From the IMG/VR virus record IMGVR_UViG_2690315815_000009: a stretch of 43,512 nt of DNA. The stretch is one strand, 5' to 3'. The notes beneath the pieces were generated by a model. The model saw nothing but the letters and a program-made list of their open reading frames with translations, did no database searches and was not told the DNA's origin. The position numbers and the translations under genes are program-made. The number at the start of each line of letters is the position of its first letter. The stretch's first letter is position 1. Source of the stretch: a virus. Taxonomy: Duplodnaviria > Heunggongvirae > Uroviricota > Caudoviricetes. Positions 1 through 43,512 of this stretch are shown here, one piece after another.

Positions 1-324
1 TTACTCCAGAGACAGCCGAACCGAAAAACCGTTTTCAGCGAGCGTCAGACTCAGTGTGTTGATAGTCCAGTCCCGGTCCTCCTCGGTCCCGAAACCTTGA
101 GTTGTGACTTTGCATTCTGCTGTCAGCGACACTAAATCGAGCGTCGCTGGCGTCGTGTACGTCATAGAGAACTCTTTTTTAGCTGCACCGCCCTTGAGCC
201 CTGGTGCAGCTTCTTTCGCTGCGTCGAGCGACGGCTCAACTGCCGGCCATTCAATGACAGGATCGCCGCCACTACCTTGTCCGCAATTCTTTGATCTGCC
301 CAGTTGCTGTGTCGTGATATTTAA
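1..324 (-). pseudogene. C-terminal segment of P2-type tail protein gpD (late control gene D family), in a different frame from the N-terminal part
   Basis: Minus-strand frame ending in TAA at 1-3 is open up to 324 and translates to ...EFSMTYTTPATLDLVSLTAECKVTTQGFGTEEDRDWTINTLSLTLAENGFSVRLSLE, resembling the gpD C-terminus as I recall it (QGF...DWTI...GF). It overlaps the 272..1045 ORF, which stops at 272-274 in another frame. Confidence 0.45.
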
Positions 325-1045
325 TCAGATACGTCGGTTCCGGATTTTCGCCACCGCTACCACTATCGCCACTTTGTCCATTTCTCGAATAGCCCCAGCT
401 GGAGTTATCACGACGAGTTAGCGTGTAGTGCTGGAGCGGAGCACCGCTAACAGATTCGCCCGCGCCGCGCGGCAGGAATATCCAGTACCCGCCCGCGGGT
501 TTACTCACCGCATCGAATCTCGTTGCGAGCCGCGACATCAGGTGCATATCTGACTCGCCGACCTGATCGAGTTGCGTGATAACATTGTCTGCAAACCGCT
601 TTGATACGCGTGGTTTTAGCCCATTATCGCTCGCTATTGTCGCAACGATATCGCTGACAGTGACGTCGCTCCAGGAACGAGTCTTTTTGCTCTGAACTGT
701 CGGAGATCCTTTTGCTGCGTTCATCGGAGCCGCTTTTGCTGTGAAATCAACTACCCGGGGTTCACCGCCACTGCTAGCACCGTCAACGATGTATATCCCT
801 TTATCAATTATCTGATTACCGAAACCGAGCCCAATACTGATTTTTACTCCGCGGGCCGGAATTTTCAGAGTTTCAGAAACTATTGCTACGCGGAGTTCGT
901 CTGTCTGTTTACTGGAGCCGCCGTAATCTGTCAGCGTGATATTGATCAAACCTTTTCTTATTTTATCCGTGATGTTTTTATTATCAGCAGATATATAAAA
1001 ATTAGGTTTCCACGCCTCCATGCCAGTATTTACGTAATCACTCAT
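272..1045 (-). CDS. Tail protein gpD (phage late control gene D family), N-terminal about 257 aa; reading frame breaks near 274-324
   Basis: 257-aa ORF whose sequence pattern (ITLTDYGG..DEL.., ..ESDMHLMSRLATR..) resembles the P2 gpD family; last gene of a P2-type tail operon after U and X. Confidence 0.75.
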   Translation of the reverse strand: MSDYVNTGMEAWKPNFYISADNKNITDKIRKGLINITLTDYGGSSKQTDELRVAIVSETLKIPARGVKISIGLGFGNQIIDKGIYIVDGASSGGEPRVVDFTAKAAPMNAAKGSPTVQSKKTRSWSDVTVSDIVATIASDNGLKPRVSKRFADNVITQLDQVGESDMHLMSRLATRFDAVSKPAGGYWIFLPRGAGESVSGAPLQHYTLTRRDNSSWGYSRNGQSGDSGSGGENPEPTYLIKYHDTATGQIKELRTR

Positions 1046-1048
1046 TCA

Positions 1049-1273
1049 TCAATCCCATAATTGCGTTTCTTTTTTAACCGGCTCTGGTTCGATATCTGGT
1101 AAAACAATTTTTTCTCCAGCACGAAACACGGCACACATATCCGTTACGCCGTAATTCGAAACCTGATATAAAACAGTCTCTGTCGTTTTTGACGCTCTCC
1201 CGTAGACCGCAAGGCAGATCTGATCGAGACGGTCACCGTCCCGTGTAGTGTATGTAATCATTTGGGGCCCCAT
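1049..1273 (-). CDS. Tail protein X (P2 gpX-like, LysM-type)
   Basis: 74 aa; resembles P2 gpX (LDQICLAVYGR...TVLYQVSNYG...IVLPDI); sits between U and D as in R-pyocin/phiCTX-type tail clusters. Confidence 0.75.
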   Translation of the reverse strand: MGPQMITYTTRDGDRLDQICLAVYGRASKTTETVLYQVSNYGVTDMCAVFRAGEKIVLPDIEPEPVKKETQLWD

Positions 1274-1434
1274 TAATTAAAAGGATTTCATAATGAGAAT
1301 TAATTTTAGTAGTCGGAGAGGTATTAGTATTTCGGCGTCAAAAAAAATACCATCAGGTTGTTTTACATTTATGTTCGTAGTTTTTTTTATTATTTTTATA
1401 CTTGTTAAGTGCTCTGGTAGCGCTTGATTTTGTA

Positions 1435-1863
1435 TTAATCTAGCGAAGCTCCATAATATTCGAGCGTGAGTGAAAAGTCCTGCGATTTAGGTGTTCCGCC
1501 CATCAAAAAGCTGTTTTGCGTTTCAGTTAGTTCTCGCAGCACCCAGTACCCTTTCACCTCCCCGGTCCCCAGCACTAGCTGCTGGGGTTCTCCCGTGTTC
1601 CCGAGCGCTCGCAAATCTGTCAACAGGCCGACGCCGCACCCGTCAAGAAATAAAGCGTTTATCTTTCCATCGATAGTAATTGTGGGGTTCGGTCGTCCGG
1701 TTATCTGCAACGCGTCGTTTTTCCCGAATCGTGTTTGCTGAGCCCAGCGCCAGGCGTCACTACGTTGCAGTTTGTTGTACGCTACTGTTGATATAGCAAA
1801 AATGAAATCACCCAGGCCGAGCATGATATCCTCAGCACCGTTTATTGCATCACTCATTGTCAC
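1435..1863 (-). CDS. Tail protein gpU (P2 U-like)
   Basis: 142 aa immediately downstream of the tape measure gene with a 4-nt overlap; size and position match gpU. Confidence 0.65.
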   Translation of the reverse strand: MTMSDAINGAEDIMLGLGDFIFAISTVAYNKLQRSDAWRWAQQTRFGKNDALQITGRPNPTITIDGKINALFLDGCGVGLLTDLRALGNTGEPQQLVLGTGEVKGYWVLRELTETQNSFLMGGTPKSQDFSLTLEYYGASLD

Positions 1864-3500
1864 CCCGCCGCAGCTGGTTTATCAAACATCGCGCCACGAT
1901 TGTACGAACTCGCAGCCTGTCTCAGTCCATCGAGCACCCCCGACGCTGCAGATTGTTGTATTGACTGCGGATCTGTCGCACCGACAATATTGATTTCGAT
2001 TTTATTGTTTTGCTCCGGCGCAGGTGTCGAGACTGCCTGCTTCAACGTATCAATATTTAACGTCGACGAATCCAGTGCTGCAGGCGCGGTATTTTTATTT
2101 ACCATCCCGGATAATGGATTAACAAACGCGAGCATTGATTCTGCCTGAGATTTTGCCTGTTCTTGCCGTTCTGGATGCCGCATATTTTCGACAGCCTCTT
2201 CGGCTTTTGCCTTCGCAATATTATCAGCAGTCAATCCAGCGTTCGGTGAATATTTACCTCCCGAATCCATAAACTCTTGATATGCCCGATTATATTCGTC
2301 ATTATAAGTTTTCTGTTCTTCATCTGATTTTTCATCCGGAATAAGCCACTCCAGTTTCTTTACGACAGCCCATATAATCTTCCCGAATTTGACGCAACCT
2401 TCTCCAAAATTGACGATGCCATCCCACATTTTTTTCATATTTTCTGGTTTTACCCACTCAGTAATTGTGCTGACAAAACCACCCTGATTATCCTTAAACC
2501 AGGATGTAAATGTTTCACGTACTGAGTCAAACGTCGGCGCGAGTTCCCCCCCGATTTTACCGAGTGTATCTGCAAGTCCCGACGTAATAGAGCCCCACAG
2601 ATTTGTCACTGATACATGCGCACGCGCCGCCCCTTCCGCACCCTCTTTTGTTAACAAATTCGACTTTTGCGCGTCAGACATTGTCTGTTCCCAGCTTTTA
2701 CCCGTCGCCTTCATATACGTCATGATCTTATTAGCCTCGCCCCCCATGAGCTGGTCAGCGAGGCTCGCCGCTTGCTTCTCATCTTTCATTTCAGAGATGC
2801 GACGCATAACCTCATTAAACTGTTTTTCCCGATCCCAGCCAGCCATTCGTTTTTTCGTCAGGCCAATTTGAAATAACATGGGATTCAGGCTTTTTTCGTT
2901 TCCGATTTCGCCGATTTTATTTGTAAGTTCTTCAGACAAATCCCCGATATTTTCGCCGTTCAGGCCCGCGGCTTTACCAATATTTTCCCACGCAGCGTAT
3001 TTTTCGACGCCAACGCCGTAGGACTTCGCCAGACCGAGTTTTTCTGACGTCTCTGCATTCATTGCCAGCGCACCAGCTGCAGCACCGCCAATGAGCCCTG
3101 CCGCGCCAAGTGTCCCCCATTTGATACCCCGCCCCGTAGCCCTCACCGCACCTGCGGCGGCTCGTCCGCCCCATTTTGCAGCTCCTTTTGCGCGACCCGT
3201 CCACTTCTCCAGCCGCTGTTTTTTAGCAAGTTGAGTATTCAGCGCCTCCTGGTCCTGCGTTGTCGCTTTTATTCGACGGTCCAGCTTTTGATACTGAGCA
3301 GATAAATCAGAAACGTCTTTACCTGCCAGTTTCATTGCTGCGATTTTGTCTTTTAATTTATCCTGACTTTTCGTTAATTTCCCGACAGTAGACGACGTCT
3401 GCCGAATCGCATCATTGAGTTCTGTTGTACCGCGACGAAACGACGGGTCTATTCGCCCACCGAATACAACCTGCGTTTTAAAGTTTTGAGAAATAGCCAT
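1860..3500 (-). CDS. Tail tape measure protein
   Basis: 546 aa, Ala/Gly/Lys-rich with coiled-coil character and a Gly/Ala-rich membrane-like stretch; lies between the tail chaperone E gene and U. Confidence 0.75.
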   Translation of the reverse strand: MAISQNFKTQVVFGGRIDPSFRRGTTELNDAIRQTSSTVGKLTKSQDKLKDKIAAMKLAGKDVSDLSAQYQKLDRRIKATTQDQEALNTQLAKKQRLEKWTGRAKGAAKWGGRAAAGAVRATGRGIKWGTLGAAGLIGGAAAGALAMNAETSEKLGLAKSYGVGVEKYAAWENIGKAAGLNGENIGDLSEELTNKIGEIGNEKSLNPMLFQIGLTKKRMAGWDREKQFNEVMRRISEMKDEKQAASLADQLMGGEANKIMTYMKATGKSWEQTMSDAQKSNLLTKEGAEGAARAHVSVTNLWGSITSGLADTLGKIGGELAPTFDSVRETFTSWFKDNQGGFVSTITEWVKPENMKKMWDGIVNFGEGCVKFGKIIWAVVKKLEWLIPDEKSDEEQKTYNDEYNRAYQEFMDSGGKYSPNAGLTADNIAKAKAEEAVENMRHPERQEQAKSQAESMLAFVNPLSGMVNKNTAPAALDSSTLNIDTLKQAVSTPAPEQNNKIEINIVGATDPQSIQQSAASGVLDGLRQAASSYNRGAMFDKPAAAG

Positions 3501-3608
3501 CGATTTTCATGACCTCGTTTACATAGAAATTAAAAACCCGGTACGGCAGGTCCATTTGCGTATCGGGCGGGATGGCAAGTTTTTTCGCAATAAACGGAAT
3601 CAGAATAA

Positions 3609-3890
3609 CTATATCTGATGTCGGTCTTTCGGAGGCTTTACCAGTTCGTTAAATGCGGCCTCCATTTGATCGTAATCGCACGCAGGCAGTGCATATAAAT
3701 CCTCACGCTCCAGATTTGCCAGGCGCGCCAGCATTGTCGCTGTCCGCTCTTCAAGACCACTTTTATCGTTACTGAACATAATGCGGTCGCGTAATTTTGG
3801 TTCGCGAATAGTAATTGTATCGCGGCTCTCCCCCTTAATAATAAACGGGCGAGAGAGCGTAATAGTCATACTGTCTAATAATGATTCCAT
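3609..3890 (-). CDS. Tail assembly chaperone gpE (P2 E-like); possible E+E' frameshift product
   Basis: 93 aa between tail tube and tape measure genes; the -1 frame is open across the 108-nt gap to the tape measure start. Confidence 0.7.
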   Translation of the reverse strand: MESLLDSMTITLSRPFIIKGESRDTITIREPKLRDRIMFSNDKSGLEERTATMLARLANLEREDLYALPACDYDQMEAAFNELVKPPKDRHQI

Positions 3891-3902
3891 TTTATTTGCC
3901 TT

Positions 3903-4415
3903 TTAATATACATGGAGAATACGAGCAACGCCCGCAAGAACGTCAACACCATTAATTACTCGTTTCATTTTTGCAGGATGAATCTCGTAAATAATTTTTC
4001 CATTTTGAACTCGTTTATAATAGCTCGGCGCAATCGTTACTGATTGCCCAACTGCTGATTTTGAATCAGTCCCCTGCGCGTCATCAGTAATCGCCGTAAT
4101 AAGCCCCTCATATGTATCAATACGTTCAAAATTGACACCGTAATTGTCAGTATATGCACTTCGAATTTCGAACCTTGTTTTAGCACCTGGTATTAATCCC
4201 AAATACCCCATCACACCAGAATCGGAGCCAGAGACTTTAAAACTGGCTGACATTTTCTCCATTCCCCCGTCCAGAGTGATAGCTGTATCCATAGCGCCCG
4301 TCTTAAAATCATCTTCGATTATTTTCATATCGACGGGAGTGTATTCAGTGCAATTTAAAACTCGTTCTCCCTGGACGAACAACGCAAATGCACGATAGGT
4401 GTTACTATCTGCCAT
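3903..4415 (-). CDS. Tail tube protein (P2 FII-like)
   Basis: 170 aa directly downstream of the sheath gene; size and order match FII. Confidence 0.75.
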   Translation of the reverse strand: MADSNTYRAFALFVQGERVLNCTEYTPVDMKIIEDDFKTGAMDTAITLDGGMEKMSASFKVSGSDSGVMGYLGLIPGAKTRFEIRSAYTDNYGVNFERIDTYEGLITAITDDAQGTDSKSAVGQSVTIAPSYYKRVQNGKIIYEIHPAKMKRVINGVDVLAGVARILHVY

Positions 4416-4432
4416 ATCAATTCTCCAGATTA

Positions 4433-5935
4433 TTAGACTGTTTCTTTAAAAAGAGAGGCCAGAGCTTCAACTGTGTAATCATTATTAATGCGGTACATTA
4501 ACGTAATTGTTTGTGCCGGGGATTTCGGTCCAAAGTCAACATTAATATAAAGATTACCAGCGGCCAGACTTTCTTTTGTATTTAACTCTTCATCTAACCA
4601 CGCCCGTCCTCCGTTAATCGCGCCCTGCTCCTCTAATTTATGCAGATACGCGTTTATCGACTCTACAACGTCTGTTCCGAGGTGCAGGTCTATCGGGCGA
4701 TCAATAAAATCGGTCATCATTGCCCGGGCTATTGAATCCTCAATTACGTCAGCTGTCCGACGAACGCATTCAAAGGACCATTGGGGACTGAGGCTACACA
4801 GATAGTTACCCCAGTGTCTGAATCCATCATAGCGAATAATTGTGCTGACCTGGCTGGCGTTCAGCAGATTTGCTGTGCAGTTCGTTTCACCGATTATAAA
4901 ATCATCGACTTGTTCGAGTCCTGTAATTCCGTAGATATTTTGATTCGATTTGCTCCACCAAAACCCTTTTTCGTTATCAATTCTGGCTCGTAAACCAGCA
5001 GCGATAGCTGAATACGGACGAGATAAACCACTAACATCACTCGTAGAATAAACACGAGGGCGCAGAATTTCCATTCTGCCGCCGTACCTCTGACGACGAT
5101 TTACAACGTCAGCAGGCGTAGCGCCTCGCGGTGAATCGATATATCCAACGCCTCGTAATTTATTTGTCACCACTTCAAGTTGTTCTGCAATATAATCGTT
5201 AGCACTATAATCTGGAGCGATTAAAATTCTCGGCGTTACTTGATTTATTTGCGCAGACGTCAACAATGCGTTAATCCCGTTAACGACGTTCTGCCGCATT
5301 TTTGTTTCGTCGCTGTCCTCTTCGACGCGGACAACAACAATAATGGCATCCTCCTGATTTAGTATTTCAGATACAGCGGGAGGAAGGGTTCCAGACCCAC
5401 CGAGCAATCCAGCTTTTTTTTGACTGCCTGCAATTAACGTCGGAACATTATATTTGAACGATTCGTCTTTACCACCGGATAAATTTGTTGGGGGGAGCGC
5501 GAATACAGTCCCCGTTCCTGCGTGATCACCACCGAATGTGACGTTAATATATTCTCCAATCTGGAGTCCTTCTTTATACTGCTGGTTCTGATCGTACATT
5601 TTTGACGGGGTCATGGCACCGTCCGTGATCATTGTTAATTTTCTCGAACCGTCGGGCAGTGTGCTGTATCCTGGAGTTGCTACATTCCCGTTAATTCCCA
5701 AATCAACAATTTCAACAATCCAGTTGTTTCCGTCGGCCCCTGGCATGACAGTCGAAAACTCAACAAGATTGTCTGCGAGCTCTGATCCCCATAATAGTGA
5801 TGCACAAGTTGGGTAGCTGGAATCGGGAGCAGTACCAACAATCCCAATCACGGAAATATCTACTGTGTTGATCTCTTTTGTGCCGTCGTCGTATTCGAGC
5901 GTGCGAATACCGTGTAAAAAATTAGTTACGCTCAT
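4433..5935 (-). CDS. Contractile tail sheath protein (P2 FI / Mu L-like)
   Basis: 500-aa ORF followed by tube, chaperone and tape measure genes; canonical myovirus tail order. Confidence 0.8.
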   Translation of the reverse strand: MSVTNFLHGIRTLEYDDGTKEINTVDISVIGIVGTAPDSSYPTCASLLWGSELADNLVEFSTVMPGADGNNWIVEIVDLGINGNVATPGYSTLPDGSRKLTMITDGAMTPSKMYDQNQQYKEGLQIGEYINVTFGGDHAGTGTVFALPPTNLSGGKDESFKYNVPTLIAGSQKKAGLLGGSGTLPPAVSEILNQEDAIIVVVRVEEDSDETKMRQNVVNGINALLTSAQINQVTPRILIAPDYSANDYIAEQLEVVTNKLRGVGYIDSPRGATPADVVNRRQRYGGRMEILRPRVYSTSDVSGLSRPYSAIAAGLRARIDNEKGFWWSKSNQNIYGITGLEQVDDFIIGETNCTANLLNASQVSTIIRYDGFRHWGNYLCSLSPQWSFECVRRTADVIEDSIARAMMTDFIDRPIDLHLGTDVVESINAYLHKLEEQGAINGGRAWLDEELNTKESLAAGNLYINVDFGPKSPAQTITLMYRINNDYTVEALASLFKETV

Positions 5936-6321
5936 TTTATTCCTTCTCTATTTTCACCAATTCGCGTCGCTATTGCTTCTTTAAGCTCGGCCAAATTTTC
6001 GATTTGCGCGTCAGATGCGGTTCCGGCATCTACTGCACACTGAATTGAGAATGCCTCAATTGACAGATCGCCAACAGTCCGTAATGTAGTCTGGAGTTTT
6101 TGCGTCTGCTCTTTTTTTACAAATTTAGAAATGCTCCCATAATCCCCGCTCAGCGCTCTTTCATATAAAACCCTACCGTGTTCCTCGCAATCATTTTTCA
6201 TTGCGGTGAATGGAATGTCGTTTCCAATCCCGTCAATATCGCAAATAATATTTATAGATAACCCATGCTCGTCATTAAAAACAGGGTTTGTTATTTTTCT
6301 AAATGAATCAACGCTTATCAT
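5932..6321 (-). CDS. Putative tail fibre assembly or accessory protein
   Basis: 129 aa, start overlapping the stop of the fibre gene; positional inference only. Confidence 0.35.
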   Translation of the reverse strand: MISVDSFRKITNPVFNDEHGLSINIICDIDGIGNDIPFTAMKNDCEEHGRVLYERALSGDYGSISKFVKKEQTQKLQTTLRTVGDLSIEAFSIQCAVDAGTASDAQIENLAELKEAIATRIGENREGIK

Positions 6322-7505
6322 TACGCAATCCTAATAGCTAAAAAACAGGCAGTCCCAATATCACCGACTCCACCGGGTGAATACGCCATGGCTCGCCATG
6401 AGCCAATAAGTGGTGTGTCATAAAATGGTTTTGTGGCAATATCCGTGTTATATGAACCGGTATTATTTATACTAGCGTAATATAAATCCCCTCCAGCCCA
6501 TATGGAGCCCGGGAGTATTTGTGGTGCATGATTAATAGCGACAAGCGCATAAGTACCAACCGCGCCAACAACACCTATTTCCGGTGATGGGTCCGGTGAA
6601 AGACTTATATCTATGTTGCCATTTTCATCCGGCGACTCCCCGTTAATCGTTTTAACCGGTTTAAGATTAGCCTCATTCCAGTATTTATACGTCTGCCCGC
6701 CGCACAGTAACACCAGGCCATCATAGTGAACTCCGCGTAATCTATAAAAAACCTTCTGATTGTTTTCTCCACGGGTCGAAAAATCTAAATAATCGCCCGA
6801 CACATCTGATAAACCAGCAAATGAAAACAACGTCAAATCAGTGCCCGGTTTGTTTATATTTATTTGTTTTTTAGAGGATAAAACGTCTTCAAAAATCACA
6901 TCATCTTTAAAAGTATTTGGATGAGTAAATGCATTACCCTTATCTCTATATGCAACGTCCCCATCTATACCAATATTTTTCCGCGCAGCCTGCTGAGCAG
7001 TTTCACCATTTGCGGGAATTTCAGATAAGTTTTTACTTATCTGCAAATATTTTTTGTCAGCTTCCTCGGGAGTTACGTAGTTGTCATATACTACAACATT
7101 AACCGTAGATGTGCTGGACACCGCGAGTGTGTATTTATACGTGATTGAAATCAGCGCACCGTTGCTGTCCGTAGGTTTTAAAATGTCCGGCGAGCGCGCC
7201 ACAGAGTACAGCTCGCCTTTATCTGTTAATATCCCCACCTCACGGATAGTATAGCCCCCAGTGTCTGGCGGTACGTAAAGTGTAAAGATAACCTGGTTAC
7301 CGCTATTTTCTGCGGATTTAATATCCCCACGATACGTCTCGTGAATTAATGCAGTTCGTGCCGGGTCCGGTGTTACGTCGTCGTTTCCGTTTGCGTCGCC
7401 AATAACGAATTTATTCAGCACCACGGGTACACCCGATGCCAGCGCAGCGGCTTCAAGTTGTGCGCCACGGTCTGTCAGTACTGCGTAAATTTTATTTTCA
7501 GCCAT
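6321..7505 (-). CDS. Tail fibre protein (P2 gpH-like)
   Basis: 394 aa downstream of gpI; Gly/Ser/Thr/Asn-rich C-terminal half typical of receptor-binding fibres. Confidence 0.6.
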   Translation of the reverse strand: MAENKIYAVLTDRGAQLEAAALASGVPVVLNKFVIGDANGNDDVTPDPARTALIHETYRGDIKSAENSGNQVIFTLYVPPDTGGYTIREVGILTDKGELYSVARSPDILKPTDSNGALISITYKYTLAVSSTSTVNVVVYDNYVTPEEADKKYLQISKNLSEIPANGETAQQAARKNIGIDGDVAYRDKGNAFTHPNTFKDDVIFEDVLSSKKQININKPGTDLTLFSFAGLSDVSGDYLDFSTRGENNQKVFYRLRGVHYDGLVLLCGGQTYKYWNEANLKPVKTINGESPDENGNIDISLSPDPSPEIGVVGAVGTYALVAINHAPQILPGSIWAGGDLYYASINNTGSYNTDIATKPFYDTPLIGSWRAMAYSPGGVGDIGTACFLAIRIA

Positions 7506-8124
7506 TTGGCCCTATCTCCACATTTAAACTAACAATTGGTGAGCCCGATATATATAGCCCGCCGTTAATTTTTACACCGCCGTCGCCGTCTGCTGGGACG
7601 TTTACGCCTATTTTCGCGTAAGGTGTACCGGCTATAAAAAACTCACCATCGACACCCGTTTCGAAATTTATTTCTTTTAATAAGGAACGACAATTTTTTG
7701 CATCAAATATTTGTGCAATAAATGTATTCAATAGTTCTAAATCTAACCCCATGCTTTTTAGCAGATATATTTTAATTGCGAATGTATACGGGTCGTCCCT
7801 GGGCGTGGCTTCAAACCACTCTCTCATTTTGCTCTCAAAGCCAACAGTTAATAACGCTCGTTCAACAGCTCCACGCGTTCCGCGGTGCTTATTCTGCCAC
7901 GCAGCTGCTTTAATAATTTCGCGTTTTTGCTGCTCACTCCAGTCGGGGTTCCAGTAGGTGACCGCGTACTCCCACGCCAGCCACGGCAACAGATTTGCAG
8001 GGCACAAATCGGGATTTTTAATAATTCGAATATCGCCAGGCAGATCGCCGACGTGAGATAAAACAACCTCAAGCGCCCTCTCAGGGGTTATTGCGTTCGG
8101 AGGCAGTACGCTTTGACTTGTCAT
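7498..8124 (-). CDS. Tail protein gpI (baseplate wedge, P2 I-like)
   Basis: 208 aa between baseplate J and the fibre gene; conserved order J-I-H. Confidence 0.7.
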   Translation of the reverse strand: MTSQSVLPPNAITPERALEVVLSHVGDLPGDIRIIKNPDLCPANLLPWLAWEYAVTYWNPDWSEQQKREIIKAAAWQNKHRGTRGAVERALLTVGFESKMREWFEATPRDDPYTFAIKIYLLKSMGLDLELLNTFIAQIFDAKNCRSLLKEINFETGVDGEFFIAGTPYAKIGVNVPADGDGGVKINGGLYISGSPIVSLNVEIGPNG

Positions 8125-8126
8125 GG

Positions 8127-9047
8127 CTACCCCATTTGCACGCTGAGTTTGATTTCTGTGCAGTACGGAGCCTGCCCGACGCCAGCGATCACATCCTCTG
8201 TTGGCGATATCAGAATCACACGTTCAGTGCCGTCACGATGTATCGCGTCGTAAATTCCTGACAGAGCTGCCGTCGCTCCGATTTTATGTTGCGTATCCAC
8301 ATATATCGCCAAATCGCTCTGAGCACCGTTAAGCAAAACGTTCTGGTCGGGTCCGAGCCCGGCTACGATAACGGCCTCAACCCGGTAATTCAGGTTCGAC
8401 GCAGGTTTTACAGTCACGAAATCAGTCAGCGGTCGAGTATCGTCAGGAGACAGGGCCGCATTCACTGTATTCAGTAGTGATTGAGGCGGAGTGCCGTCGC
8501 CGGTTCGCGACAAGACATACATATCGACGTATCCAGGCTGGGTCACCGGCGGGCCGTACGCCTGAGCTGACAGAACGTCGGGATCACTCGACAGCGCGAA
8601 ATAGTTATAGGCGTTCGTACTGCCGGCAGTATTCCGCGCATACCATGATAGCTGTATTCGGTGTCGATACTCGTCGTCACTCTCGTAAACAGCCTCAGTC
8701 GGGGGAATTACATCGGGATTAGCTGGCGTTATCAACAGCCGCAGGCAGTCAAAATTAGCGCCAATCTGGTCGAGGTCACTCCCCTTTGCAAACGCGAGCA
8801 ATACAGCGAGCATCCCCTGATTTACCCGAGCTGTAATAATGATTTCTCTGTATGCAACTATTTCCAGCAGTTTAACGGCCGGGTCTGACTCCAGGAGTGC
8901 GTTAAATTGTGGATATAATATCTGCAGCTCTGACAGTAGATTAGATTTAACATCTGAAAATAACGGGGTTTTAACGAATGCTGGCGGCGGCAGCAGACTC
9001 ATATCAATAGTTTTCACTATCGAATTCTGAACTGTTGATGTTATCAA
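8127..9047 (-). CDS. Baseplate assembly protein gpJ
   Basis: 306 aa following gpW with a 4-nt overlap; size and order as in P2 J. Confidence 0.8.
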   Translation of the reverse strand: MITSTVQNSIVKTIDMSLLPPPAFVKTPLFSDVKSNLLSELQILYPQFNALLESDPAVKLLEIVAYREIIITARVNQGMLAVLLAFAKGSDLDQIGANFDCLRLLITPANPDVIPPTEAVYESDDEYRHRIQLSWYARNTAGSTNAYNYFALSSDPDVLSAQAYGPPVTQPGYVDMYVLSRTGDGTPPQSLLNTVNAALSPDDTRPLTDFVTVKPASNLNYRVEAVIVAGLGPDQNVLLNGAQSDLAIYVDTQHKIGATAALSGIYDAIHRDGTERVILISPTEDVIAGVGQAPYCTEIKLSVQMG

Positions 9048-9433
9048 AATATCAGCTCCATATTATTAAACTCTAATCGCTGTTGTGTTTCGATATCTGT
9101 TGCGATAATTAATATTGTTATTTTCCCGATATCCACTGCTAACACATTTATTCTGTCAATTCTGACGCGTGGTTCCCATCGTGCTATTGCGCCAGCGCTT
9201 TCCATGATTATTCGCATAGCAAGCGACGGATCTGTGGGATTATCAACAAGATCAAATAATTTGCTGCCATATTCCGGCAGCATTACACGCGTCCCCAGCG
9301 GGGTCGTTAAAATATCAACGATAGACTGACGAATGTGATCAGTCCCCGATAAAAGTTTACCGGTGTTACGGTCCATTCCAAGCATCTTTACGCCATTGGT
9401 TGGTTCGGTTGTTGAGTTTCCCCGTCCGGACAT
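9044..9433 (-). CDS. Baseplate protein gpW (GPW/gp25 family)
   Basis: 129 aa; pattern LGMDRNTGK...HIRQSIVDILTTPLGTRVM...YGS resembles P2 gpW / T4 gp25-like proteins. Confidence 0.8.
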   Translation of the reverse strand: MSGRGNSTTEPTNGVKMLGMDRNTGKLLSGTDHIRQSIVDILTTPLGTRVMLPEYGSKLFDLVDNPTDPSLAMRIIMESAGAIARWEPRVRIDRINVLAVDIGKITILIIATDIETQQRLEFNNMELIF

Positions 9434-10305
9434 ATATGAGTGTGTCCGTTATACGTTGTGCGGACTTCAGTTATTGTGCCTTGTCGGTCCTGCACCTCTT
9501 GCCCTGCTAACACACTACCGCGAGTTGTGATATTACCTGTTCCACCGTTATCTCCAGTGACAGAAATATCGTTACGGAATGTCGCTAATTTATCTACTAC
9601 TAATGTCTCGGTAATATGCGTTGGACCAGCTAGTGTTATACCACCCGGAGCCCACGCGCTGATTGTTTGAGCTGTCAGCGATATTCTGTTCGCAGCAGTA
9701 ACACTAACAGAACTCGTTGCTATAACGTTCACTAAATCAGCATGTGCGTTAATTGTATCTGTCGCTGTGACATTAATAATATCAGCGTCTGCGTTAATTA
9801 ATTTCCCACCATGGATATTAACTACATTTTCGCTATTAATAGTAACATCTGCGCGTCCAAATATTTCTATTTCAGACTCACCGAGTATTTTTACCACGCC
9901 GTCCGGTACGCCCTGCCATGTCAGAGTGTGATTTTTTGTGTTATACGTCATCGTAGCCCCGTCACAGTATGCAGTGACATGATCATGGGGGTCATTGCTT
10001 GGCGGAGCTTTGTCGTCAATGTGCAGCCCGAGCATAACTACACCGTTCCGCGTATCCCCACCCTCAGAAACAACAGTAACGGGATCGCCCACTGATGGTG
10101 CGCTCCAGTCGACGCGTTCTGAGGTGGCGTGAGTAAACCACTGCAGCCAGCCTGACTGGTGTTCGCCACCAAATGAGACTCGGCAGCGTGGAGGATTCAT
10201 TTTAACTGCAGCTATCGTGCCGCGTTTAACTGCGTCACGCAGCCTGCGCGCGTTCTCCGCTGCAGCATATTCATCGTCCGATTGGGCCATAATAGTCGCC
10301 CTCAT
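9388..10305 (-). CDS. Baseplate assembly protein gpV (central spike / hub)
   Basis: 305 aa upstream of W; repetitive beta-helix-like middle region (INVTATDTINAHADLVNVIATSSVSVTA) and C-terminal HTH..C..G motif typical of P2 V-type spikes. Confidence 0.7.
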   Translation of the reverse strand: MRATIMAQSDDEYAAAENARRLRDAVKRGTIAAVKMNPPRCRVSFGGEHQSGWLQWFTHATSERVDWSAPSVGDPVTVVSEGGDTRNGVVMLGLHIDDKAPPSNDPHDHVTAYCDGATMTYNTKNHTLTWQGVPDGVVKILGESEIEIFGRADVTINSENVVNIHGGKLINADADIINVTATDTINAHADLVNVIATSSVSVTAANRISLTAQTISAWAPGGITLAGPTHITETLVVDKLATFRNDISVTGDNGGTGNITTRGSVLAGQEVQDRQGTITEVRTTYNGHTHICPDGETQQPNQPMA

Positions 10306-10807
10306 GTTCTGCGCCGATATCTGGTGCTATTCCGACGTATATATTTTTCAGGGTCCCCTGTGAGGGATAATCGAAAATATCTGGACCAACGCCTACAACC
10401 TGCGTGAACGACACGCACTGAACTGAATGCGAACCGACTGACTGCCCGTTTTTAATCCAGTCGCACGGTTCCGCGTCGCTGAATTTTGCCGGTTTAGTTC
10501 CGGGACCGAACATTCGCCCATTGATCCAGCTCGTCATATAGAGCGCTGCATTCTGCGATTTCAGTCCGTACTGATCAGCTGCAAATTCACGCAGCAAATA
10601 CAAATTACACGACAGCTCGACTGACTGAATTGAGCCTGGAACCGATTCGTCACTCTGTGACCAGTTGCTGATTTCCAGGAACAGAGCTGGCGTTTCAAAT
10701 CCAGCCGGAATTTCCGGATAAATTCCGAATGTTTTGATGAACGGTATTTGTAAAACCGCGCCTTTAACGCGATCAAGATATTCGTCAAATGCATCCAGTC
10801 CGCTCAT
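10271..10807 (-). CDS. Hypothetical virion protein (tail completion or neck candidate)
   Basis: 178-aa ORF in the operon between head-tail joining genes and the baseplate genes; no family recognised. Confidence 0.3.
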   Translation of the reverse strand: MSGLDAFDEYLDRVKGAVLQIPFIKTFGIYPEIPAGFETPALFLEISNWSQSDESVPGSIQSVELSCNLYLLREFAADQYGLKSQNAALYMTSWINGRMFGPGTKPAKFSDAEPCDWIKNGQSVGSHSVQCVSFTQVVGVGPDIFDYPSQGTLKNIYVGIAPDIGAEHEGDYYGPIGR

Positions 10808-11484
10808 AATCGTTTACCTGTTTTTGGGTCTACGTGGACATTACCTTTCACGCGACCGCGCAAATCTTTCTCAAAAAAGCCCATAAAAACAGGGCCAATG
10901 TTTTCAAAAATATAATCATCGATAGCATCCTCCAGCGCGTCGTGCACAGGTACGCGAGCCTCTTCGATTCCTCCGCGATCCAGTCGAATCCAGACACTTT
11001 TCGCACCGTAGCGTTTCGCTACGAATGAATCGGGCCAACTCATCATCGCCAGCCCTGCACTTTTGGGTGTAAAAGTTGCCCCTCTAGCGCCTTTTTTGGT
11101 TTTCAAAAACAGGCCGGTCTCAAGATCGCGAGGCTGTTTTTGCCTCCGTGGATTTTGTAATCGCCCCTTTAGCTCAGATACCCGGAAATCATTCAGACCG
11201 TACCAGAGCTTGGCGCTGCTCAGGTCTCCTGCCCCTTCTTTTGTAAAATTACGGCGCTTAATGAACGGCTTGATTCGTTTATCTACGGCCTTATGATTTT
11301 TAGCTGCCAGTGCAGTCAAAATCATTCCTGCTGAAATTCGGTGCATATGTTTTGCAGTTCGGTTCAGCGCCCTGTTGTATACCATTAACATTTGATGTTG
11401 CGTCGCGCTGATTTCGACTCTGAGCTGCTCCAGCGCCGAAACATCGATATCGAACATCTGCGCGTTACTACGTAAATCGGCCAC
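10804..11484 (-). CDS. Hypothetical virion morphogenesis protein
   Basis: 226-aa ORF overlapping the downstream gene by 4 nt within the structural operon. Confidence 0.3.
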   Translation of the reverse strand: MADLRSNAQMFDIDVSALEQLRVEISATQHQMLMVYNRALNRTAKHMHRISAGMILTALAAKNHKAVDKRIKPFIKRRNFTKEGAGDLSSAKLWYGLNDFRVSELKGRLQNPRRQKQPRDLETGLFLKTKKGARGATFTPKSAGLAMMSWPDSFVAKRYGAKSVWIRLDRGGIEEARVPVHDALEDAIDDYIFENIGPVFMGFFEKDLRGRVKGNVHVDPKTGKRL

Positions 11485-11515
11485 GGTTCCCCCTTAAGTG
11501 GGACCGAGGTCCCAC

Positions 11516-11896
11516 TTAGTATTTTGAATACTCGCTGTTTTCGCTGGACGTGTGAGGCTCTAAAAAAATATTCGTGAGCCCTGTGCCATCAGGTTGAGGC
11601 TCTTTAACCACGTAATCGGTCCAGCCAGACCAGGTAACAGAGCCGTCAGGTTCGATGCTGCGCTGCTTTGGAACCTGGACGACGTCACGCGCAACAACGC
11701 CAGCGACGTCGTCCGAGAGCGCCGTCAGGCTCGTTACTGTACCGGTAATAAAACCAGCGTGAGGAACGTCAACGCGCGCGTAAGGCTCGTTGAAAATAGC
11801 GATAATGGGGTCGGTTTTACCGCGTAATTTAACGGGCCGTCCCCACTCACGGATCATCTCCTCGTCGCCGGCCCGGAGGTCATCGTAGTAGCTCAT
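11516..11896 (-). CDS. Putative head-tail joining protein (FII-like position)
   Basis: 126 aa immediately after the FI-like gene; positional inference. Confidence 0.35.
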   Translation of the reverse strand: MSYYDDLRAGDEEMIREWGRPVKLRGKTDPIIAIFNEPYARVDVPHAGFITGTVTSLTALSDDVAGVVARDVVQVPKQRSIEPDGSVTWSGWTDYVVKEPQPDGTGLTNIFLEPHTSSENSEYSKY

Positions 11897-12312
11897 AGAG
11901 CGTAAACGTGATCAGCTGCGATAAGGTCTGCGACCTCCGGTGAATCAACAACAATTTCACGGCCTGCGGCAACAATCTCGCGAACGCGACGCCCGTTCAC
12001 GTAGTGATAAACGTCCAGCGTGTTACGCAACTTGACGCGGCGCGTAGCCGGTGCGAGCTCCTGCTCTTGTGACTGTGAAACGATAGCGCTCGCGATTGAT
12101 TGAGCGAGTTCATTATCGGTCCCGGACGCAGTATTCACTGTAATCTCGATGCCTCCCGCGTCACCGGATTGCTCGTTCAGAATATCGAGCTCTGACTCAG
12201 CGCCGGCAACGATTGATTCCAGTTCCGCAATAGTCCCGCTGCGCGGTAATTCGCGACCGAGCTGAGCGCTCAGATCGTCAATACGCGCCAGCAATTCTGT
12301 TTTTGTGCTCAT
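11893..12312 (-). CDS. DNA packaging protein FI-like
   Basis: 139 aa directly after the major capsid gene; N-terminus (MSTKTELLARIDDLSAQLGREL...GTIAELESIVA) resembles lambda FI. Confidence 0.4.
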   Translation of the reverse strand: MSTKTELLARIDDLSAQLGRELPRSGTIAELESIVAGAESELDILNEQSGDAGGIEITVNTASGTDNELAQSIASAIVSQSQEQELAPATRRVKLRNTLDVYHYVNGRRVREIVAAGREIVVDSPEVADLIAADHVYAL

Positions 12313-12346
12313 GTTGATTCCTTAACAAAAAAGAGCCTTTCGACTC

Positions 12347-13381
12347 TTACGCGATTTTTACGACAACGAACGCGTCGGCGTCCGTGAGGACCATTGCTGG
12401 CGCGGATTGCGTCATTGTTTGCGTCACTGCCGGATCACCGGTAGTGGTCCAGACTTTTGGATAGCGCGTCGCTTCGGAAATACCCTCTTTCAGCGCGTCT
12501 TCGTCCTGAATTGCGCCATAAGTGCGGAGCCCGCGGTTTTTTGTGTTGCCAAGGATCATCGTGTTATCCGGCATATAACGCGTTTCAGTGTCTGTTACCG
12601 GGTCGAGGTATTGCCCTTTGTAGACAAACAGCGCAGTGTCGCCGTAGTAGCCTTTAAAGCTGACAACGTCGCCCAGGTTTTTCAGCGCGACCTCGAGCTG
12701 GCTGTTTGAGCCACGGCGCGTATCCAGTGCCGTCCAGAATTTTTTAAAACGCTTCAACTGCTTCCAGGCTTTACCATCCATGATGATCACGTTAACCGCA
12801 CCGGAGGCGAGGTCCGCGTAGGATTCAATATCGTCGCTCGGGTCATACGTTTCCGCGTCCTGAGTCGACCAGGCTGTCGAACCGGACTGAGTGACGTTAT
12901 TCGTCGCGCTGCGGCTCATGTCGATCTCATAGGTCTCGATATTGCTGCCGGAAACAGTGTATTTACCGTACAGAACAGCCTGTACCGCCTGGAACTCTTC
13001 GAGCTGGCTGATGCTCAGTTCCTCATCAAGCAGGTTCTGCATGATGATTTTTGCACGACGTTCGACCGGCGTTTCCGGCTGGCCAATCTGCTCACCGGCT
13101 GCGCGCTTGATGCTCATATTCGGATTGATCGTGTGCTTGGGTTTCGTGTAACCCGGTTTGAAATGGTTCGTTGAATAGCCGCGAGTGCGGTCAACTTTGC
13201 CGGTGATCATCGGCGCGCAGTACACGGCCATGTTCACTTTTCCCGGGATTTTATCCAGAAAAACCTCTTCGCTCGTAAACGTGTAGGTCTCACGGAAAAA
13301 CAGCTTTAAAAACAACGGATTGAACTTAAATACCTGCTGTGTCGCGGTAATCAGTTCTGACGTAGTAAACGAATCGCTCAT
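12347..13381 (-). CDS. Major capsid protein (lambda gpE family)
   Basis: 344 aa; extensive similarity to lambda E (FKFNPLFLKLFFRE, TRRGSNSQLE, GNTKNRGLRTYG, PKVWTTTGDPA). Confidence 0.9.
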   Translation of the reverse strand: MSDSFTTSELITATQQVFKFNPLFLKLFFRETYTFTSEEVFLDKIPGKVNMAVYCAPMITGKVDRTRGYSTNHFKPGYTKPKHTINPNMSIKRAAGEQIGQPETPVERRAKIIMQNLLDEELSISQLEEFQAVQAVLYGKYTVSGSNIETYEIDMSRSATNNVTQSGSTAWSTQDAETYDPSDDIESYADLASGAVNVIIMDGKAWKQLKRFKKFWTALDTRRGSNSQLEVALKNLGDVVSFKGYYGDTALFVYKGQYLDPVTDTETRYMPDNTMILGNTKNRGLRTYGAIQDEDALKEGISEATRYPKVWTTTGDPAVTQTMTQSAPAMVLTDADAFVVVKIA

Positions 13382-13439
13382 TTATATATCCTGTTATAAA
13401 AAAACCGCCCGGAGGCGGCTTGTTTTGAGTTTTTTGCTA

Positions 13440-13769
13440 TCAGCCGACGCTGATCGGCGTACCCGCAAATGCTGATTTGCGTTTAGCTACGTCGGTAACC
13501 GTACCCCAGTTAATCGCCGTGTAACGGAACGAGCCTGATTTATAGTACGAGCAGTCTGCAGAACTGGAGCCAGTATTAACTGCGGTGGCAGTGAGGCCAA
13601 TAGCTTTACCGACTGAGCCGTCCCAAACCTTAAACGTCCCGACAGTAGCGTCGAGCATAATCGGTGTCAGCCGGGGTACGTTGATCCCGCCCTGAAAATG
13701 ACCGACGGTCGTGACAACAAGGTCAGGCCCAAGAATAAAATCGTCCGGGCTATACGTTTCTGTAGTCAT
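13440..13769 (-). CDS. Head decoration protein (lambda gpD family)
   Basis: 109 aa; resembles lambda D (LTPIMLDA...KVWDG...YKSGSFRY...KRKSAFAGT). Confidence 0.8.
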   Translation of the reverse strand: MTTETYSPDDFILGPDLVVTTVGHFQGGINVPRLTPIMLDATVGTFKVWDGSVGKAIGLTATAVNTGSSSADCSYYKSGSFRYTAINWGTVTDVAKRKSAFAGTPISVG

Positions 13770-15076
13770 TATTCATCCCCTAAAATTGAACGCCCTGCAG
13801 CAACCAGCATCGAGACGTTTGCGGTTGTTCCTGTTGCCGTAGTACTGCCAGCATCCTGAATAGTCGCTGGTGATTCAGTGCTCATTAGTGTATCGAGCGC
13901 CGTTTCTGTCCGCGCCTGCGCCGTTTTAGGTGCTGCAGCGAGGACTACCTGCGCCTGCCCGACCGTCATCCCGGGGACGCCAGCGAGCGCTTTTGCCTGC
14001 GCCTCGCGCCCAACAGCTTCGGGACAATTGATGATGGCCATCACACGCGCCAGTTCGCTTGATGCGGCGTCCGCGCGAATCTGCTCCGTGTTAAACTCAA
14101 CCTGCGCGACAGTAGTCGTGGTCGCGGTTTGTTCTGTGGTCGTGGTCTCCGCCGTGGTTTCTGTACCAGACATAAAGCGCTCCATTTTTGGTTTCAGTGC
14201 GTCGGCCATCACTGCGATAGCGTCCGCGTAATTAACGAGTTGATCAGCGAGACCAGATTTAATCGCGTCCGCGCCGATAAATACTGCAGCTTCCGTGGCC
14301 AGCACCCTGGATTTTTTCAGCCCGGTATAATCCGAGACTTTTTGCGCGAACTGCTCGCGCGTGCTGTTAATACTCAGCTGGAATTCGTCGCGAACGTCGC
14401 CTGGCAGCTGGGAATACGGGTTCCCGTCAACTTTGTGCGCGCCGGCGTAAATCAGCGTCACGTCGACGCCAGCAATCTCCAGCGCTTTTTCGACGCAGCG
14501 GTGAGCCATCAGGACACCGATTGAACCAACTGTGCCTGTCTGCGTTATCAGCCGGCGCGAACACGCTGACGCCAGCAAATAGGCAGCGCTGCAGGCCGTA
14601 TCGCTGGCCAGCGCCCACACAGGTTTTTGCTCTCGCGCCCGGGCGATTAAATCAGCAGTATCAAACGCGCCGGCGACTTCACCGCCAGGGGAGTCAATAT
14701 CAAGCAGGACCCCTCTTACATCGGGATCAGAAATCGCCTGCTGCAGGCGTTTTGCGATTCCGTTGTAACCGCTCATCCCGCTAACTGGGTTGATATAACC
14801 CAATTTATGAACCAGCGTCCCGGTAACCGGCAGAACGGCTATACCACGCTCCACGCGATACGATTTCTGGCGTGTTCGCTCGCTGCTGTCCCACCCCATC
14901 GCGAGCGCGTTCATTTCGTCGCTGTTCATTACCTCTCCAGACGCTGTATCAATCAGTCGCCCGGTACCGAACCGGTCGCTCAGCGCCGAAAAAAATACCC
15001 GCGCGTAGGTGGGCTCCAGCAAAAGCGGTTGATTGAACGCCCTGGCGGCGAGGTGCGGAAAATTGTTCCACGGCAT
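13769..15076 (-). CDS. Head maturation protease / scaffold (lambda gpC, S49 family), likely with a nested Nu3-like scaffold region
   Basis: 435 aa following the portal gene; ClpP/S49-like core and Thr/Ala-rich C-terminal third. Confidence 0.8.
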   Translation of the reverse strand: MPWNNFPHLAARAFNQPLLLEPTYARVFFSALSDRFGTGRLIDTASGEVMNSDEMNALAMGWDSSERTRQKSYRVERGIAVLPVTGTLVHKLGYINPVSGMSGYNGIAKRLQQAISDPDVRGVLLDIDSPGGEVAGAFDTADLIARAREQKPVWALASDTACSAAYLLASACSRRLITQTGTVGSIGVLMAHRCVEKALEIAGVDVTLIYAGAHKVDGNPYSQLPGDVRDEFQLSINSTREQFAQKVSDYTGLKKSRVLATEAAVFIGADAIKSGLADQLVNYADAIAVMADALKPKMERFMSGTETTAETTTTEQTATTTTVAQVEFNTEQIRADAASSELARVMAIINCPEAVGREAQAKALAGVPGMTVGQAQVVLAAAPKTAQARTETALDTLMSTESPATIQDAGSTTATGTTANVSMLVAAGRSILGDE

Positions 15077-16650
15077 CAGTTACCTCCCCAGCCGTTATCG
15101 TTGGTATTTGAGGGGTGAGATACAGACCATGACGGTTCGCTCAGCCCCATTTCACGCCGGCGCTGAATTTCGTATTCCTGCTGCTCCATAACCTCCTCGT
15201 AATCCTGTCCCTGCAGCGCCAGTTCGTTCTGATACGTGCTGAGGCCAGTTGTGATGCGCATGGCGCTCTCCTGAACCTCTTTCAGCCCATCAATCGCCAT
15301 GCGACCAGCGCCGATCCAGAGCGCGTTCGTCCAGGAGTTCCGCGCCTCATAAAACGACCGGACAGCTGAGCGTGGCAGGGTGATAATTCCGCGTGCCAGC
15401 GCCTCTTCAAACCAGCAGCAGAACATCAGCGACGCCTGTCGCGCGGCGATAAAACGTCGACGCCCCATGAAAAATCGCCAGCTGACGTTAGCACTGGCCC
15501 GGGCGCTGGAGTAACTGACCTGGCTGTAGTCCCGGCTAAGTTCTTCGTATGACGCGCCAACGCCAGCTGCAACGTAACGCAGGAGTGATTTTTCCAGTGA
15601 ACTAAAACCAGCATCAGCATTCTGAGCGGTCTGTAAACTGAGTTTGTCGCCGGGATGCAGGTGGGGAACTTTCACACCACCGAGCTTGATATTTGCGCCG
15701 TTGTAGTACGTCACGTAACTCTGAATAAACGAATTCAGCGGGTTCGAGTCGATATCAGTACCCGCGCCGGCGATATATTCAAACGCCTGCTGGCTGTCGA
15801 GCTCTGATTCGATTGTCGCGGCATACATCGCCTTCACAATGGCGCTCTGCAGTTGTGTTTGCTGCAGTGTGTCGAGCATTTTCAGGCGCTCCATGACGCT
15901 GTAAAAAATATTGTCCCCGCGGGTCTGTCCGTCCTCGAGCGGCTCGAATATGTGGATGAATGCGTGTCTGCCGCTGCTGAGCTGTGCTGGGATACGCCGG
16001 CATTTACCGACTCCGCCGAGAGGGTAAGTATCCTCGGCTATCCAGTACCCGACCGCGGCCCCGTTTTTATCGATATCAACACCGGCGCGGCGAAATTGAG
16101 TGTCAGCTGCGTAACCCGGATTTCGAATCCGTTTCGGTGAGACCATTTTGAATCGCGTCCGAAAAACGCTGCCGGCACTACTCTCCCAGACTGGTTGTAC
16201 GCAGGTTTCACCGTTGAAAGCGTGAGTAGCCACGCCCTCGCGGATCATCATTGTGAACGTCCGTTTCCGCTCGATATCAATCGTGCAGTGAGGGTCCTCG
16301 GCGTATTCAGTCCACGCTACCTCGACGTCACGCGCCAGCGCCCTGGCGTCCTCGCGAGATATGCCGAGGTAACGCCAGTTAGGGCGATAACTCAACTTAA
16401 ACAGATTGCCGACGATATGATCCTGGTGCAGCTGCACGGCGTTCGACGCGACGCCGTTATTGCGAACGAGATCGTCTGCTCGCGCGTTACCGCGATAAAA
16501 ATTCGGCAACAGTGCTGCGTCGGCGCTCTGCTGTGGTGCGTTCCAGTCAATCAGCTGGCCACCGAAACCGGGACCGCCGCCGTTATACCCCGCGTAACGG
16601 CGTAGTGGCGTTTTACCGTCAGGCCCGAGCAGCTGCTGCGGAGCAGTCAT
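15076..16650 (-). CDS. Portal protein (lambda gpB family)
   Basis: 524 aa; long conserved blocks shared with lambda B (LLPNFYRGNARADDLVRNNG, KRTFTMMIREGVA, TRGDNIFYSVMERLKMLDTLQ). Confidence 0.9.
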   Translation of the reverse strand: MTAPQQLLGPDGKTPLRRYAGYNGGGPGFGGQLIDWNAPQQSADAALLPNFYRGNARADDLVRNNGVASNAVQLHQDHIVGNLFKLSYRPNWRYLGISREDARALARDVEVAWTEYAEDPHCTIDIERKRTFTMMIREGVATHAFNGETCVQPVWESSAGSVFRTRFKMVSPKRIRNPGYAADTQFRRAGVDIDKNGAAVGYWIAEDTYPLGGVGKCRRIPAQLSSGRHAFIHIFEPLEDGQTRGDNIFYSVMERLKMLDTLQQTQLQSAIVKAMYAATIESELDSQQAFEYIAGAGTDIDSNPLNSFIQSYVTYYNGANIKLGGVKVPHLHPGDKLSLQTAQNADAGFSSLEKSLLRYVAAGVGASYEELSRDYSQVSYSSARASANVSWRFFMGRRRFIAARQASLMFCCWFEEALARGIITLPRSAVRSFYEARNSWTNALWIGAGRMAIDGLKEVQESAMRITTGLSTYQNELALQGQDYEEVMEQQEYEIQRRREMGLSEPSWSVSHPSNTNDNGWGGN

Positions 16651-16880
16651 AATCGAACTCCCACGGGCCGACGGCGTCCCGTACTCAGACCGAGCTGTGA
16701 TTTCAGCTCGATAATGTACGTTCGGAGCTGCTCAATACTCGCCTGCGAGTATTGATAGCTCCGGTTATTTCCTGCTGAATCGCCGTGAGACAGCGACACG
16801 GTCGATTTACCCGTTAATAATTTGTGCAGAGCGATTTCCGCTTCCAGCAGTCGTTCTGTTAAAACCTCGCGCGACGTCAT
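16647..16880 (-). CDS. Head-to-tail joining protein W (lambda gpW family)
   Basis: 77 aa between terminase large subunit and portal; resembles lambda W. Confidence 0.8.
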   Translation of the reverse strand: MTSREVLTERLLEAEIALHKLLTGKSTVSLSHGDSAGNNRSYQYSQASIEQLRTYIIELKSQLGLSTGRRRPVGVRL

Positions 16881-18841
16881 TAGCTCCCTCCGAGCATTCT
16901 GGCCATCTCCTCGAGAGACAGTTTGTTTTGTGATTTTTTCCGTTGCTCAGCGAGCGTCTCGAGATTGAGCTGGAAACGAATTTTACTGATACGCAGCGCT
17001 GCCAGTCCGTACACCCAGCAGTCGAGCGCCTCATTTCGCCGGCCCTGGTTGTCCCAACGATAAACGACGCGACCGTTAATGAGTTTCGGGATCAGAACCT
17101 CGGAGACGAGCTGTTTTGCCTCTGTCGTGCTGAATATTTCGTCGTCGTTGGGAAAATGAATCGCACCTGGTGTCGCCGATTTGGAGTCGGGTTCCAGCTG
17201 CAGGCGCATTGCGAGCAGGTCTTTCGCTGTATCTGTCCCAATCAACGACAAATACACTTTATTCGCGTTACGGGTACGAGGCATATTTACGACCGGCTGG
17301 CCGTATGAGCTCGCGCCCTTGATTGGAATGACCCACAGCGGACCGAGTTTCAGCGAGCGGTTATAAACGACCTGCGCATCTATACCACCGGTATCCCACG
17401 CCCAGCGACTGACGCCGATTGTGGTCCCGTCGCTGCGCCGGTATTGTTTGCGAATCACTCCGTCGACGCGCTGCAGCGTGTCCTCCTCGTCGTAGCGACC
17501 GAGGACGATTGTTTTATCAATCAGCCAGCACTCCTCCTCGGCTCCCCAGCCCCACACATAACACTCGTAGCGCCCGGACGTCTGAGAGTCGATGCCGCCG
17601 GTTATATAAACAACACCGTCAGGAACCTGGCTGGCGTATTTTTCCCGGCGATTAACCAGAATATCGTGCTCCAGCTGCTCGCTGGCCACGTCGCTCCAGA
17701 GTTCGCCGAGCGTCGTGTTATGAAACGTCTTTTCCTTGAGCGGGTCGCCTTTCGCTTTCAGCCACTCGCTGACAATCTCGCCCCATCCATCGAGGTTTAG
17801 TGAATACAGGGCGTTTATCACGATCGCAGCGTGTTTCGGCGCGCGAACGACGCCACCGTCATGATCAAAAAAATGAATGCCGTCTCGGGTCCAGGTGCAG
17901 TCCTCGGCTATCCAGCGCCCCCCGAACTCCATTTTTTCGAGATCGCGATAGTAAAAATGTTCCGGGCAGTGGCAGCACTGGTAATACGCGGACGACGATT
18001 TCGCCTCATTGGTCTGCAGGCTGTTATCCCATTTGAGGCCGTATTCGATACCGTCGAAACCAAATACCAGGACCTGCTCCTCGCCACAATGCGGACATGT
18101 CAGGTAAAAACGAAACGTCAGATCGGCAGCGTCTTCGAGCATTTCGATATGACTTTTGCCGGTAACGGTCGGCGTCGAACCAAAAATCGCCTTCGGGTAC
18201 GCTGCCCCTTTAATTCGAACGAGCGCCAGTTCGATGGGCGAGCCCTCGCCTTTGCCTTTTTTGGCAACTTCCAGCGGCCAGCCGTCAACTTCGTCACCCT
18301 CGACAACCTGTTTCGTTAGTCGCCGGAAATTTCCTGGTGCACTCGCGCCGCGAAAATCAAGAATCGCGCCGCTCATTTCTTTACGCTGGAGATTGTTACG
18401 CTCGTTGCTTTTATCCCAGTCGGGGAAAATTTTCTGAATCACTGGCATTTCGGCGATAGCGGGGTCAACCTCGTCGGCGACAAATCCATCCGATTCGTCA
18501 TCGATAGGCTGATAGACCACGGCACTACGTTTTTTGTGCTCAGCGAAATAGAGCAGCGCCGCGACGAGTATTTTTGTATAACCGAGACGAGCTGATTTGC
18601 GAACAGACACGATTTTTATCGCGTCGTTCGTCATCATATTGAGCATCACTACCTGGACCGGCTGAGTCGTCCAGTGCCCAGCGATGTGGCTGGAGCCCTC
18701 AGGGAGATAAAAATATTTATCAGCCCACTCAACACCCGTCATCGGTATCGTCACGCGCAAGGGATTCAACCCTGTCGAGATCGCGTTCGATATCGCTGAC
18801 ATCGTAATCGCTGAAGTCGATTCGTATGTCTGACAACTCAT
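16880..18841 (-). CDS. Terminase large subunit (lambda gpA family)
   Basis: 653 aa; strong similarity to lambda A (VEWAD..YLP, CPHCGEEQ, HNTTLGE, GGIDSQ, RNEALDCWVYGLAALRIS). Start may lie downstream at a later Met. Confidence 0.9.
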   Translation of the reverse strand: MSCQTYESTSAITMSAISNAISTGLNPLRVTIPMTGVEWADKYFYLPEGSSHIAGHWTTQPVQVVMLNMMTNDAIKIVSVRKSARLGYTKILVAALLYFAEHKKRSAVVYQPIDDESDGFVADEVDPAIAEMPVIQKIFPDWDKSNERNNLQRKEMSGAILDFRGASAPGNFRRLTKQVVEGDEVDGWPLEVAKKGKGEGSPIELALVRIKGAAYPKAIFGSTPTVTGKSHIEMLEDAADLTFRFYLTCPHCGEEQVLVFGFDGIEYGLKWDNSLQTNEAKSSSAYYQCCHCPEHFYYRDLEKMEFGGRWIAEDCTWTRDGIHFFDHDGGVVRAPKHAAIVINALYSLNLDGWGEIVSEWLKAKGDPLKEKTFHNTTLGELWSDVASEQLEHDILVNRREKYASQVPDGVVYITGGIDSQTSGRYECYVWGWGAEEECWLIDKTIVLGRYDEEDTLQRVDGVIRKQYRRSDGTTIGVSRWAWDTGGIDAQVVYNRSLKLGPLWVIPIKGASSYGQPVVNMPRTRNANKVYLSLIGTDTAKDLLAMRLQLEPDSKSATPGAIHFPNDDEIFSTTEAKQLVSEVLIPKLINGRVVYRWDNQGRRNEALDCWVYGLAALRISKIRFQLNLETLAEQRKKSQNKLSLEEMARMLGGS

Positions 18842-19295
18842 TTAAGGCTATCGCCAGCTCCTCTCGTAATACACTGCTCGCCTCTTGCGGCATCTCCGGC
18901 CAGACCTTTTTCAGGCGTGGTGGCCACGACTCGACGCGGGTACGTAATTCAACGGCGACGCGAGATACAGCGACGCTAATTAATTCAATTGGCGCGTAGC
19001 GTTTAGCGAGAATGCGGCGTTTTACTCGTGCCATCAGGATTCGCTCCTGTCGTTCCTCATTTTTCAGCCACTGCTCGCGATTTTTTTCGGGAGAATTGTC
19101 CCCCGCTTCCGGTTCGTCATTACTAGTTGTGTCGCGTCTATTGCTCCGGAGATAACGAATATAAAAATGGCGCCATGCGTCTAGCTCCCAATCACCACGT
19201 CCTTGTGGGACTGGTGCTCCCGGAAGTTTTGCGAGATCGCGCAGACGACGATCAGATAGCAGTAAATGTGCTGCAACCTCAGCCTGACTTGCCAT
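18729..19295 (-). CDS. Terminase small subunit (Nu1-like)
   Basis: 188 aa immediately upstream of the large subunit; N-terminal HTH-like region resembling Nu1. Confidence 0.65.
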   Translation of the reverse strand: MASQAEVAAHLLLSDRRLRDLAKLPGAPVPQGRGDWELDAWRHFYIRYLRSNRRDTTSNDEPEAGDNSPEKNREQWLKNEERQERILMARVKRRILAKRYAPIELISVAVSRVAVELRTRVESWPPRLKKVWPEMPQEASSVLREELAIALNELSDIRIDFSDYDVSDIERDLDRVESLARDDTDDGC

Positions 19296-19379
19296 TAAAA
19301 ATCCTCACCGGAACCGGAAATACCCAAAATGAAAAAATACTAAAAACGAGCGAGTTTTTGCGCGTCTACCGACCCTCGG

Positions 19380-19440
19380 TGTTTTGGATTTCGGAAAGGA
19401 CCCGCGACCAGGGGGCTATCTCCCTTTCAGGACAGGAATT
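19380..19440. other. Candidate cos region (cosN-like)
   Basis: GC-rich segment GGAAAGGACCCGCGACCAGGGGGC upstream of the terminase genes, partly resembling the lambda cos core (CGCGGGT...) in reverse orientation. Confidence 0.2.
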
Positions 19441-19648
19441 AGGGGCTCGCATCAGGTTCATCAAACTCAACTGTAGCCTCGCGGCGTACTTGTTTGCATA
19501 CATCAGCTTTGTGTATCTGATTATCAGCGTAAGCTTTCACTTTGGCAGCGAGCCATCCTTTTGTGCTGTATCGATAGACTACCGAACAAGTTTTCCATAT
19601 ATGTATATATCTTGAACTTATTGATATCATTACAGAAAAACAACAACC

Positions 19649-19909
19649 ATGAGAACGCAAAAAATGAACAGAGAAAAAATTGAAGCCTTAATGAGCGTAA
19701 TATTAAAAGAAGCTGACCCAAAAAAGTTTCCTGAGAAGTTATCAGAGGACGCCATCGTATCTTTTTATCGTGCGAACTCCTCTTATCTAAATTGTTCAAC
19801 TTTAAGAGAATGGCTAAGCGGCGAAGCAGAGCCTTCAGATGAGATACTTCAGAAGATTATGGTTCAGAACAACTGGCGCGCAACAAAATGGTCAAATCAG
19901 TTACCTTAA
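19649..19909 (+). CDS. Hypothetical small protein (possible moron between cos and lysis genes)
   Basis: 86-aa ORF on the strand opposite to late transcription, followed by a strong hairpin; no recognisable family. Confidence 0.3.
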   Translation: MRTQKMNREKIEALMSVILKEADPKKFPEKLSEDAIVSFYRANSSYLNCSTLREWLSGEAEPSDEILQKIMVQNNWRATKWSNQLP

Positions 19910-19923
19910 TCTGTTGAATGTGT

Positions 19924-19947
19924 GCCGCCTTAAAACAAAAAGGCGGC
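19924..19947. terminator. Hairpin between convergent genes (8-bp perfect stem GCCGCCTT/AAGGCGGC)
   Basis: Perfect inverted repeat with 8-nt A-rich loop between the 19649..19909 ORF and the lipoprotein gene. Confidence 0.3.
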
Positions 19948-19968
19948 CTCTCGTTAAAGTAAATTACC

Positions 19969-20163
19969 CTATTTTCCACCAAGGCATGAAGCCTCTGCCC
20001 CGGTTGAATCAATACAACCACCGTTCGCAGTAGTAATCTTCGTACCCGGCGCGATCATCACGTGTTTAATACTGCTGCCGTCAGCGCGAGTCGCTTCGGT
20101 GTATGTCGAATGTGTGCAGCCTGCCAGCGTGAAGAACGCGACAGCTAAGAGAAGTTTTTTCAC
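19969..20163 (-). CDS. Small outer-membrane lipoprotein (lysis-associated; o-spanin-like or Cor/Bor-like candidate)
   Basis: 64 aa with lipoprotein signal peptide and lipobox (LAGC); GTG start 7 nt after the endolysin stop. Confidence 0.55.
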   Translation of the reverse strand: MKKLLLAVAFFTLAGCTHSTYTEATRADGSSIKHVMIAPGTKITTANGGCIDSTGAEASCLGGK

Positions 20164-20170
20164 GTTTTAC

Positions 20171-20650
20171 CTACGCTTCTGAGATAGATTTCTCAGCATT
20201 CACCAATGGAAGTGATTGTGGAACATCCGTTTGACCTGCTGGCCAGCGGTAGCCTGTTACGCGGGAACGAGGAAAAGCTTTGATATTTACTTCATCTGCC
20301 TGGTTGCCCCCCAAAATCATTAAATCCCCGGCGGCATTTTTCCCGACAACAAAGCCGACGTGACCACCGCCAGACCGAGACAGAATAGCAATGCATCCAT
20401 AGGCGGGTTCCTTCAGTTCATTACCCCAATCGAGATAAGAATTCGCAGACTCAAAACGCGTTGAGCGAATACCCGCACGTTCCAGCATTGCCCCGGTGAA
20501 AGCAGCGCACCACGGTGTTTCGTCATCCTTAATGCCGCCGCGTTTGATATCTTTCCAGTACTGCACAATTTCTGCAGCATGTTGCTTCCCTTTCATTTCC
20601 CGAATGCCGAGGTTTTTTCGAGCCTCGATTAGCCATTTAGGATCCGTCAT
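20171..20650 (-). CDS. Putative endolysin (Cys/His peptidoglycan hydrolase, TIGR02594-like)
   Basis: 159 aa directly downstream of two holin-like membrane protein genes; conserved Cys and His (PWCAAF, GGHVGFV) as in CHAP/NlpC-like hydrolases. Confidence 0.55.
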   Translation of the reverse strand: MTDPKWLIEARKNLGIREMKGKQHAAEIVQYWKDIKRGGIKDDETPWCAAFTGAMLERAGIRSTRFESANSYLDWGNELKEPAYGCIAILSRSGGGHVGFVVGKNAAGDLMILGGNQADEVNIKAFPRSRVTGYRWPAGQTDVPQSLPLVNAEKSISEA

Positions 20651-20922
20651 TACCTGTCTCCTGTTATTTTTGAAATATTCCCTCGTGCCCGCCAGACAGC
20701 AATACAGATGGTGAGGTTGAGAAAGAACTCTGCGGGATCAACCTGCGTATATTTCCCGTAAAAAATTCGTAGGGCTATCCACGCAGCAGACAGAATCGCG
20801 AGGTAAGCAGTTAGTGAGATGAAAAAACGATAGCGGCCTGTTTTTTGAAAAAACATCAACCGTAGTGCCAACATCAGACAAATAATTGCATTGGCATTGA
20901 TGAGGACAGAGTGCAGGGTCAT
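20650..20922 (-). CDS. Holin or antiholin-like small membrane protein
   Basis: 90 aa with hydrophobic helices and a charged C-terminus; start overlaps the upstream holin stop. Confidence 0.45.
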   Translation of the reverse strand: MTLHSVLINANAIICLMLALRLMFFQKTGRYRFFISLTAYLAILSAAWIALRIFYGKYTQVDPAEFFLNLTICIAVWRARGNISKITGDR

Positions 20923-21305
20923 TATTTCATCCCCTTATCTGATTTCCATAAACGAGCTTGTGACATGATCCGCAACAGTGATGTAACGCTGATTACTGAT
21001 GCAACCAGTGCACCAATGGCGGGAGAGACTTTTACTGTTACGGGAGGGTTCAGGTGACTCAGCACCGCGTTCAGAATACCGGTAATGATGGCTGACGCTG
21101 TCTCAGCGCAATACACACCGCCAACAAACGAAATGAGTGCGAAAATAACCTGCTTCCAGAATCGATGCTGCCCGGACGACAACACATAGAGAGCTGCGCC
21201 TGCCAGCGCACAGATCATCACTGCAGGTGTTGCCTCAGGAAATAACGCAGCAAACGTCACCCCCGCCGAGCCAGCAGCAACGCCAGCGGTTAGAGGTTCA
21301 GACAT
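20922..21305 (-). CDS. Putative holin
   Basis: Membrane protein with about 3 TM segments. I place the start at ATG 21305 (AGGA 7 nt upstream) rather than at 21386 in the ORF track, because the terminator hairpin lies inside the longer version. Confidence 0.5.
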   Translation of the reverse strand: MSEPLTAGVAAGSAGVTFAALFPEATPAVMICALAGAALYVLSSGQHRFWKQVIFALISFVGGVYCAETASAIITGILNAVLSHLNPPVTVKVSPAIGALVASVISVTSLLRIMSQARLWKSDKGMK

Positions 21306-21319
21306 GATTTTTCCTGATT

Positions 21320-21349
21320 CAGAAACGACAAAACCCCGCCGTGGCGAGG
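21320..21349 (-). terminator. Rho-independent terminator downstream of the Q-like gene (tR'-like)
   Basis: Minus-strand RNA CCUCGC-CACG-GCGGGG (6-bp stem with G-U, tetraloop) followed by UUUUGUCGUUUCUG; the plus-strand equivalent would have a C-A mismatch. Confidence 0.4.
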
Positions 21350-21417
21350 TTCTTAGAAATTTGGCAACATACCAAATTAGCGTCAAATATGGCCTATTTT
21401 GTTCGTTTTTGCAAGCA

Positions 21418-22089
21418 TTATACGCAAACGTCGTCTAAATGGTTCTGATAATGATGCAAAGTTGCAAGAAGTGCCACTTCATCAAGTGCTCTCACCGCCT
21501 CTTTCATTCCTACCCAGTGCAGGGAGTATGTTTCGCACCAGGTGGAACGAGAAACCGACAGCATTCCTGCTAGGGTAGATCCGGCCATCTCCTTAAAATC
21601 CTCGCGTTTATTTGCTGCTGCGACCGCCTGCACGGACAACCACACCAACGAAAGCAGGCGCTTAACTACTTTTCTCTGAGTTGACGCGGGGATGTTTCCT
21701 TTATAGCGACTCCAGACAGCCTCACAAATAGCTGTTTGGTGTTTGAATGCCAGGTTACCACCGTAGCAATAACGCAACCACGCTTGCTGACTTGCATCCA
21801 GCGAGTTCACAGAACGCCGCCAGGATGAATCAGCAAATTCAAAATCACTCATCGGCGGCGCGGGGCGACGTCTGCTGAAACTTTCCAGAGCGTAAACTGG
21901 CGTAACCAGAGCATCAACGGTCCGGTCCTCCAGCTGCACACGGTGAATATGTTTGCGTGGGTATGCGTTTTTGTCTGCCGGTGGGTGCTCACACAATGCT
22001 TCCAGTTGCCCCTTAGAACCACCAGACAAATCCCGCAATGCAGCGCGCAGTTTTATGCGGGTATATTCCAATAAATACTCGTTACTCAT
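21418..22089 (-). CDS. Putative late antiterminator (Q-like)
   Basis: 223 aa immediately upstream of a terminator and the lysis cassette and downstream of nin-type genes; assignment is mainly positional. Confidence 0.45.
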   Translation of the reverse strand: MSNEYLLEYTRIKLRAALRDLSGGSKGQLEALCEHPPADKNAYPRKHIHRVQLEDRTVDALVTPVYALESFSRRRPAPPMSDFEFADSSWRRSVNSLDASQQAWLRYCYGGNLAFKHQTAICEAVWSRYKGNIPASTQRKVVKRLLSLVWLSVQAVAAANKREDFKEMAGSTLAGMLSVSRSTWCETYSLHWVGMKEAVRALDEVALLATLHHYQNHLDDVCV

Positions 22090-22382
22090 CAGATAAACTC
22101 CTCATCGCGCCAGATAGCCAGTGTTCTGAAAACTCCCTCAGCGTGCATCAACAACAATGAGTCGTGCTCGTAATCCGTTTTTGTACGTCCGTCGATGGCA
22201 TCGTGACACGCACTGCAGGCGATAGCGCCCTGCATATCGTGAGGTTTGATGGCTGTGCCGCACGTTCCGGCGAGACGATAATGAGCCAGTACGCTGGTTT
22301 CAGGATTGTGATTGCACACACCGGGGATACGCACAGTACAAGCGCGACTGCGTGCAGCTTTTCTCAGGTCGATTTTTTTCAT
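22089..22382 (-). CDS. YbcO-like protein (DUF1364; putative nuclease of lambdoid nin regions)
   Basis: 97 aa; close similarity to E. coli DLP12 YbcO as I recall it (LRKAAR.R.C.VRIPGVCN.NPETSVLAH.RL.G.CGT..KP.D...IACSACHD.ID.RT). Confidence 0.75.
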   Translation of the reverse strand: MKKIDLRKAARSRACTVRIPGVCNHNPETSVLAHYRLAGTCGTAIKPHDMQGAIACSACHDAIDGRTKTDYEHDSLLLMHAEGVFRTLAIWRDEEFI

Positions 22383-22975
22383 GATGTGTAATCCAGCAGC
22401 TGCGCGGCGGCATTTTCAGCGGCCTCCTGAGAGGCAAATGTGCGGAACAAAATATAATTCCACAGCACATCTAAAACGGCTGAATACAGTTGACCGAACT
22501 CAAGATCGTCCATCGCTGCAAACGAGATTGAACGAGGTACGCGCATCAAACTGCCGTCTGGCATCTGATGAACGTCATAAAACCCAGCTTCCATAATCGC
22601 CCATGCGCGAAACGCCTCGAACGACTTCACCGCACTGATACTCCCCGCGCGCTTTTCCGACTCATCGAGAAGATACTGATCAGCCAGCTCTGCCATGACA
22701 TCACCGTGTCCACCGTAATACGCCAGTAACTTAACGTAGCCGTGAACCAGTTCGCGCTCCGCAGGAGAAATAGCCCCTCCGGACGGATGCCAGTAATCAA
22801 AGCCCAGGTTGAGAAGTGAGAAAAATTTACGATGAAACGCGGGATTACGCGCCTGTTTGAAATCTGCATACACAACAGCACCTGGTTTGACTCGTTCAGT
22901 CAACCAGCGTTGCGTGTCTGGTGTCGCGGGTATTAGCGAACCGCCGGATACCCTGATAAATGAATGCTGCGCCAT
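22379..22975 (-). CDS. Phage nin-region protein (DUF1367-like)
   Basis: 198 aa upstream of the YbcO-like gene with overlapping stop/start; tentative family assignment. Confidence 0.45.
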   Translation of the reverse strand: MAQHSFIRVSGGSLIPATPDTQRWLTERVKPGAVVYADFKQARNPAFHRKFFSLLNLGFDYWHPSGGAISPAERELVHGYVKLLAYYGGHGDVMAELADQYLLDESEKRAGSISAVKSFEAFRAWAIMEAGFYDVHQMPDGSLMRVPRSISFAAMDDLEFGQLYSAVLDVLWNYILFRTFASQEAAENAAAQLLDYTS

Positions 22976-23052
22976 GGTTAACTCCAGGTGGCGCGGCAGT
23001 GTTCAGAAAATGATGCCGGGTGTTCAATCCAGCACCGATATTATACCGTGTT

Positions 23053-23232
23053 TTACGCGTCAGGGGGTGTAATAGTATATCCAGCTATTTCTGCCAACTC
23101 GAGAAACGCCATCAGGCTGGCAATCCGCTCATCATCGGTCAGAACACGCACACCAACGATGTGTCCGTCCTTACGCTTGATAACAGCCCGGCATGTTTCC
23201 GGTAGTTCGCCTATAGATTCTTGAATATTCAT
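23053..23232 (-). CDS. Hypothetical small protein whose start abuts the IS left end
   Basis: ORF with ATG at 23232 (MNIQESIGELPETCRAVIKRKDG...) and a G-rich SD; the IS inverted repeat begins about 12 nt upstream. Confidence 0.3.
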   Translation of the reverse strand: MNIQESIGELPETCRAVIKRKDGHIVGVRVLTDDERIASLMAFLELAEIAGYTITPPDA

Positions 23233-23243
23233 GTCTTCCCCCC

Positions 23244-23290
23244 AATGCCACAACCTGTATATTTATGGGTCTTCCCCTGTTGTGGTGGGT
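23244..23290. repeat. IS left terminal inverted repeat
   Basis: Matches the reverse complement of 25131-25177 with a 3-bp indel and a few mismatches. Confidence 0.6.
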
Positions 23291-23365
23291 GGTACATAAT
23301 TGAGCGATTTTCAAACACCACACAGTACCTTTATGGTGTCTCTTTTTACATGAGAGGGAATTCTT

Positions 23366-23884
23366 ATGAGTGTGCCGCAAACAAAAGCTGAACTGCTTTT
23401 AGCTATTGATAAAAATTTTAGTAAATTAATTAGTTACCTCAACACAATCCCACCAGAAATTACTTCAGATAAATCAATGGACGGACACGCCAAAGGAACG
23501 GAGATGAGTGTTCGTGATCTCGTTTCGTATCTGCTTGGATGGAATGCTCTTGTTGTAAAGTGGATCGCTTCTGATGCTAAAGGTCTGCCTGTCGATTTTC
23601 CGGAAACTGGCTATAAATGGAATCAGCTTGGCCTTCTTGCTCAAAAATTTTACTCAGATTACAGTGAGTTAAGTTATGAGTTGTTAGTAGCTGAACTTCA
23701 GACTGTAAAAAATGAGATTGTGAACCTTATTAATGATCGTACCGATGATATTTTGTATGGAAGACCATGGTACACAAAATGGACGATGGGGAGAATGATC
23801 TCATTTAACACATCTTCGCCTTACGCCAACGCTAATGGAAGATTAAGAAAGTGGGCAAAAAATAATAATATCAGTTTAAAGTAA
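23366..23884 (+). CDS. ClbS/DfsB-family protein (DUF1706), passenger gene of the IS
   Basis: 172 aa; pattern GHAKGT..SV.DLVSYLLGW ... YGRPWYTKWTMGRMISFNTSSPYANANGRLRKW resembles the colibactin self-resistance protein ClbS family; GAGGGAA SD upstream. Confidence 0.7.
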   Translation: MSVPQTKAELLLAIDKNFSKLISYLNTIPPEITSDKSMDGHAKGTEMSVRDLVSYLLGWNALVVKWIASDAKGLPVDFPETGYKWNQLGLLAQKFYSDYSELSYELLVAELQTVKNEIVNLINDRTDDILYGRPWYTKWTMGRMISFNTSSPYANANGRLRKWAKNNNISLK

Positions 23885-23902
23885 GCTTCAGAATGAAATT
23901 AT

Positions 23903-25123
23903 ATGGACGAAAAATCCCTCTATGCCCATATCCTTAACCTGACTGCACCATGGCAGGTTAAATCCCTTACCCTCGATGAAAATGCAGGTTCCGTTACTGT
24001 TACAGTCGGAATTGCTGAAAATACTCAGTTAACCTGTCCGACCTGCAGGAAATCCTGTTCTGTTCACGATCACCGACATCGTAAATGGCGCCACCTTGAT
24101 ACCTGCCAGTTCATGACATTAGTAGAAGCCGATGTTCCCCGCGTTATGTGCCCGGAGCATGGCTGCCAGACTCTGCCTGTACCGTGGGCAGGTTCCGGCA
24201 GTCGGTACACTCTGCTGTTCGAATCGTTCGTGCTCTCATGGCTTAAAATCAGCACCGTTGATGCGGTCAGAAAACAACTTAAACTTAGCTGGAATGCCGT
24301 TGACGGCATCATGACCCGCGCGGTTAAGCGAGGCCTGTCGCGGATTAAAAAGCCTTTATCAGTGCGTCATATGAATGTAGACGAAGTCGCCTTTAAAAAA
24401 GGGCATAGGTATATAACCGTGGTATCTGATCGCGACGGGCGGGCACTGGCATTAACCGATGATCGTGGCACAGAGAGTCTTGCCAGCTATCTCCGTTCGC
24501 TTACTGACAGTCAGTTGTTGGCCATCAAAACACTGTCGATGGACATGAATGCGGGCTATATAAGAGCAGCGCGTATCCATTTACCCAATGCGGTCGAGAA
24601 AATCGCCTTCGATCGCTTCCATGTGGCGAAGCAACTGGGCGAAGTGGTTGATAAAACCCGCCAGAATGAACATCCGCACCTCCCTGTTGAAAGTCGTCGT
24701 CAGGCCAAAGGTACCCGCTTCCTGTGGCAGTACAGCGACAAATGGATGACTGAGTCCCGGCAGGAAAAGCTGATGTGGTTGCGGGAACAGATGCAACAGA
24801 CAAGCCAGTGCTGGACACTGAAAGAGCTGGCAAAAAATATCTGGGATCGCCCCTGGAGCACAGAACGCAGGAATGACTGGTTGCAGTGGATATCGCTGGC
24901 GTCTGAATGTGATGTGCCGATGATGAAAAACGCAGCGAAAACCATTAAAAAACGGTTATACGGAATACTGAATGCAATGCGTCATCGCGTCTCGAATGGA
25001 AATGCGGAGGCGCTGAACAGCAAGATCAGACTGCTGAGGATAAAGGCCAGGGGATACCGAAACCGGGAACGCTTTAAACTGGGAGTTATGTTCCACTATG
25101 GGAAACTGAATATGGCGTACTGA
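23903..25123 (+). CDS. ISL3-family transposase
   Basis: 406 aa; N-terminal Cys/His zinc-finger-like region (CPTCRKSCSVHDHRHRKWRHLD...CPEHGC) and C-terminal NAEALNSKIRLLRIKARGYRNRERFK typical of ISL3 transposases. Confidence 0.85.
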   Translation: MDEKSLYAHILNLTAPWQVKSLTLDENAGSVTVTVGIAENTQLTCPTCRKSCSVHDHRHRKWRHLDTCQFMTLVEADVPRVMCPEHGCQTLPVPWAGSGSRYTLLFESFVLSWLKISTVDAVRKQLKLSWNAVDGIMTRAVKRGLSRIKKPLSVRHMNVDEVAFKKGHRYITVVSDRDGRALALTDDRGTESLASYLRSLTDSQLLAIKTLSMDMNAGYIRAARIHLPNAVEKIAFDRFHVAKQLGEVVDKTRQNEHPHLPVESRRQAKGTRFLWQYSDKWMTESRQEKLMWLREQMQQTSQCWTLKELAKNIWDRPWSTERRNDWLQWISLASECDVPMMKNAAKTIKKRLYGILNAMRHRVSNGNAEALNSKIRLLRIKARGYRNRERFKLGVMFHYGKLNMAY

Positions 25124-25130
25124 GTCTTCC

Positions 25131-25177
25131 CACCATGATCGGGGAAGACCCATATTTATACAGTATTTTATGGCATT
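25131..25177. repeat. IS right terminal inverted repeat
   Basis: Reverse complement matches 23244-23290; begins 8 nt after the transposase stop codon. Confidence 0.6.
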
Positions 25178-25276
25178 TGTCATAACGCCAAATACAATGA
25201 GGGAATAATGAACAATTATATTCACGTCGTGAATTTTATTAAACGGTTTTATAGGGGATTAAACCGTTTATGGTCA

Positions 25277-25918
25277 TTATTTATCACTCCTGTAAATTGG
25301 AATTAACCATTTTCTAATCGTCGACGCTGCAGGTGGGTCAGAGTATTTCGCCACAAAAATACCGGATATGTATTGCACGCCACGCGATAATGGCGCTGTC
25401 GGGTTTTCAGTAAAAAAACGATCAGCCAGTTCAATGGCTTCGCTTTTTAATCTGTGCTGTGGTCGTCCTCCGCCCTTTGTTCCCAGGTATCGCGCCAGTT
25501 GTTTGAAACGGTAGGCGATGATTAACGGTCGCATCATCATATTGAAAAAATCGCGGGCATCGTTGTCAGCGCCTTGCGCTATCAACAGTGCAAAAAACAG
25601 ATACGGGATTATGTACACTTCAGGAGATATACGAACCCGTTCACAAGTTGGTGGAGCCAACTCAATAAGTAAGTCAGCCAGCGGATTCCCCTTTTCTCCA
25701 CGTTTGTAATAGCGATACAGCGGCCCGATATCAAGTTCACTCACGTCGATTTCAGGATGCCCGGCAACGACTGTACGTATCTCTTCTGCCAGAGCGTCAA
25801 ATATTGCCCCGGTCCGTTCAAGATAGAGCCTCCGGGTCGAACCGCGATCATCCAACGCCCGTAACATATCTAACCGGCTAACGAAAGTTTCAGGCCAGTC
25901 CTCATAGAAGGTTTTCAT
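25277..25918 (-). CDS. Hypothetical protein (accessory gene next to the IS)
   Basis: 213 aa from ATG 25918 (GAGGT SD 4 nt upstream); the ORF track extends to 25954. No family recognised. Confidence 0.4.
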   Translation of the reverse strand: MKTFYEDWPETFVSRLDMLRALDDRGSTRRLYLERTGAIFDALAEEIRTVVAGHPEIDVSELDIGPLYRYYKRGEKGNPLADLLIELAPPTCERVRISPEVYIIPYLFFALLIAQGADNDARDFFNMMMRPLIIAYRFKQLARYLGTKGGGRPQHRLKSEAIELADRFFTENPTAPLSRGVQYISGIFVAKYSDPPAASTIRKWLIPIYRSDK

Positions 25919-26161
25919 AATTACCTCGAATAATAAAAACTGCACTATTTGCACAATTTATTATTCGTTTTCACGCCGCTGAGTTCTATAAAAAAGAAAA
26001 AACCTCCGAGGCAGGGTTTTGTTATGGCTCGTTAAATCATCATCCAACTTTTTAGACTGAACGGTGATACTTGCAAATATTTGAAAATATGGGCTGGAAC
26101 CCTATCTTATGATGTGCCTGGTAATTTATATTGTTGGGTCTTTATATCATGAGGAATCACT

Positions 26162-26395
26162 ATGGGTACGTTAGGCAACCAGCCGTGCAGAAGTCGTTAT
26201 GAGTTCGATGATTTTAATTTAGCCAATCGAGCTGCGGCTCTTACTAAGTTAGCAAAAGAAACTGGTGTATCGGTGGATACCTTAATCAAACTTGAAATTG
26301 CTATGCAACTGAATCGGCTCAACTCCATCCTTATCGAAAACGGTGACAAGATGGACGAGAATCTGGCAGGTATTGGCGAGATACTGCAGAAGTGA
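26162..26395 (+). CDS. Hypothetical small protein
   Basis: 77 aa with GAGGAA SD; followed by a terminator-like hairpin. Confidence 0.35.
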   Translation: MGTLGNQPCRSRYEFDDFNLANRAAALTKLAKETGVSVDTLIKLEIAMQLNRLNSILIENGDKMDENLAGIGEILQK

Positions 26396-26400
26396 GAGTA

Positions 26401-26420
26401 GCCCCTCTTCTGAGGGGTTG
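26401..26420 (+). terminator. Terminator-like hairpin after the 26162..26395 ORF
   Basis: GCCCCTC-TTCT-GAGGGG stem-loop followed by a short T-containing tract. Confidence 0.35.
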
Positions 26421-26694
26421 CACATTTAAAATATTAAGGGCGGTCTTCTTCACGTACACAGTCACCTGGTCGAATCGTTCACGCATACTGAGTACAAAAA
26501 ATCTCAACGATAAGATCAGGTTAGACCTGTATTTTCCAGAAACATATAGACGCCTAAAAAAACACTAAACTCATGATTATCATGTATGTTTTTACTGGAA
26601 ACATTGAACCATCCACAATACAGCGTAAAAAGCAAGCAATTCACAAGATTTTAAAGTGATTTATCTGGAAGACTTTACTACTAACAGTTAATAT

Positions 26695-26738
26695 CGTACC
26701 AGAAGTGCAGAATTTGCACTTTTACAGGAATGTGGTAC
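26695..26738. promoter_or_regulatory. Nested palindrome upstream of the ImmA/IrrE operon (candidate operator)
   Basis: AGTGCA-GAATT-TGCACT perfect inverted repeat (26704-26720) nested within GTACC...GGTAC, about 75 nt upstream of the start codon. Confidence 0.3.
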
Positions 26739-26793
26739 GGAACATGCTGTCTATATTTCAACCAATAATCGTAATGCAGTAACTGGAGGAGCT

Positions 26794-27282
26794 ATGGCTA
26801 CCAACCCAAGAGAGCACGCCCGGCGAGTGCTGGACACGTTCTGGTGCGGGCGTGGTTTCCCTGTTGATCCAGCGAAAATTGCTCACGACATGGGATTAGA
26901 TGTTTTTATTACCGATCTTCCTGGGAAAGTTTCTGGCGCACTGATTAAACAAAAAGATCAAGATCCAGCGATCTTTCTAAACAGTGATGACAACAAAGTT
27001 CGTCAACGTTTTTCATGTGGGCATGAGTTGGGGCATTACATCGCCCGGCAAGCATCGCATAGCGATGAATATGAGTACGTTGATTTACGTGGCGAAACCG
27101 CAAGCGCCGGAACGCATCCTGATGAAATTTTTGCAAACAAGTTCGCAGCAGAACTTCTGATGCCGGTAGATGAGGTCAGAAAACTGCACGCTGACGGTCA
27201 ACCAAGTTATATAATGGCGCATTATTTTGGCGTATCTGACGATGCGATGACTTATCGTTTAAAGAACTTGAGGTTGGGGTAA
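26794..27282 (+). CDS. ImmA/IrrE-family metallo-endopeptidase (COG2856)
   Basis: 162 aa with HEXXH motif (CGHELGHYI) and downstream FANKFAAELLMP, characteristic of ImmA/IrrE; strong GGAGGA SD. Confidence 0.8.
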   Translation: MATNPREHARRVLDTFWCGRGFPVDPAKIAHDMGLDVFITDLPGKVSGALIKQKDQDPAIFLNSDDNKVRQRFSCGHELGHYIARQASHSDEYEYVDLRGETASAGTHPDEIFANKFAAELLMPVDEVRKLHADGQPSYIMAHYFGVSDDAMTYRLKNLRLG

Positions 27283-27291
27283 CGCTTTAAA

Positions 27292-27897
27292 ATGCCATCG
27301 GATGACGATTTTAACAGCCGTTTCAAACAGGAAGTAGCACGCAGACTGAAGGATTCCCTCAACCTACACCGTCAGTTAGCAGAAGAGGTTGAGCCGGAGG
27401 ACGATGAAACTCCGGTTCAGTCTCCTGACGAAGCTTCACCTCAGCCAAAGGTTTCGCACGCCCCCAAAAAAACGGCTGTCCGTATTCGCGGAATAGCCAG
27501 AAAAAGAGCTGCCGAAGCTCGCAAAATGGCTGTAGCTGCGTCTAGCAAAAGAATTCCAACTGCTACACCCTCTCAACAAGTCACCCGTACTGAGAGTAAA
27601 ATCTTGACCGAGTTCACATCTGTGAAACAGGTGAATTCACTTGATACCGAGCATGAGCGCAAACAACTCAACAACAAAGATTTTGAAGCAGAAATCGCTC
27701 TAAAAAAACGATACGGGAAATGGTTCCTGATTATCCTTGCTTTCCAACTTCTGATAATGAATGGTGTATTTATTGCCGACGGCGCAGGTAAGCTGGAATT
27801 TGAGGATTTAACACTACAGTTGTACATGGGCGGTACTTTGACAGAGGTATTCGGCCTCGTGCTGGTCGTGACAAAATACCTTTTTAAACGCAAGTAA
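27292..27897 (+). CDS. Membrane-anchored protein of unknown function, co-transcribed with the ImmA/IrrE peptidase
   Basis: 201 aa; basic, probably disordered N-terminal two-thirds, then two C-terminal hydrophobic helices (WFLIILAFQLLIMNGVFIA, TLTEVFGLVLVVTKYLF); starts 10 nt after the ImmA stop. Confidence 0.55.
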   Translation: MPSDDDFNSRFKQEVARRLKDSLNLHRQLAEEVEPEDDETPVQSPDEASPQPKVSHAPKKTAVRIRGIARKRAAEARKMAVAASSKRIPTATPSQQVTRTESKILTEFTSVKQVNSLDTEHERKQLNNKDFEAEIALKKRYGKWFLIILAFQLLIMNGVFIADGAGKLEFEDLTLQLYMGGTLTEVFGLVLVVTKYLFKRK

Positions 27898-27921
27898 CTC
27901 TCTCGGTCCAACAGTCTTTCG

Positions 27922-27943
27922 AAGGCCCTGATCAAAGGGCCTT
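27922..27943 (+). terminator. Terminator-like hairpin after the ImmA/membrane-protein operon
   Basis: AAGGCCCT-GATCA-AGGGCCTT (8-bp stem) 25 nt after the stop codon. Confidence 0.4.
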
Positions 27944-28142
27944 GATAAATTAGCAGTGCGTTGAAAACAGATAGTTATTCCCATCAGTTCCAACGTAATA
28001 CACATCAAAAAAATCACCATTCTTTTGCTCTAACGTCAACACCTACCCTTAAAAAAATAATTCTCCAAGAATGAGAAAGTTATTGTGTGTATTAGATAAG
28101 ATATGAGCTGACACATCTATGGCGTGGAGCCAAATTTAATAT

Positions 28143-28174
28143 GACAGTCCGCTCTGTGCCATAAGCGGACTGTC
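28143..28174 (-). terminator. Hairpin downstream of the 28360..29058 gene (10-bp perfect stem)
   Basis: GACAGTCCGC...GCGGACTGTC inverted repeat; on the minus strand it is followed by an A/U-rich tract. Confidence 0.3.
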
Positions 28175-28359
28175 AATAAACAGATTCACTTGTAAATCTT
28201 GAAGCTATACATATTTACTTTCAATGATAAATAAAAGAACTATCCAAAAATCACTGAGAGCATATTTTAACTAACCCTCCGCTACTATTAACATAAATTT
28301 CACCCAACCATAATTAAATTGATACATATAGCAACTTACCTTGATACGAATCATCTGGG

Positions 28360-29058
28360 TTATATTTTTCCATATTTTTTTCCGTCAAATCGAATCATGC
28401 CAGGATCAAGAAAATTAATTAAATCGATTAACGCGTGCTGTATTCTGATTAGCCTTTCTTTATAAATTCCGATATCTCTTGTCATATTTATCACTTCATT
28501 GTTTAAATCTAAAAAAAATGGCTCATTGATAAAGCAATTTTCCTTTGTGAAACTGCCGTAACCTATGCAATCAAATCCAGTATCTGTTGATATCAGCATC
28601 TTTTCTGCAATAGCTCTCTGCTCTCCTATGAAAAACATAAAATACTGACCAAAGACGTCTGTTTGGATTAATGAGTTAATATTGTTCTGTAATCTAATAA
28701 ACTCCCTCATTTTTTTATTTTTTTCTAGGCTAAGGTATTGAATGTCTATGCGGGCAGCTTCTGTCCATGCAAAAAACTGGGAAAAAAGAAAAACAGTATT
28801 GTTGATAACATAATCTTGTTGGCGCTTATTCCCATTATGATAAAACTCTTCAATGAACCCCAATTCTAATATATTATAAATACGGCTTTGTAAGTCTGAA
28901 GCTGAGCGAATTAACGGTTCAATATAGTACTGATGTTTTCTCCTTACATCCAGTGATTCATTGAGCTTGTTTATTCTATTCTGATTATAAGTAGATATAG
29001 CAATAGAGATTATAGCTATTGCACCACTAATAAAGCTTGAAATTAATGCCGTACCCAT
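28360..29058 (-). CDS. Membrane-anchored protein of unknown function in a very AT-rich island
   Basis: 232 aa with one N-terminal TM helix (LISSFISGAIAIISIAIS) and an Asn/Ile/Lys-rich soluble domain; codon usage and GC content far below the phage backbone. Confidence 0.5.
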   Translation of the reverse strand: MGTALISSFISGAIAIISIAISTYNQNRINKLNESLDVRRKHQYYIEPLIRSASDLQSRIYNILELGFIEEFYHNGNKRQQDYVINNTVFLFSQFFAWTEAARIDIQYLSLEKNKKMREFIRLQNNINSLIQTDVFGQYFMFFIGEQRAIAEKMLISTDTGFDCIGYGSFTKENCFINEPFFLDLNNEVINMTRDIGIYKERLIRIQHALIDLINFLDPGMIRFDGKKYGKI

Positions 29059-30245
29059 CTAAAAGTCCTTTGATTCTTGCTTGGTTAACAAAATGACATA
29101 ATTTTATTTAATGCCATAACAACTTAACAATATATCATAATATGATTATTATGGTGTAGCTTGTCGCATCTACGCTCCATTACAAACAGATGTAAGATAT
29201 AACCTATATGTTTTAGCCAGCAAATTCGAAAGCATTCAAAGTAGTCTCATCGAACTCTCGAAACCCTATGTCTTCGGGTATAAAATATTTAAATCCATTT
29301 GCATAATATCGACTCATGTTTATTATATTCTCCCCATTCACCATTAAGATTTGACATTATTTTCAACAATCGGTTATTGCAAGATTGAAATATATTTTTA
29401 CTTGACACAATATTCCATGTAGCCCAGCGATTCGACTTACCCCCAACTATACGGACAATCTAAATTAAATCGATGATTTTTTGATACATTCTCCTCTCTC
29501 CATTACTTTATGTTTTTGTTCCCCAAAAATACCTTGCTCTCTAAAAAATAATTGTTCTTTAAGTTCAAAATCGAGATCTACATGAGCGTTAGATACAAAG
29601 CTAATATGTTGAAATGTCTTTCCCCCCCCATAACGGCATTGTTATCTAAACTATGTTACACAAATATAATATTACCCTTTCAACGTAATCCAAGAATAAG
29701 ATTAATGCCATTATATATATCATAAATATGATATTTTGTATATTTTTATCATTTAGCCTTGATTGTACTAGGTGTACTCTCAACGAAGTAGGGAAAGTCT
29801 GTTCCTCGCTCACAGCTGCCCTTCAGTAAGCGAAAAAATGCCTACTCGGTGCCATATACAGCCATTGTTATTAACAGCAGGGAATAATTCAAAACTGAAA
29901 TTAAATATCTACCTTTTACAGTAGAAATAGTTCCTCCAGGACACTATCCATTGCCGGGCACAATCACTCGGGGTATAACGATATAAAATATGTTCATGAT
30001 AGTGCAGGTTCGTATATTAAGTTCAGCAGCGAAAACATGCCTTACAGGTTTCCGGTTTTGGGAGCGTCGTTACAGGATCCTGCGCATACCGTTCCCATCT
30101 GTTGAATTAAAGGTTTCACAGCCTTTGCCGATATCACCTTTTACCTTACCTGTGATGCGTTCAGTGCTCAGCGTTGTTTACTGTAGCTCTCGGGACTGAT
30201 TACAGACCGCGTCTTAAAAACCAATCCTTACTCTAAAGGGAATTC

Positions 30246-31169
30246 ATGAGATTAAAATACTCAGTACTCTTACTCGCCATTGCCCTTACAGGCTGTGATA
30301 ACAAAAAAGATGAGATCGGTTGTTCTTCGGAAATAACCCAGTCAGCTCTCATGGATTTATTAAAAAAATCTGCTTATGAAGGACTCTCTGAACAGGTCGA
30401 TAAATACCCTGATGTCACTAATCAGACCAAACGAAGCACACTGGACAAGATCAAACTAGCCATCTCTGAGATCTCCACAACATCAAGTGACACGGGCAGC
30501 ACAATGAAAACTTGTGAAGGGACCGTGACGATGACTCTATCTGCGAACGAGTACGTCCAGCTTTCAGATGCTTACAGAAAGAATTTTAATCGTAATCTCG
30601 ATAAGCAAATGGAAAGCCTGTTTTTGGAGAACAACGCAAACGCCTTTTCAAAACGTATCACCTACACCGTGCAGGCGACCGACGATCAGAAAAACGTTTT
30701 TGTAAAAACCTCTACTGATAATCCGATATCAGTGGGCGCCGCTTTACTGACATCGCTTTCCATTATCACCCCGATCGTTGAGCAGCAGAAAATCCAGCAG
30801 GCTAAGGATGCCCAACAGAGTCAAATTGAAGCGGAACAACAGGTGCAACTCAGGGCGCAAGAACAGGCTAAGTATGAGGCGGAGAAGCAAATAGAGAGAC
30901 AGGCACAACTTCAGCCGCAAAAAGCTGACAACCTTGATCAGTCCCGAATGGCATTTGCGAATGCCGACTCTGATTTGAGTACCGTCTGGAGCAAGTTAAC
31001 CCCGGCGAAGAAAAAAGATTTGCTGCCTTCTCAGCGTCAGTGGATCAAAACTAAGGATGCTATGTGCGGTAAAGTTTCAATGCAGGGAACAGATGCTGAA
31101 GTCAAGAAAATGGTCGACTGCCAGACGCAAATGACCCTTTCAAGAATCGCTTTCCTCAGAAACCAATAA
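30246..31169 (+). CDS. Lipoprotein with C-terminal DUF1311 (LprI-like) domain
   Basis: 307 aa; signal peptide with lipobox (LTGC), Gln-rich coiled-coil segment, C-terminal ...QRQWIKTKDAMC... motif resembling DUF1311. Confidence 0.6.
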   Translation: MRLKYSVLLLAIALTGCDNKKDEIGCSSEITQSALMDLLKKSAYEGLSEQVDKYPDVTNQTKRSTLDKIKLAISEISTTSSDTGSTMKTCEGTVTMTLSANEYVQLSDAYRKNFNRNLDKQMESLFLENNANAFSKRITYTVQATDDQKNVFVKTSTDNPISVGAALLTSLSIITPIVEQQKIQQAKDAQQSQIEAEQQVQLRAQEQAKYEAEKQIERQAQLQPQKADNLDQSRMAFANADSDLSTVWSKLTPAKKKDLLPSQRQWIKTKDAMCGKVSMQGTDAEVKKMVDCQTQMTLSRIAFLRNQ

Positions 31170-31183
31170 CTGAAGTCTCCTTC

Positions 31184-31217
31184 AAGCTGGCGCCAGGTGT
31201 TAACCTGGTGCCAGCTT
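31184..31217. terminator. Long hairpin between convergent genes (14-bp stem, one mismatch)
   Basis: AAGCTGGCGCCAGG-TGTTAA-CCTGGTGCCAGCTT, 15 nt after the lipoprotein stop. Confidence 0.45.
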
Positions 31218-31242
31218 AGTCATCAAGTGCATATGTAACTGT

Positions 31243-31319
31243 TTTATATGGGCGGTACTTTGACAGAGGTATTCGGTCTCGTGCTGGTCGTGGTCAAATA
31301 CCTTTTTAAGCGCAAATAG
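31243..31319 (+). repeat. Duplicated copy of the 3' end of the 27292..27897 gene (about 93 percent identical over about 72 nt)
   Basis: ATGGGCGGTACTTTGACAGAGGTATTCGG(T/C)CTCGTGCTGGTCGTG...TACCTTTTTAA(G/A)CGCAA(A/G)TA(G/A) occurs at both 27826-27897 and 31248-31319. Confidence 0.6.
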
Positions 31320-31343
31320 AGTATTTCCGCCCCAAACAACCTG

Positions 31344-32180
31344 TCAAAATGCTGAATTAGCAACGGATATAGCCGACTTTTTCCCCATTACCATCAATTT
31401 ATCCAGTGTCATACTTCGCAGATTGTCGCTGTGGATCACCAGATACCCTGCCCGCTCAGCGATCTCTTTGAAAGCGTCAAAGGTCATCAGATGTTCGCCT
31501 TTGGCAACATGGCGCATCCCGGTCACTTTTCCATTTTTGATAGTGGTGATAAAAGAAAAATCTGGAATGGTTGGGTGATTTTCATCGAGTAGCAGGCAGT
31601 GGATGTATTCAATCGCCTCTAACATTTGCGTCTGTGACAGTTGTTCTATGTGAGAGACGGCGAAGCGTTGATGAATCATGGTGTAGGCATCGGGATACAT
31701 CATGCCTTTCTTGCCGACCAGTATATTAACGGCATCACGCAAGGGAGTACGGTCATCGGTAGTTGTACTCCGCCTCTCTGGACGCTGGCTAAAATAACAA
31801 TCTTCCAGCTTTTCGAAAACTTCCCAGGCCTGTTCTGTTTCCAGCATTTTGGCATGGCGAGCTGCGCCGCGTTCTGTCCAGAGAATGAGGGATCGGGTAT
31901 GTTTAGCAACTGACTGACTATCTGTCAGTCTGTTTTTGAAGTCGCGTAATTCATTACCTTCCAGCTTAAAAAAATGCTTTCCTACGACAAATCTGGCGAT
32001 GTTGCGCTTGAAGTTTTGCTGGATACCATTTACTTCCGTGCCATACAAACTGGCAAGCAATTCAGTAGTGATGACGGGAAGTTGGTTATGATGTAGCGGA
32101 GAAAGGGATTCCGCAGATATTTGGACTGTCATCGCAGTGGCCTCACTTAGTGTTTTTTTCATCACCACCAGCGACGCCAA
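31344..32180 (-). CDS. Phage regulatory protein Rha / antirepressor (Rha N-terminal domain plus antirepressor-like C-terminal domain)
   Basis: 278 aa; N-terminal pattern ...NFKRNIARFVVGKHFFKLEGNELRDFK... typical of the Rha family. Confidence 0.6.
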   Translation of the reverse strand: MASLVVMKKTLSEATAMTVQISAESLSPLHHNQLPVITTELLASLYGTEVNGIQQNFKRNIARFVVGKHFFKLEGNELRDFKNRLTDSQSVAKHTRSLILWTERGAARHAKMLETEQAWEVFEKLEDCYFSQRPERRSTTTDDRTPLRDAVNILVGKKGMMYPDAYTMIHQRFAVSHIEQLSQTQMLEAIEYIHCLLLDENHPTIPDFSFITTIKNGKVTGMRHVAKGEHLMTFDAFKEIAERAGYLVIHSDNLRSMTLDKLMVMGKKSAISVANSAF

Positions 32181-32404
32181 TCATCTGGTGGTGAGCTGTG
32201 CAGGGTTGGCGTAACCGGCTAAGTGAACCCGGCGCTTCCACAGAAGCCCCCACACAGCCCACCATAATGCGAATGTGGCCGTGCCTAACACATAAAAAAA
32301 CCGCTAACGCGGCTATGCGTCACTTAGATATCCGGGACGCCAATCCCGGCAACCGATTTTGCGGCTGCGCGGAAACTATAGCCCCGGACTTTTTCTAAGT
32401 CAAT

Positions 32405-32626
32405 TCAATCAACTTCAAACCTCCGGTGTTCACATTCCATACACTCAACGGGAACATCATCGCGATGCAAGTCCACATATCCGACCCGCTTATACAACTC
32501 AATAATGTCCGGTAACGTGACCAGATGTTTTTCCGGTTCCAACACCTCAGCCCGGGTTACTTTGTAATCTGAAATATAGAGCACTATCCGCCCGTTCCGT
32601 GGTAACTCCAGTTTATCGCCAAACAT
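32405..32626 (-). CDS. Hypothetical small early protein
   Basis: 73-aa ORF in the early-right operon orientation. Confidence 0.3.
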   Translation of the reverse strand: MFGDKLELPRNGRIVLYISDYKVTRAEVLEPEKHLVTLPDIIELYKRVGYVDLHRDDVPVECMECEHRRFEVD

Positions 32627-32813
32627 GTCCTTTCCCTCCGGGAAACCAATGATATTGACGATATTACACCCACAACGATTCGTTTTACGTCACTCCGCAA
32701 TCACCATACATCCGTACCAATCCGTACATTCCCACCACAAAAACGATATTTGACAGGCACTGGTAATAGATTTTTAACGCGTGCTATTGCCTTGCGACGT
32801 ATTTTCAATTCAC

Positions 32814-33038
32814 TCATACAGCCTCCCTGCTCTCAAACGGACGAATATTGGTTGGTTCTCCACACGGAATAGCCCAACCCAGCCAGGTAAATATTTTCAG
32901 GTCACACATCGCGTCATACCGTTCGCCAGGATTCACATCCACCATGCTGCAGGCAATTTCATATTGTTCACCATTATCAGTCAGTGCGATCTGGTCATTA
33001 ATAAACCGGGGCACAAATGCAAGAAAAAGTTCTTTCAT
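32814..33038 (-). CDS. Hypothetical small early protein
   Basis: 74-aa ORF with 4-nt overlap to the upstream gene. Confidence 0.35.
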   Translation of the reverse strand: MKELFLAFVPRFINDQIALTDNGEQYEIACSMVDVNPGERYDAMCDLKIFTWLGWAIPCGEPTNIRPFESREAV

Positions 33039-33346
33039 GAAATTCTCCGCTCAAAATAAACAAACTGATTCACCGCTCCGATCGGCATTTCGAGTTTTTC
33101 TGCGATATCCTGGCGATTAATACCCGACTGATGTAATTCCCTTGCCAGCTCGATATCTTCCTGGAGGTATTTCACTGACTGGTGATAATTACCCCGCAGA
33201 TACATACAGATTTTCAGCTCGCGCGCTTTTGTGCGTACCGCTGCACCGGTTCTGCCAATAAGCTGCCCTATACGTTCAACTGTCATGCTGCCCGCACATT
33301 GTTTGATGATTACGACTTCCGCACGCACCCACCGTTTGTATTTCAT
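33035..33346 (-). CDS. Putative DNA-binding protein (HTH-containing)
   Basis: 103 aa with HTH-like segments (MTVERIGQLIGRTGAAVRTKARELK; INRQDIAEKLEMPIGAVNQFV); translationally coupled to neighbours. Confidence 0.4.
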   Translation of the reverse strand: MKYKRWVRAEVVIIKQCAGSMTVERIGQLIGRTGAAVRTKARELKICMYLRGNYHQSVKYLQEDIELARELHQSGINRQDIAEKLEMPIGAVNQFVYFERRIS

Positions 33347-33579
33347 TGTTCCATCACCCCTCTCCAGTAGTTCAGACGCTCTCTGAAAAATTCCCGGTAC
33401 GTATCTGGCGTCATTCCGATTTGCTCAATCACGCTTCCCCTCGGAATACGTTTCTCAAAGAGTTGGCGGATCAGCGCCGCCGCTCGCATGTCGTAGTGCT
33501 CTTTAAGCTGGTATTCCTGGGGCCATTTGGCGCGGTTGTGTGGTAAGCCGGGCGGCAGGTAATCTGATTGCCCGGCCAT
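33343..33579 (-). CDS. Hypothetical small early protein
   Basis: 78-aa ORF, coupled to the downstream gene by a 4-nt overlap. Confidence 0.35.
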   Translation of the reverse strand: MAGQSDYLPPGLPHNRAKWPQEYQLKEHYDMRAAALIRQLFEKRIPRGSVIEQIGMTPDTYREFFRERLNYWRGVMEQ

Positions 33580-33580
33580 A

Positions 33581-33991
33581 TCACGCCCCTTTCTTTGCTA
33601 TCGGAGTGATGGAACTCAGCAGCAGGCGGCAGCGACCAGGCGCGCCAATGCGCTGCCCGGTTATCTTGTCGTAAGTTTCATGCGGTGAGGCACACCAGGT
33701 TGTCGCTGTTTCGTGGAGTTTCACTTGCCGCTCACCATTTCTGCGAATCGCGATCCCGGTGTGCGTTTTGCCCTTACGTTTCACTGCTGGCGCTGCGGCT
33801 ACGGATGCCTGACGGGCAGGCTTAGCAGGGGTTGAAAAATTGCCTGCTTTAGGTCTTGGCACAAAAACCGCGCGAGTGCGCGCACGTGGCCCGACGTTCA
33901 TATTCCACAAAATGACGTCGAGATAGTTTTTACCGTCGTCTATGTGTCCTTTGTCCGACGGGTACTCTAATTTGCCTGGAGTGGTGGTCAT
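33581..33991 (-). CDS. Hypothetical protein
   Basis: 136-aa ORF downstream of the helicase gene; basic, low complexity; uncertain. Confidence 0.3.
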   Translation of the reverse strand: MTTTPGKLEYPSDKGHIDDGKNYLDVILWNMNVGPRARTRAVFVPRPKAGNFSTPAKPARQASVAAAPAVKRKGKTHTGIAIRRNGERQVKLHETATTWCASPHETYDKITGQRIGAPGRCRLLLSSITPIAKKGA

Positions 33992-34029
33992 TGGTCTTTC
34001 CTCGGTTATTTCACGCTGGTCAGGCGTGG

Positions 34030-35472
34030 TTAAAATTCATTTGTGCGAGAATTATCGCTACGGGAATAACGTTTATTTTTTTCTGAGCGGTCGTTGGTAA
34101 GGCGATAAACCTCCTCATCGCTGATATCAATAACTGAGCCATTTTTCATCAGGGCATAGGCTGTTCCCGATGGTCCTTCGCGGTTCAGACGTAGCAACAT
34201 TTCCATGAGATTTGGGTCGGCATTTTCGTTATAAACAGCATCACGATAGAGGCCAATCCAGACATCGCAATCTTGTTCGATCTGCCCGGTATCTTTACTG
34301 TCGCTCGGGTTAGGCCGCTTATCGGCACGTTCTTCAAGCTTTCGGTTGAGTTGCGTCAGCAGGACCACAACACAATCCAGCTCTTTTGCCAGGTTCTTCA
34401 AACCGGTTGTGATATCGCCATACGCAATATCCCTACGCTCTGCCGATTCGGTCTTCATCAGCGTCAAATAGTCAATTGCCACCAGGCCAACCGAGCCACG
34501 CATCCGTTTAACTTTTCGACATTCAGCGACAATATGCGCAAGGGTTACACCTGCCGTGCTGTCAATCATCATGTTGGATTCGGCAATCTCCCCCGCCTTT
34601 GCTATTGCGAGACTCAATTCAGATTCATCGTTAGGGCCAAGATAAAAAATCTCCGAATTGACCTTTGCTTCCTGCGCAACCATGCGTTCAATGAGACTTC
34701 TGTCAGTCATTTCCAGGCTAAATACCAGCGTCGGCAAACGATGATTCAGAGCAAAATGCACCGCAATTTTATTAAACGCGGCTGTCTTGCCCATTTTTGG
34801 CCGGGCACCAATAACGACCAATGAACCTCTTAACGCCTGCTTTGGTGCCATTAAGCGATCAAGGCTTTCGATTCCGAGCGTTAGTCCGGCTGCATGTGCT
34901 GGATCATTGAAACGGCGCTCAAGGTCATCTATCCAGTCATCGACGACTTCACTTGCCGGACGCAAACCGCCCTTATGCCCGGTACGGGAATGTTCGGCCA
35001 CCTGCCCAATCACTTGCTGAACGGCGGTGATCCTGTCAGTAGCAGTCATATCTGCAGGCTGGATCATAATCTCCAGACAAGAATTCAACTTTTCCACGGC
35101 ATAACGAAGAATGGCTTTTTCACGTACAATTTTCGCGTAGTTGACCATTGAGGCCGGAATCGCCGCCTTACTCATTTCAGCCAGGTATGCGAATCCCCCC
35201 ACGCGCTCATACAGCCCCTTCGATTCCATCAGTTCGGTCAGTGTTATCAGGTCAGTTGGTTTATCAGCTTGAAATAATCCTTTGATCTCCCGGTAGATAA
35301 CCTGATGCGCATTGATATAAAACGTTTCCGGTTTCAGTAACGCAAATACCGCATTGGTTCTGTCGTGGTCGGTATTCAGCATCAGACAGCCCAGAACAGC
35401 CTGTTCTGCGTCAACGCTGTACAGTGCAATCGCGTTATTTATCATTTGCGCGTTCTTCCTTGACCGAAACAT
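34030..35472 (-). CDS. Replicative DNA helicase (DnaB-like)
   Basis: 480 aa; DnaB N-terminal region and Walker A motif (GARPKMGKTA), Walker B-like (LVAIDYL) and DnaB-family C-terminal blocks. Confidence 0.85.
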   Translation of the reverse strand: MFRSRKNAQMINNAIALYSVDAEQAVLGCLMLNTDHDRTNAVFALLKPETFYINAHQVIYREIKGLFQADKPTDLITLTELMESKGLYERVGGFAYLAEMSKAAIPASMVNYAKIVREKAILRYAVEKLNSCLEIMIQPADMTATDRITAVQQVIGQVAEHSRTGHKGGLRPASEVVDDWIDDLERRFNDPAHAAGLTLGIESLDRLMAPKQALRGSLVVIGARPKMGKTAAFNKIAVHFALNHRLPTLVFSLEMTDRSLIERMVAQEAKVNSEIFYLGPNDESELSLAIAKAGEIAESNMMIDSTAGVTLAHIVAECRKVKRMRGSVGLVAIDYLTLMKTESAERRDIAYGDITTGLKNLAKELDCVVVLLTQLNRKLEERADKRPNPSDSKDTGQIEQDCDVWIGLYRDAVYNENADPNLMEMLLRLNREGPSGTAYALMKNGSVIDISDEEVYRLTNDRSEKNKRYSRSDNSRTNEF

Positions 35473-36190
35473 AGCAGCGTTCGGTAATCAGATAATCAAG
35501 ATTTTTACGCCGCCAGAATCCTCCCCTGCCATTTGGCCTGTCCTCCAGCATCCAGCGACAATTGCCACCGATAAATTCCAGATAGGCCCGCCAACGGGAC
35601 TCATTGAAATTGAATTTTTTCCAGAAAGTGCGAAGGTGTTTTTTTCTGCCGTCAGTGAGGATTTTCACTGGTGGCATCTCTGGCAAAATCTCGTGATAGG
35701 TATCGAGTATCACCTGATAATTTATTCTCTGGTCGGCAGGTTGTTGGGTGTCGGCGTCAGCCGATTCACCATCAGTAATAATCTCTGTAGTATTCTCTGT
35801 AAGAATGTTTGTTGGTTTTCCACGTACAGGCCTGGTGGTTTTCCCCTCACCTGTATGTGGTTTTTCCGCATCCTTGTATGCGGACGTAAGTAGCTGGCAC
35901 AACACATCATTATCGATTTTGTAGTACAGCCTGGCAGGCAAGCCCTGTTTACGTTCCAGCAAGACGCCGAGACCACGTAGTTTTTTGCGCGCGCCCTCCT
36001 GCTCGTATCGTGAAAGCCCTGTTTCCTCTTCCCACTCATCCTGGGTTTTATATACCCAGCCGTCGTCAGTTGTTCTGTTTGTCCAGTACGTCAACTGCGA
36101 CAGAAACAATGCGGCAGTCACGCCCATTTCAAGACGGATAAAACTTCTCTGGAAGGCTATGGGTCTATCAAGTAACGGGAGGATGTTCAT
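35435..36190 (-). CDS. Replication initiation protein (O-like replisome organiser)
   Basis: 251 aa directly upstream of and overlapping the helicase gene; contains internal iteron-like repeats in its central linker. Confidence 0.6.
   Translation of the reverse strand: MNILPLLDRPIAFQRSFIRLEMGVTAALFLSQLTYWTNRTTDDGWVYKTQDEWEEETGLSRYEQEGARKKLRGLGVLLERKQGLPARLYYKIDNDVLCQLLTSAYKDAEKPHTGEGKTTRPVRGKPTNILTENTTEIITDGESADADTQQPADQRINYQVILDTYHEILPEMPPVKILTDGRKKHLRTFWKKFNFNESRWRAYLEFIGGNCRWMLEDRPNGRGGFWRRKNLDYLITERCYVSVKEERANDK
35780..35885. repeat. Iteron-like direct repeats inside the initiator gene (candidate origin)
   Basis: TGGTTTT(T)CC at 35813, 35836 and 35858 (22-23 bp spacing) plus TCTCTGTA twice (35782, 35794). 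Confidence 0.4.
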
Positions 36191-36411
36191 ATGCCCAAAG
36201 CCTCTGAGAGAACGCGACAGCCAGCCTCATAGGCAGCGCCAGAGAGATTTTGCTCACGCAGTTTCGCTTTTTCTTCTTCGTACTTTTCCCATACAGAACG
36301 TGCAGCTGCGACGCGGCCATCGAATATGGGGCGGATCTCTGCAACATGTGCCGGGCGTCCATTCAGGTGCCAGCCGTTACGCCAGGTAATGCGGTCAATA
36401 TGTCTTAACAT
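36187..36411 (-). CDS. Hypothetical small early protein
   Basis: 74-aa ORF between the CII-like gene and the initiator gene, 4-nt overlap with the initiator start. Confidence 0.35.
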   Translation of the reverse strand: MLRHIDRITWRNGWHLNGRPAHVAEIRPIFDGRVAAARSVWEKYEEEKAKLREQNLSGAAYEAGCRVLSEALGI

Positions 36412-36450
36412 CGGTCTTTCCTCGGTATAAGTTAAACGCTGGTCAGGCGC

Positions 36451-36927
36451 TCATGCATGGTGGTCTTGCGCAGTGCGTATCACTGCTCCTCGCGTCGCTA
36501 CCAGCGCCGCTATTGCTTCGTCAATTTCCTGAATAGTTAACTCTGGCGCGAAGTGGAGATGTACAGCGTTAATCGCTTCCACCCCTTCTTTTGCCGCCAG
36601 CGTTGCCAGCAAAACGGGATCGCCCGGCGACTCCAGACGTGCCCGCCGTTCTGCGGGTAGCACGGCTTTCATCACACTGGCCAGCACCTGAGTTTTTCGG
36701 CGCGCCGCCGTTGTCTCGCCACGTAACCAGCGAAAGATTTTCTGCCGATTGTTGTTGATGGCTCTCCAGTCCACGTTGCCGTCCGCGTCCTCAAATTCAT
36801 GTAGTCTCAACTCATCATTGCGTCCCTGACTGAACCAGGCCCGGCAGATTTCAATCGTGACGAGTTCCTGCCCTGCCCTTGCCGCCCAGGTCAAAATCTC
36901 TTTTTGTAATTCCTCTTGGTTTTCCAT
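36451..36927 (-). CDS. YdaT-like / CII-like regulatory protein
   Basis: 158 aa following cro; resembles Rac prophage YdaT as I recall it (...NNNRQKIFRWLRGET...). Confidence 0.5.
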   Translation of the reverse strand: MENQEELQKEILTWAARAGQELVTIEICRAWFSQGRNDELRLHEFEDADGNVDWRAINNNRQKIFRWLRGETTAARRKTQVLASVMKAVLPAERRARLESPGDPVLLATLAAKEGVEAINAVHLHFAPELTIQEIDEAIAALVATRGAVIRTAQDHHA

Positions 36928-36985
36928 AGCGTCTCCTGTCGCTAAAAATTGATTACGCTTAATCAGATTTGGGGCTCACCAACAG

Positions 36986-37216
36986 TTAAGCTGCTTCCGT
37001 TTTAGGCAAGCTGTCATCTGGGTTTGGGTAAAGATCCGGTCTAAGATCATGAGGGGTCACGCGCCATTCAAGAGCTTCAGATGTGCGCAAAACCTCTTCA
37101 CCGGGAACCCGTCCTTTGAACCAGAGGCTTACCGTTTGTGGTTTTTTCCCTAATCGCCGCCCTAACTCGGATTGACTCATTACGGAAAGAATTTTGTCTT
37201 GCAGTTGTTTATCCAT
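36986..37216 (-). CDS. Cro-like repressor (YdaS-type HTH)
   Basis: 76 aa from ATG 37216 with AAGGAG SD 5 nt upstream (the ORF track extends to a TTG at 37252); HTH pattern SQSELGRRLGKKPQTVSLW; divergent from cI. Confidence 0.65.
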   Translation of the reverse strand: MDKQLQDKILSVMSQSELGRRLGKKPQTVSLWFKGRVPGEEVLRTSEALEWRVTPHDLRPDLYPNPDDSLPKTEAA

Positions 37217-37242
37217 ATGGACTCCTTGTGTCCGCGTCATCA

Positions 37243-37280
37243 TTACAAACAATAACTGTAATTACAAATTATATTTGCAA
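37243..37280. promoter_or_regulatory. Two tandem 19-bp operators (TTACAA-N7-TTGTAA-like) between cro and cI
   Basis: TTACAAACAATAACTGTAA (37243-37261) and TTACAAATTATATTTGCAA (37262-37280); a third copy lies at 37854-37872. Confidence 0.5.
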
Positions 37281-37299
37281 TGCTCCCTACAATTAAACC

Positions 37300-37728
37300 T
37301 TGTATCCTTACGGTATGAACACAAAAACGAAAAACATGGCTTTTGCTAGCCGACTACAACGGATTCTAAAAGACTTAGGCTGGTCTCAATCTGAGTTAGC
37401 TCGCCATATTGGGGTTACGGCTCAATCAGTTCAGGCATGGTGTAATGGGGTAACTCCAAGAAAAGATAAATTAGACAAGCTAGCAAAAGTGACCGGATAC
37501 CCTGTTCATTTTTTCTTCATGAATGAAGGGGAATATTTGGATGAATCCACACTACACCCGGGTAATTACAATCAAGAACTAACCCCGCAAGAACAGGCTC
37601 TACTGCAACTATTCAGAGGACTGCCTGAGAGCGAAAAAAATAAATTAATCAATGAGCTAAAAGAAAAAAGAGAGCACTTCGATCTACTGCTAAAAGAACT
37701 ACTTGAAGCCAAAAACCAGACAAAATAG
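37300..37728 (+). CDS. CI-like repressor (HTH, no obvious S24 peptidase domain)
   Basis: HTH pattern SQSELARHIGVTAQSVQAW; divergent from cro. Track start is TTG 37300; ATG starts at 37315 and 37336 are alternatives; a TACAAT -10-like hexamer at 37288 suggests a short or absent leader. Confidence 0.7.
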   Translation: MYPYGMNTKTKNMAFASRLQRILKDLGWSQSELARHIGVTAQSVQAWCNGVTPRKDKLDKLAKVTGYPVHFFFMNEGEYLDESTLHPGNYNQELTPQEQALLQLFRGLPESEKNKLINELKEKREHFDLLLKELLEAKNQTK

Positions 37729-37846
37729 TTCAGTTCAAATTTCCAGGCCAGCCGCTGCTGGCATGCAACTTTCCCCTAACACAAAAACACCTTTACACAG
37801 TGAATATTTTTTTGCCCCTCACTACAAATTATTTTTTAAAAACACA

Positions 37847-37876
37847 TTGACCATTACAAATACAAATTGTAAAGTC
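37847..37876 (+). promoter_or_regulatory. Candidate early-left promoter with overlapping operator (pL/oL-like)
   Basis: TTGACC (37847-37852), 17-bp spacer containing the operator TTACAAATACAAATTGTAA, then TAAAGT (37870-37875). Confidence 0.35.
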
Positions 37877-38272
37877 ACTTTCATCAACAACGCTTACCCA
37901 GCGGCAGTTGTTCAGAAACACGTTCTGACAGCCGGAAAGACGGCACCAAATTTTGCGCGTCGGCGCCAACACGGTGACAGAGGGAAAGACTTCACCGGCA
38001 TATGGCACATGTGTCGAAGCGGTCTGGATGGAAGCGGAGCCTTAACGCGTTGTCTCCATAGCAGGTAGCCGGAATGTGCAAGCCACAGCCAGGTATGAGC
38101 GATTGATTCACCATCAAGGCGATACGGTGTGACCACCAGGGAAGAGTCCTGGCTACAACACGAGAGCGCACTTCATCGACTCAACTTTGAGCTTTGTCGT
38201 TAAATTTTGAAATGGCGGAGTGCGCTCCCGGTTGTGGTGAACAGGTGTTTAACGGGAACTCCCTGCCCGTTA

Positions 38273-38298
38273 CCCGGTTCGATTCCGGGCGCCCATCA
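38273..38298 (+). other. tRNA-like 3' fragment (T-arm plus acceptor 3' strand), not a complete tRNA
   Basis: CCCGG-TTCGATT-CCGGG followed by CGCCCATCA; no matching 5' acceptor strand, D-arm or anticodon arm upstream. Confidence 0.3.
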
Positions 38299-38738
38299 TC
38301 AATTTGCTGTGTTTAGTCTTTGCCCAGTCCGCACGATGGGCCATTTTTTCACACAGCCAGGTTTTATCGCTGTGCCTGAGTCCCCAACAGGAGAGGCCAA
38401 ACCCGCAGCGTGACACCAGGGAAAGACCGGAGGAAGTACCACGCCTGACCAGCGTTGACCATGAGCCTGACCAGCTCAAAACAGGAAAGACCAGCCCGGG
38501 CCTGACCAGCCCTGTACGGTCGTAATGGAAACATAACGACGCCGGAAACGTAACCGGCACCCTTTAGATAGCAAAAGACCCGCACAAGGCGGGCCAGTTA
38601 CCCCGAACGGCGACCAAACCATTCGGATTTATCACAAGTGACCAAACTTGTGATGAGGAAAGACCAACGACACTGACGCTATGGAAGCTGATCAATATTC
38701 GCTGATCGGCTCTGAGTATACATTACCAAGGAGTCGCT

Positions 38739-39059
38739 ATGGAAGCGCGCACCATCCCAGTAACACTCTTTATTCATTATGCAACTTCAACTTTCAGCCA
38801 CGAAAAGCTGCTTGTTGCGACTGTTGATATGTCAAAAAATTTTCCAGACAGGTACATCCTTCTGGAAAGCCGCGAAATTGAAATTACCGTTAACCAGCCC
38901 GAGCCAATCGACATCATCGGTTTACAGGTCGAGCAACTGCGTGAACAAAAACAGAAAACAGTCGCCGACGCCCAACAGCGTATTGCTGCTATCGATGACA
39001 AAATCCAGCAGTTACTTTGCATCGAATACACGCCAGATACCGATGAGCTCCCCTACTAA
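38739..39059 (+). CDS. Hypothetical early-left protein
   Basis: 106-aa ORF with AAGGAG SD; first sizeable ORF of the early-left operon. Confidence 0.4.
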   Translation: MEARTIPVTLFIHYATSTFSHEKLLVATVDMSKNFPDRYILLESREIEITVNQPEPIDIIGLQVEQLREQKQKTVADAQQRIAAIDDKIQQLLCIEYTPDTDELPY

Positions 39060-39089
39060 AAACCACTGACCTGTAATGAGGAAAGACCA

Positions 39090-41306
39090 ATGACCATTTT
39101 TAACGGCTTGTTAGAAGCGAAAAAAGGCGCGCTCAAAAACGGCGCGATCCCGGCGCTGGCCATCGCCATCGCCGCCCCTAACAAAAAAGTTGCCGAGAAC
39201 ATCATCATCGGCAAATTGTGGGAAGCCTACCCTGACCACGGCGACAACTATTTCAAACCTAAAATCTGGGAAGATGCCCCGGGCCAACCGCGCCCAGGCG
39301 TCGGTGAGTTTGATGAGACGTTTGCCACAGAACACAGTTTTGATGGCGAAAAATGGGTAGTTAACACTCCTGTTGATTCAGATTGCAGTTCAGCAGATAT
39401 CTCACAGGTTAGCGACCTGATGAAACTGCCGGCTCGTGAACGATTCGCCGCCGTTCTGCTGTTCAGCCACGACGCCAACGAAGTCGACAGTGAATTGCTT
39501 GTGCAGACGCGTGAATACCTGGAGATGCTCGATAACAGTGATACTGACAGTGAGGATGAGGTTGACGCGTTTAACCGCATCGTTCTTGATGCCATGGTGG
39601 CGTGTAAGCCCATCGAGTACATGCATATTGCTGGATTGAATAATCTGGTACATGCAATTTTGGCAAGTTGCGATACCCAGGAACAAAACCCGACCAGTTG
39701 GACTATCTCCAAATTTATAAAAAAATGGGTAGAGAATCCCGGTAAACGAGATGAAATGCTGCCGGAGGTAAAACCAGAAACAGCATCCGCACGTCCTTAC
39801 AAACAGACTCACGCCACTCTGGATCGTGAAATTGCCTGCGCCCTGTTACCTGTTGCCCCGGAAAAAATCACCCCCAGCATCCTGAAAGCGGCAGACGAAA
39901 TAATCAGTCAGGACAGGGAAGATTTTAAACGCTGGTCAATGGCCTTGCGCACAACGGATCAGATCCTTGCCTATGACCGCGCATCAGTATTCGGTGTTAT
40001 TCAGAGCGCCCCCGCAAAAGACACGTACCACTTCCCACAATCCCTGCGCAGTCACATCGACAACTGGCTGCAAGCTAACGGGCAGCGTGATGCAAATGCT
40101 GTTGAAGAGAAGCCAAAGGAAGCAGCACCCAAGGATGATGTAAAAGTCACCAACCACGGCGGCGGACGATTCTCAATTGATGGGATGATGTCAGAAACAC
40201 CCTCAAATCAGGGCGAAAAAAGCGAAGCTGCAAATGCTGGAGAACGTAGTTTGCAGCAGTTGCGTGAGCAGTTTGTCACGCCTCGCCATGTGTATGACGT
40301 ACCTGAAAATAACGCCGTATCACAGAGGGAACCTGCAGCTATTACCCTGGCAGAAGAGACTCCTCCACAAGAACAACTTAGCGAGCAGGTAAAGGATCTG
40401 GTGCAGAACGTTGACGCGCTGGTTGAGCGGATCCATGCCGAAGAGCACAAGCGGCAGAATGCAATCTCAGCTATCGAAACGGAGTTAAAGGACTCAGATG
40501 ACACGGATAACCTGGCATTGTGGAAGAACGTATTCAAAACCGATGAGCGCTTCACCAGTGCTTTCTCTCAGAATGGCGGCGGCACATCCATCAACGGCAC
40601 TTATATAGCGATGAAAGCGACTCGCGAATTTGGGCCATTTGGTATTGGCTGGGGGGTAGAGGTGCTGGAGGAGCGCTTTGATAAAGGCGCACCAATAGTT
40701 CGCAAAAAACAGGTTGGTGAAAAAATAGAATGGGATCTGATTCAAGACGGTGTTGGCGGGTACCTATGTGAAATGCACCACACCATGAAAGTGAGAGTCT
40801 GGTACATATTGAATGGGGTACGCGGTGAGTCCGAGGCTTACGGATGCACACCTTATATCTACGACACTAAATACGGACCAACAAGCGACGGCGAAGCACC
40901 GAAGAAATCCTGGACGGATGCTGTTAAGAAAGCGCTATCCCCTCTCGGATTCAGCGCCGATATTTTCATGGGCCTGTACGACAATCCGGAATACCGCCAG
41001 AGGAATAAAGCTGAGTTTGATATCAAGAATGCCAGCGAGAATGCGGAAGATGCTACCCGTCTGCGTAAGGAACTGGATGAGAAGCTTATCAACGTTGCCA
41101 ATACGCTGGCCGCCGCGGTAACCGCCAACGAAGTAAACAAGGTATTTGGCCTCATCGCCCGCGAAGTGGATGTACACAGGAAAGCAGCGGAAACCAAAGG
41201 CGATAAAGAATATTCATCGTATCTGGGATCACGTCTGCGCCGTATCACCGACATTAAAACTGAACGCCTCGCCGCCCTTACCGCTGCACAGGAGCAAACA
41301 GCATGA
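39090..41306 (+). CDS. Large recombination protein with C-terminal Rad52/Erf-like single-strand annealing domain
   Basis: 738 aa; residues about 500-640 carry Rad52/Erf-like motifs (FGPFGIGWG...; ...SWTDAVKKALSPLGFSADIFMGLYD, compare Rad52 TDGLKRALRSFGNALGN); early-left position typical of phage recombination genes. Confidence 0.45.
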   Translation: MTIFNGLLEAKKGALKNGAIPALAIAIAAPNKKVAENIIIGKLWEAYPDHGDNYFKPKIWEDAPGQPRPGVGEFDETFATEHSFDGEKWVVNTPVDSDCSSADISQVSDLMKLPARERFAAVLLFSHDANEVDSELLVQTREYLEMLDNSDTDSEDEVDAFNRIVLDAMVACKPIEYMHIAGLNNLVHAILASCDTQEQNPTSWTISKFIKKWVENPGKRDEMLPEVKPETASARPYKQTHATLDREIACALLPVAPEKITPSILKAADEIISQDREDFKRWSMALRTTDQILAYDRASVFGVIQSAPAKDTYHFPQSLRSHIDNWLQANGQRDANAVEEKPKEAAPKDDVKVTNHGGGRFSIDGMMSETPSNQGEKSEAANAGERSLQQLREQFVTPRHVYDVPENNAVSQREPAAITLAEETPPQEQLSEQVKDLVQNVDALVERIHAEEHKRQNAISAIETELKDSDDTDNLALWKNVFKTDERFTSAFSQNGGGTSINGTYIAMKATREFGPFGIGWGVEVLEERFDKGAPIVRKKQVGEKIEWDLIQDGVGGYLCEMHHTMKVRVWYILNGVRGESEAYGCTPYIYDTKYGPTSDGEAPKKSWTDAVKKALSPLGFSADIFMGLYDNPEYRQRNKAEFDIKNASENAEDATRLRKELDEKLINVANTLAAAVTANEVNKVFGLIAREVDVHRKAAETKGDKEYSSYLGSRLRRITDIKTERLAALTAAQEQTA

Positions 41307-41872
41307 GCACTGCTATCGCTATTGCAAAAGAATATGCCAGTCTGATTGACCTGTTAGAAACCGCCGATGAACTGACGCCAGAGATGATCGCCGACACGCT
41401 TGAAGGCATGGAAGGAGAACTGGGAGACAAACTGGACGCCATGATGGTCATCTGCCGTAATTTACAGGGCAATGCCAATACCTGCGCTGAAGAAATGTCT
41501 CGCCTGGCAACCCGTAAGACGTCCTTTGAAGGCAAGGAAAAAGCAATTCGAAAGCATATGCTCACCTGCCTGCAAGCTGCTGGCCTGGATAAACTGAAAA
41601 CCGCAAAAAACACATTTACTGATGCACAGGGGGCTATCCGGGTAATTATCGATAGCAAAGATAAGATCCCGGATGAGTATGAGGGCGTGTCACTTGTTGA
41701 TGTAGAAACGGTTATTACACCAAACAAGCGAGCCATTAAAGAAGTGATTGAATCTGCGGAGGCGGTTGCCGCCGAAATACTGGCGCGTGGAGAAACACCA
41801 CCAGCCGAGTTATTAAACCCGGTACCAGGCGCACATCTGGAACGCGGCGAACGGTCACTGAGGATACGCTAA
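41303..41872 (+). CDS. Siphovirus Gp157-family protein
   Basis: 189 aa; pattern resembles the Gp157 family (IPDEYEGVSL, KRAIKEVIES, SLRIR); 4-nt overlap with the upstream gene. Confidence 0.55.
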   Translation: MSTAIAIAKEYASLIDLLETADELTPEMIADTLEGMEGELGDKLDAMMVICRNLQGNANTCAEEMSRLATRKTSFEGKEKAIRKHMLTCLQAAGLDKLKTAKNTFTDAQGAIRVIIDSKDKIPDEYEGVSLVDVETVITPNKRAIKEVIESAEAVAAEILARGETPPAELLNPVPGAHLERGERSLRIR

Positions 41873-42054
41873 TGCTTAAACTCACATTAAAGCGTGGTGA
41901 CGCGGTTCACCTGGTACTTGCCGATGGTACCAATGGCATTATTGAAGCACGGAGCCGCTGCGAACTTGGGCTACACCTGCCAGAAAACATTAAGGTCACT
42001 CGGGAGAAATCGGCATTCACCCCACAAGAACTGATTACGCCTAATCAGAAATAA
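41872..42054 (+). CDS. Small protein with CsrA-like sequence pattern (alternatively a Kil-type small early protein)
   Basis: 60 aa; gapless alignment to E. coli CsrA (from memory) preserves ML.LT...G at the N-terminus and LG..LP..[VI].V.RE around the CsrA Arg44 position. Confidence 0.3.
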   Translation: MLKLTLKRGDAVHLVLADGTNGIIEARSRCELGLHLPENIKVTREKSAFTPQELITPNQK

Positions 42055-42103
42055 AAACTCACCATCGCTAGCATTGCGATTCACCAGACACCGGAGGATC
42101 ACA

Positions 42104-42328
42104 ATGCTGCGATGGCAACCGGGAGCAACTCTGCTCTCCGCATTTGATATCAAAATTGGTCGACTGTCGGCCAGCGTCAGGAAACAGACTTTGACCGAGT
42201 CTGATATTGCCCGTGCCTGCCAGAAGGCAGATGACGCAATAAGCTACATAATGAGGAAAGACCATGAAAAGCGATCACGACATAATCACCAGAGAAGAAA
42301 TGGTCGAGCTGACGGGAAGCCCACTTAA
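42104..42328 (+). CDS. Hypothetical small early protein
   Basis: ORF from ATG 42104 with GGAGGA SD (the track extends upstream to 42074); its 3' end overlaps the excisionase-like gene. Confidence 0.3.
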   Translation: MLRWQPGATLLSAFDIKIGRLSASVRKQTLTESDIARACQKADDAISYIMRKDHEKRSRHNHQRRNGRADGKPT

Positions 42329-42527
42329 ATCAAAGCAATGTGAGGCTCTTCGCCGGGCTGGAATTTTCTTCATGGAAAGGGCTGACGGACACCCAAAAAC
42401 AACCTGGGGCCATTTCATGAACCCAATAAAATTTCGCAATTTACAGGAGGTGACGACGCGAAAAGATGATGAACCTGATTTTGGAGCAATATTTAATGGC
42501 CGGAAAGAGAAAGAACCCAGCAGATAA
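42264..42527 (+). CDS. Excisionase-like protein (DUF4224-type)
   Basis: 87 aa immediately upstream of the integrase; pattern ITREEMVELTG...KQCEALRRAGIFF...DGHPKTTWGH resembles DUF4224 Xis-like proteins. Confidence 0.5.
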   Translation: MKSDHDIITREEMVELTGSPLKSKQCEALRRAGIFFMERADGHPKTTWGHFMNPIKFRNLQEVTTRKDDEPDFGAIFNGRKEKEPSR

Positions 42528-43512
42528 CTGGATGCCGCCTCGTGTTTACCAGGGCAAAGCGGCCTACGAATTCAGGAATAAAGATAACAAAGCGATACGC
42601 CTGTGCGCATTGGATGCACCACGATCAGCCGTATGGCTGGCATATGAAAAAGCGGTCGGTGACGAAAAAGAAAGAAATACTTTTCAGGCGCTCACGGAAC
42701 AATTCATGACCTCCCCTGATTTTATGGATTTGGCAGTCGAAACCCGGAAAGACTACACAAAATATTCCGGAAAAGTTCTGCCTGTCTTCGGGAAGATCGA
42801 CCCGGATAAAATCAAACCTGAACATATTCGGCGCTATATGGATCAACGCGGTTTATCAAGCCGAACTCAGGCAAACAGGGAAAAAAGCTTTATGTCCCGG
42901 GTATTCCGTTGGGGTTATGAACGAGGTTATGTTCAGAGGAATCCTTGTCAGGGAGTTAAACAGTTTAAAGAGAAAGCTCGCGAACGTTATATTACGGATG
43001 AAGAATATCAGGCCGTTTATGAAGTGTCTCCTGATGTTGTTCGCGTAGCAATGGAGATTGCCTACTTATGCGTGGCCAGACAGAGTGATGTACTTTCATT
43101 GCAGAAAGACCAGCTGTTCGATTCCGGGATCTACATTCGTCAGGGAAAAACCGGCGTTAAGCAAATCAAAGCCTGGTCGCCTCGTCTGCAGAAAGCGATA
43201 GCTCTGGCTCGTTCTCTGCCATTAAAAACGGGAATCAGTAGCCTGTTTGTGATTCATCAAACTACCGGTGGCAAGTATACCCGTGATGGTTTTAACTCTC
43301 GTTGGCGTGATGTCAAAGCGGCAGCACAGGAAAAATATCCTCATCTGCAAATAGACTTCACATTTCATGATCTGAAAGCAAAAGGTATCTCTGATCTGGA
43401 AGGCAGCCTGGAAGAGAAGCAAGCAATTTCCGGGCATAAGAACCCGCGACAGACAGCAGCATATGACCGGAAAGTTAAAGTAGTGCCCGTAGTTGGTGGC
43501 CAGAGAAAATGA
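42496..43512 (+). CDS. int: Tyrosine site-specific integrase (lambda Int family)
   Basis: Start taken at ATG 42496 (MAGKRKNPADNWMPPRVY..., arm-binding-like N-terminus as in lambda Int); the ORF track begins at 42466. C-terminal catalytic region with HxLRH-like and terminal Tyr motifs; stop codon at the window edge. Confidence 0.85.
   Translation: MAGKRKNPADNWMPPRVYQGKAAYEFRNKDNKAIRLCALDAPRSAVWLAYEKAVGDEKERNTFQALTEQFMTSPDFMDLAVETRKDYTKYSGKVLPVFGKIDPDKIKPEHIRRYMDQRGLSSRTQANREKSFMSRVFRWGYERGYVQRNPCQGVKQFKEKARERYITDEEYQAVYEVSPDVVRVAMEIAYLCVARQSDVLSLQKDQLFDSGIYIRQGKTGVKQIKAWSPRLQKAIALARSLPLKTGISSLFVIHQTTGGKYTRDGFNSRWRDVKAAAQEKYPHLQIDFTFHDLKAKGISDLEGSLEEKQAISGHKNPRQTAAYDRKVKVVPVVGGQRK

Follow-up and report, generated by a model that had tools for sequence, protein, structure and literature searches.

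The gpD reading frame is split in two

The window analysed here is a stretch of 43,512 nucleotides of tailed-phage DNA (IMG/VR record IMGVR_UViG_2690315815_000009), the first kilobase of which holds the tail gene gpD on the minus strand, in two pieces. The 5' part of this baseplate hub gene (272..1045 in the ORF listing) starts with an ATG at 1045-1043, runs through sense codons to 275 and ends, after 257 codons, at a premature TAG (274-272). The 3' remainder (1..276) lies in a frame offset by +1 and corresponds to residues 257-347 of the intact protein, followed by a TAA at 3-1. This second frame stays free of stops from 324 to 4, a length of 107 codons, and reads ...GQGSGGDPVIEW...QGFGTEEDRDWTI...GFSVRLSLE, its translation also being given as ...GQGSGGDPVIEWPAVEPS...QGFGTEEDRDWTINTLSLTLAENGFSVRLSLE. 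When the two pieces were aligned with a 348-aa Salmonella homologue (P0007), they matched it end to end: residues 4-255 of the N-terminal product aligned with residues 8-256 of P0007 at 75% identity (E = 2e-142), and the C-terminal piece with residues 250-348 at 70% identity (E = 4e-49), an agreement far beyond chance. Minus-strand translation, joined by the P0007 alignment in the case of the second piece, confirmed the initial annotation in both respects, namely a gpD N-terminus of 257 codons stopping at TAG 272-274 and a gpD-like C-terminus in another frame, open from 324 to the TAA at 1-3.

Between 324 and 166 the +1 frame contains no ATG, GTG or TTG. The sole start-led stretch in the remainder is a 54-aa ORF (1..165, minus strand) with its ATG at 165-163 and, since there is no start codon before 165, residues 257-293 of gpD cannot be made separately. 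The 107-aa C-terminal frame drew no match from Pfam or NCBIfam and was identified only by homologue alignment. An Rfam search of positions 1-1045 at gathering thresholds gave no match, and promoter and terminator scans over positions 1-1900 were at chance level (2 against 2.1 expected and 2 against 1.8 expected).

The genes upstream of gpD lie on the same strand. Immediately upstream is the gene for a LysM-like tail protein X (1049..1273; PF05489, 56.4 bits, E = 2.3e-15), followed by that for a gpU-family tail protein (1435..1863; PF06995, 108 bits) and by a 546-aa ORF (1860..3500) that stands between the tail assembly protein and gpU, the tape-measure position of a P2-like tail operon, and for which a Pfam scan gave nothing above threshold. 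Within the contractile-tail operon gpD takes the distal position, behind the tape measure, gpU (PF06995) and gpX (PF05489), with sheath, tube and the baseplate genes V/W/J/I further upstream.

A single extra base separates the two frames. Where intact alleles read GGACAGG the window has GGACAAGG, with AA in place of a single A, and this extra A (277..278, minus strand) changes the reading at codon 257 from ACA-GGT-AGT (T-G-S) to ACA-AGG-TAG (T-R-stop). The site was fixed by alignment with the GenBank record ON470604.1, in which the extra A is the only difference from the window in the critical gpD interval, and by comparison with strain ZH063. This bore out the 1-nt indel that had been predicted to lie within 274-324, and the alignment to intact gpD homologues that had been proposed as the means of locating it placed the extra A at 277/278.

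At the DNA level, only four GenBank 'phage' records match the gpD region, all of which were predicted by PHASTER in draft genomes and do not derive from sequenced virions. Three of these (ON470596, ON470624 and ON470627; Illumina/SPAdes) have 1,300 nt in the gpD region, the same as the window, and carry the frameshift allele; they annotate a 774-nt 'tail formation protein D' and a separate 165-nt 'Gene D protein', with the 54-aa ORF labelled 'hypothetical protein / Gene D protein' in ON470596.1. In the fourth, ON470604.1, which has one base fewer, gpD is a single gene of 1,044 nt encoding 347 aa. Among run-level assemblies, the 257-aa gpD product forms a protein cluster (P0009) of 135 member sequences.

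The intact protein as a P2-gpD-type baseplate hub

A search with the 347-aa intact gpD as query yielded 102 proteins at E ≤ 1e-5. About 95 of them are complete gpD homologues, single proteins of 323-442 aa whose alignments, with few exceptions, span over 90% of the query, and every complete homologue, down to 25% identity, is a single ORF. The sole complete short entry is the 257-aa ST131 fragment itself, the other short entries being a small number of incomplete sequences, labelled 'partial' by the source in at least three cases. From these lengths it follows that gpD homologues are not naturally short.

In a direct Pfam scan against PF05954, the 'late control gene D' family (gathering threshold 30.1), intact gpD scored 23.8 bits and the N-terminal fragment 22.4 bits, while nearly all gpD homologues carry a precomputed PF05954 assignment. 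Because the score falls below the threshold, family membership rests on the homologue network and on the fold. With phmmer, intact gpD matched the R2 pyocin hub (6U5H) at E = 2e-22. An AlphaFold model of intact gpD, built with 70 homologues, reached a pLDDT of 84 and a pTM of 0.76; in this model, residues 258-347 form five strands and a long helix (pLDDT ~81-94). Searching structures with the model using Foldseek gave the R2 pyocin hub as the top match (6U5H_A; E = 9e-21, TM 0.66-0.71), and the baseplate-hub matches 6U5H, 1WRU, 9KI1, 1K28 and VgrGs all had a probability of 1.00. Matches over the whole length of the fold came from R2 pyocin, Mu gp44, P1, T4 gp27, VgrG, PVC and AFP, so that, in the model, a gp27-like hub fold spans the whole of intact gpD. 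By its homologue network and fold, the intact protein is a P2-gpD-type baseplate hub.

Like P2 gpD and the R2 pyocin hub, the ST131 gene stands at the end of a P2-type operon (sheath, tube, E, T, U, X, D), and its intact allele is likewise a single protein, of 347 aa. The P2-family (Peduovirus) gpD proteins, for instance those of Wphi and fiAA91-ss, are nevertheless only ~30% identical to it, and the window copy differs from both systems in being a frameshifted pseudogene. T4 gp27, Mu gp44 (1WRU, 9KI1), the N-terminal region of VgrG and PVC8/Afp8 match the model over its whole length (E = 1e-13 to 1e-20) but have no detectable sequence similarity to gpD (8-15% identity), and VgrG has a fused gp5-like or spike domain, whereas ST131 gpD is without one. 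By analogy with these proteins, gpD would act as a trimeric hub linking the spike to the tube. The intact 347-aa allele has the one-piece ORF of about 320-440 aa that is expected of the PF05954-type hub family; the gpD of the window, which breaks off at codon 257 and resumes in the +1 frame, does not, and is therefore a pseudogene of that family.

The split gene lies in a complete prophage

Positions 2,043,563-2,087,075 of the MNCRE44 chromosome agree with the window at every base, save for a small number of SNPs and an IS that is inverted. The element is a complete temperate-phage genome of ~43 kb, which in E. coli ST131 occupies the leuZ tRNA adjoining yecA, with its integrase beside the leuZ-cysT-glyW tRNAs. 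Its early and regulatory genes include repressor-like regulators, a replicative helicase and the antiterminator Q, and its lysis genes comprise holins and an endolysin. A lambda-type head module (terminase, gpW, portal, S49 protease, decoration protein, major capsid and FI) is combined with a P2-type contractile tail (V, W, J, I, fibre, sheath, tube, E, tape measure, U, X and D).

In the corresponding segment of ZH063 (L005), a 125-bp perfect direct repeat (1584-1708 and 44194-44318) overlaps the 3' part of the leuZ tRNA-Leu gene. This repeat marks attL/attR and bounds the prophage, and its position implies that the prophage runs ~0.8 kb past window position 1. The second-to-last prophage gene before yecA is gpD, one further gene, for a 139-aa hypothetical protein (WP_001296152.1), lying between the two; the window was evidently cut at gene boundaries. 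The collection searched contains no isolated phage of this prophage lineage, and in the literature we found neither a match of the element to one of the numbered EC958 prophages (Phi1-Phi7) nor a report of induction of this ST131 prophage.

The extra A is a derived state within ST131

To compare the two alleles across complete E. coli genomes we used a pair of reciprocal probes. A 62-nt probe centred on the insertion matched exactly in 364 of 5,426 genomes and with one gap in 69 more, and a 61-nt probe for the intact allele behaved the other way round, matching the 69 exactly and the 364 with a gap, so that the locus is borne by 433 complete genomes in total. In the 69 genomes with the intact allele the segment is 1 nt shorter, and the listed records show a full-length late-control or contractile-injection-system CDS.

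For six ST131 strains fimH types are available (PMC4933990). The frameshift is carried by MNCRE44 (H30R1), uk_P46212 (H30Rx) and CD306 (H30S), while an intact gpD of 347 aa (1,044 nt) is present in ZH063 (fimH35) and in G749 and SaT040 (both fimH22). In the case of ZH063, the same prophage with an intact gpD is found at the same site, and comparing this copy with the window across 41.6 kb gave 7 SNPs, the gpD indel and one 1.9-kb IS insertion; no SNP disrupts any gene, the other coding SNPs being missense or silent. Relatives at 92-95% DNA identity have annotations that include late-control (gpD) proteins. Given the intact gpD of the H22 and H35 strains and the annotations of these relatives, the extra A is derived.

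The distribution is most simply explained by one insertion event in the line that gave rise to H30 (clade C), at a time before fluoroquinolone resistance, a reading drawn from the six typed strains and extrapolated to the rest. A single origin is indicated because the typed H30 strains carry the extra A and the typed H22 and H35 strains are intact, and the timing because the H30S strain CD306, which is fluoroquinolone-susceptible, carries it too. In the published view, the prophages of ST131 were gained before clades B and C separated (PMC4850260), which fits the proposed timing of the insertion.

Further changes at the locus were seen in individual sequences. At position 1021 the window has a private SNP that converts gpD codon 9 from GTG to ATG (V9M), a second change in the broken gene; the codon is GTG in MNCRE44, CD306, ZH063 and ON470596, and a link between V9M and the frameshift was ruled out, since V9M is private to the window. 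In TUM2367 (NZ_CP135697.1), the homologue of window positions 1-1300 has an IS1 transposase in the gpD/gpX region and matches in 2 pieces over 2,077 bp, and in S931B (NZ_CP196521.1) it measures 1,298 nt and not 1,300. The lesions in these two strains are consistent with ongoing decay.

A disabled hub gene and the alternatives

Taken together, these data make it very probable that the split stems from a real insertion of one base in the hub gene gpD, transmitted vertically, and that it represents prophage decay. The insertion would have arisen once after the prophage was acquired and then been passed on by clonal inheritance. Translation of the altered gene would stop after 257 residues, and the last ~90 of the 347-aa hub would not be made. 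In P2-like tails the hub trimer nucleates the baseplate and the tube, and both P2 D and T4 gp27 are essential hub proteins required for tail assembly. Given this role of the hub, and given that the missing segment is well folded in the model, the truncated gpD is most likely non-functional; by analogy with these systems, the loss of a quarter of the hub fold would be expected to prevent the hub from forming and thereby the tail from being assembled. The H30 prophage would then still be able to excise, replicate, package its DNA and lyse its host, and would make no tails or infectious virions, which would render it a recently disabled, 'locked-in' element. To call the ST131 H30 element a defective prophage appears, from its sequence, to be a sound inference.

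It is conceivable, but we think very unlikely, that leaky +1 ribosomal frameshifting at ACA-AGG-UAG gives some full-length gpD and leaves the prophage partly viable. A slow rare codon followed by a stop is a context like that of known +1 sites (prfB CUU-UGA-C and Ty1 CUU-AGG-C), AGG being the rarest Arg codon in E. coli, and skipping one A would restore either wild-type gpD or a G257R variant, so that this context could in principle allow low-level +1 frameshifting. Inspection of the sequence, however, indicates that tRNA-Thr cannot re-pair from ACA onto CAA, where one of three positions would match, that tRNA-Arg moving from AGG onto GGU re-pairs at only two of three positions, and that upstream of the site there is no Shine-Dalgarno-like stimulator. 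Thus of the marks of programmed frameshifting neither a slippery site and stimulator nor a conserved two-frame layout is found at gpD, the two-frame arrangement not being conserved outside one clone. Transcriptional slippage at the lesion was likewise ruled out, as only two As are present and there is no A run on which it could occur. We give even less credence to the proposal that the premature stop is not absolute because ribosomes stalled at AGG-UAG occasionally shift +1 and yield sufficient full-length hub for a trickle of infectious particles; if this were true, the ST131-H30 prophage would be attenuated and not dead, and the insertion, as a change that defines the clade, would have tuned phage output in a pandemic clone without abolishing it.

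Programmed shifts in P2 (E/E+E') and lambda (G/GT) offer a useful comparison, since there too a frame in the tail operon continues in another frame. These are -1 shifts at conserved slippery sites in a chaperone gene and are conserved across phages, whereas the ST131 case involves a +1 offset in a hub gene, is absent from all relatives and stems from a recent insertion.

A natural two-gene layout, in which the 257-aa product is a functional hub, either alone or together with a separate C-terminal peptide, is in our judgement highly improbable. The NCBI annotation pipeline PGAP does treat the 257-aa ORF as an ordinary CDS, and the downstream 54-aa ORF has an ATG. Yet apart from the ST131 fragment cluster, the complete homologues are all single proteins that cover the C-terminal segment, and naturally short homologues with a separate downstream gene, the arrangement that the initial annotation had set against a lesion, were not found among them (323-442 aa). 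In addition, the downstream frame is startless before 165, so that ~37 residues (257-293) would be missing from any pair of products, the missing segment is a confidently folded part of the hub fold, and the split state is derived and confined to one clone.

The suggestion that the locus is a cluster or remnant of a tailocin (R-type bacteriocin), and not a prophage, is extremely improbable. Although the R2 pyocin hub is the closest solved structure to gpD by sequence and the window edge shows tail genes only, the same element has genes for terminase, portal, protease, decoration protein, major capsid, head-tail joining, holin and endolysin, as well as the antiterminator Q, the replicative helicase, repressor-like regulators and the integrase, and it is bounded by the 125-bp direct repeat overlapping leuZ. 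Because capsid, packaging, replication and integration genes are present, this is not a tail-only cluster, and the tailocin remnant contemplated in the initial annotation was not borne out, the head, packaging, lysis, replication and integrase modules being complete.

An error of sequencing or assembly, confined to one sequence, has a negligible probability as the source of the extra A: a single-base split of this kind is the usual signature of an indel error, but many laboratories have contributed to the 364 complete genomes in which the identical 62-mer with the extra A occurs, the frameshift allele occurs both in Illumina-only assemblies and in CD306, a strain selected for PacBio sequencing (PMC4933990), the lesion site is AA against A with no long homopolymer, the two alleles sort by fimH type in the six typed strains, and the gene is uninterrupted in sister strains and homologues. 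Pseudogenisation and a sequencing or assembly error had been offered as the two possible causes of the split, and with 364 genomes in agreement and intact copies in the sister lineages and homologues, the former stands and the latter does not.

The gpD frameshift is ordinary textbook prophage decay, caught very early. Cryptic E. coli prophages such as the P2 remnant of K-12 (with ogrK and the gpD fragment yegZ) also combine mutation of a structural gene with subsequent retention in the host lineage. The K-12 prophage remnants have lost most genes, whereas the ST131 prophage is at the earliest stage of decay, with one frameshift as the only gene-disrupting change relative to the clade-B copy and an additional intergenic IS in a subset of genomes.

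Current annotations hide the lesion

In RefSeq, PGAP presents the 257-aa fragment as a normal CDS, WP_001296153.1 (for example in NZ_CP010876.1 and NZ_CP135691.1), under the name 'hypothetical protein' or 'phage late control D family tail protein'; the 3' remainder of gpD is left unannotated, and there is no flag for a frameshifted pseudogene. This hides the defect from gene-content analyses. Similarly, PHASTER scored these regions 'intact', and they were deposited as phage genomes. In the literature we found no mention of this gpD lesion, and nothing on the two protein accessions or on EC958 together with leuZ. The extra A looks like a simple marker to tell the prophage copies of ST131 H30 (clade C) from those of H22/H35 (clade B). 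If the gene is disabled as we propose, H30 strains should release no infectious particles of this phage, a prediction that bears on induction, transduction and prophage typing.

Other features of the element

At 23267-25151 the window has an intergenic ISL3-family element with an ISEc53-like transposase (406 aa) and a ClbS/DfsB-like passenger ORF (172 aa). It is flanked by an 8-bp target duplication, ATATTTAT, and is absent from ZH063. MNCRE44 has the same element at the same site and with the same flanks, in the opposite orientation, and junction probes found the window orientation in 27 complete genomes and the other orientation in 33. The presence of both orientations at one site suggests that the element either inverted in situ or was inserted repeatedly.

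A stretch of 33 nt covering the 5' end of gpX and the sequence upstream of it (1254-1286) is 100% identical to annotated CRISPR sequence in E. coli S40 (NZ_CP010235.1) and GCM39-10-2-9-3-1. Read on the plus strand, it consists of 32 nt with an ATG in front, which could serve as a type I-E PAM, and by this sequence match some E. coli appear to carry a spacer against this phage family.

Finally, a locus on the minus strand at 32184-32381 matched the Rfam families isrK (80 bits), C4 antisense RNA (75 bits) and its a1/b1 target (53 bits). The isrK/C4 locus is a P1/P7-type antisense immunity module, and it adjoins a gene that in the MNCRE44 annotation encodes an ORF6N domain. In the early or immunity region there is also a 78-nt direct repeat (27816-27893 and 31238-31315), the two copies of which are 89.7% identical.

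Follow-up and report, generated by a model that had tools for sequence, protein, structure and literature searches.

ISPpu12 is a passenger-carrying member of the ISL3 family of insertion sequences (ISs), with extra genes located within its inverted repeats. The ISEc53 clade resembles it in bearing extra genes, although the cargo differs (GNAT, FosA-like, M91-effector, SH3 and BOF proteins in other members of the clade) and ISPpu12 is not known to be specific for LexA boxes. ISKox3, a passenger-less relative of 1,316 bp, encodes a transposase 90% identical to that of ISEc53 and shares both its ends and its target. ISEc53 and ISKox3 are ISfinder names used by RefSeq/PGAP, and the element described here does not differ from the copies annotated as ISEc53. 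The same pair of genes, a clbS-like dfsB/DUF1706 gene and a single ISL3 transposase, has been presented as the 'clbS-like transposon' of E. coli ST131 and ST69, where it resides on plasmids, chromosomes and prophages (bioRxiv 10.1101/2025.11.17.686825). That preprint states that the colibactin activity of the passenger was unassayed, gives no ends, duplication or target for the element, and contains neither the word LexA nor the word SOS. A sequence-only reading of the DNA analysed here had considered the cargo arrangement unusual; the RefSeq name and the preprint show that it is not new.

Base-precise insertion into a short, repeated intergenic palindrome is likewise a feature of IS1397/ISKpn1 and ISPpu9/ISPpu10, which enter REP/BIME sequences (PMC1525189 and PMC12288879). 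In those cases, however, the target consists of structural repeats and the transposases are of the IS3 and IS110 types, whereas the ISEc53 lineage belongs to ISL3 and goes for operators that bind a global transcription factor, LexA, the master repressor of the DNA-damage (SOS) response in bacteria; every insertion would thus alter the regulation of a stress-response gene. We could not find LexA-operator targeting by the ISEc53/ISKox3 lineage reported, and it is apparently new, a prior description being possible; the element and its cargo are already known. Our literature searches, which had ISfinder notes and subscription-only papers outside their scope, returned nothing on LexA-box targeting by ISs and no paper pairing ISKox3 with LexA. 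The target is also absent from the literature found that names ISEc53 or places ISKox3 beside umuD on IncX3 blaNDM plasmids, and the SOPE genome paper gives no target for ISSoEn4.

The DNA analysed here, hereafter the window, is a viral stretch of 43,512 nucleotides (IMG/VR record IMGVR_UViG_2690315815_000009) that carries a complete ISEc53 copy of 1,885 bp at positions 23267-25151 on the plus strand. Exactly this length, with boundaries from GGGTCTTCCCC to GGGGAAGACCC, is common to seven ISEc53 copies at seven different sites. The left and right terminal inverted repeats (IRL, GGGTCTTCCCCTGTTGTGGTGGG, 23267-23289; IRR, ...CCCACCATGATCGGGGAAGACCC, 25129-25151; both given on the plus strand) are 23 bp long, start with GGGTCTTC and match at 19 of 23 positions, the first 11 being identical; this end recurs in all relatives. 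The copy is flanked on both sides by a perfect 8-bp direct repeat, ATATTTAT (23259-23266 and 25152-25159), which is present once in the empty-site allele, and such duplications vary between copies. RefSeq gives the name 'ISL3-like element ISEc53 family transposase' to the transposase (WP_000343765.1) of copies that match the window element at 100% identity, and on that basis we identify the element as ISEc53; a DDE-type transposase, imperfect terminal inverted repeats, an 8-bp duplication and mobility together place it in the ISL3 family.

The sequence-only reading had set the ends at 23244 and 25177, with inverted repeats of about 47 bp bracketing two genes and no target-site duplication. Repeats around the two genes do exist (the inverted-repeat search returned arms at 23255-23289 and 25129-25163), but only the inner 23 bp belong to the IS; comparison of the seven copies moved the ends to 23267 and 25151, the earlier ones being 23-26 bp too wide, and the 8-bp duplication is clean. 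The inverted repeat of the window copy outruns the IS because the target DNA is a palindrome in its own right. Beyond the IS ends, the detected repeat is made up of target sequence, CTGT...ACAG plus AATGCCA/TGGCATT, and the repeat that had seemed to extend the IS is a split LexA operator, overlooked in that reading.

Two genes on the plus strand lie within these ends. The first is the dfsB/clbS-like passenger (172 aa, 23366-23884), and the second (23903-25123) encodes an ISL3 transposase of 406 aa composed of a Zn ribbon, an HTH and a DDE domain (Pfam PF14690, PF13542 and PF01610, with E values down to 1e-58; NCBIfam equivalog NF033550, 328 bits against a cut-off of 180). The transposase ORF begins 19 nt past the stop codon of the passenger, and the two therefore probably form one operon. 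A consensus scan of the IS revealed no strong sigma-70 promoter for the passenger, whether outward or internal, and a matrix scan found no LexA box above 8 bits inside the IS, by which SOS control of passenger or transposase through an internal box was rejected. The IS encodes no accessory targeting protein. That an ISL3-family IS with a ClbS/DfsB-like passenger sits in a prophage, as first proposed from the sequence, is upheld by the Pfam and NCBIfam matches, by the 1,885-bp copies and by the prophage neighbours. The proposal that the passenger lies inside the IS and moves with it also holds: the 1,885-bp form occurs at 10 or more distinct sites, the passenger is within the IS ends in every copy examined, and the ends enclose it rather than falling inside 23290-25130.

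The surroundings of ISEc53 in the window are those of a prophage (NinB/Orf-like, HNH, Q-like antiterminator and lysozyme genes by PHROGs), and the host prophage belongs to ST131-type E. coli. A search for identical copies and for an empty site, suggested in the sequence-only reading, yielded both. Removing the IS and one duplicate in silico gave an 801-nt sequence that upwards of 400 E. coli chromosomes, EC958 and JJ1886 among them, contain uninterrupted and at 100% identity; the very same prophage insertion was found in 13 genomes and identical copies at other sites. Query matches numbered 3,570 places in 1,737 E. coli genomes, and at least 80% of the element is present in approximately 714 E. 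coli records, chromosomes as well as plasmids.

Rebuilding the empty site shows what the IS interrupted. Read from the sequence, it was a consensus LexA operator (CTGT-N8-ACAG) that had the duplicated 8 bp as its spacer; the left half of this operator (AC-CTGT) lies at 23253-23258 and the right half (ACAG-TA) at 25160-25165. When scored on a matrix of 18 published E. coli LexA boxes, from which binding at this prophage site is predicted, the rebuilt site, ACCTGTATATTTATACAGTA, reaches 24.7 bits; it is the top site in the whole window, with the runner-up at 11.2 bits. It combines the CTGT-N8-ACAG palindrome with an AT-rich spacer, a high matrix score and a position in a promoter region. Each insertion of this kind splits the operator and leaves one half-site at each junction. 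The hybrid junctions were considered as working operators and rejected, the IS supplying GGGT/ACCC where ACAG/CTGT is required (0/4 matching).

In the empty allele the first gene downstream of the operator encodes a 59-aa protein (phrog_340; 23053-23232, minus strand) and has GGGGGGAAG before its ATG at 23232; the NinB/Orf-like, HNH and Q-like antiterminator genes lie beyond it. The reconstructed LexA box ends 22 nt upstream of this ATG, and the gene is now cut off by the IS from the operator/promoter side. Two candidate promoters point leftwards towards the box. A consensus scan returned the promoter-like site TTAATA-16-TATAAT (25215-25242, minus strand), and a second candidate, noticed by eye, pairs ATGACA (25183-25178) across 17 nt with TATAAA (25160-25155), its -10 element lying in the spacer of the box; the latter fails the scan rule of T at position 6. 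Both predicted promoters now stand to the right of the IS and, from the sequence, are aimed into IRR.

A survey of other insertions, sampled with the 22-nt IS end alone as query in genome, viral and metagenome collections, returned the same register repeatedly. Among 160 distinct left flanks, CTGT occupied position -12 in 124 and CTG in 137; after related flanks were grouped (165 flanks, 140 clusters), CTGT was found in 105/140 (binomial P about 1e-220). Metagenome contigs may be chimeric across IS copies, and duplications were mismatched in 42/90 two-ended sites; of the 48 distinct sites for which both ends were available and the duplication was perfect, 37 have CTGT-N8-ACAG and 42 have CTG-N10-CAG, and their consensus, AAATACTGTATATATATACAGTATTT, is the LexA consensus. 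The used sites have a median of 24.4 bits on the LexA matrix (Mann-Whitney P=2e-8), compared with 20.1 for known boxes (leave-one-out), 7.7 for 29 unoccupied CTGT-N8-ACAG motifs taken from the same DNA within a few kb of IS copies, and -28 for random 20-mers. A spacer with at least 7 of 8 positions A or T was found at 91/124 used sites as against 4/29 unused motifs (Fisher P=4e-9).

Several of these sites are established LexA boxes. In E. coli, ISEc53 occupies the published boxes of dinD, dinG and sbmC, and ISKox3 those of tisB/istR, sbmC and umuDC, plus a box adjoining hokE. The outward-facing neighbours include Peptidase_S24/UmuD (14 by Pfam; 25 in a BLAST cluster) and DinI (7), as well as RecA, SulA, SSB, UvrA, a DinB-type IMS, YdjM and SbmC; plasmids and prophages, too, have target sites next to umuD-like and dinI-like genes. 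There was no orientation bias with respect to umuD-like genes (13:12). Distant relatives likewise sit in LexA-like sites, among them a Marinobacter element upstream of yebG and elements of Achromobacter and Providencia; a profile scan of viral contigs for such relatives returned members of the same clade only, the distant ones coming from other searches. The targeting is not absolute: CTG is missing from about 14-16% of flanks. Genuine off-target events, in which the duplication is 9 bp long, occur in Candidatus Symbiopectobacterium, and one Achromobacter copy and a lineage at 45% identity lie outside LexA-like sites. Apparent hosts outside the Proteobacteria (Chryseobacterium, Arthrobacter, Chloroflexota and Vagococcus records) were set aside as probably mislabelled or contaminant contigs; the flanks of these four loci have a G+C content of about 50-53%, short contigs (1.4-6 kb) account for three of them, and the records therefore provide no test with a different host LexA motif.

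From these flanks we consider it very probable that ISEc53, ISKox3 and their relatives insert almost exclusively, and to the base, in LexA binding sites. By the same comparison, the window copy, which landed in the middle of an operator, in all likelihood reflects homing to LexA operators as a property of the transposase lineage and not an accident. ISEc53, ISKox3, ISSoEn4-like elements and distant relatives in Gamma- and Betaproteobacteria would cut both strands where the half-sites meet the AT-rich spacer. With cuts at the CTGT/ACAG-spacer borders, the usual 8-bp stagger of the family would coincide with the LexA spacer, and SOS boxes, whether on a chromosome, a plasmid or a prophage, would as a result be the sites to which the elements home. 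Insertion would part the SOS-regulated gene on one side from the promoter/operator side.

Symmetric target consensus sequences around a staggered cut are common among DDE transposases, as in Tn10 and IS30. Along these lines, it is reasonably likely that the ISEc53 transposase would read the operator directly, contacting the 4 bp on the outer side of each cut symmetrically and relying on a deformable AT-rich centre. Other elements choose sites marked by a DNA-bound protein: the Tn5053/Tn402 'res hunters' (those of the Tn5053 type need a resolvase-bound res site), Tn7 with TnsD/TnsE, and the yeast Ty/Tf elements, which use DNA-bound host factors. ISEc53 differs in encoding no accessory targeting protein. 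These elements are the model for a second, rather unlikely scheme, in which the ISL3 lineage might dock on operator-bound LexA dimers, or recognize the DNA shape that they impose, and insert between the half-sites, a global transcription factor serving as its targeting subunit. This would fit a target logo that agrees with that of LexA at each of the 20 positions, down to the TA on the flanks and the alternating AT pattern of the spacer. It would fit, too, that even the dinG box, which is weak and departs from the consensus (one half reads TTGG), is used in precisely the LexA register. It would also fit off-target insertions without partial CTGT/ACAG likeness, as expected of a separable targeting add-on, and a specificity that holds across transposases only 45% identical in hosts that all share the CTGT-N8-ACAG LexA motif. 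On the other hand, a requirement for CTGT, an AT-rich 8-mer and ACAG would by chance pick almost only genuine LexA boxes, so that the flanking matches come free. A hint of direct readout is that perfect CTGT/ACAG pairs are slightly commoner in used sites (37/48) than in natural E. coli boxes (about 10/18). The phosphates that need to be attacked would, moreover, be covered by bound LexA. Pfam, BLASTP and PDB comparisons found no LexA-like or LexA-binding domain in the transposase. The sole similarity, a pairwise BLASTP match of residues 280-334 to the LexA N-terminal domain (E=0.008), is treated as chance because this region has no PDB match at E values up to 10 and is the least conserved part of the protein in the clade. 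If LexA does guide insertion, the spread of these elements and the rewiring of umuDC, tisB, dinG and sbmC in pandemic clones and on NDM plasmids would be coupled to the state of the DNA-damage response.

The function of the cargo can be approached through its family. Pfam PF08020 (DUF1706, a four-helix bundle) matches the passenger at 183.9 bits over positions 1-165 of a 166-position profile; the protein is 100% identical to PDB 5COF, and matches ClbS, the cyclopropane hydrolase of colibactin self-protection (PDB 6ANR), at E=1e-55 and 54% identity over 166 aa, its full length. An alignment to ClbS for its catalytic residues, also suggested in the sequence-only reading, showed that the active-site Tyr55 is kept (..DLVSYLLGW.. 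against ..NLVSYLIGW..); full-length profile match, match to solved members and Tyr55 together place the passenger in the ClbS/DfsB family. Tyr55 of ClbS is needed for cyclopropane hydrolase activity (bioRxiv 10.1101/431098, in a passage citing Tripathi 2017). On these grounds the passenger would hydrolyse colibactin-type cyclopropane warheads and so protect the DNA of its host; unlike ClbS, the putative enzyme rides on an IS outside any pks island. It is doubtful that it is instead a DUF1706 protein with another role. The family owes the name DfsB to a 'sibling bacteriocin' of Paenibacillus and also includes yeast IRC4, and the PDB relatives of the passenger include 5CIV ('sibling bacteriocin') and 5COG (IRC4); in addition, other passengers in the IS clade (GNAT, FosA-like glyoxalase, M91 effector, SH3, BOF) have no tie to DNA damage. 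Against such a role stand the full-length identity to ClbS with its conserved tyrosine, and the finding of Silpe et al. that every ClbS-like protein tested, at 25-80% identity to ClbS, was protective against colibactin (PMC8907063). The idea that all passengers of the clade are related to DNA damage was discarded as false in view of the same list.

As for the insertion pattern, it is highly improbable that it arose from random or merely AT-biased insertion, with selection (only intergenic copies surviving) or clonal sampling producing the register. Insertions in genes are often purged, and some flanks are orthologous, as the reduction from 165 to 140 clusters indicates. However, insertion keeps the register with single-base precision at 105-118 of 140 unrelated sites, across ISEc53, ISKox3 and relatives down to approximately 45% transposase identity, whereas intergenic DNA offers thousands of AT-rich 8-mers, and ordinary CTGT-N8-ACAG motifs a few kb from IS copies were left unused. 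Different ISs have also hit the same boxes (sbmC independently by ISEc53 and ISKox3), and boxes are used in both orientations. An IS spanning 23244-25177 with repeats of about 47 bp and no duplication, or one with CTGT...ACAG as its true tips, has a negligible chance of being correct: the repeat does reach beyond the IS in the window copy, but the 8 bp that separate CTGT from the IS are copy-specific and repeated directly rather than inverted, the rebuilt empty site exists in more than 400 genomes, and K-12-type dinD, dinG, sbmC and umuD boxes carry a single CTGT-N8-ACAG with no IS.

On the surface there is little remarkable in a named IS whose cargo gene has already been described; what matters is the choice of target. 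Recognition of a 16-20-bp operator by a transposase lineage would provide a simple one-protein system for site-specific insertion by DDE enzymes. Loss of the operator is predicted to uncouple SOS genes, affecting umuDC mutagenesis, the TisB persistence toxin, SbmC, DinG and the SOS modules of prophages and plasmids. Both ISKox3 and ISEc53 occur frequently in ST131, ST69 and IncX3 blaNDM plasmids, and the outcome would be recurrent, so far unnoticed variation of the SOS regulon in clinical strains. For the element, the benefit would be a set of conserved intergenic 'safe' sites that no host lacks and that most conjugative plasmids and prophages, its vehicles between cells, also offer; the presence of LexA boxes on most conjugative plasmids and many prophages would explain how easily clbS-like, FosA-like and effector cargo moves between replicons. 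Scarce targets would likewise explain the low copy number of these elements, for which the median in E. coli genomes is 2, and the 19 copies of ISSoEn4 in SOPE compared with hundreds for other ISs.

Both genes described in the sequence-only reading are real: the plus strand encodes a 172-aa protein (23366–23884) with a full-length DUF1706 match of 183.9 bits, followed by a 406-aa transposase (23903–25123) of the ISL3 type, with Zn-ribbon, HTH and DDE domains, that matches NCBIfam NF033550 with 328 bits against a cut-off of 180. A repeat finder placed inverted-repeat arms of 35 nt and 83% identity around the two ORFs, at 23255–23289 and 25129–25163. When the region was compared by megablast with 5,426 complete E. 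coli genomes, it matched at 3,570 places, distributed over 1,737 genomes; coverage of the query was 80% or more in 714 E. coli records, comprising chromosomes and plasmids, and the matching records are annotated as ‘ISL3-like element ISEc53 family transposase’ and ‘ClbS/DfsB family four-helix bundle protein’. Alignment of the junctions of the window copy with those of six copies fetched from different places revealed a stretch of exactly 1,885 bp, running from GGGTCTTCCCC up to GGGGAAGACCC, that all seven have in common, and this places ISEc53 at 23267–25151 (plus strand) and not at 23244–25177 as first proposed. Each aligned copy is bounded by an 8-bp direct repeat that varies from copy to copy (ATATTTAT, ATGTATAT, ATATTTTT, ATATAAAT, CTGTTTAT, TTTTATAT), and the corresponding target-site duplication in the window, which had escaped inspection by eye, occupies 23259–23266 and 25152–25159. 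An inverted repeat does bracket the genes, but only 23 bp of it (19 of 23 matching) belong to the element, the rest being target DNA: it had seemed to reach 47 bp because a further inverted repeat of the target, AATGCCA/TGGCATT (23244–23250 and 25171–25177), extends it beyond the LexA box. Joined with one copy of the duplication, the window flanks (801 nt) are 100% identical to unbroken sequence in more than 400 E. coli chromosomes, among them those of EC958, JJ1886 and further O25b:H4-ST131 strains, which represent the empty-site allele for which a search had been proposed, and the window's own insertion is present in 13 of the complete E. coli genomes.

In the seven aligned ISEc53 copies the duplicated 8 bp are preceded by CTGT, save for CTGG or TTGG in two, and followed by ACAG. 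The intact target is therefore CTGT-N8-ACAG (N8 denoting the spacer), which by its sequence is the gammaproteobacterial LexA operator, the binding site of the SOS repressor. Chromosomal sites lie upstream of dinD, dinG and sbmC and, once reconstructed, are identical letter for letter to the LexA boxes that have been published for these three genes (PMC3009722, Table 4), including the atypical dinG box TATTGGCTGTTTATACAGTA; a plasmid site lies ahead of a dinI-like gene and umuDC. When scored with a matrix derived from 18 published E. coli boxes, the reconstructed window site, ACCTGTATATTTATACAGTA, is a predicted LexA site with 24.7 bits and the best-scoring one in the 43.5-kb window (runner-up, 11.2 bits). 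The left flank in the prophage, AATGCCACAAC, is similar to that of the E. coli dinG box (AATGCCACAATA; about 3000–3012 in L004, one of the fetched loci), a likeness that may reflect chance or a common promoter architecture.

ISEc53 with its clbS-like cargo, on an ISL3 ‘transposon’ in plasmids, chromosomes and prophages of ST131 and ST69, has already been described (RefSeq annotation; bioRxiv 10.1101/2025.11.17.686825). No report of LexA-box targeting by these elements was found in the searchable literature, a scope outside which ISfinder and subscription journals lie: papers naming ISEc53 mention it in passing and do not describe its target, those in which ISL3 and LexA occur together deal with matters other than targeting, none with both ISKox3 and LexA was found, and the words ‘LexA’ and ‘SOS’ are both absent from the preprint on the clbS-like transposon. 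ISKox3, a passenger-less relative, has been drawn beside umuD on blaNDM plasmids in published papers. Experimental support comes from the published LexA boxes and from ClbS biochemistry, and all other steps are deduced from sequence.

ISKox3 (1,316 bp) is found in 1,524 E. coli records. Five annotated E. coli copies adjoin tisB/istR, hokE, the chromosomal umuDC genes, an S24-peptidase gene of an IncX3 plasmid and sbmC (in the orientation opposite to that of the ISEc53 copy), and each of the five sits in CTGT-N8-ACAG with a perfect duplication. A scan at the protein level, covering one genome of each species, yielded 64 loci, mostly from Enterobacterales and with transposases 60–99% identical, and most of them read CTGT, 8-bp duplication, IS, 8-bp duplication, ACAG. 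Viral and metagenome contigs were sampled blind to the flanks, by searching with the 22-nt left IS end alone. Across all fetched loci, positions -12 to -9 of the 160 distinct left flanks hold CTGT in 124 and CTG in 137; clustering of related flanks leaves 140 unrelated sites, 105 with CTGT and 118 with CTG, against a chance expectation of 0.5 (binomial P about 1e-220). For 48 distinct sites both ends were recovered and the duplication is perfect; of these, 37 read CTGT-N8-ACAG and 42 CTG-N10-CAG, and their consensus, AAATACTGTATATATATACAGTATTT, is the LexA consensus. Duplications are mismatched at 42 of 90 two-ended sites, usually with both flanks still being LexA half-sites; contigs assembled from metagenomes may be chimeras of different IS copies.

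The bare CTGT and ACAG tetranucleotides are insufficient for target choice. The 1.75 Mb of fetched DNA contain 29 unoccupied CTGT-N8-ACAG motifs, as many as chance would give, with ordinary spacers: at least seven of the eight spacer bases are A or T in 91 of 124 used sites versus 4 of 29 unused motifs (Fisher P=4e-9). On the matrix, used sites reach a median of 24.4 bits and known boxes, scored leave-one-out, 20.1; the unused motifs have a median of 7.7 and random 20-mers one of -28. Good LexA-like boxes (e.g., TACTGTTTATACATACAGTA) stand empty no more than a few kb away from an IS insertion (L114, 4425; L181, 6828; L100, 8888), and neighbouring boxes are therefore not always filled.

The genes beside the insertion sites were surveyed by scanning 150 outward-facing ORFs, from naive ORF calls, against Pfam. 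The commonest families were Peptidase_S24/UmuD (14) and DinI (7), accompanied by RecA, SulA, SSB, UvrA, a DinB-type polymerase, Tag, YdjM, SbmC, phage GtrA and integrases. Within a BLAST cluster of 25 UmuD-like neighbours, the gene starts 15–37 nt from the IS end in 18, and since 13 lie on the left and 12 on the right, the orientation of the IS is random. In several prophage contigs (e.g., L080 and L073) the IS occupies LexA-like boxes beside gtrA (five cases) or a phage integrase gene (three or four), all on the left flank in viral loci; this suggests that P22-like prophages have LexA boxes at their int/gtr end.

Both strands are cut exactly at the border of half-site and spacer, and the 8-bp stagger of ISL3 elements therefore coincides with the LexA spacer. 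We favour, with some reservation, a direct readout of the target by the transposase, in which a dimer would contact the four bases outside each cut and would need an AT-rich, deformable centre; chance alone gives fewer than one CTGT-W8-ACAG site per genome, so that hardly any sequence other than a genuine LexA box would satisfy such a requirement. A symmetric hot-spot consensus is usual for DDE transposases (Tn10, IS30). That LexA bound to its box recruits the transposase seems to us rather unlikely, even with the points in its favour, namely the match over the full 20 bp, the use of the weak dinG box and the existence of off-target sites without partial resemblance; in Pfam and NCBIfam profile scans the transposase showed neither a LexA-like domain nor any additional one. 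Residues 280–334 (24740–24904) did resemble the LexA N-terminal DNA-binding domain in a single pairwise comparison (27% over 62 aa, E=0.008), a similarity set aside as probably due to chance, since a PDB-wide search lent it no support and this is the least conserved part of the protein.

Database searches separate this clade (at least 60% identity) from a next tier at about 45%. In the latter, a site upstream of yebG, TACTGGTCAAACGTACAGTA, holds a Marinobacter element, and LexA-like flanks surround two Achromobacter copies out of three and another two elements, but neither the remaining Achromobacter copy nor the lineage of L304 and L305 (TCTT...AATG). In Candidatus Symbiopectobacterium the IS has multiplied; some of its insertions there are truly off target and have 9-bp duplications, and in many copies the two flanks are mismatched. 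A relative with 70% identity is present in more than 25 copies in Candidatus Symbiopectobacterium endolongispinus (L026–L055), and many of them pair a left flank from one LexA-like site with a right flank from another, which suggests recombination between IS copies; the off-target duplications include TGACTGCCC (L039) and ACTTCAACC (L044), and a CTTCA(A/C)C motif is repeated at the non-LexA flanks of L037, L040 and L044. ISSoEn4, an ISL3 relative with a 71% identical transposase, has 19 copies in the SOPE genome versus 117–311 for three other ISs (PMC3914690, Table 1), and the median in E. coli is two copies per genome, low numbers that would fit a limited supply of targets. Four records labelled Chryseobacterium, Vagococcus, Arthrobacter and Chloroflexota (L053, L022, L012 and L008) carry the IS on DNA of ~50–53% G+C with enterobacterial-type flanks and are probably contaminant or mislabelled contigs. 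A 14-kb metagenome contig (L145) bears two left IS ends in opposite orientation ~9 kb apart (2391–2412, minus; 11698–11719, plus), which could be a composite arrangement.

In the window, where the context is a prophage of lambdoid type, the IS splits the operator and supplies GGGT/ACCC where ACAG/CTGT is needed; a LexA-matrix scan of the window found no LexA-like box inside the IS. The genes to the left of the box are all encoded on the minus strand: a 59-aa phrog_340 gene and NinB/Orf-like, HNH, Q-like antiterminator and lysozyme-like genes. Two candidate promoters, each a consensus match only, read towards the box: TTAATA-16-TATAAT (25242–25215), from a scan, and ATGACA-17-TATAAA, seen by eye, with its -10 in the spacer. 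Both are right of the IS and point into its right inverted repeat, antisense to the transposase. If the box-side promoter drives the Q-containing gene string, the insertion should change SOS-linked prophage expression. An ImmA/IrrE-type metalloprotease-like gene (phrog_87; 26794–27282) lies ~1.6 kb right of the insertion, in the prophage regulatory region.

The passenger is 100% identical to the E. coli protein of PDB 5COF, which is uncharacterised, and shares 54% identity with ClbS (6ANR) over 166 residues (E=1e-55). The alignment also shows that Tyr55 of ClbS is kept, which bears out the family assignment made at first sight; a preprint (bioRxiv 10.1101/431098) gives Tyr55 as the active-site residue, required for cyclopropane hydrolase activity and protection. 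All ClbS-like proteins assayed by Silpe et al. (25–80% identity to ClbS) gave colibactin protection (PMC8907063). The passenger is ClbS-like by sequence, with a putative role in colibactin protection, and because its stop lies 19 nt from the transposase start the two genes probably share a transcript. In other members of the clade the cargo, placed on either side of the transposase, is a GNAT acetyltransferase and a 128-aa protein of no assigned family (Rouxiella; L017, 3332–3778 and 5225–5608), a Peptidase_M91 effector-like protein (Erwinia; L021, 1500–2198), a double-SH3 protein (L114, 6633–6980), a BOF/YgiW protein (L213, 947–1333), a 293-aa protein lacking a Pfam match (Izhakiella; L061, 3096–3974) or a FosA-like glyoxalase. 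Given this variety, the lineage is a general carrier of small cargo, and the ClbS-like gene is without functional tie to the SOS target. The glyoxalase-family gene (133 aa, Pfam Glyoxalase; L019, 5262–5660, also L175 and L049) lies 3' of the transposase, inside the inverted repeats, of a relative that measures 1,761 bp in L019; its product is similar to FosA at the N-terminus and may be mobile cargo of the fosfomycin-resistance type.

Follow-up and report, generated by a model that had tools for sequence, protein, structure and literature searches.

Introduction

Peptidases of the ImmA/IrrE (M78) family have so far been understood almost entirely as anti-repressors that cleave DNA-binding proteins of the XRE family. 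In the ImmR/ImmA modules of ICEBs1 and Gram-positive prophages, a single-domain M78 peptidase of ~160–170 aa is encoded on a mobile element, in an operon with its small cognate partner, an XRE HTH repressor. CapH/CapP, which regulates CBASS and other defence operons, and DdrO/IrrE (PprI) have the zinc site in common with this family; in IrrE and CapP, a C-terminal GAF domain forms a groove that binds ssDNA, and in many CapP proteins, a loop with a cysteine switch separates HExxH from the Glu ligand. The known cleavage sites of these systems join a hydrophobic residue to a basic one directly after it, as in F82-R83 of CapH. RosmerTA (RmrT/RmrA) and PD-lambda-2 are M78-containing, toxin–antitoxin-like anti-phage modules on mobile elements; RmrA and PD-lambda-2B are HTH–peptidase fusions of 360–400 aa, with the toxin gene located upstream. 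Among membrane-acting systems, RexA/RexB of lambda, expressed from the prophage, pairs a cytoplasmic component with a small, polytopic protein of the membrane that is thought to depolarise the cell, and class II holins and pinholins are small proteins with two transmembrane (TM) helices, an N-in/C-in topology, and a basic C-terminal tail.

Here, we analysed a 43,512-nt stretch of DNA (IMG/VR virus record IMGVR_UViG_2690315815_000009; hereafter, the window) from an E. coli prophage, in which the gene of an ImmA-type peptidase (designated ImmA below) is followed by the gene of a membrane protein (the partner). The pair resembles ImmR/ImmA in its single-domain peptidase, its mobile setting, and its small partner encoded in the same operon; however, the peptidase gene comes first, the partner is a two-TM membrane protein rather than an XRE HTH repressor, and, over 31 loci, the 600 bp around the pair contained no HTH gene. 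CapP and IrrE provided the best sequence and fold matches of ImmA, but, in contrast to them, ImmA has no GAF domain, interdomain ssDNA groove, or cysteine-switch loop, its putative substrate is not a transcription factor, and no regulated defence operon lies downstream. Unlike the fusions of RosmerTA and PD-lambda-2, the peptidase is 162 aa long without an HTH, and its partner is encoded downstream, is embedded in the membrane, and is unrelated to RmrT. The likeness to RexA/RexB and other two-gene exclusion systems of prophages is a functional analogy only, with no relationship in sequence or fold and with a protease as the cytoplasmic component. In contrast to class II holins and pinholins, the partner has a long cytoplasmic N-terminal extension, sits outside the lysis cassette, and is found at non-phage loci as well. 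The pair is a variant on the M78 modules already known (ImmR/ImmA, CapH/CapP, and RosmerTA).

An earlier reading of the window (the first-pass annotation) had not recognised the pair as a described system, and no published description was found in the literature searched. The cassette is apparently undescribed, with the reservation that the report of Brenes & Laub (2025) on defence systems of E. coli prophages fell outside the coverage, so that a prior description there is possible. The DefensePredictor supplements contain another ImmA pair, which consists of ImmA and DUF4411.

Organization of the locus

The elements of the locus are positioned in the window as follows.

26560..26793, plus strand: leader/promoter region that accompanies the cassette in Escherichia, with ~97% identity in E. 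whittamii
26704..26720, no strand assigned: palindrome AGTGCA-N5-TGCACT in the 5′ leader, in Escherichia versions of the cassette only
26794..27282, plus strand: ImmA/IrrE (Peptidase_M78) zinc metallopeptidase, single-domain, 162 aa, catalytic residues H77, E78, H81, and E111
27283..27291, plus strand: intergenic spacer of 9 nt between the TAA of ImmA and the ATG of the partner (27292)
27292..27897, plus strand: partner protein (201 aa), which founds a new family; an N-terminal helix and a disordered linker precede its C-terminal two-TM hairpin
~27922..27943, plus strand: GC-rich 8-bp hairpin, 25 nt past the stop codon, without a U-tract
31247..31318, plus strand: 3′ remnant of a second copy of the partner gene, 92% identical to aa 177–201

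The first-pass annotation had called an HEXXH peptidase of the ImmA/IrrE type, and its coordinates proved exact; the 201-aa gene directly follows, as had been described, in the same reading frame, but at a distance of 9 nt rather than the 10 nt given. The ImmA gene starts with an ATG preceded, at a distance of 4 nt, by the Shine-Dalgarno sequence GGAGG, and its stop codon occupies positions 27280–27282. The spacing between the two genes in homologous loci ranges from −14 to +13 nt, with a single exception of 71 nt, and this closeness suggests translational coupling.

The palindrome and the hairpin, which the annotation had regarded as parts of the unit, are both present in the sequence. The palindrome occurs once in the window (0.08 occurrences expected by chance) and shows no conservation in the regions that precede the Leclercia and Buttiauxella cassettes; a conserved operator was therefore rejected, as was an operator of the prophage CI in view of the single occurrence, and the palindrome may be a local operator. 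In the leader, no sigma-70 site scoring ≥9 of 12 was called, and a search for structural RNAs gave no Rfam match. The hairpin had been described as a terminator closing the unit, but a canonical intrinsic terminator was unsupported, because the U-tract is missing, the terminator scan did not call the hairpin, and its folding z-score was only −1.1.

The statement that no HTH repressor is adjacent held throughout. The flanking ORFs of the window (26162–26395, 25277–25954, and 28360–29058) gave no HTH match in Pfam, NCBIfam, or PHROGs, and of the 81 small ORFs that lie no more than 600 bp from the pair in the 31 loci, none matched an XRE-type HTH. We also considered the 77-aa ORF at 26162–26395 as a hidden HTH partner and rejected it, because it has no HTH match and its distribution is independent of the cassette: two loci lack it (L002 and L024), and two others have it without the cassette (L033 and L034).

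ImmA is a minimal M78 peptidase

Pfam Peptidase_M78 (PF06114) matched ImmA with 64.9 bits (cutoff, 22) and an E-value of 7.7e−18 over positions 3–123 of the 123-position profile, and the PHROGs metallo-protease phrog_87 matched it at 3.9e−30. The motif H77-E78-x-x-H81, E111, and the stretch L121-L122-M123-P124 were invariant among 43 ImmA homologues, and HExxH, E111, and LLMP were retained in all 20 of the partner-linked loci compared. An AF2 model of the protein had a pLDDT of 90.8, and its best PDB fold matches in Foldseek were CapP (7t5t, 1.3e−7) and IrrE/PprI (3dte, 1.3e−5; 8sln), each with a probability of 1.0 and a query TM-score of ~0.6; these structural targets are 240–330 aa long, whereas ImmA has 162 aa.

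In PADLOC-DB 2.0, ImmA matched capP, RmrA, and PDC-M69B through the common peptidase domain only. The capP match (2.4e−25) was limited to profile positions 3–151 of 242, and, given this coverage and the length of ImmA, a GAF domain is absent. RmrA matched the peptidase core weakly (5.8e−12 and weaker), at approximately positions 145–295 of its 357–400-position profiles, and ImmA carries no HTH fusion. The loop at residues 86–110 (ASHSDEYEYVDLRGETASAGTHPD) was free of Cys in 20 of 20 loci; that is, the cysteine-switch loop is absent.

The partner is a two-TM hairpin protein of a new family

In the AF2 model of the partner, an amphipathic helix (residues 4–32) is followed by a variable linker predicted to be disordered (residues 33–118, pLDDT <50) and by two further helices (residues 119–164 and 174–199). 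Topology prediction placed TM1 at residues 144–163 and TM2 at residues 174–196, with Kyte-Doolittle peaks of 2.26 and 1.56, respectively, in agreement with the two C-terminal TM helices that had been proposed. The accompanying proposal of a basic and probably disordered N-terminal region was borne out in part: residues 48–90 are basic and lie within the disordered stretch, but residues 1–47 are acidic or neutral. The segment KKRYGK precedes TM1, an acidic short loop contains G164, and a basic tail, KYLFKRK, follows TM2; therefore, an N-in/C-in topology is predicted.

Conservation of the partner peaks in the hairpin, with a pairwise identity of 91% for TM2 and the tail vs 14% for the linker. 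In front of it lies a juxtamembrane motif, E134-x2-L137-K138-K139-x-Y141-G142; TM1 carries Q152 and N157, and TM2 carries T182, E185, and G188. Among 53 diverse members, Q152, N157, G164, T182, E185, L197, and F198 were invariant or nearly so, and, judging from this alignment, the near-invariant polar residues of the hairpin are more than a mere anchor would need. Enterobacterial partners additionally have a conserved N-terminal helix with L19, L23, and R27.

The partner family comprises about 690 clusters at 50% identity. When the partner was compared with known families, no model in Pfam, NCBIfam, or PADLOC matched, consistent with the first-pass annotation not having recognised the pair as a described system; there was no Pfam match at E ≤0.1, holin families included, and no match to RmrT or any other PADLOC-DB 2.0 model except a spurious one to JetC (E-value, 0.051). 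A fold search of the partner model against BFVD returned only meaningless matches (E-value ≥1), as expected for a helical hairpin joined to a disordered region. One homologue carries the NCBI name “toxin.”

The pair is conserved and moves as a unit

When loci were collected by means of the partner, a clade-specific, single-domain ImmA gene lay directly upstream and tightly coupled in 25 of 26 informative loci, which span Gammaproteobacteria, Desulfuromonas, a low-G+C phage, and a Rhodococcus MAG. All 10 genome loci (from Escherichia, Leclercia, Buttiauxella, Thalassotalea, Gallibacterium, Microbulbifer, Desulfuromonas, and the Rhodococcus MAG) had an ImmA homologue of 43–99% identity directly upstream of the partner; the same was true of the 13 viral contigs with a full-length partner (13/13), and two further partner look-ups, one of them the low-G+C phage, were concordant. 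Conversely, when clade-level ImmA genes were used as anchors, a gene of the partner family came next downstream in 28 of 35 informative loci, some of which lie on contigs already covered by the partner-anchored scan, and two more ImmA-anchored look-ups agreed with the pairing. Among the seven ImmA loci without the partner, at least four have in its place another small protein, with a hydrophobic helix at its C-terminus. No partner-type gene followed any of 21 more distant M78 genes. Furthermore, ImmA and the C-terminal 90 aa of the partner diverge in step, with identities to the window copy of, for example, 0.77 and 0.79, 0.52 and 0.54, and 0.44 and 0.48, respectively.

By these sequence comparisons, the ImmA–partner cassette is a conserved, horizontally mobile two-gene operon that moves as a unit between unrelated contexts, and the self-contained two-gene cassette suggested earlier for the accessory region of the prophage is thereby upheld by its neighbourhoods. 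The pair has the generic layout of a type II-like toxin–antitoxin system, in that it consists of two genes, is tightly coupled and mobile, and is distributed patchily. It was found in 458 complete E. coli genomes (~8% of all complete genomes of the species), including the pandemic ST131 lineage with strain JJ1886, and it also occurs in non-phage chromosomal islets beside sucCD, tufA, pheT-ihfA, or restriction-modification (R-M) genes. In tblastn searches with the partner, the cassette was absent from 50,697 sequenced phage isolates, and a single record of the plasmid collection contained the partner, a 4.9-Mb E. coli record.

Prophage slot and defence neighbourhood

In the E. coli prophage of the window, the pair is a moron that runs in the opposite direction to the early and late phage transcripts, and it is therefore predicted to be expressed, probably, in the lysogen. 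The remnant of the second partner gene copy marks the right-hand recombination junction of a variable slot. Sister E. coli prophages carry PD-T4-3 (7.9e−138) or a GmrSD_N/NsnA-like protein (4.6e−41), a GmrSD-like nuclease, in this slot, and this presence of validated defence genes agrees with the role in phage defence that the first-pass annotation had offered as a possibility. Elsewhere, the pair adjoins a type IIG R-M enzyme (E = 0), PDC-M11A (3.5e−136), or a Panacea antitoxin; only a few of the 119 larger flanking proteins in the 31 loci matched a defence model, and the defence association of the pair outside E. coli is moderate. Several loci have the pair beside lysis genes or between Mu Mor/GemA and lysis genes, and these neighbours would fit lysis timing equally well. 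The window has a complete lysis cassette at ~20171–21386, on the opposite strand and 5 kb from the pair.

Natural mutants

Two kinds of naturally altered cassettes were found. In strain AR_451, IS1 disrupts the partner and leaves ImmA intact; in P0100 (two assemblies), an in-frame deletion fuses residues 1–43 of ImmA to the juxtamembrane region and hairpin of the partner. A strict addiction pair is therefore disfavoured, and these mutants suggest that neither ImmA nor the partner is strictly addictive. The direction of control, that is, whether the protease activates or neutralises the partner, is read from these two natural mutants only. In five genomes, an IS1 near the cassette lies downstream of the pair and is therefore uninformative.

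Proposed function and alternative explanations

We give about an even chance to the reading that the pair is a protease-gated, holin-like membrane effector of abortive infection or exclusion. In this proposal, the membrane partner would hold the place of the XRE repressor in classical ImmA modules, as the cognate partner or substrate of the peptidase. ImmA would be a minimal cytoplasmic peptidase, and the partner a small inner-membrane protein with a variable cytoplasmic N-terminal region that restrains the hairpin, a putative holin-like effector that would permeabilise the membrane or form a channel. Upon a trigger, for example infection by another phage, the peptidase would cleave this cytoplasmic region. 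The candidate cleavage site is the near-invariant juxtamembrane L137-[K/R]138, which, by analogy, resembles F82-R83 of CapH and the hydrophobic-then-basic sites of the protease family. Cleavage would switch the activity of the effector and result in exclusion or abortive infection. The N-terminal region of the partner is not conserved family-wide, and a model with an inhibitory domain therefore needs the juxtamembrane motif for recognition. The analysis shows the gene structure, the intact catalytic site, the predicted membrane topology, the obligate co-occurrence of the two genes and their coupled divergence, the lack of an HTH partner, and the setting in a defence hotspot; we infer that the two proteins interact physically, that the peptidase cleaves the partner, and that the hairpin is toxic to the membrane, as well as the nature of the trigger and an anti-phage phenotype. 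Tentatively, and with more doubt than belief, we further suggest a new class of defence or exclusion system, in which the target of an ImmA/IrrE-type protease has shifted from a repressor on DNA to a protein in the membrane, and in which juxtamembrane proteolysis directly turns a dormant hairpin into an ion-conducting or pore-forming oligomer. Such a one-step “protease-to-pore” switch would be gasdermin-like in concept, but built from an M78 peptidase and a hairpin of ~60 residues and distributed over several bacterial phyla and the prophages of these.

Other explanations were weighed against the protease-gated effector. The pair could be a classical toxin–antitoxin system, in which the hairpin is a constitutive membrane toxin that the peptidase, as antitoxin, continuously cleaves and inactivates, with defence or stabilisation ensuing once synthesis of the peptidase stops. 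Such systems are typically small, mobile, tightly coupled, and patchily distributed, with the antitoxin gene first, as the pair is if ImmA is the antitoxin; M78 peptidase domains are antitoxins in RosmerTA, a homologue has been named “toxin” by NCBI, and orphan clade-level ImmA genes are known (L060 and L064). However, P0100 keeps the juxtamembrane region and the hairpin without the peptidase core, which a constitutive toxin should not allow, and proteases are usually stable, whereas antitoxins are labile; we consider this explanation unlikely. It is somewhat less likely again that the peptidase itself is the effector, cleaving a host or phage protein in the manner of Lit, while the partner, as a sensor, anchor, or inhibitor, keeps it inactive in the absence of a signal from the membrane or from infection. 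The toxic part of PD-lambda-2 is its Xre–peptidase component, the catalytic residues of ImmA are all strictly conserved, and the N-terminal helix of enterobacterial partners (L19, L23, and R27) could be a pseudo-substrate, but strain AR_451 is viable with an intact ImmA and a disrupted partner, and conservation of the partner is strongest within the membrane helices rather than in the cytoplasmic region that would bind the protease.

A device for lysis timing or superinfection, with a holin-, antiholin-, or pinholin-like partner whose N-terminal domain is processed by the peptidase so as to tune lysis or block DNA entry, would fit the position of the pair in several phages, where its neighbours are endolysin, holin, or amidase genes, or Mu Mor/GemA on one side and lysis genes on the other, and the N-in/C-in two-TM arrangement and basic tail of the partner resemble those of class II holins. 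Set against this, the pair in the window is separated from a complete lysis cassette on the opposite strand, the non-phage islets carry the pair too, and the partner has no holin match in Pfam, so that we regard such a device as improbable. The first-pass annotation had offered induction sensing beside phage defence, and this turned out to be the weaker option, since the pair also occurs outside prophages. In its explicit form, the peptidase would act in trans as a prophage anti-repressor on the short XRE repressor (131–142 aa) at 37300–37728, modulated by the membrane partner. That repressor has HTH_3 only and no S24 autocleavage domain, like ImmR, repressors of this kind are the classical targets of ImmA-type proteases, and the distributions of the cassette and the immunity region over complete E. 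coli genomes are nearly identical (458 vs 449). This co-distribution is, however, explained by a single clonal prophage lineage, the repressor lies 10 kb from the pair, the prophage already possesses an ORF6N antirepressor under C4/isrK antisense control, and many taxa have the pair without a nearby HTH and outside prophages; we hold a trans-acting anti-repressor to be very improbable. Finally, ImmA and the partner might be unrelated genes that are neighbours by chance. Their adjacency is conserved across phyla and contexts, their divergence is parallel, and the two coding regions either overlap or lie close together; given this conserved co-occurrence, chance adjacency is effectively refuted.

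Implications

An ImmA clade, large and phylogenetically broad, with obligate coupling to a membrane hairpin would widen the substrate logic known for the ImmA/IrrE family. The pair would be a compact candidate immune or exclusion module of ~1.1 kb in ST131, and a simple, tractable model of proteolytic control over a membrane effector. Furthermore, defining the partner family, with its ~690 clusters and no existing model, would annotate many “hypothetical proteins.”

The metallopeptidase and its membrane-anchored partner

Both ORFs were present as the first-pass annotation had described them, at 26794–27282 and 27292–27897. The former encodes a genuine Peptidase_M78 protein of 162 aa (64.9 bits against a cutoff of 22), in which H77-E78-x-x-H81, E111, and the LLMP helix were invariant in 43 homologues. 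Its AF2 model was confident (pLDDT 90.8), and the nearest solved folds were CapP (7t5t), IrrE/PprI (3dte and 8sln), and a mycobacterial XRE-peptidase regulator. The peptidase belongs to the ImmA/IrrE family, whose three defining features were all tested and found. It ends where the GAF domain of CapP/IrrE-type proteins starts, only positions 3–151 of the 242 in the PADLOC capP profile were covered, and there was no Cys in the loop corresponding to the CapP cysteine switch. Because the GAF domain and the cysteine switch are both missing, ssDNA sensing as in CapP/IrrE is not applicable here.

The partner gene starts 9 nt past the peptidase stop codon and encodes 201 aa. The two C-terminal transmembrane (TM) helices proposed earlier were recovered, with an N-in/C-in topology predicted from hydropathy and charge (KKRYGK ahead of TM1, an acidic loop, and the tail KYLFKRK). 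The AF2 model, built with 22 homologues, contained a helix at residues 4–32 and a helical hairpin at 119–164 and 174–199, while residues 33–118 were modeled with low confidence and are probably disordered. The partner matched no Pfam, NCBIfam, or PADLOC family; the sole match, in scans that also included PHROG, was PHROG 5346, whose function is unknown.

The partner had 48 close homologues, in Enterobacterales, and a family profile search of 1.84 billion representatives returned 686 clusters at E ≤1e−3 (180 at E ≤1e−10); the best 150 of the 686 were all small (49–236 aa), and in each the shared segment lay at the C-terminal end or close to it. Among the enterobacterial partners, mean pairwise identity was 0.45 in the N-terminal helix, 0.14 in the linker, 0.65 in the juxtamembrane helix, 0.74 in TM1, and 0.91 in TM2 and the tail, and linker length ranged from near zero to approximately 110 residues. 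Over 53 diverse family members the N-terminal region was not alignable. In the same 53, the juxtamembrane motif comprised [D/E]134 (47/53), L137 (51/53), [K/R]138 (53/53), [K/R]139 (43/53), Y141 (49/53), and [A/G]142 (50/53), and Q152, N157, G164, L168, T182, E185, G188, L197, and F198 of the hairpin were invariant or nearly so. Conserved Gln, Asn, Thr, and Glu residues within two membrane helices are more than a passive anchor requires; we infer that they may reflect a defined oligomer or channel, or else a particular membrane target.

Conservation of the pair

The proposal that the two genes form a unit was borne out from both sides. In 10 of 10 partner-anchored loci drawn from a one-genome-per-species collection (Escherichia, Leclercia, Buttiauxella, a gammaproteobacterial MAG, Thalassotalea, Gallibacterium, Microbulbifer, Desulfuromonas, a Rhodococcus MAG, and an unclassified MAG), an ImmA homologue with 43–99% identity lay directly upstream on the same strand, as it did in all 13 IMG/VR contigs carrying a full-length partner. 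Individual look-ups of two distant family members, P0060 and P0150, also found ImmA upstream; in a further look-up the gene was at a contig edge, which was uninformative. In another distant member, P0100 (L012:2492–2884), the first ~43 residues of an ImmA are joined in frame to the juxtamembrane region and hairpin, and the peptidase core is deleted; it is an exception, yet it proves the link between peptidase and partner. Downstream of the P0100 gene are two unannotated genes, a TelA gene, and a VWA gene.

When the search was anchored on single-domain peptidases of the same clade, a partner-family gene followed immediately in 28 of 36 viral loci, which overlap in part with the partner-anchored ones; one of the remainder was at a contig edge, leaving seven. 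In at least four of these seven, the next gene was small and unrelated, its product hydrophilic in the N-terminal part and carrying a hydrophobic helix at the C-terminal end:

L058:3014–3358, unrelated small ORF after ImmA
L070:2923–3312, unrelated small ORF after ImmA
L076:1349–1738, unrelated small ORF after ImmA
L068:2980–3174, unrelated small ORF after ImmA

This suggests that the peptidase clade recurrently partners membrane-anchored small proteins. Among 21 more distant M78 genes, none had a partner-like neighbor and some had classical XRE neighbors. ImmA-anchored look-ups in Pectobacterium and Pseudoalteromonas both found the partner directly downstream. In 19 of 20 loci the two genes lay −14 to +13 nt apart, and the two proteins diverged in parallel (peptidase identity/identity over the C-terminal 90 residues of the partner, 0.77/0.79, 0.52/0.54, and 0.44/0.48). 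The pair is a real, conserved two-gene module.

The absence of an adjacent HTH gene also held: none of the three neighboring ORFs in the window had an HTH match, and no XRE-type HTH was found among 81 ORFs (55–200 aa, within 600 bp) at 31 nonredundant loci. The flanking elements fared less well. The palindrome at 26704–26720 is real (0.08 expected by chance) but is not conserved upstream of the Leclercia and Buttiauxella cassettes, and the supposed terminator hairpin after the stop codon had no U-tract, was not called by a terminator scan, and was not significantly stable. A 77-aa upstream ORF does not co-travel with the pair.

Genomic contexts

The window is an E. coli prophage whose early and regulatory region is lambdoid and whose tail is of the myovirus type; it is integrated next to the tRNA genes leuZ-cysT-glyW, alongside pgsA and uvrC. 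Of 5,426 complete E. coli genomes, 447–458, JJ1886 and other ST131 strains among them, carry a near-identical prophage. In the window, the minus strand holds the structural, lysis, Q, replication, and cro-side genes, and the accessory stretch with the pair (25.2–32.2 kb), between nin-like genes (DUF1367, DUF1364, and Q) and replication genes, has genes in both orientations. Features of this region and its surroundings are as follows:

23366–25123, + strand, DUF1706 gene, then ISL3-family transposase (Zn ribbon, HTH, and DDE domains)
28360–29058, − strand, 232-aa protein with N-terminal TM helix (PHROG 5606, no Pfam family)
31247–31318, + strand, 3′ remnant of a second partner gene (…LYMGGTLTEVFGLVLVVVKYLFKRK, then stop), 92% identical to aa 177–201
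31344–32180, ORF6N antirepressor gene
32184–32381, − strand, C4 antisense RNA (75 bits), isrK (80 bits), and a1/b1 target motif (Rfam)
36451–36927, − strand, YdaT_toxin-family gene (2e−15)
37300–37728, prophage repressor, HTH_3 only, without S24 domain

The DUF1706/ISL3 insertion separates the DUF1367 gene from the accessory slot, and is missing from the otherwise identical prophage of strain SA186. The product of 28360–29058, which weakly matched the DRT-associated “RTasTM” model of PADLOC (1.7e−5), may be a further orphan membrane effector of the slot. The YdaT_toxin-family gene, in the early right operon, adjoins a cro-like regulator, in the manner of Rac-type YdaS/YdaT. The Rfam elements are immediately upstream of the ORF6N antirepressor gene, whose control by antisense RNA resembles that of P1/P7 immI.

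In one sister E. coli prophage the same slot holds PD-T4-3 (7.9e−138) and an HNH protein (L035:709–2856), and in another a GmrSD_N/NsnA-like protein (4.6e−41; L033:5339–6394); these contents mark the slot between the nin-like genes and the antirepressor as a defense hotspot in this prophage lineage. Its right boundary is a partner-gene 3′ remnant abutting the ORF6N gene, with or without an LprI gene between. In the window, the remnant is just past the LprI-family gene, and an in-frame ATG at its start makes it a 23-codon mini-ORF with TM2 only. Since the remnant occurs without the rest of the partner in sister phages L033–L041, the end of the partner gene is a recurrent recombination junction of the slot. 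Elsewhere, neighbors of the pair included a type IIG restriction-modification enzyme (E = 0), PDC-M11A (3.5e−136), and a Panacea-domain antitoxin. When 119 larger flanking proteins were scanned across the board, only a handful matched defense models, so the association with defense is suggestive rather than overwhelming.

Proposed mechanism and alternatives

In the reading best supported, the module is self-contained and the membrane protein would take the place of the XRE repressor as the cognate partner of the peptidase, plausibly forming a membrane effector that is gated by the protease and acts in phage exclusion. Because the hairpin is the conserved core, it would be the effector and the peptidase its controller; the converse, with the protease as effector and the membrane protein as sensor, seems rather unlikely. 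DdrO is cleaved at L-R and ImmR at F-M. Known cleavage sites of the M78 family pair a hydrophobic residue with a basic residue or Met directly after it, and CapH is cut at F82-R83. By analogy with this pattern, L137-[K/R]138, six residues ahead of TM1, is a reasonable candidate cleavage site.

Two natural mutants speak to the direction of control. In the clinical isolate E. coli AR_451 (L103:1099–2362), IS1 interrupts the partner gene at about codon 165, cutting off TM2 and leaving ImmA intact, and the P0100 fusion has lost the peptidase core. Tolerance of both speaks against strict addiction in either direction. Among the alternatives, a toxin–antitoxin pair with the protease as antitoxin is the least improbable, at perhaps one chance in several. 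The mutants mildly favor a protease that activates a dormant effector over one that neutralizes a constitutive toxin.

In phages, the pair occupies the lambdoid nin-region slot, lies between Mor/GemA and lysis genes in Mu-like phages, or sits beside endolysin/holin genes, and the P0150 pair, in a low-G+C phage, is downstream of holin and amidase genes; it is also found in chromosomal islets adjoining sucCD, pheT-ihfA, or tufA. A lysis-timing device is unlikely. Very doubtful is an anti-repressor protease acting in trans on the short HTH-only repressor: this is weakened by the presence of the pair outside prophages, by the 10 kb between repressor and pair, and by the prophage having its own ORF6N antirepressor under C4/isrK antisense-RNA control.

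Relationship to known systems

In contrast to the ImmR/ImmA, DdrO/IrrE, and CapH/CapP modules, the pair was found to have no HTH substrate, GAF domain, or Cys switch. It is likewise neither RosmerTA nor PD-lambda-2, whose peptidase components are HTH fusions of 360–400 aa with toxins upstream. The closest in working, by analogy only, are RexAB-like two-gene prophage exclusion systems with a membrane effector. The literature searched neither describes a two-TM protein as the partner of an M78 peptidase nor mentions either RefSeq accession, and the pair is apparently undescribed. It is a variation on known M78-peptidase modules; candidate defense pairs of this general kind are now many, and the function of this one is only what we infer. 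The pair is carried by a clinically dominant lineage of E. coli, is cheap to test, and would broaden the substrate logic known for an already familiar family of proteases.

Follow-up and report, generated by a model that had tools for sequence, protein, structure and literature searches.

An AT-rich cargo cassette of a lambdoid prophage in Escherichia coli ST131 carries a gene for a predicted inner-membrane protein and the remains of a nuclease-like gene

Comparison with related prophages indicates that positions 28088-29816 of the window (the whole stretch of 43,512 nucleotides analysed here) are a 1.73-kb horizontally exchanged cargo cassette, or "moron", in a lambdoid prophage of Escherichia coli ST131. 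Two genes could be recognised in it, both on the minus strand; one encodes a 232-aa membrane protein and the other, nuclease-like, has decayed. For the former a role in superinfection exclusion or abortive infection is plausible, as far as sequence can tell. The anatomy (cassette, pseudogene and protein family) is well supported and is put forward with high confidence, and the account as a whole is the best explanation found and on balance probable.

Limits of the AT-rich island and distribution of the cassette

When analysing the composition of the window, the sharp drop that the initial annotation had noted by eye was confirmed for 27950-30245, where the GC content is 0.342 compared to 0.480 for the window, the minimum for that length and ~3.4 SD under the mean, the runner-up among non-overlapping segments having a GC content of 0.419. 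The limits themselves stood only in part. The true island, defined by blastn to P2-like Z regions and genomic-island contigs together with GC content, is 28088..29816 (minus strand for both genes), with a GC content of 0.322 vs 0.480, whereas 29817..30245 (plus strand, GC 0.424) falls outside it and belongs with the gene for an LprI-family lipoprotein (30246..31169) directly downstream. Cassette-free genomes align from 29845 on, LprI included, and a search of the phage collection with 29817-30245 gave no match. This segment also holds a mechanical 69-aa ORF at 29990..30199 (plus strand), meaning that the earlier statement, by which ORFs of 60 aa and longer were absent, is not strictly true; the ORF is without RefSeq annotation. 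The AT content of the cassette is well above the host average, as would be expected of H-NS-silenced DNA (32% GC vs 48% for the window).

In the lambdoid prophage the cassette is located between the ImmA/201-aa gene pair and the LprI gene, and ~400 ST131-type genomes hold identical copies of it. A blastn search revealed 86% DNA identity over 28088-29816 to the Z regions of P2-like prophages (L002 and L003), in which the slot, that of Z/fun lysogenic conversion in P2, extends from the tail-fibre assembly gene G to the sheath gene FI and is occupied by the cassette in L002 and L019. The cassette is likewise ~86% identical in GenBank accession AJ512683, deposited under the name 'P2-EC58 proviral Z-region, ORF1, putative lysogenic protein', and ~74% identical over 28147-29805 in two genomic-island contigs (L013 and L015), the island also containing AlpA and DUF4238 genes. 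Sibling lambdoid prophages have alternative cargo in the same slot, including a gene for a GIY-YIG nuclease. The suggestion that this DNA was horizontally acquired as cargo is thereby borne out, the cassette being found also in the P2-like Z slot and a genomic island and the cargo of the slot varying among siblings.

At the right-hand side the match to L003 stops at L003:1762, within an annotated repeat (1743-1833), and the junction is placed inside the hairpin of the P2 'right inverted repeat'. The left hairpin of the inverted repeats in AJ512683 is kept in the window (28142-28175), while the junction, ~29812-29816, runs through the right repeat, and the P2-type 37-nt inverted pair was therefore not recovered in the window.

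Hairpin, repeated motif and promoter-like elements

The hairpin located at the 3' margin of the cassette (28142..28175, minus strand), part of the 'left inverted repeat' of P2-EC58, had been described as a perfect stem of 10 bp and is indeed present, with a perfect core of 10 bp among 13 pairs in total, an 8-nt loop, a T-rich tail and an intrinsic terminator score on the minus strand. It is conserved in L003, has a shorter stem in L013 and is annotated as repeat_region in AJ512683. The region between this terminator-like structure and the live gene (28176..28359, minus strand) was delimited by sliding identity as its 3' untranslated region; identity over 28148-28267 is 92-95%, above the surroundings, and the fold z of -3.2 for the 3' region is mostly due to the terminator hairpin.

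A repeated motif, TTAATGCCAT...ATATCATAA..TATGAT, was correctly seen at the first inspection and occurs twice, at 29108-29146 and 29702-29732; it appeared in 0 of 100 shuffles, a figure to be read with the pattern having been derived from its own two sites. Copy A is situated in the spacer upstream of the live gene (29059..29212, minus strand; motif and alignment), which contains the probable own promoter of this gene and a palindrome, AATCATAYTATGAT, that is present in all three cassette lineages. A candidate promoter, TTGTTA-18-TAAAAT, lies at 29130-29101 on the minus strand, such matches in the region being not above those in shuffles. Copy B is found in the region upstream of the dead gene (29632..29816, minus strand; motif and alignments), which ends with the right junction of the cassette. 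In the account preferred here the cassette once had two genes on the same strand, each behind one copy of a promoter/operator-like element, and the remainder of its non-coding DNA consists of promoter and spacer sequence and the terminator hairpin.

The 232-aa membrane protein

The gene at 28360..29058 (minus strand) is alive and under purifying selection, with dN/dS values of 0.25, 0.14 and 0.13 when compared with three relatives, and is intact in ~400 genomes. Its open reading frame, homologues, PADLOC matches and AF2 model point to a single-pass inner-membrane protein of 232 aa belonging to an RTasTM-like family. The protein corresponds to RefSeq WP_000536231.1, labelled either 'hypothetical' or 'lysogenic protein', the latter name stemming from position and not from function. 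The initial description of a minus-strand ORF of 232 aa with an N-terminal transmembrane (TM) helix and no recognisable domain agrees with our results, since no Pfam or NCBIfam family was found. A match to a known family, named at that stage as grounds for refutation, was obtained in a weak form: the PHROG concerned is uncharacterised and the PADLOC model distant.

The TM helix spans approximately residues 3-24, is the sole hydrophobic segment and is followed by a K/R-rich stretch from which the topology was predicted; one N-terminal helix would anchor the protein in the inner membrane, with the conserved helical domain facing the cytoplasm. The AF2 model is confident (pLDDT 87.8), and no specific fold match was found for it. 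The family comprises 290 homologues and 1,930 cluster representatives (50% identity clusters), with 23 invariant residues in its alignment, and the gene is rare, with 270 matches in ~186,000 species genomes. Among the long members the fusion partners are uninformative, consisting of weak NAL1_N matches and one GerE domain.

The alignment to CAD54907 (ORF1 of P2-EC58) covers 91% of the query with a protein identity of 92.9%. When 50,697 phage records were searched with tblastn only the AJ512683 fragment was retrieved, and hence no relationship to other phage proteins, P2 Fun(Z) included, was detected; homology to Fun(Z), considered as a candidate, has no support for the same reason. A literature search revealed no paper naming the 232-aa protein and no experimental data for WP_000536231, WP_087889723 or CAD54907.

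To place the family, its members were compared with the PADLOC models for RT-associated TM proteins (RTasTM). The protein of the window matches model PDLC03799 with E=1.8e-5, partially, over residues 71-204, and all 65 aligned family members match the same model (best 9.8e-11, ~1e-10), with 52 of the 65 also matching a second RTasTM model, PDLC03013, and one of the 65 weakly matching the Drt1b model. These matches indicate relatedness at the superfamily level only. The RTasTM/Drt1b proteins of class 3 UG/DRT systems resemble the 232-aa protein in length (the model has 229 positions), in having a single N-terminal TM helix and in being found in phage or satellite hotspots of E. coli, but they adjoin an RT-nitrilase gene, which the 232-aa gene lacks in the window and in the other loci examined. 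No RT was found in the window neighbourhood or in contexts L004-L015, and RT/DRT models are absent from the frequent matches of 150 neighbours in ~70 loci; the large genes upstream of the family members examined encode a helicase-REase, a type I R subunit and metabolic enzymes. As the match of the window protein is distant and partial and no RT-nitrilase adjoins it, the family is regarded as a sister family and not as the same one.

A 1-TM protein is known to accompany UG1 and UG5-large RTs (clusters 85 and 1858 of Mestre et al. 2022, PMC9226505), and the 'RT-nitrilase + 1TM' system was validated by Rousset et al. 2022 (PMC9122126), whose survey covered the gpA-gpQ hotspot of P2 and not the Z slot. 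Deletion of the TM protein has been reported to compromise UG1 defence, and in a UG5-large system it is dispensable (PMC13436386). A search for papers using the term 'RTasTM' with this meaning gave none, the matches being unrelated clinical texts.

The decayed nuclease-like gene

The initial annotation presented the DNA upstream of the 232-aa gene as free of ORFs. It does lack a long intact frame, but it is not DNA that never was coding, as 29213..29631 (minus strand) is a pseudogene of a protein family of ~150 aa, PD-(D/E)XK-like, identified by tblastn, lesions and neutral divergence. An intact relative, P0269, aligns to 29623-29231 with E=3.7e-19 (tblastn), and the family has 415 homologues. 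Compared to the intact gene the copy in the window has suffered a frameshifting expansion of a G tract and six deletions (2, 11, 26, 1, 2 and 1 nt), and its catalytic motif is mutated (D60N, E71G). The substitutions show no codon periodicity, the divergence of 0.21 vs a pS of 0.146 is at or above the neutral rate and in strain 1162T7 an IS1 has inserted within the pseudogene. It is thus because a decayed gene lies there that ~0.4 kb of this DNA looks empty. The short minus-strand ORF reported earlier does exist, within a 43-codon ORF at 29213..29344. An RT remnant, an idea derived from the RTasTM match, was ruled out as the origin of the ORF-free DNA, which aligns with the ~150-aa nuclease-like family.

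In 41 intact relatives D60, E71 and K73 are invariant, giving the motif D60...E71-C72-K73. The AF2 model of P0269 (pLDDT 90.5) has the elements H18-34, E41-50, E53-63, E68-73, H85-100 and E106-112, that is an alpha-beta-beta-beta-alpha-beta order, in which strand 2 ends with D and ExK is part of strand 3. Small stand-alone PD-(D/E)XK proteins similarly have an invariant D...E-x-K on consecutive beta strands, as in this predicted core, whereas the copy in the window has lost both D60 and E71 and is frameshifted. A natural chimera, in which an N-terminal half belonging to Pfam PDDEXK_3 is fused to the family at the motif, and weak matches to the PADLOC model Aga_Helical-REase, an Argonaute-associated REase (0.012-0.029), were also seen. 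No Pfam or NCBIfam match was obtained, a PDB sequence search gave none at E<=10 and the comparison with the PDDEXK_3 segment was not significant (hhalign E=0.12). With the profile searches negative the assignment rests on motif and predicted topology, and the family is referred to as PD-(D/E)XK-like, its fold not being confirmed by those searches.

The window and P2-EC58 have the deletions in common; their later divergence in the membrane protein gene amounts to a dS of 0.16 (dN/dS 0.25), and purifying selection on this gene has therefore outlasted the death of its neighbour.

Discussion

The family of the 232-aa protein is distantly related, as a sister family, to the TM partner in RT-nitrilase systems (DRT1/UG5-large), and the protein probably works without an RT. 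In the lysogen it could act as a stand-alone membrane effector that keeps other phages from infecting; a cue of infection would be sensed by the cytoplasmic domain, and the TM segment would either perturb the membrane (abortive infection) or block entry. An anti-phage function is a tentative reading, somewhat short of an even chance. The wider proposal, that the family represents widespread RT-independent single-pass proteins (~1,900 clusters, no Pfam) that alone constitute a single-gene anti-phage system, is doubtful at present, and so is, to the same degree, the placing of such a system in the P2 Z slot and lambdoid cargo slots, those of pandemic ST131 included.

The company kept by these genes in other genomes bears on this from both sides. 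Every enterobacterial copy examined is located in a prophage slot or genomic island; in Providencia it is a P2-like slot, and in Lonsdalea the gene adjoins an integrase and a PARIS-like AAA_15/DUF4435 pair. In a Xanthomonadaceae/Lysobacteraceae MAG it is beside SIR2-HerA. Outside the enterobacteria the contexts are otherwise mixed or of housekeeping type and the gene is often a singleton among core genes. A general membrane role (stress, envelope or metabolic), with the gene a phage hitch-hiker in enterobacteria and no defence factor, is a possible, if rather unlikely, alternative. It would account for the acyl-CoA carboxylase operon (Carboxyl_trans, Amidohydro_3 and biotin carboxylase) that encloses the gene in ~7 of 80 reference loci, for further neighbours such as YchF, UvrC, HemB and a BCAA permease, for the minority of the 150 immediate neighbours that match defence models and for the wide spread and strong conservation of the family across phyla. 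It fits less well with the prophage and island location of all those enterobacterial copies, with the rarity of the gene, with its being strongly AT-rich compared to its host, with the homology of the whole family to a DRT-associated TM protein and with loci adjoining genes for SIR2-HerA, a type I R subunit, MADS, DrmC, JukAB or Mokosh.

A functional small RNA or micro-protein encoded in 29059-29816, as was initially suggested for the non-coding part, is very improbable. The most specific version concerns a C8 homopolymer (29622..29629; G8 when the coding strand is read) that follows immediately on the ATG of the pseudogene and lies downstream of the promoter-like motif. Its length is polymorphic, C7-C10, among otherwise near-identical ST131 genomes; in a sample of 60 records ~46% had C8 and ~47% C9, for which assembly error is possible, and C7, C9 and C10 were verified elsewhere in ST131-type genomes. 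With one extra G (G9) a 55-codon ORF comes in frame, matching phrog_7353 (E=3e-43) and annotated by gene callers, so that a phase-variable 55-aa peptide has been considered, and the G8/G9 tract might at the same time modulate how strongly the membrane protein gene downstream is expressed. The product, however, is only the N-terminal third of the nuclease-like protein, a fragment ended by the next deletion and without the D...ExK core; stops are present at this place in the P2-EC58 lineage, the homopolymer is missing from L013, and length differences in homopolymers are a frequent error of long-read assembly. Phase variation of the tract was downgraded, the in-frame product being a 55-aa stump. 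The divergence of the region is neutral and without codon periodicity, the IS1 insertion is tolerated and no structured RNA was recognised in the non-coding DNA by an Rfam search; a structured ncRNA of the DRT2/DRT9 kind was ruled out on the absence of an Rfam match, the neutral divergence and frequent indels.

Very improbable, too, is an obligate pair of nuclease-like and membrane protein genes with the latter now a functionless relic: the two are adjacent and on the same strand in all three cassette lineages, have the upstream motif in common, and purifying selection acted on the nuclease-like gene of L013 (dN/dS ~0.17) up to one recent frameshift, but a nuclease-like gene is absent from all of 86 other membrane-gene loci, the membrane gene is absent from all of 10 loci at which the nuclease-like gene is intact, and the membrane gene has stayed intact in the ~400 genomes. 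An obligate nuclease and TM system was consequently rejected, there being no co-occurrence outside the cassette.

The reading preferred here, of a cargo cassette with one surviving gene, can be compared with known phage cargo. The Z-region cargo of P2-EC58 is the same cassette and has its AT-richness, terminator hairpin and dead upstream gene in common with that of the window, but is located between genes G and FI instead of in a lambdoid prophage. Like prophage morons, the 232-aa gene is a lone AT-rich gene provided with a promoter-like sequence and a terminator of its own and inserted between backbone genes, in opposite orientation to them. Membrane-located exclusion and abortive-infection proteins are exemplified by RexB of lambda and SieA of P22, and the 232-aa protein is likewise predicted to be in the inner membrane and is encoded in a variable slot; searches gave no sequence or fold similarity to such proteins.

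For genome scanning the cassette is a reminder that AT-rich 'ORF-free' DNA beside cargo genes often turns out to be a dead gene, as a comparison of relatives shows quickly. It also illustrates the turnover of prophage cargo slots: two unrelated single-gene cargos became adjacent and travelled jointly among P2-like phages, lambdoid phages and a genomic island before the decay of one of them. The surviving gene is present in ~400 complete ST131-type genomes, and outside its large, unnamed and strongly conserved family relatives are known only among the TM partners of RT-nitrilase defence systems. If the protein is not protective, the housekeeping contexts in Acidobacteriota and Cyanobacteria would point to an unrecognised membrane function. 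If it is protective alone, it would be a new single-gene system and would shed light on the part played by the TM component in DRT1/UG5 systems, and if it is autonomous, the 'accessory' TM protein of DRT systems would be an effector module recruited by RT systems and not the reverse.

Cargo cassette and its slots

The region 28088-29816 has a GC content of 32.2%, compared with 48.0% for the window, which is about 3.4 SD under the mean and the lowest among stretches of the same length (the next-lowest independent stretch has 41.9%), in agreement with the sharp drop in composition described in the initial annotation. Of the limits proposed there, 27950-30245, the part 28088-29816 stands, while 29817-30245 does not belong to the island as it has 42% GC and accompanies the LprI gene in genomes without the island. 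The initial annotation also reported no ORF of 60 aa or more, which is incorrect for this LprI-linked segment since a mechanical ORF of 69 aa is found at 29990..30199 (+). It is without RefSeq annotation and probably spurious; the segment gave no matches in the phage collection.

An identical region is present in the chromosomes of E. coli ST131 (EC958, JJ1886 and ~400 more), inside a lambdoid prophage. The stretch 28088-29816 recurs with 86% identity in P2-like prophages, flanked by the genes for tail-fibre assembly and for the tail sheath, and also matches GenBank AJ512683 (1,988 bp), described as "P2-EC58 proviral Z-region, ORF1" with the product "putative lysogenic protein", a deposit that appears to be the origin of the uninformative name now present in several databases. 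The right junction of the island falls within a hairpin annotated in AJ512683 as the right inverted repeat. A third lineage, with ~74% identity across 28147-29805, is situated in a genomic island where AlpA- and DUF4238-type genes adjoin. Sibling lambdoid prophages have a common backbone (identical ImmA protein, LprI, ORF6N and DnaB) and in exactly the same slot (2983-4775 of loci L112 and L113) carry on the minus strand genes for a 134-aa hypothetical protein, a 221-aa GIY-YIG nuclease-family protein and a 65-aa hypothetical protein. Since the island recurs in P2-like and genomic-island sites and its place is taken by other cargo in sibling prophages, it is, judging from these comparisons of sequence, a mobile cassette of cargo genes whose slot is exchangeable, and the earlier proposal of horizontally acquired cargo can be retained.

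Next to the cassette, at 26794-27897 (+), an ImmA/IrrE-type peptidase of 162 aa is encoded that matches PADLOC capP (E=2.4e-25), with a 201-aa protein 9 nt 3' of it that has a hydrophobic C-terminal segment and belongs to phrog_5346 (uncharacterised). This pair is kept in sibling prophages regardless of the adjoining cargo and may be a separate regulated module. The first 32 nt (30246-30277) of the LprI-family gene (30246..31169, +) show a 32/32 match to a type I-E CRISPR spacer found in other E. coli chromosomes (at least 9 records, e.g. NZ_CP033884.1), and the neighbouring CAT (30278-30280) reads as ATG on the strand of the spacer, an accepted PAM for E. coli type I-E; native E. coli CRISPR arrays thus contain a spacer matching this prophage gene. 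In the genomic-island locus (L013) the cassette is followed at 6076-7107 (-) by a gene whose 343-aa product has hydrophobic stretches and matches PADLOC LeoBC weakly (E=3e-4), and the DUF4238 gene is found from 10069 onward; the DUF4238 domain constitutes a validated single-gene anti-T7 system (PMC9122126).

The membrane protein and its family

The 232-codon ORF noted initially at 28360..29058 (-) is present and under purifying selection, with dN/dS values of 0.25, 0.14 and 0.13 against relatives at increasing distance. Its family consists of 290 proteins in a word-indexed search and 1,930 representatives at 50% clustering, with 270 matches in ~186,000 species genomes from Acidobacteriota, Cyanobacteria, Proteobacteria, Actinomycetota, Bacteroidota and Firmicutes. 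The members share a single hydrophobic helix at the N-terminus; the stretch after it is rich in K/R, and by the positive-inside rule the remaining ~200 residues are predicted to be cytoplasmic. The family alignment revealed 23 invariant residues and the motifs EPL..DLQSR..N, AQ[FY]FAWTE..R..IQ, F.GEQRAIGE and LQ.AL.DL..FLDP.

The protein had been described as lacking a recognisable domain, which holds for Pfam and NCBIfam, where the family has no model; in PHROGs an uncharacterised model exists. The one informative link is the PADLOC model RTasTM (DRT), matched by the window protein at E=1.8e-5 and by all 65 aligned family members (best 1e-10), while a second RTasTM model was matched by 52 of the 65. 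RTasTM is a 1-TM protein whose gene follows certain UG1 (DRT1) and UG5-large RT-nitrilase genes (PMC9226505); it belongs to the validated "RT-nitrilase + 1TM" system from a P4 hotspot (PMC9122126) and is reported to be required for UG1 defence and dispensable in one UG5-large system (PMC13436386). In contrast to the DRT1/UG5-large protein with its RT-nitrilase neighbour, no family gene had an adjacent RT gene in any locus surveyed.

The 10-bp perfect hairpin described earlier was located at 28142-28175 with 13 pairs in all; by score it is a minus-strand intrinsic terminator, 185 nt past the stop codon. The repeated motif was recovered as well: the pattern TTAATGCCAT-N(0-20)-ATATCATAA-N(0-2)-TATGAT, itself built from its two window sites, occurs solely at 29108-29146 and 29702-29732 and was absent from shuffled sequences. 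One copy lies in the 154-nt spacer 5' of the live gene, where it contains the palindrome AATCATAYTATGAT, conserved in all three cassette lineages, and the other upstream of a dead gene.

A decayed gene in the upstream DNA

Two small ORFs are called upstream of the membrane gene and on its strand in the third lineage, the second having 415 homologues (58-82% identity, nearly all ~150 aa) in Yersinia, E. coli, Vibrio, Shewanella, Nitrosomonas and others. One of the intact relatives, P0269, matches the window at 29623-29231 (E=3.7e-19). Nucleotide alignment with an intact gene revealed an expanded G-tract just 3' of the ATG at 29631, causing a frameshift, and six deletions of 2, 11, 26, 1, 2 and 1 nt; the catalytic motif is also changed (D60N, E71G). 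The six deletions are common to the window and P2-EC58 copies, so the gene was dead already in their common ancestor, and the third-lineage copy has one independent 1-nt deletion, found in three separate assemblies.

In the DNA upstream of the live gene, substitutions lack codon periodicity (43/40/50 by position, compared with 16/6/20 in the live ORF). The window and P2-EC58 copies of the pseudogene differ at 21% of sites, which equals or exceeds the synonymous divergence measured for the live gene beside it (pS 0.146). An Rfam search of this DNA gave no matches, and in ST131 strain 1162T7 an IS1 is inserted within the pseudogene with an 8-bp target duplication at 29474-29481. These four observations fit a dead gene, and with the decay itself they speak against the small RNA or micro-ORFs suggested initially; the 34-codon ORF then pointed out exists but is the C-terminal remnant of the dead gene. 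Strains S9, R10 and R13 also carry an IS1 somewhere in 27900-30300.

The C8 homopolymer at 29622-29629, G8 on the coding strand just 3' of the pseudogene ATG, varies from C7 to C10 across otherwise near-identical ST131-type genomes (~46% C8 and ~47% C9 among 60 sampled records), and in the C9 state a 55-codon ORF equal to phrog_7353 opens. The length differences could be due to slippage or to long-read assembly error.

In the intact relatives D60...E71-C72-K73 is invariant, and a confident AF2 model (pLDDT 90.5) has the order helix-strand-strand-strand-helix-strand, where D60 closes the second strand and ECK lies within the third, a canonical PD-(D/E)XK core. Weaker support comes from low-scoring matches to an Argonaute-associated REase model (E=0.012-0.029), from a weak match of the third-lineage ORF to phrog_36426 and from the protein P0328. 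Because the intact relatives gave no match in Pfam, NCBIfam or a PDB sequence search and a profile-profile comparison with the PDDEXK_3 half of P0328 was not significant, this fold is inferred rather than demonstrated. P0328 (161 aa, from a 616-nt ENA contig) matches Pfam PDDEXK_3 over residues 5-82 (E=5.6e-26) and the ~150-aa family from the VECKSH motif on, the halves joining exactly at the motif; it is a natural or an assembly chimera and a useful pointer to the fold, though on a very short contig.

An intact 161-aa member without the membrane gene is found at 5001-5486 in E. coli TA054 and a related assembly (L027/L028), just downstream of genes for a UvrD-type helicase, a Cap4_nuclease-domain protein and a 550-aa protein without assigned role, in what looks like a defence island. 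As intact members occur without the membrane gene, and none of the 86 other membrane-gene loci has the nuclease-like gene, the two are separate cargos that came to lie side by side.

Genomic context and possible role

The enterobacterial copies examined are all on mobile elements: the P2 Z slot, a P2-like prophage in Providencia, a genomic island and, in Lonsdalea, a position adjoining the integrase of a 186-like prophage, in which an AAA_15/DUF4435 (PARIS-like) pair is present as well. SIR2-HerA adjoins one Xanthomonadaceae copy, and at a few loci a type I restriction subunit or helicase-REase lies beside the gene. Among 150 immediate neighbours, however, matches to defence models were few and scattered, with MADS components in three cases, DrmC in two, and type I REase, HerA, JukAB, Mokosh and PADLOC candidates in single cases. 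Since the gene is mobile in enterobacteria but has no adjacent RT and mostly non-defence neighbours in the broader survey, an anti-phage role is proposed only tentatively. A non-defence role of the protein at the membrane seems somewhat less likely still; at ~7 loci an acyl-CoA carboxylase operon encloses the gene, an unexpected housekeeping context, and YchF, UvrC or HemB lies beside it elsewhere. In these operons (L066, L069, L072, L076, L083, L089 and L094, from MAGs labelled Heliomicrobium, Blastocatellia, Thermoanaerobaculia and Acidobacteria) the gene is located between the amidohydrolase/carboxyltransferase and biotin carboxylase genes with overlaps of a few bases.

The mobile cassette combines a conserved membrane-anchored protein, a terminator and a spacer with one motif copy. 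For the tentative anti-phage role, the gene would be transcribed in the lysogen from its own putative promoter, with H-NS perhaps dampening expression in view of the AT content, and the protein would reside in the inner membrane, its helical domain facing the cytoplasm. On phage infection it might perturb the membrane or block entry, by analogy with the DRT TM partners and other membrane effectors.

The cassette as such is already known, having entered GenBank some two decades ago as an unnamed "lysogenic" ORF, and the pseudogene makes its non-coding part ordinary. The P2 hotspot surveyed by Rousset et al. was gpA-gpQ and not the Z slot (PMC9122126), and the cargo common to the P2 Z slot and a lambdoid slot is moderately new. 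Equally moderate is the novelty of recognising the live gene as a member of a large family that is unnamed, apparently RT-independent and a sister to the DRT-associated TM protein.

Follow-up and report, generated by a model that had tools for sequence, protein, structure and literature searches.

The locus and its non-coding leader

The 43,512-nt stretch of DNA analysed here (the window) holds a lambdoid prophage of E. coli that lies between leuZ and yecA, adjoining the tRNA-Leu gene (leuZ). Its gene order runs from a cI-like gene through a pL-type promoter and 1 kb without annotation to the recombination genes and int (Table 1). The promoter is the sole promoter-like site within 37200-39200, and the type of inverted repeat that overlaps it recurs between the cro-like and cI-like genes. 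The RefSeq annotation is empty from the end of the cI-like gene (37728) to an ORF at 38739, in agreement with the first-pass annotation of this DNA, which had placed the first credible ORF there; the proteins encoded nearby include an exonuclease-family protein, Gp157 and others of unknown function. The intervening region had also been described as GC-rich, and its GC content is indeed 53.8%, against 48.0% across the window.

Table 1. Positions of the features in the window.
Feature	Position	Strand	Basis or remark
pL-type promoter TTGACC-17-TAAAGT	37847..37875	+	promoter scan
Operator-like inverted repeat TTACAA..TTGTAA	overlaps the promoter (37847..37875)		read directly off the sequence
5' leader	37882..37992	+	MFE fold; 83% identity to BUCT708
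Stem-loops in 5' leader	37887-37911, 37912-37928	+	MFE fold
UGACAK-stem-GAAAGA-stem hairpin 1	37931-37944	+	stem GCCG/CGGC
UGACAK-stem-GAAAGA-stem hairpin 2	37980-37993	+	stem GAGG/CUUC
Module A, 8 helices including an H-type pseudoknot	37993..38236	+	alignment A3, 72 distinct sequences
tRNA-like remnant	38234..38301	+	fold; junction compared with SPN1S tRNA-Arg
RprA 3'-half homologue AAUUUGCUGUGUUUAGUCUUUGCCC	38301..38349	+	Rfam RprA, 37.4 bits, E=0.016
RprA-like terminator hairpin	38322-38341	+	terminator scan
RprA-like U-run	38344-38349	+	
Hairpin array	38416..38512	+	stems tested across leader variants
CCAGG-GAAAGA-CCGG hairpin	38416-38430	+	within hairpin array
ACGC-CUGACCA-GCGU hairpin	38441-38455	+	within hairpin array
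UGAGC-CUGACCA-GCUCA hairpin	38462-38478	+	within hairpin array
AGGAAAGACCAG, unpaired	38483-38494	+	within hairpin array
GGGC-CUGACCA-GCCC hairpin	38498-38512	+	within hairpin array
Near-invariant block	38541..38594	+	alignments of relatives
GCCGG-AAACGUAA-CCGGC, loop-degenerate copy of GAAAGA hairpin	in 38541..38594	+	
CACCCUUUAGAUAGCAAAAG	in 38541..38594	+	
CCCGC-ACAAG-GCGGG hairpin	38579-38593	+	in near-invariant block
Hairpin CCGAACGG-CGACCAAA-CCAUUCGG, GACCAA(A) loop	38603-38626	+	centroid fold
Hairpin AUCACAAGU-GACCAA-ACUUGUGAU	38631-38654	+	centroid fold
Start-less motif copy GAGGAAAGACCAACG	38655..38669	+	ATG in most relatives, ACG in window
First real gene, Shine-Dalgarno AAGGAG	38728..39059	+	106 aa, PHROG 2479, function unknown
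Functional motif copy GAGGAAAGACCAATG	39078..39092	+	start of 738-aa exonuclease-family gene
Functional motif copies	starts of genes at 36411 and 33990	-	
Near-copy GAGGAAAGACCATG	~42252-42266		start of DUF4224 gene
GGAAAGAC	37934, 37983, 38420, 38484, 38657	+	exact motif positions
CCTGACCAGC	38444, 38466, 38501	+	exact motif positions

The gap of about 860 nt is a chain of RNA modules and hides no gene. When the leader is aligned with that of phage BUCT708, 17 of 20 indels have a length not divisible by three and the substitution rates are flat (0.22-0.26 in all three phases), in contrast to the phase rates of 0.24/0.20/0.51 of a neighbouring gene. Both the indel lengths and the flat phases bear out the earlier proposal that the region is non-coding, and a coding gene with a conserved frame was looked for in relatives and not found. 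Identity to BUCT708 is 77-87% for the leader modules (83-87% in the hairpin parts) compared with 59-68% in five flanking genes, and on this alignment the conservation of the leader exceeds that of the surrounding genes. Across 33 leader variants, one of which carries an inserted moron ORF, hairpin order and spacing are maintained and the motif arrays hold their position. Since relatives have no conserved-frame gene here, the motif arrays are kept and there is no N-like gene, the first-pass annotation, which had suggested a structured RNA element, is not refuted. It was right that the region is non-coding and structured, and the region is conserved as well, but it took for a single element what is a concatenation of modules, three of which (the pseudoknotted RNA of 244 nt, the tRNA-like element and the RprA-type terminator) escaped it.

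Module A, the tRNA-like remnant and the RprA-like terminator

Module A is the largest of these parts. In alignment A3, its 49 pairs are 97.9% paired, versus 31-43% when the pairing is slid along the alignment, and compensatory change is seen at 16 pairs; many of the covariation counts reported here are drawn from related sequences, and the support they give may be overstated. One pseudoknot pair is A-U instead of C-G in 24 sequences and is broken in none. The window sequence (row 1 of A3) forms helices H1 to H8 and the pseudoknot CACC/GGUG, and contains the family-invariant GGUAGCCGGAAUGUGCAAG. An nhmmer profile built from A3, and thus including the window sequence, found one copy in the window (E=2e-42, 144.5 bits). 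Viral contigs with an exact match to a 19-mer of module A number at least 120. Matches to the module occur in 665 E. coli genomes, with 196 places on plasmids, and are annotated in none; roughly 12% of complete E. coli genomes have it, as do P1-like phage-plasmids and epsilon15-like phages. Among species-representative genomes, the matches are confined to Enterobacterales, except for two MAG contigs labelled Oscillospiraceae and Bacillota.

A tRNA gene on the same strand adjoins module A at a fixed distance in 43 of 127 loci, either as a tRNA-Arg(UCU) at its 3' end (26 loci) or as a tRNA(CAU) about 15 nt before its 5' end (17 loci). A protein neighbour common to module A loci was looked for and not found. 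Module A matched no Rfam 15 family (GOLLD, ROOL, RNase P, tmRNA, YrlA and ribozymes included) when 37700-39150 was searched at E≤10, nor did it at six other loci. The searches of this region, at gathering cut-offs and at E≤10, gave sub-threshold RprA and tRNA-Sec hits and noise only. On these comparative grounds, module A is an undescribed RNA family linked to phage tRNA genes. GOLLD and ROOL are structured prophage ncRNAs that are often found beside tRNA genes; module A, at 244 nt, is far smaller and differs from them in host range, besides lacking a match to their models. In leader variants without module A, hairpin 2 is joined straight to the RprA-like part, and judging from these variants module A is an inserted cassette.

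The 3' end of module A runs into a tRNA-like remnant, whose 5' end GUGG is the position where tRNA-Arg(UCU) begins at other loci. The remnant has a perfect T arm (CCCGG-UUCGAUU-CCGGG, 38273-38289) that fits the GGUUCGAWUCC pattern with a 5-bp stem beside an acceptor-like stem, the outer stem in the fold, together with an anticodon-arm-like hairpin and a partial acceptor stem. The element is found in two sequence variants only, the leader variant L128 having the same architecture with different stem sequences. ARAGORN found no tRNA genes in the window, and among the Rfam tRNA models only tRNA-Sec scored in the remnant (19.3 bits, against a cut-off of 47). Since the element fails detection by both ARAGORN and Rfam, cleavage of this junction by RNase P is proposed by analogy only.

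Immediately downstream lies a module resembling the 3' half of RprA, an sRNA of E. coli and Salmonella, comprising a 3' single strand, a Rho-independent terminator and a U tail. Its scores against the Rfam RprA model (RF00034), 37.4 bits in the window, 56.2 in L128 and 50.6 in L130, are all below the gathering cut-off of 70. The L128 copy nevertheless matches the chromosomal gene annotated as rprA at 90-92% identity over 50 nt in 5424 of 5426 genomes of E. coli, and alignment A4 displays an invariant UUGCUGUGU.UAGUCUU.GCCC block together with the terminator. The shared part consists of the last ~50 nt of RprA, made up of AAUUGCUGUGUGUAGUCUUUGCCC, terminator and U-run, and the similarity continues even into the AACA beyond. 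The 5' ~58 nt of rprA, in contrast, could not be aligned with any leader variant in A4 and its seed stem-loops were not found: this half is replaced by leader, tRNA-like or hairpin sequence, and the copy sits within a phage operon leader and not in a free-standing gene. The 5' stem-loop of RprA carries the seed for rpoS, csgD and hdeD, and its 3' half is the part by which this known Hfq-dependent sRNA binds Hfq (PMC5861431). The terminator stem changes in compensation in BUCT708. In the window the terminator is weak (5-bp stem, -9 kcal/mol, z-score -0.18), and 38327-38341 is the sole plus-strand hit of the terminator scan. Pairing of the RprA-like strand GUCUUUGCC with GGAAAGAC was considered and dropped, because it amounts to 6 bp without covariation and the GUCUUGGCC change of the BUCT708 type is unmatched in the motif.

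Loop-conserved hairpins and early gene starts

The motif copies listed in the first-pass annotation all proved exact in position on recheck. Relative to dinucleotide-preserving shuffles of the window, GGAAAGAC occurs 11 times against 1.23 ± 1.05 expected (none of 100 shuffles reached 11) and CCTGACCAGC 5 times against 0.03 expected. The GACCA pentamers that had been called many number 9 in the 859-nt leader versus 42 on the plus strand of the whole 43.5-kb window, an enrichment of about 11-fold. Judged by their variants, the repeats are the loops of short hairpins with covarying stems, of the forms UGACAK-stem-GAAAGA-stem, stem-CUGACCA-stem and stem-GACCAA-stem. Stems of 4 bp or more enclose 43 of the 44 CUGACCA instances in leader variants (~2% background; 5 distinct stems) and 100 of 206 GAAAGA instances (~1.8% background; 16 distinct stems). 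Within the 5' leader, which is predicted to fold into five small hairpins, the GAAAGA stems covary among relatives (GCCG/CGGC, UCCG/CGGG, GCGG/CCGC and GAGG/CUUC). The stems of the GACCAA(A) hairpins likewise vary in compensation, from GGGCGG/CCACCC in L130 to GUAGGG/CCCUAC, ACAAGC/GCUUGU and GCAGGG/CCCUGC; the hairpin noted earlier at 38632-38653 is real, its pairing being held by compensatory changes in relatives. Between the array and these hairpins, relatives have GCCGG-GAAAGA-CCGGC in place of the loop-degenerate copy seen in the window, and the 23-mer GCACAAGGCGGGCCAGTTACCCC of the near-invariant block is matched exactly in 40 viral contigs. Folded as a single sequence, 38351-38738 reaches a z-score of -2.6.

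The motif copies lie on the transcribed strand of both early operons wherever the operon is known, the minus-strand copies at 33994/34015 and 36414/36438 belonging to the rightward-type operon. As short inverted repeats recurring in intergenic DNA, they might be taken for DNA-level operators, iterons or recombination sites of a DNA-binding protein. We find this barely credible: the arms vary and covary around a fixed asymmetric spacer, which is the reverse of a dimeric DNA-binding site, the copies keep to the sense strand, and the -35-like TGACA is not followed by a conserved -10 element. Further copies of GGAAAGAC occur at 29616 (-) and at 42746 (+, inside int), both outside the operon-strand comparison.

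Some of the repeats coincide with translation starts. The exact 15-mer GAGGAAAGACC(A/G)ATG starts three early genes in the window, on two strands, and each of the two minus-strand copies has a CUGACCA-loop hairpin 8-9 nt upstream. When 12 related contigs are added to the window, the motif copies number 39; of these, 31 stand at the start of an ORF of 40 aa or more, and a covarying CUGACC(A/U)-loop hairpin lies 8-19 nt upstream of 20. For at least three early genes, spread over both early operons, the unit of CUGACCA hairpin plus GAGGAAAGACC(A/G)ATG is the true start of translation. Copies of this unit without ORFs are found in the leader; the small ORFs that follow the GAGGAAAGACCAATG-type leader motif in relatives (8-47 aa, with varied frames and stops, and ACG in the window) were rejected as genes. 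A similar arrangement has been described in Cluster K mycobacteriophages, where SAS/ESAS is a short asymmetric repeat at translation starts (PMC3203893). Like SAS/ESAS, the motif takes in the start codons of some of the non-structural genes and is preceded by an inverted repeat in roughly half of its copies (here the 20 of 39), and the function is assumed to be translational in both cases. Sequence and host are unrelated, however, and the arms of ESAS form a consensus around a variable spacer, whereas the prophage hairpins have a conserved loop and covarying arms; moreover, several ORF-less copies are stacked here in one operon leader.

The ORF-less units could also be functionless scars, that is, cassettes of hairpin and ribosome-binding site left over from genes lost through recombination between repeats, with module A, the tRNA remnant and the RprA fragment as hitch-hiking morons. 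The identity of leader units to those at real gene starts would fit such an origin, as would the ACG in one copy, the variable presence of module A and the moron ORF in the variants, and the resemblance of the tRNA-like element to a decayed tRNA. Neutral decay would not, however, give compensatory stem changes around fixed loops, and with hairpin order and spacing kept in 33 variants and leader identity at 80-87% against 59-68% for adjacent genes, we regard scars as very unlikely.

The GAAAGA hairpin also occurs outside this group of prophages, as a 22-nt element (yUGrCAG-CCGG-GAAAGA-CCGG-CA) before tRNA genes in unrelated phages. The repeats that the first-pass annotation described in the leader thus recur at gene starts and, for the GAAAGA hairpin, before tRNA genes. 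The phages that carry the element are very diverse, in sequence contexts of 41-69% GC, and its loci have no protein neighbour in common (the largest protein cluster is present at 8 of 111 loci); its role may therefore be generic, for example in RNA processing or stability, rather than a specific regulatory one. The TGACA within the element led us to try it as a sigma-70 promoter, a reading that was rejected as there is no conserved or enriched -10 and no consistent U-run. A search of the literature for the motif sequence, phage RprA-like RNAs and tRNA-linked phage RNA motifs returned nothing relevant.

The presence of a GGA in every GGAAAGAC copy, with the gene-start copies overlapping the Shine-Dalgarno sequence as CsrA sites do, and of the Hfq-binding part of RprA, makes it conceivable that the leader is a sponge or target through which GGA loops and the RprA-type module titrate or recruit CsrA or Hfq during induction. 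By inspection, though, the first G of the GGA lies in the stem, the loop is GAAAGA and not ANGGAN, the CUGACCA and GACCAA loops have no GGA, and the motif holds at most one ARN triplet. In addition, the 41-69% GC span of the 22-nt element contexts means that some of its hosts may lack CsrA or Hfq. We thus judge the CsrA/Hfq explanation to be distinctly unlikely.

Antitermination and the proposed role of the leader

The position of the leader invites comparison with the nutL region of lambda, which also lies right after pL. Both have a repressor gene, pL and a leader in the same arrangement, short hairpins with A-rich loops, and a terminator to be passed. If this were a region for processive antitermination of the nut or rrn type, the purine-rich-loop hairpins would be analogues of boxB, with CACCCUUUAGAU (38559-38570) followed by CCCGC-ACAAG-GCGGG as a boxA/boxB-like site, and host Nus factors, with or without a phage protein, would load and allow RNA polymerase to pass the RprA-type terminator and Rho sites in the 850-nt RNA. 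A long untranslated leader would presumably need protection from Rho, the 38541-38594 block is invariant, and hairpins of 4-6 bp with A-rich loops of 5-7 nt recall boxB, whose loops are GAAAA/GAAGA in lambda, GACAA in P22 and CUAACC in phi21. Against this, the hairpins number about 11 and fall into several loop classes, where nut would be one site, and their loops are mostly of 6-7 nt and not GNRA-like pentaloops. Genes internal to both operons have the same hairpins 8-13 nt upstream of their ribosome-binding sites, and in unrelated phages such hairpins immediately precede tRNA genes. Many hairpins have 5-7-nt loops, and one invariant block combines CCCUUUAG with CCCGC-ACAAG-GCGGG; its boxA match is weak, at 7 of 11 positions. 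Finally, the window has no N gene and no arginine-rich N-like ORF, as had been noticed earlier. A six-frame search of the window for an N-like arginine-rich peptide gave off-frame noise only, of which ARQRRRAEKLR, in an alternative frame inside ydaT, was judged to be due to chance; no candidate RNA-binding protein was found among the neighbouring proteins. Antitermination of the nut type is therefore unlikely.

An RNA-only antiterminator, in which the nascent leader would bind RNA polymerase and suppress termination without a protein, as put RNA does in HK022 through the zinc-binding domain of the beta' subunit, had been suggested in the first-pass annotation. In put, 73 nt of RNA form a V of two stems with a triplex (PMC9378689). 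Like HK022 putL, the leader follows pL directly, and both belong to lambdoid phages that lack N; the first 113 nt of the leader are 83% conserved and structured. However, HK022 putL gives a local score of 11 against a shuffled mean of 11.1 (maximum 17), and neither its sequence nor its two-stem structure was found at the transcript start, the architecture predicted there being five small hairpins. Put would also leave the remainder of the leader unexplained; we consider a put-like antiterminator highly improbable.

The explanation that we favour, with moderate confidence, is that 37882-38738 would be the untranslated leader RNA of a repressor-controlled early-left (pL-type) operon, selected as RNA and assembled from separable modules: most likely a processed and attenuated leader that gives rise to stable ncRNAs and to candidate binding hairpins for a trans-acting factor. 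Upon derepression, RNA polymerase would transcribe the two UGACAK-stem-GAAAGA-stem hairpins, followed by module A and the tRNA-like cassette. Because module A adjoins real tRNA genes in other phages, it is probably released by the tRNA-processing machinery, with RNase P possibly cutting at the GUGG junction. The copy of the RprA 3' half, with its intrinsic terminator, could then act as a leaky attenuator, terminated or processed transcripts thereby gaining an RprA-type 3' end. Read-through RNA would bear about nine short hairpins with CUGACCA, GACCAA(A), GAAAGA or ACAAG loops, as well as the start-less GAGGAAAGACCAAYG motif. Since the CUGACCA hairpin plus GAGGAAAGACC(A/G)ATG forms real early gene starts, the leader copies may be extra sites, cooperative or decoy, for one putative trans-acting factor that would co-control the translation or stability of early genes in both operons. 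A protein-binding array or riboregulator, also among the earlier suggestions, is in our view the best reading of the hairpin part, with a binding partner that is putative.

In a temperate phage, the leaders of the early operons determine if, and how quickly, the genes for recombination and excision are expressed. This one seems to have neither N/nut nor put, the two solutions known from lambdoid phages, and yet it is better conserved than the genes downstream. It brings together three unannotated RNA features, a tRNA-linked pseudoknotted family, a phage-borne Hfq-binding end of RprA and a tRNA-preceding hairpin motif that is related to the motif on start codons here. These features may reveal how phages process, stabilise or co-regulate their non-coding and coding early transcripts.

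A more tentative possibility is that the pL leader is a polycistronic ncRNA precursor resembling a tRNA operon, with two undescribed RNA classes and a captured RprA 3' end. Module A would then be a mobile cassette of Enterobacterales phages, fused to rare-codon tRNA genes and acting in trans on a host or defence function. The 22-nt element would delimit stable RNAs on their 5' side (tRNAs, tRNA-like RNAs, module A and the RprA-like sRNA) and be read by machinery common to all hosts, RNase P or RNA polymerase for instance, and the captured RprA 3' end would plug the leader into the Hfq network. Stable RNAs are known from tRNA operons, examples being the species 1 and 2 RNAs of phage T4 and the 3'ETS-leuZ sRNA of E. 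coli. To our knowledge module A has no sequence relationship to either, and, unlike them, it is larger, pseudoknotted and found mainly in Enterobacterales phages. It resembles them in lying in tRNA arrays or being fused to the 5' end of a tRNA, and the RprA-like module follows the tRNA-like element in the manner of a 3' external transcribed spacer, as in 3'ETS-leuZ.

Setting and conservation of the early-left leader

The prophage that makes up the window is lambdoid, has a P2-like contractile tail and sits in E. coli between tRNA-Leu (leuZ) and yecA; a 1-kb query around the leader has matches of at least 90% identity in 475 of 5426 complete E. coli genomes. The assignment of the leader (about 37880-38738) to an early-left operon in the first-pass annotation is sound, because the cro-like gene, cI-like gene, promoter and recombination genes follow one another in the appropriate local order (see table). 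A TTACAA..TTGTAA repeat, read from the sequence, overlaps the promoter-like site and occurs a second time between the cro-like and cI-like genes. Downstream, the 106-aa ORF, a member of PHROG 2479 (function unknown), is followed by a 738-aa exonuclease-family protein, Gp157, a 60-aa ORF, DUF4224 and the integrase. Integration is beside leuZ of the glyW-cysT-leuZ operon (window end 43512; 11914-12000 in the related locus L002). The 3' external transcribed spacer of leuZ is a known sRNA sponge, and insertion of the prophage may have separated leuZ from it.

Features of the early-left region and copies of the start-associated motif
Feature	Position	Strand	Remark
cro-like gene	36986-37252	-	
cI-like HTH gene	37336-37728	+	
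Promoter-like site TTGACC-17-TAAAGT	37847-37875		sole one found in 37200-39200
Unannotated stretch			860 nt, after promoter-like site, before 106-aa ORF
Module A	37993-38236		244 nt
RprA-like segment (AAUUUGCUGUGUUUAGUCUUUGCCC, hairpin, U6 run)	38301-38349	+	after tRNA-like element
Exact 15-mer GAGGAAAGACC(A/G)ATG	39078	+	start of exonuclease gene
Exact 15-mer GAGGAAAGACC(A/G)ATG	ATG at 36411	-	start of 74-aa gene after ydaT
Exact 15-mer GAGGAAAGACC(A/G)ATG	ATG at 33990	-	start of 136-aa gene after helicase
Near-copy GAGGAAAGACCATG			start of DUF4224 gene

The non-coding character proposed for the leader was borne out by comparison with the homologous region of phage BUCT708, in which 17 of 20 indels are not multiples of three and substitution rates are the same in each of the three phases (0.22-0.26); those of the neighbouring exonuclease gene are 0.24/0.20/0.51. 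RefSeq has no annotation in the leader region. The leader is more conserved (83% identity in 37880-37992, 79% in module A and 87% in 38351-38738) than the cI-like, cro-like, ORF106, exonuclease and Gp157 genes (59-68% in the same comparison), which argues for selection on its nucleotide sequence itself. BUCT708 (OM816834.1) and BUCT709 (OM816835.1) are syntenic with the window prophage across the entire early region, with 77-87% identity in the leader; both are labelled 'Stenotrophomonas' phages, and kinship with an E. coli prophage is unexpected for this stated host.

Hairpin loops and the start-associated unit

The motif coordinates reported previously were all exact. GGAAAGAC has 11 copies in the window compared to 1.23 expected, a number reached in 0 of 100 shuffles, and CCTGACCAGC has 5 compared to 0.03. 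Copies whose operon is known are all in sense orientation, which leaves aside GGAAAGAC at 29616 (-) and 42746 (+); these two are outside leader and gene-start contexts, one of them within the integrase gene.

In 33 distinct leader variants, from 40 viral contigs with the invariant 23-mer GCACAAGGCGGGCCAGTTACCCC, the repeat motifs are hairpin loops. For GAAAGA, 100 of 206 instances are enclosed by a stem of 4 bp or longer (about 1.8% at random positions), and 16 different stems occur, such as GCCG/CGGC, GAGG/CUUC, GCGG/CCGC and UCCG/CGGG; for CUGACCA, 43 of 44 are, with five different stems, including ACGC/GCGU, GAGC/GCUC and GGGC/GCCC. The hairpin noted earlier is real, spans 38631-38654 and has the loop GACCAA, with stems that vary among relatives (ACAAGU, ACAAGC, GUAGGG or GCAGGG); an additional leader hairpin is CCGAACGG-CGACCAAA-CCAUUCGG. 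GACCA is thus the core common to most of the loops. That the repeats are neutral scars is contradicted by this covariation and by the conservation of the leader. Two variants (L147 and L152) have, at -230 to -130 from the invariant block, a different long hairpin followed by CUAUUUUGCUGUUGCG in the usual RprA-like slot, and in L152 a moron ORF is inserted between leader hairpins 1 and 2.

One hairpin, CCCGC-ACAAG-GCGGG, is invariant among the variants and, with the invariant CACCCUUUAGAU, forms a block that could possibly serve in nut-like or rrn-like antitermination. Such a role is at odds with how many hairpins there are, the size of their loops and their occurrence elsewhere, and no N protein was found, in agreement with the N-like gene having been called absent. 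Nor is the proposal of a put-like antitermination RNA supported, and inspection of the loops shows that they match a sponge for CsrA or Hfq poorly. Within ydaT, an alternative-frame ORF of 42 aa (36672-36800, -) has a C-terminal ARQRRRAEKLR resembling the arginine-rich motif of lambda N, RRRERRAEK; this likeness is probably due to chance.

Stem-less instances of GGAAAGAC belong to another form, GAGGAAAGACC(A/G)ATG, consisting of a Shine-Dalgarno sequence, spacer and start codon. Each minus-strand 15-mer has an NNNC-CUGACCA-GNNN hairpin 8-9 nt upstream. Taking the window together with 12 related contigs, the start motif has 39 copies, of which 31 open ORFs of at least 40 aa and 20 have a CUGACC(A/U)-loop hairpin with covarying stems 8-19 nt upstream. 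The 15-mer occurs in 2-5 copies within about 10 kb in this phage group and as single matches in other contigs. A role for the repeats as DNA-level sites is contradicted by the covarying arms, the fixed asymmetric spacer and the strand bias. The leader itself carries ORF-less copies of the hairpin and start-motif unit; its copy at 38655-38669 ends with ACG in the window and ATG in relatives, where the frames behind it are short and no conserved reading frame was found. The nearest published counterpart is the start-associated sequences (SAS) and extended SAS of Cluster K mycobacteriophages, where a repeat of 13 bp and unknown function lies at the starts of a subset of genes and, in half of the cases, has an inverted repeat upstream (PMC3203893).

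Module A, the tRNA-like element and the RprA-like segment

Module A is a pseudoknotted RNA inside the leader. In BLAST searches against phages, this segment alone recurs in unrelated phages, where it lies in gaps without annotation and is 72-77% conserved: between terminase and portal, antisense to both, in the epsilon15-like SPN1S, Tyrion and PAT1, and also in Klebsiella phage SopranoGao and the P1-like D6 and SJ46. At least 120 viral contigs contain its invariant 19-mer GGTAGCCGGAATGTGCAAG, which is also present in 24 stretches of species-representative genomes, all Enterobacterales apart from two contigs from MAGs labelled Oscillospiraceae and Bacillota. A query of 37985-38265 has matches in 665 E. 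coli genomes, 196 places being on plasmids, and is annotated in none. Eight helices, among them an H-type pseudoknot, are supported by aligning 72 distinct sequences, in which 49 pairs are 97.9% paired compared to 31-43% when partners are slid by 1-3 columns; two-sided changes occur in 16 pairs, and a pseudoknot pair changes from C-G to A-U in 24 sequences with zero breaks. Module A matches no Rfam 15 family, and no constant protein neighbour was found.

In 43 of 127 loci module A has a tRNA gene directly beside it, on the same strand and at a fixed distance. This is tRNA-Arg(UCU) in 26 loci, where it starts with the last G of the closing helix (...CGUU|GUGGCAU...); in the other 17 it is a tRNA whose anticodon is CAU and whose 3' end lies about 15 nt upstream of the module's 5' end. 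Because some leader variants lack module A, passing from hairpin 2 directly to the RprA-like segment, it is an inserted cassette and not an ancestral part of the leader. Its 3' domain (hairpins H7 and H8) stands alone in nine loci (L062, L128, L169, L189, L072, L178, L034, L101 and L182; nhmmer, model positions 138-238), in L128 between a GAAAGA hairpin and a tRNA-like element, and may be a separable tRNA-leader hairpin.

The same GUU|GUGG junction joins module A, in the window, to a 65-nt tRNA-like element, in which a perfect T arm (38273-38289) is accompanied by an anticodon-arm-like hairpin and a partial acceptor stem. It is not recognised by ARAGORN or the tRNA model, and tRNA-Sec gives just 19 bits; its counterpart in L128 has the same architecture with other stem sequences. 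We read it as a decayed tRNA whose structure has been maintained.

The segment at 38301-38349, the sole plus-strand terminator-like site in the region, is, on sequence comparison, homologous to the 3' half of the sRNA RprA. With the Rfam RprA model the window scores 37 bits and two relatives score 56 and 51 bits, each for the 3' half alone, and the L128 copy matches the rprA gene annotated in 5424 of 5426 E. coli genomes at 90-92% identity across 50 nt. In an alignment of the segment one block is invariant, and compensatory changes are seen in the terminator. The RprA 5' half, which bears the known seed (PMC5861431), is missing from the leader. Since the terminator hairpin is weak in the window, partial termination would be expected.

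The 22-nt GAAAGA hairpin element and a possible role of the leader

The CCGG-GAAAGA-CCGG hairpin extends beyond this phage group to at least 120 viral contigs. Among the matches listed, its flanks are conserved in 110 distinct contexts (L299-L409) as yTGrCAG-CCGG-GAAAGA-CCGG-CA, local GC is 41-69%, most copies are intergenic, and there is no shared neighbouring protein, conserved -10 element or U-run; in 23 of 117 instances the hairpin is followed after 3-9 nt by the start of a tRNA gene on the same strand, eight isotypes being represented. One locus (L315, 4700-6100) has four copies, each ahead of a tRNA or a tRNA-like unit, the latter receiving no score from the Rfam tRNA model. Members of the window family retain the UGACAK flank and the GAAAGA loop, with covarying stems, and their hairpins lie just 5' of module A or, in variants without it, of the RprA-like RNA. 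The 22-nt element thus tends to stand ahead of stable RNAs, namely tRNAs, module A and the RprA-like RNA.

The structures, the homologies, the conservation and the link between motif and gene start are shown; on the inferred mechanism that explains them most economically, transcripts from pL would be produced and would serve as ncRNA precursors as well as mRNA leaders. The tRNA-processing machinery would excise module A and the tRNA-like element, and the RprA-type terminator would both attenuate transcription and supply an Hfq-type 3' end. Past this terminator, read-through RNA would carry hairpins and a start-less motif identical to those at early-gene starts in both operons; these would be additional binding sites for one putative factor co-controlling those genes.

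As kinds of element, structured leaders, tRNA-linked stable RNAs, sRNA 3' modules and start-associated repeats are already known. No prior description of the module A pseudoknotted family, a phage-borne RprA 3' half, the 22-nt GAAAGA hairpin element or ORF-less start units stacked in a pL leader was found in Rfam 15, RefSeq/GenBank annotation or the literature searched.

Elsewhere in the window, 32184-32381 (-) has Rfam matches above gathering to C4 antisense RNA (75 bits), isrK (80 bits) and c4-a1b1 targets (53 bits), adjoining an ORF6N/antirepressor-like gene; this layout, here within a lambdoid prophage, resembles the module that controls the antirepressor in P1 immI. Among relatives, Rfam sRNA-Xcc1 (68 bits) matches L130 at 12230-12318, about 5 kb from the leader, and int-alpA RNA (44 bits) matches phage Tyrion (L004) at 3662-3726, near module A.
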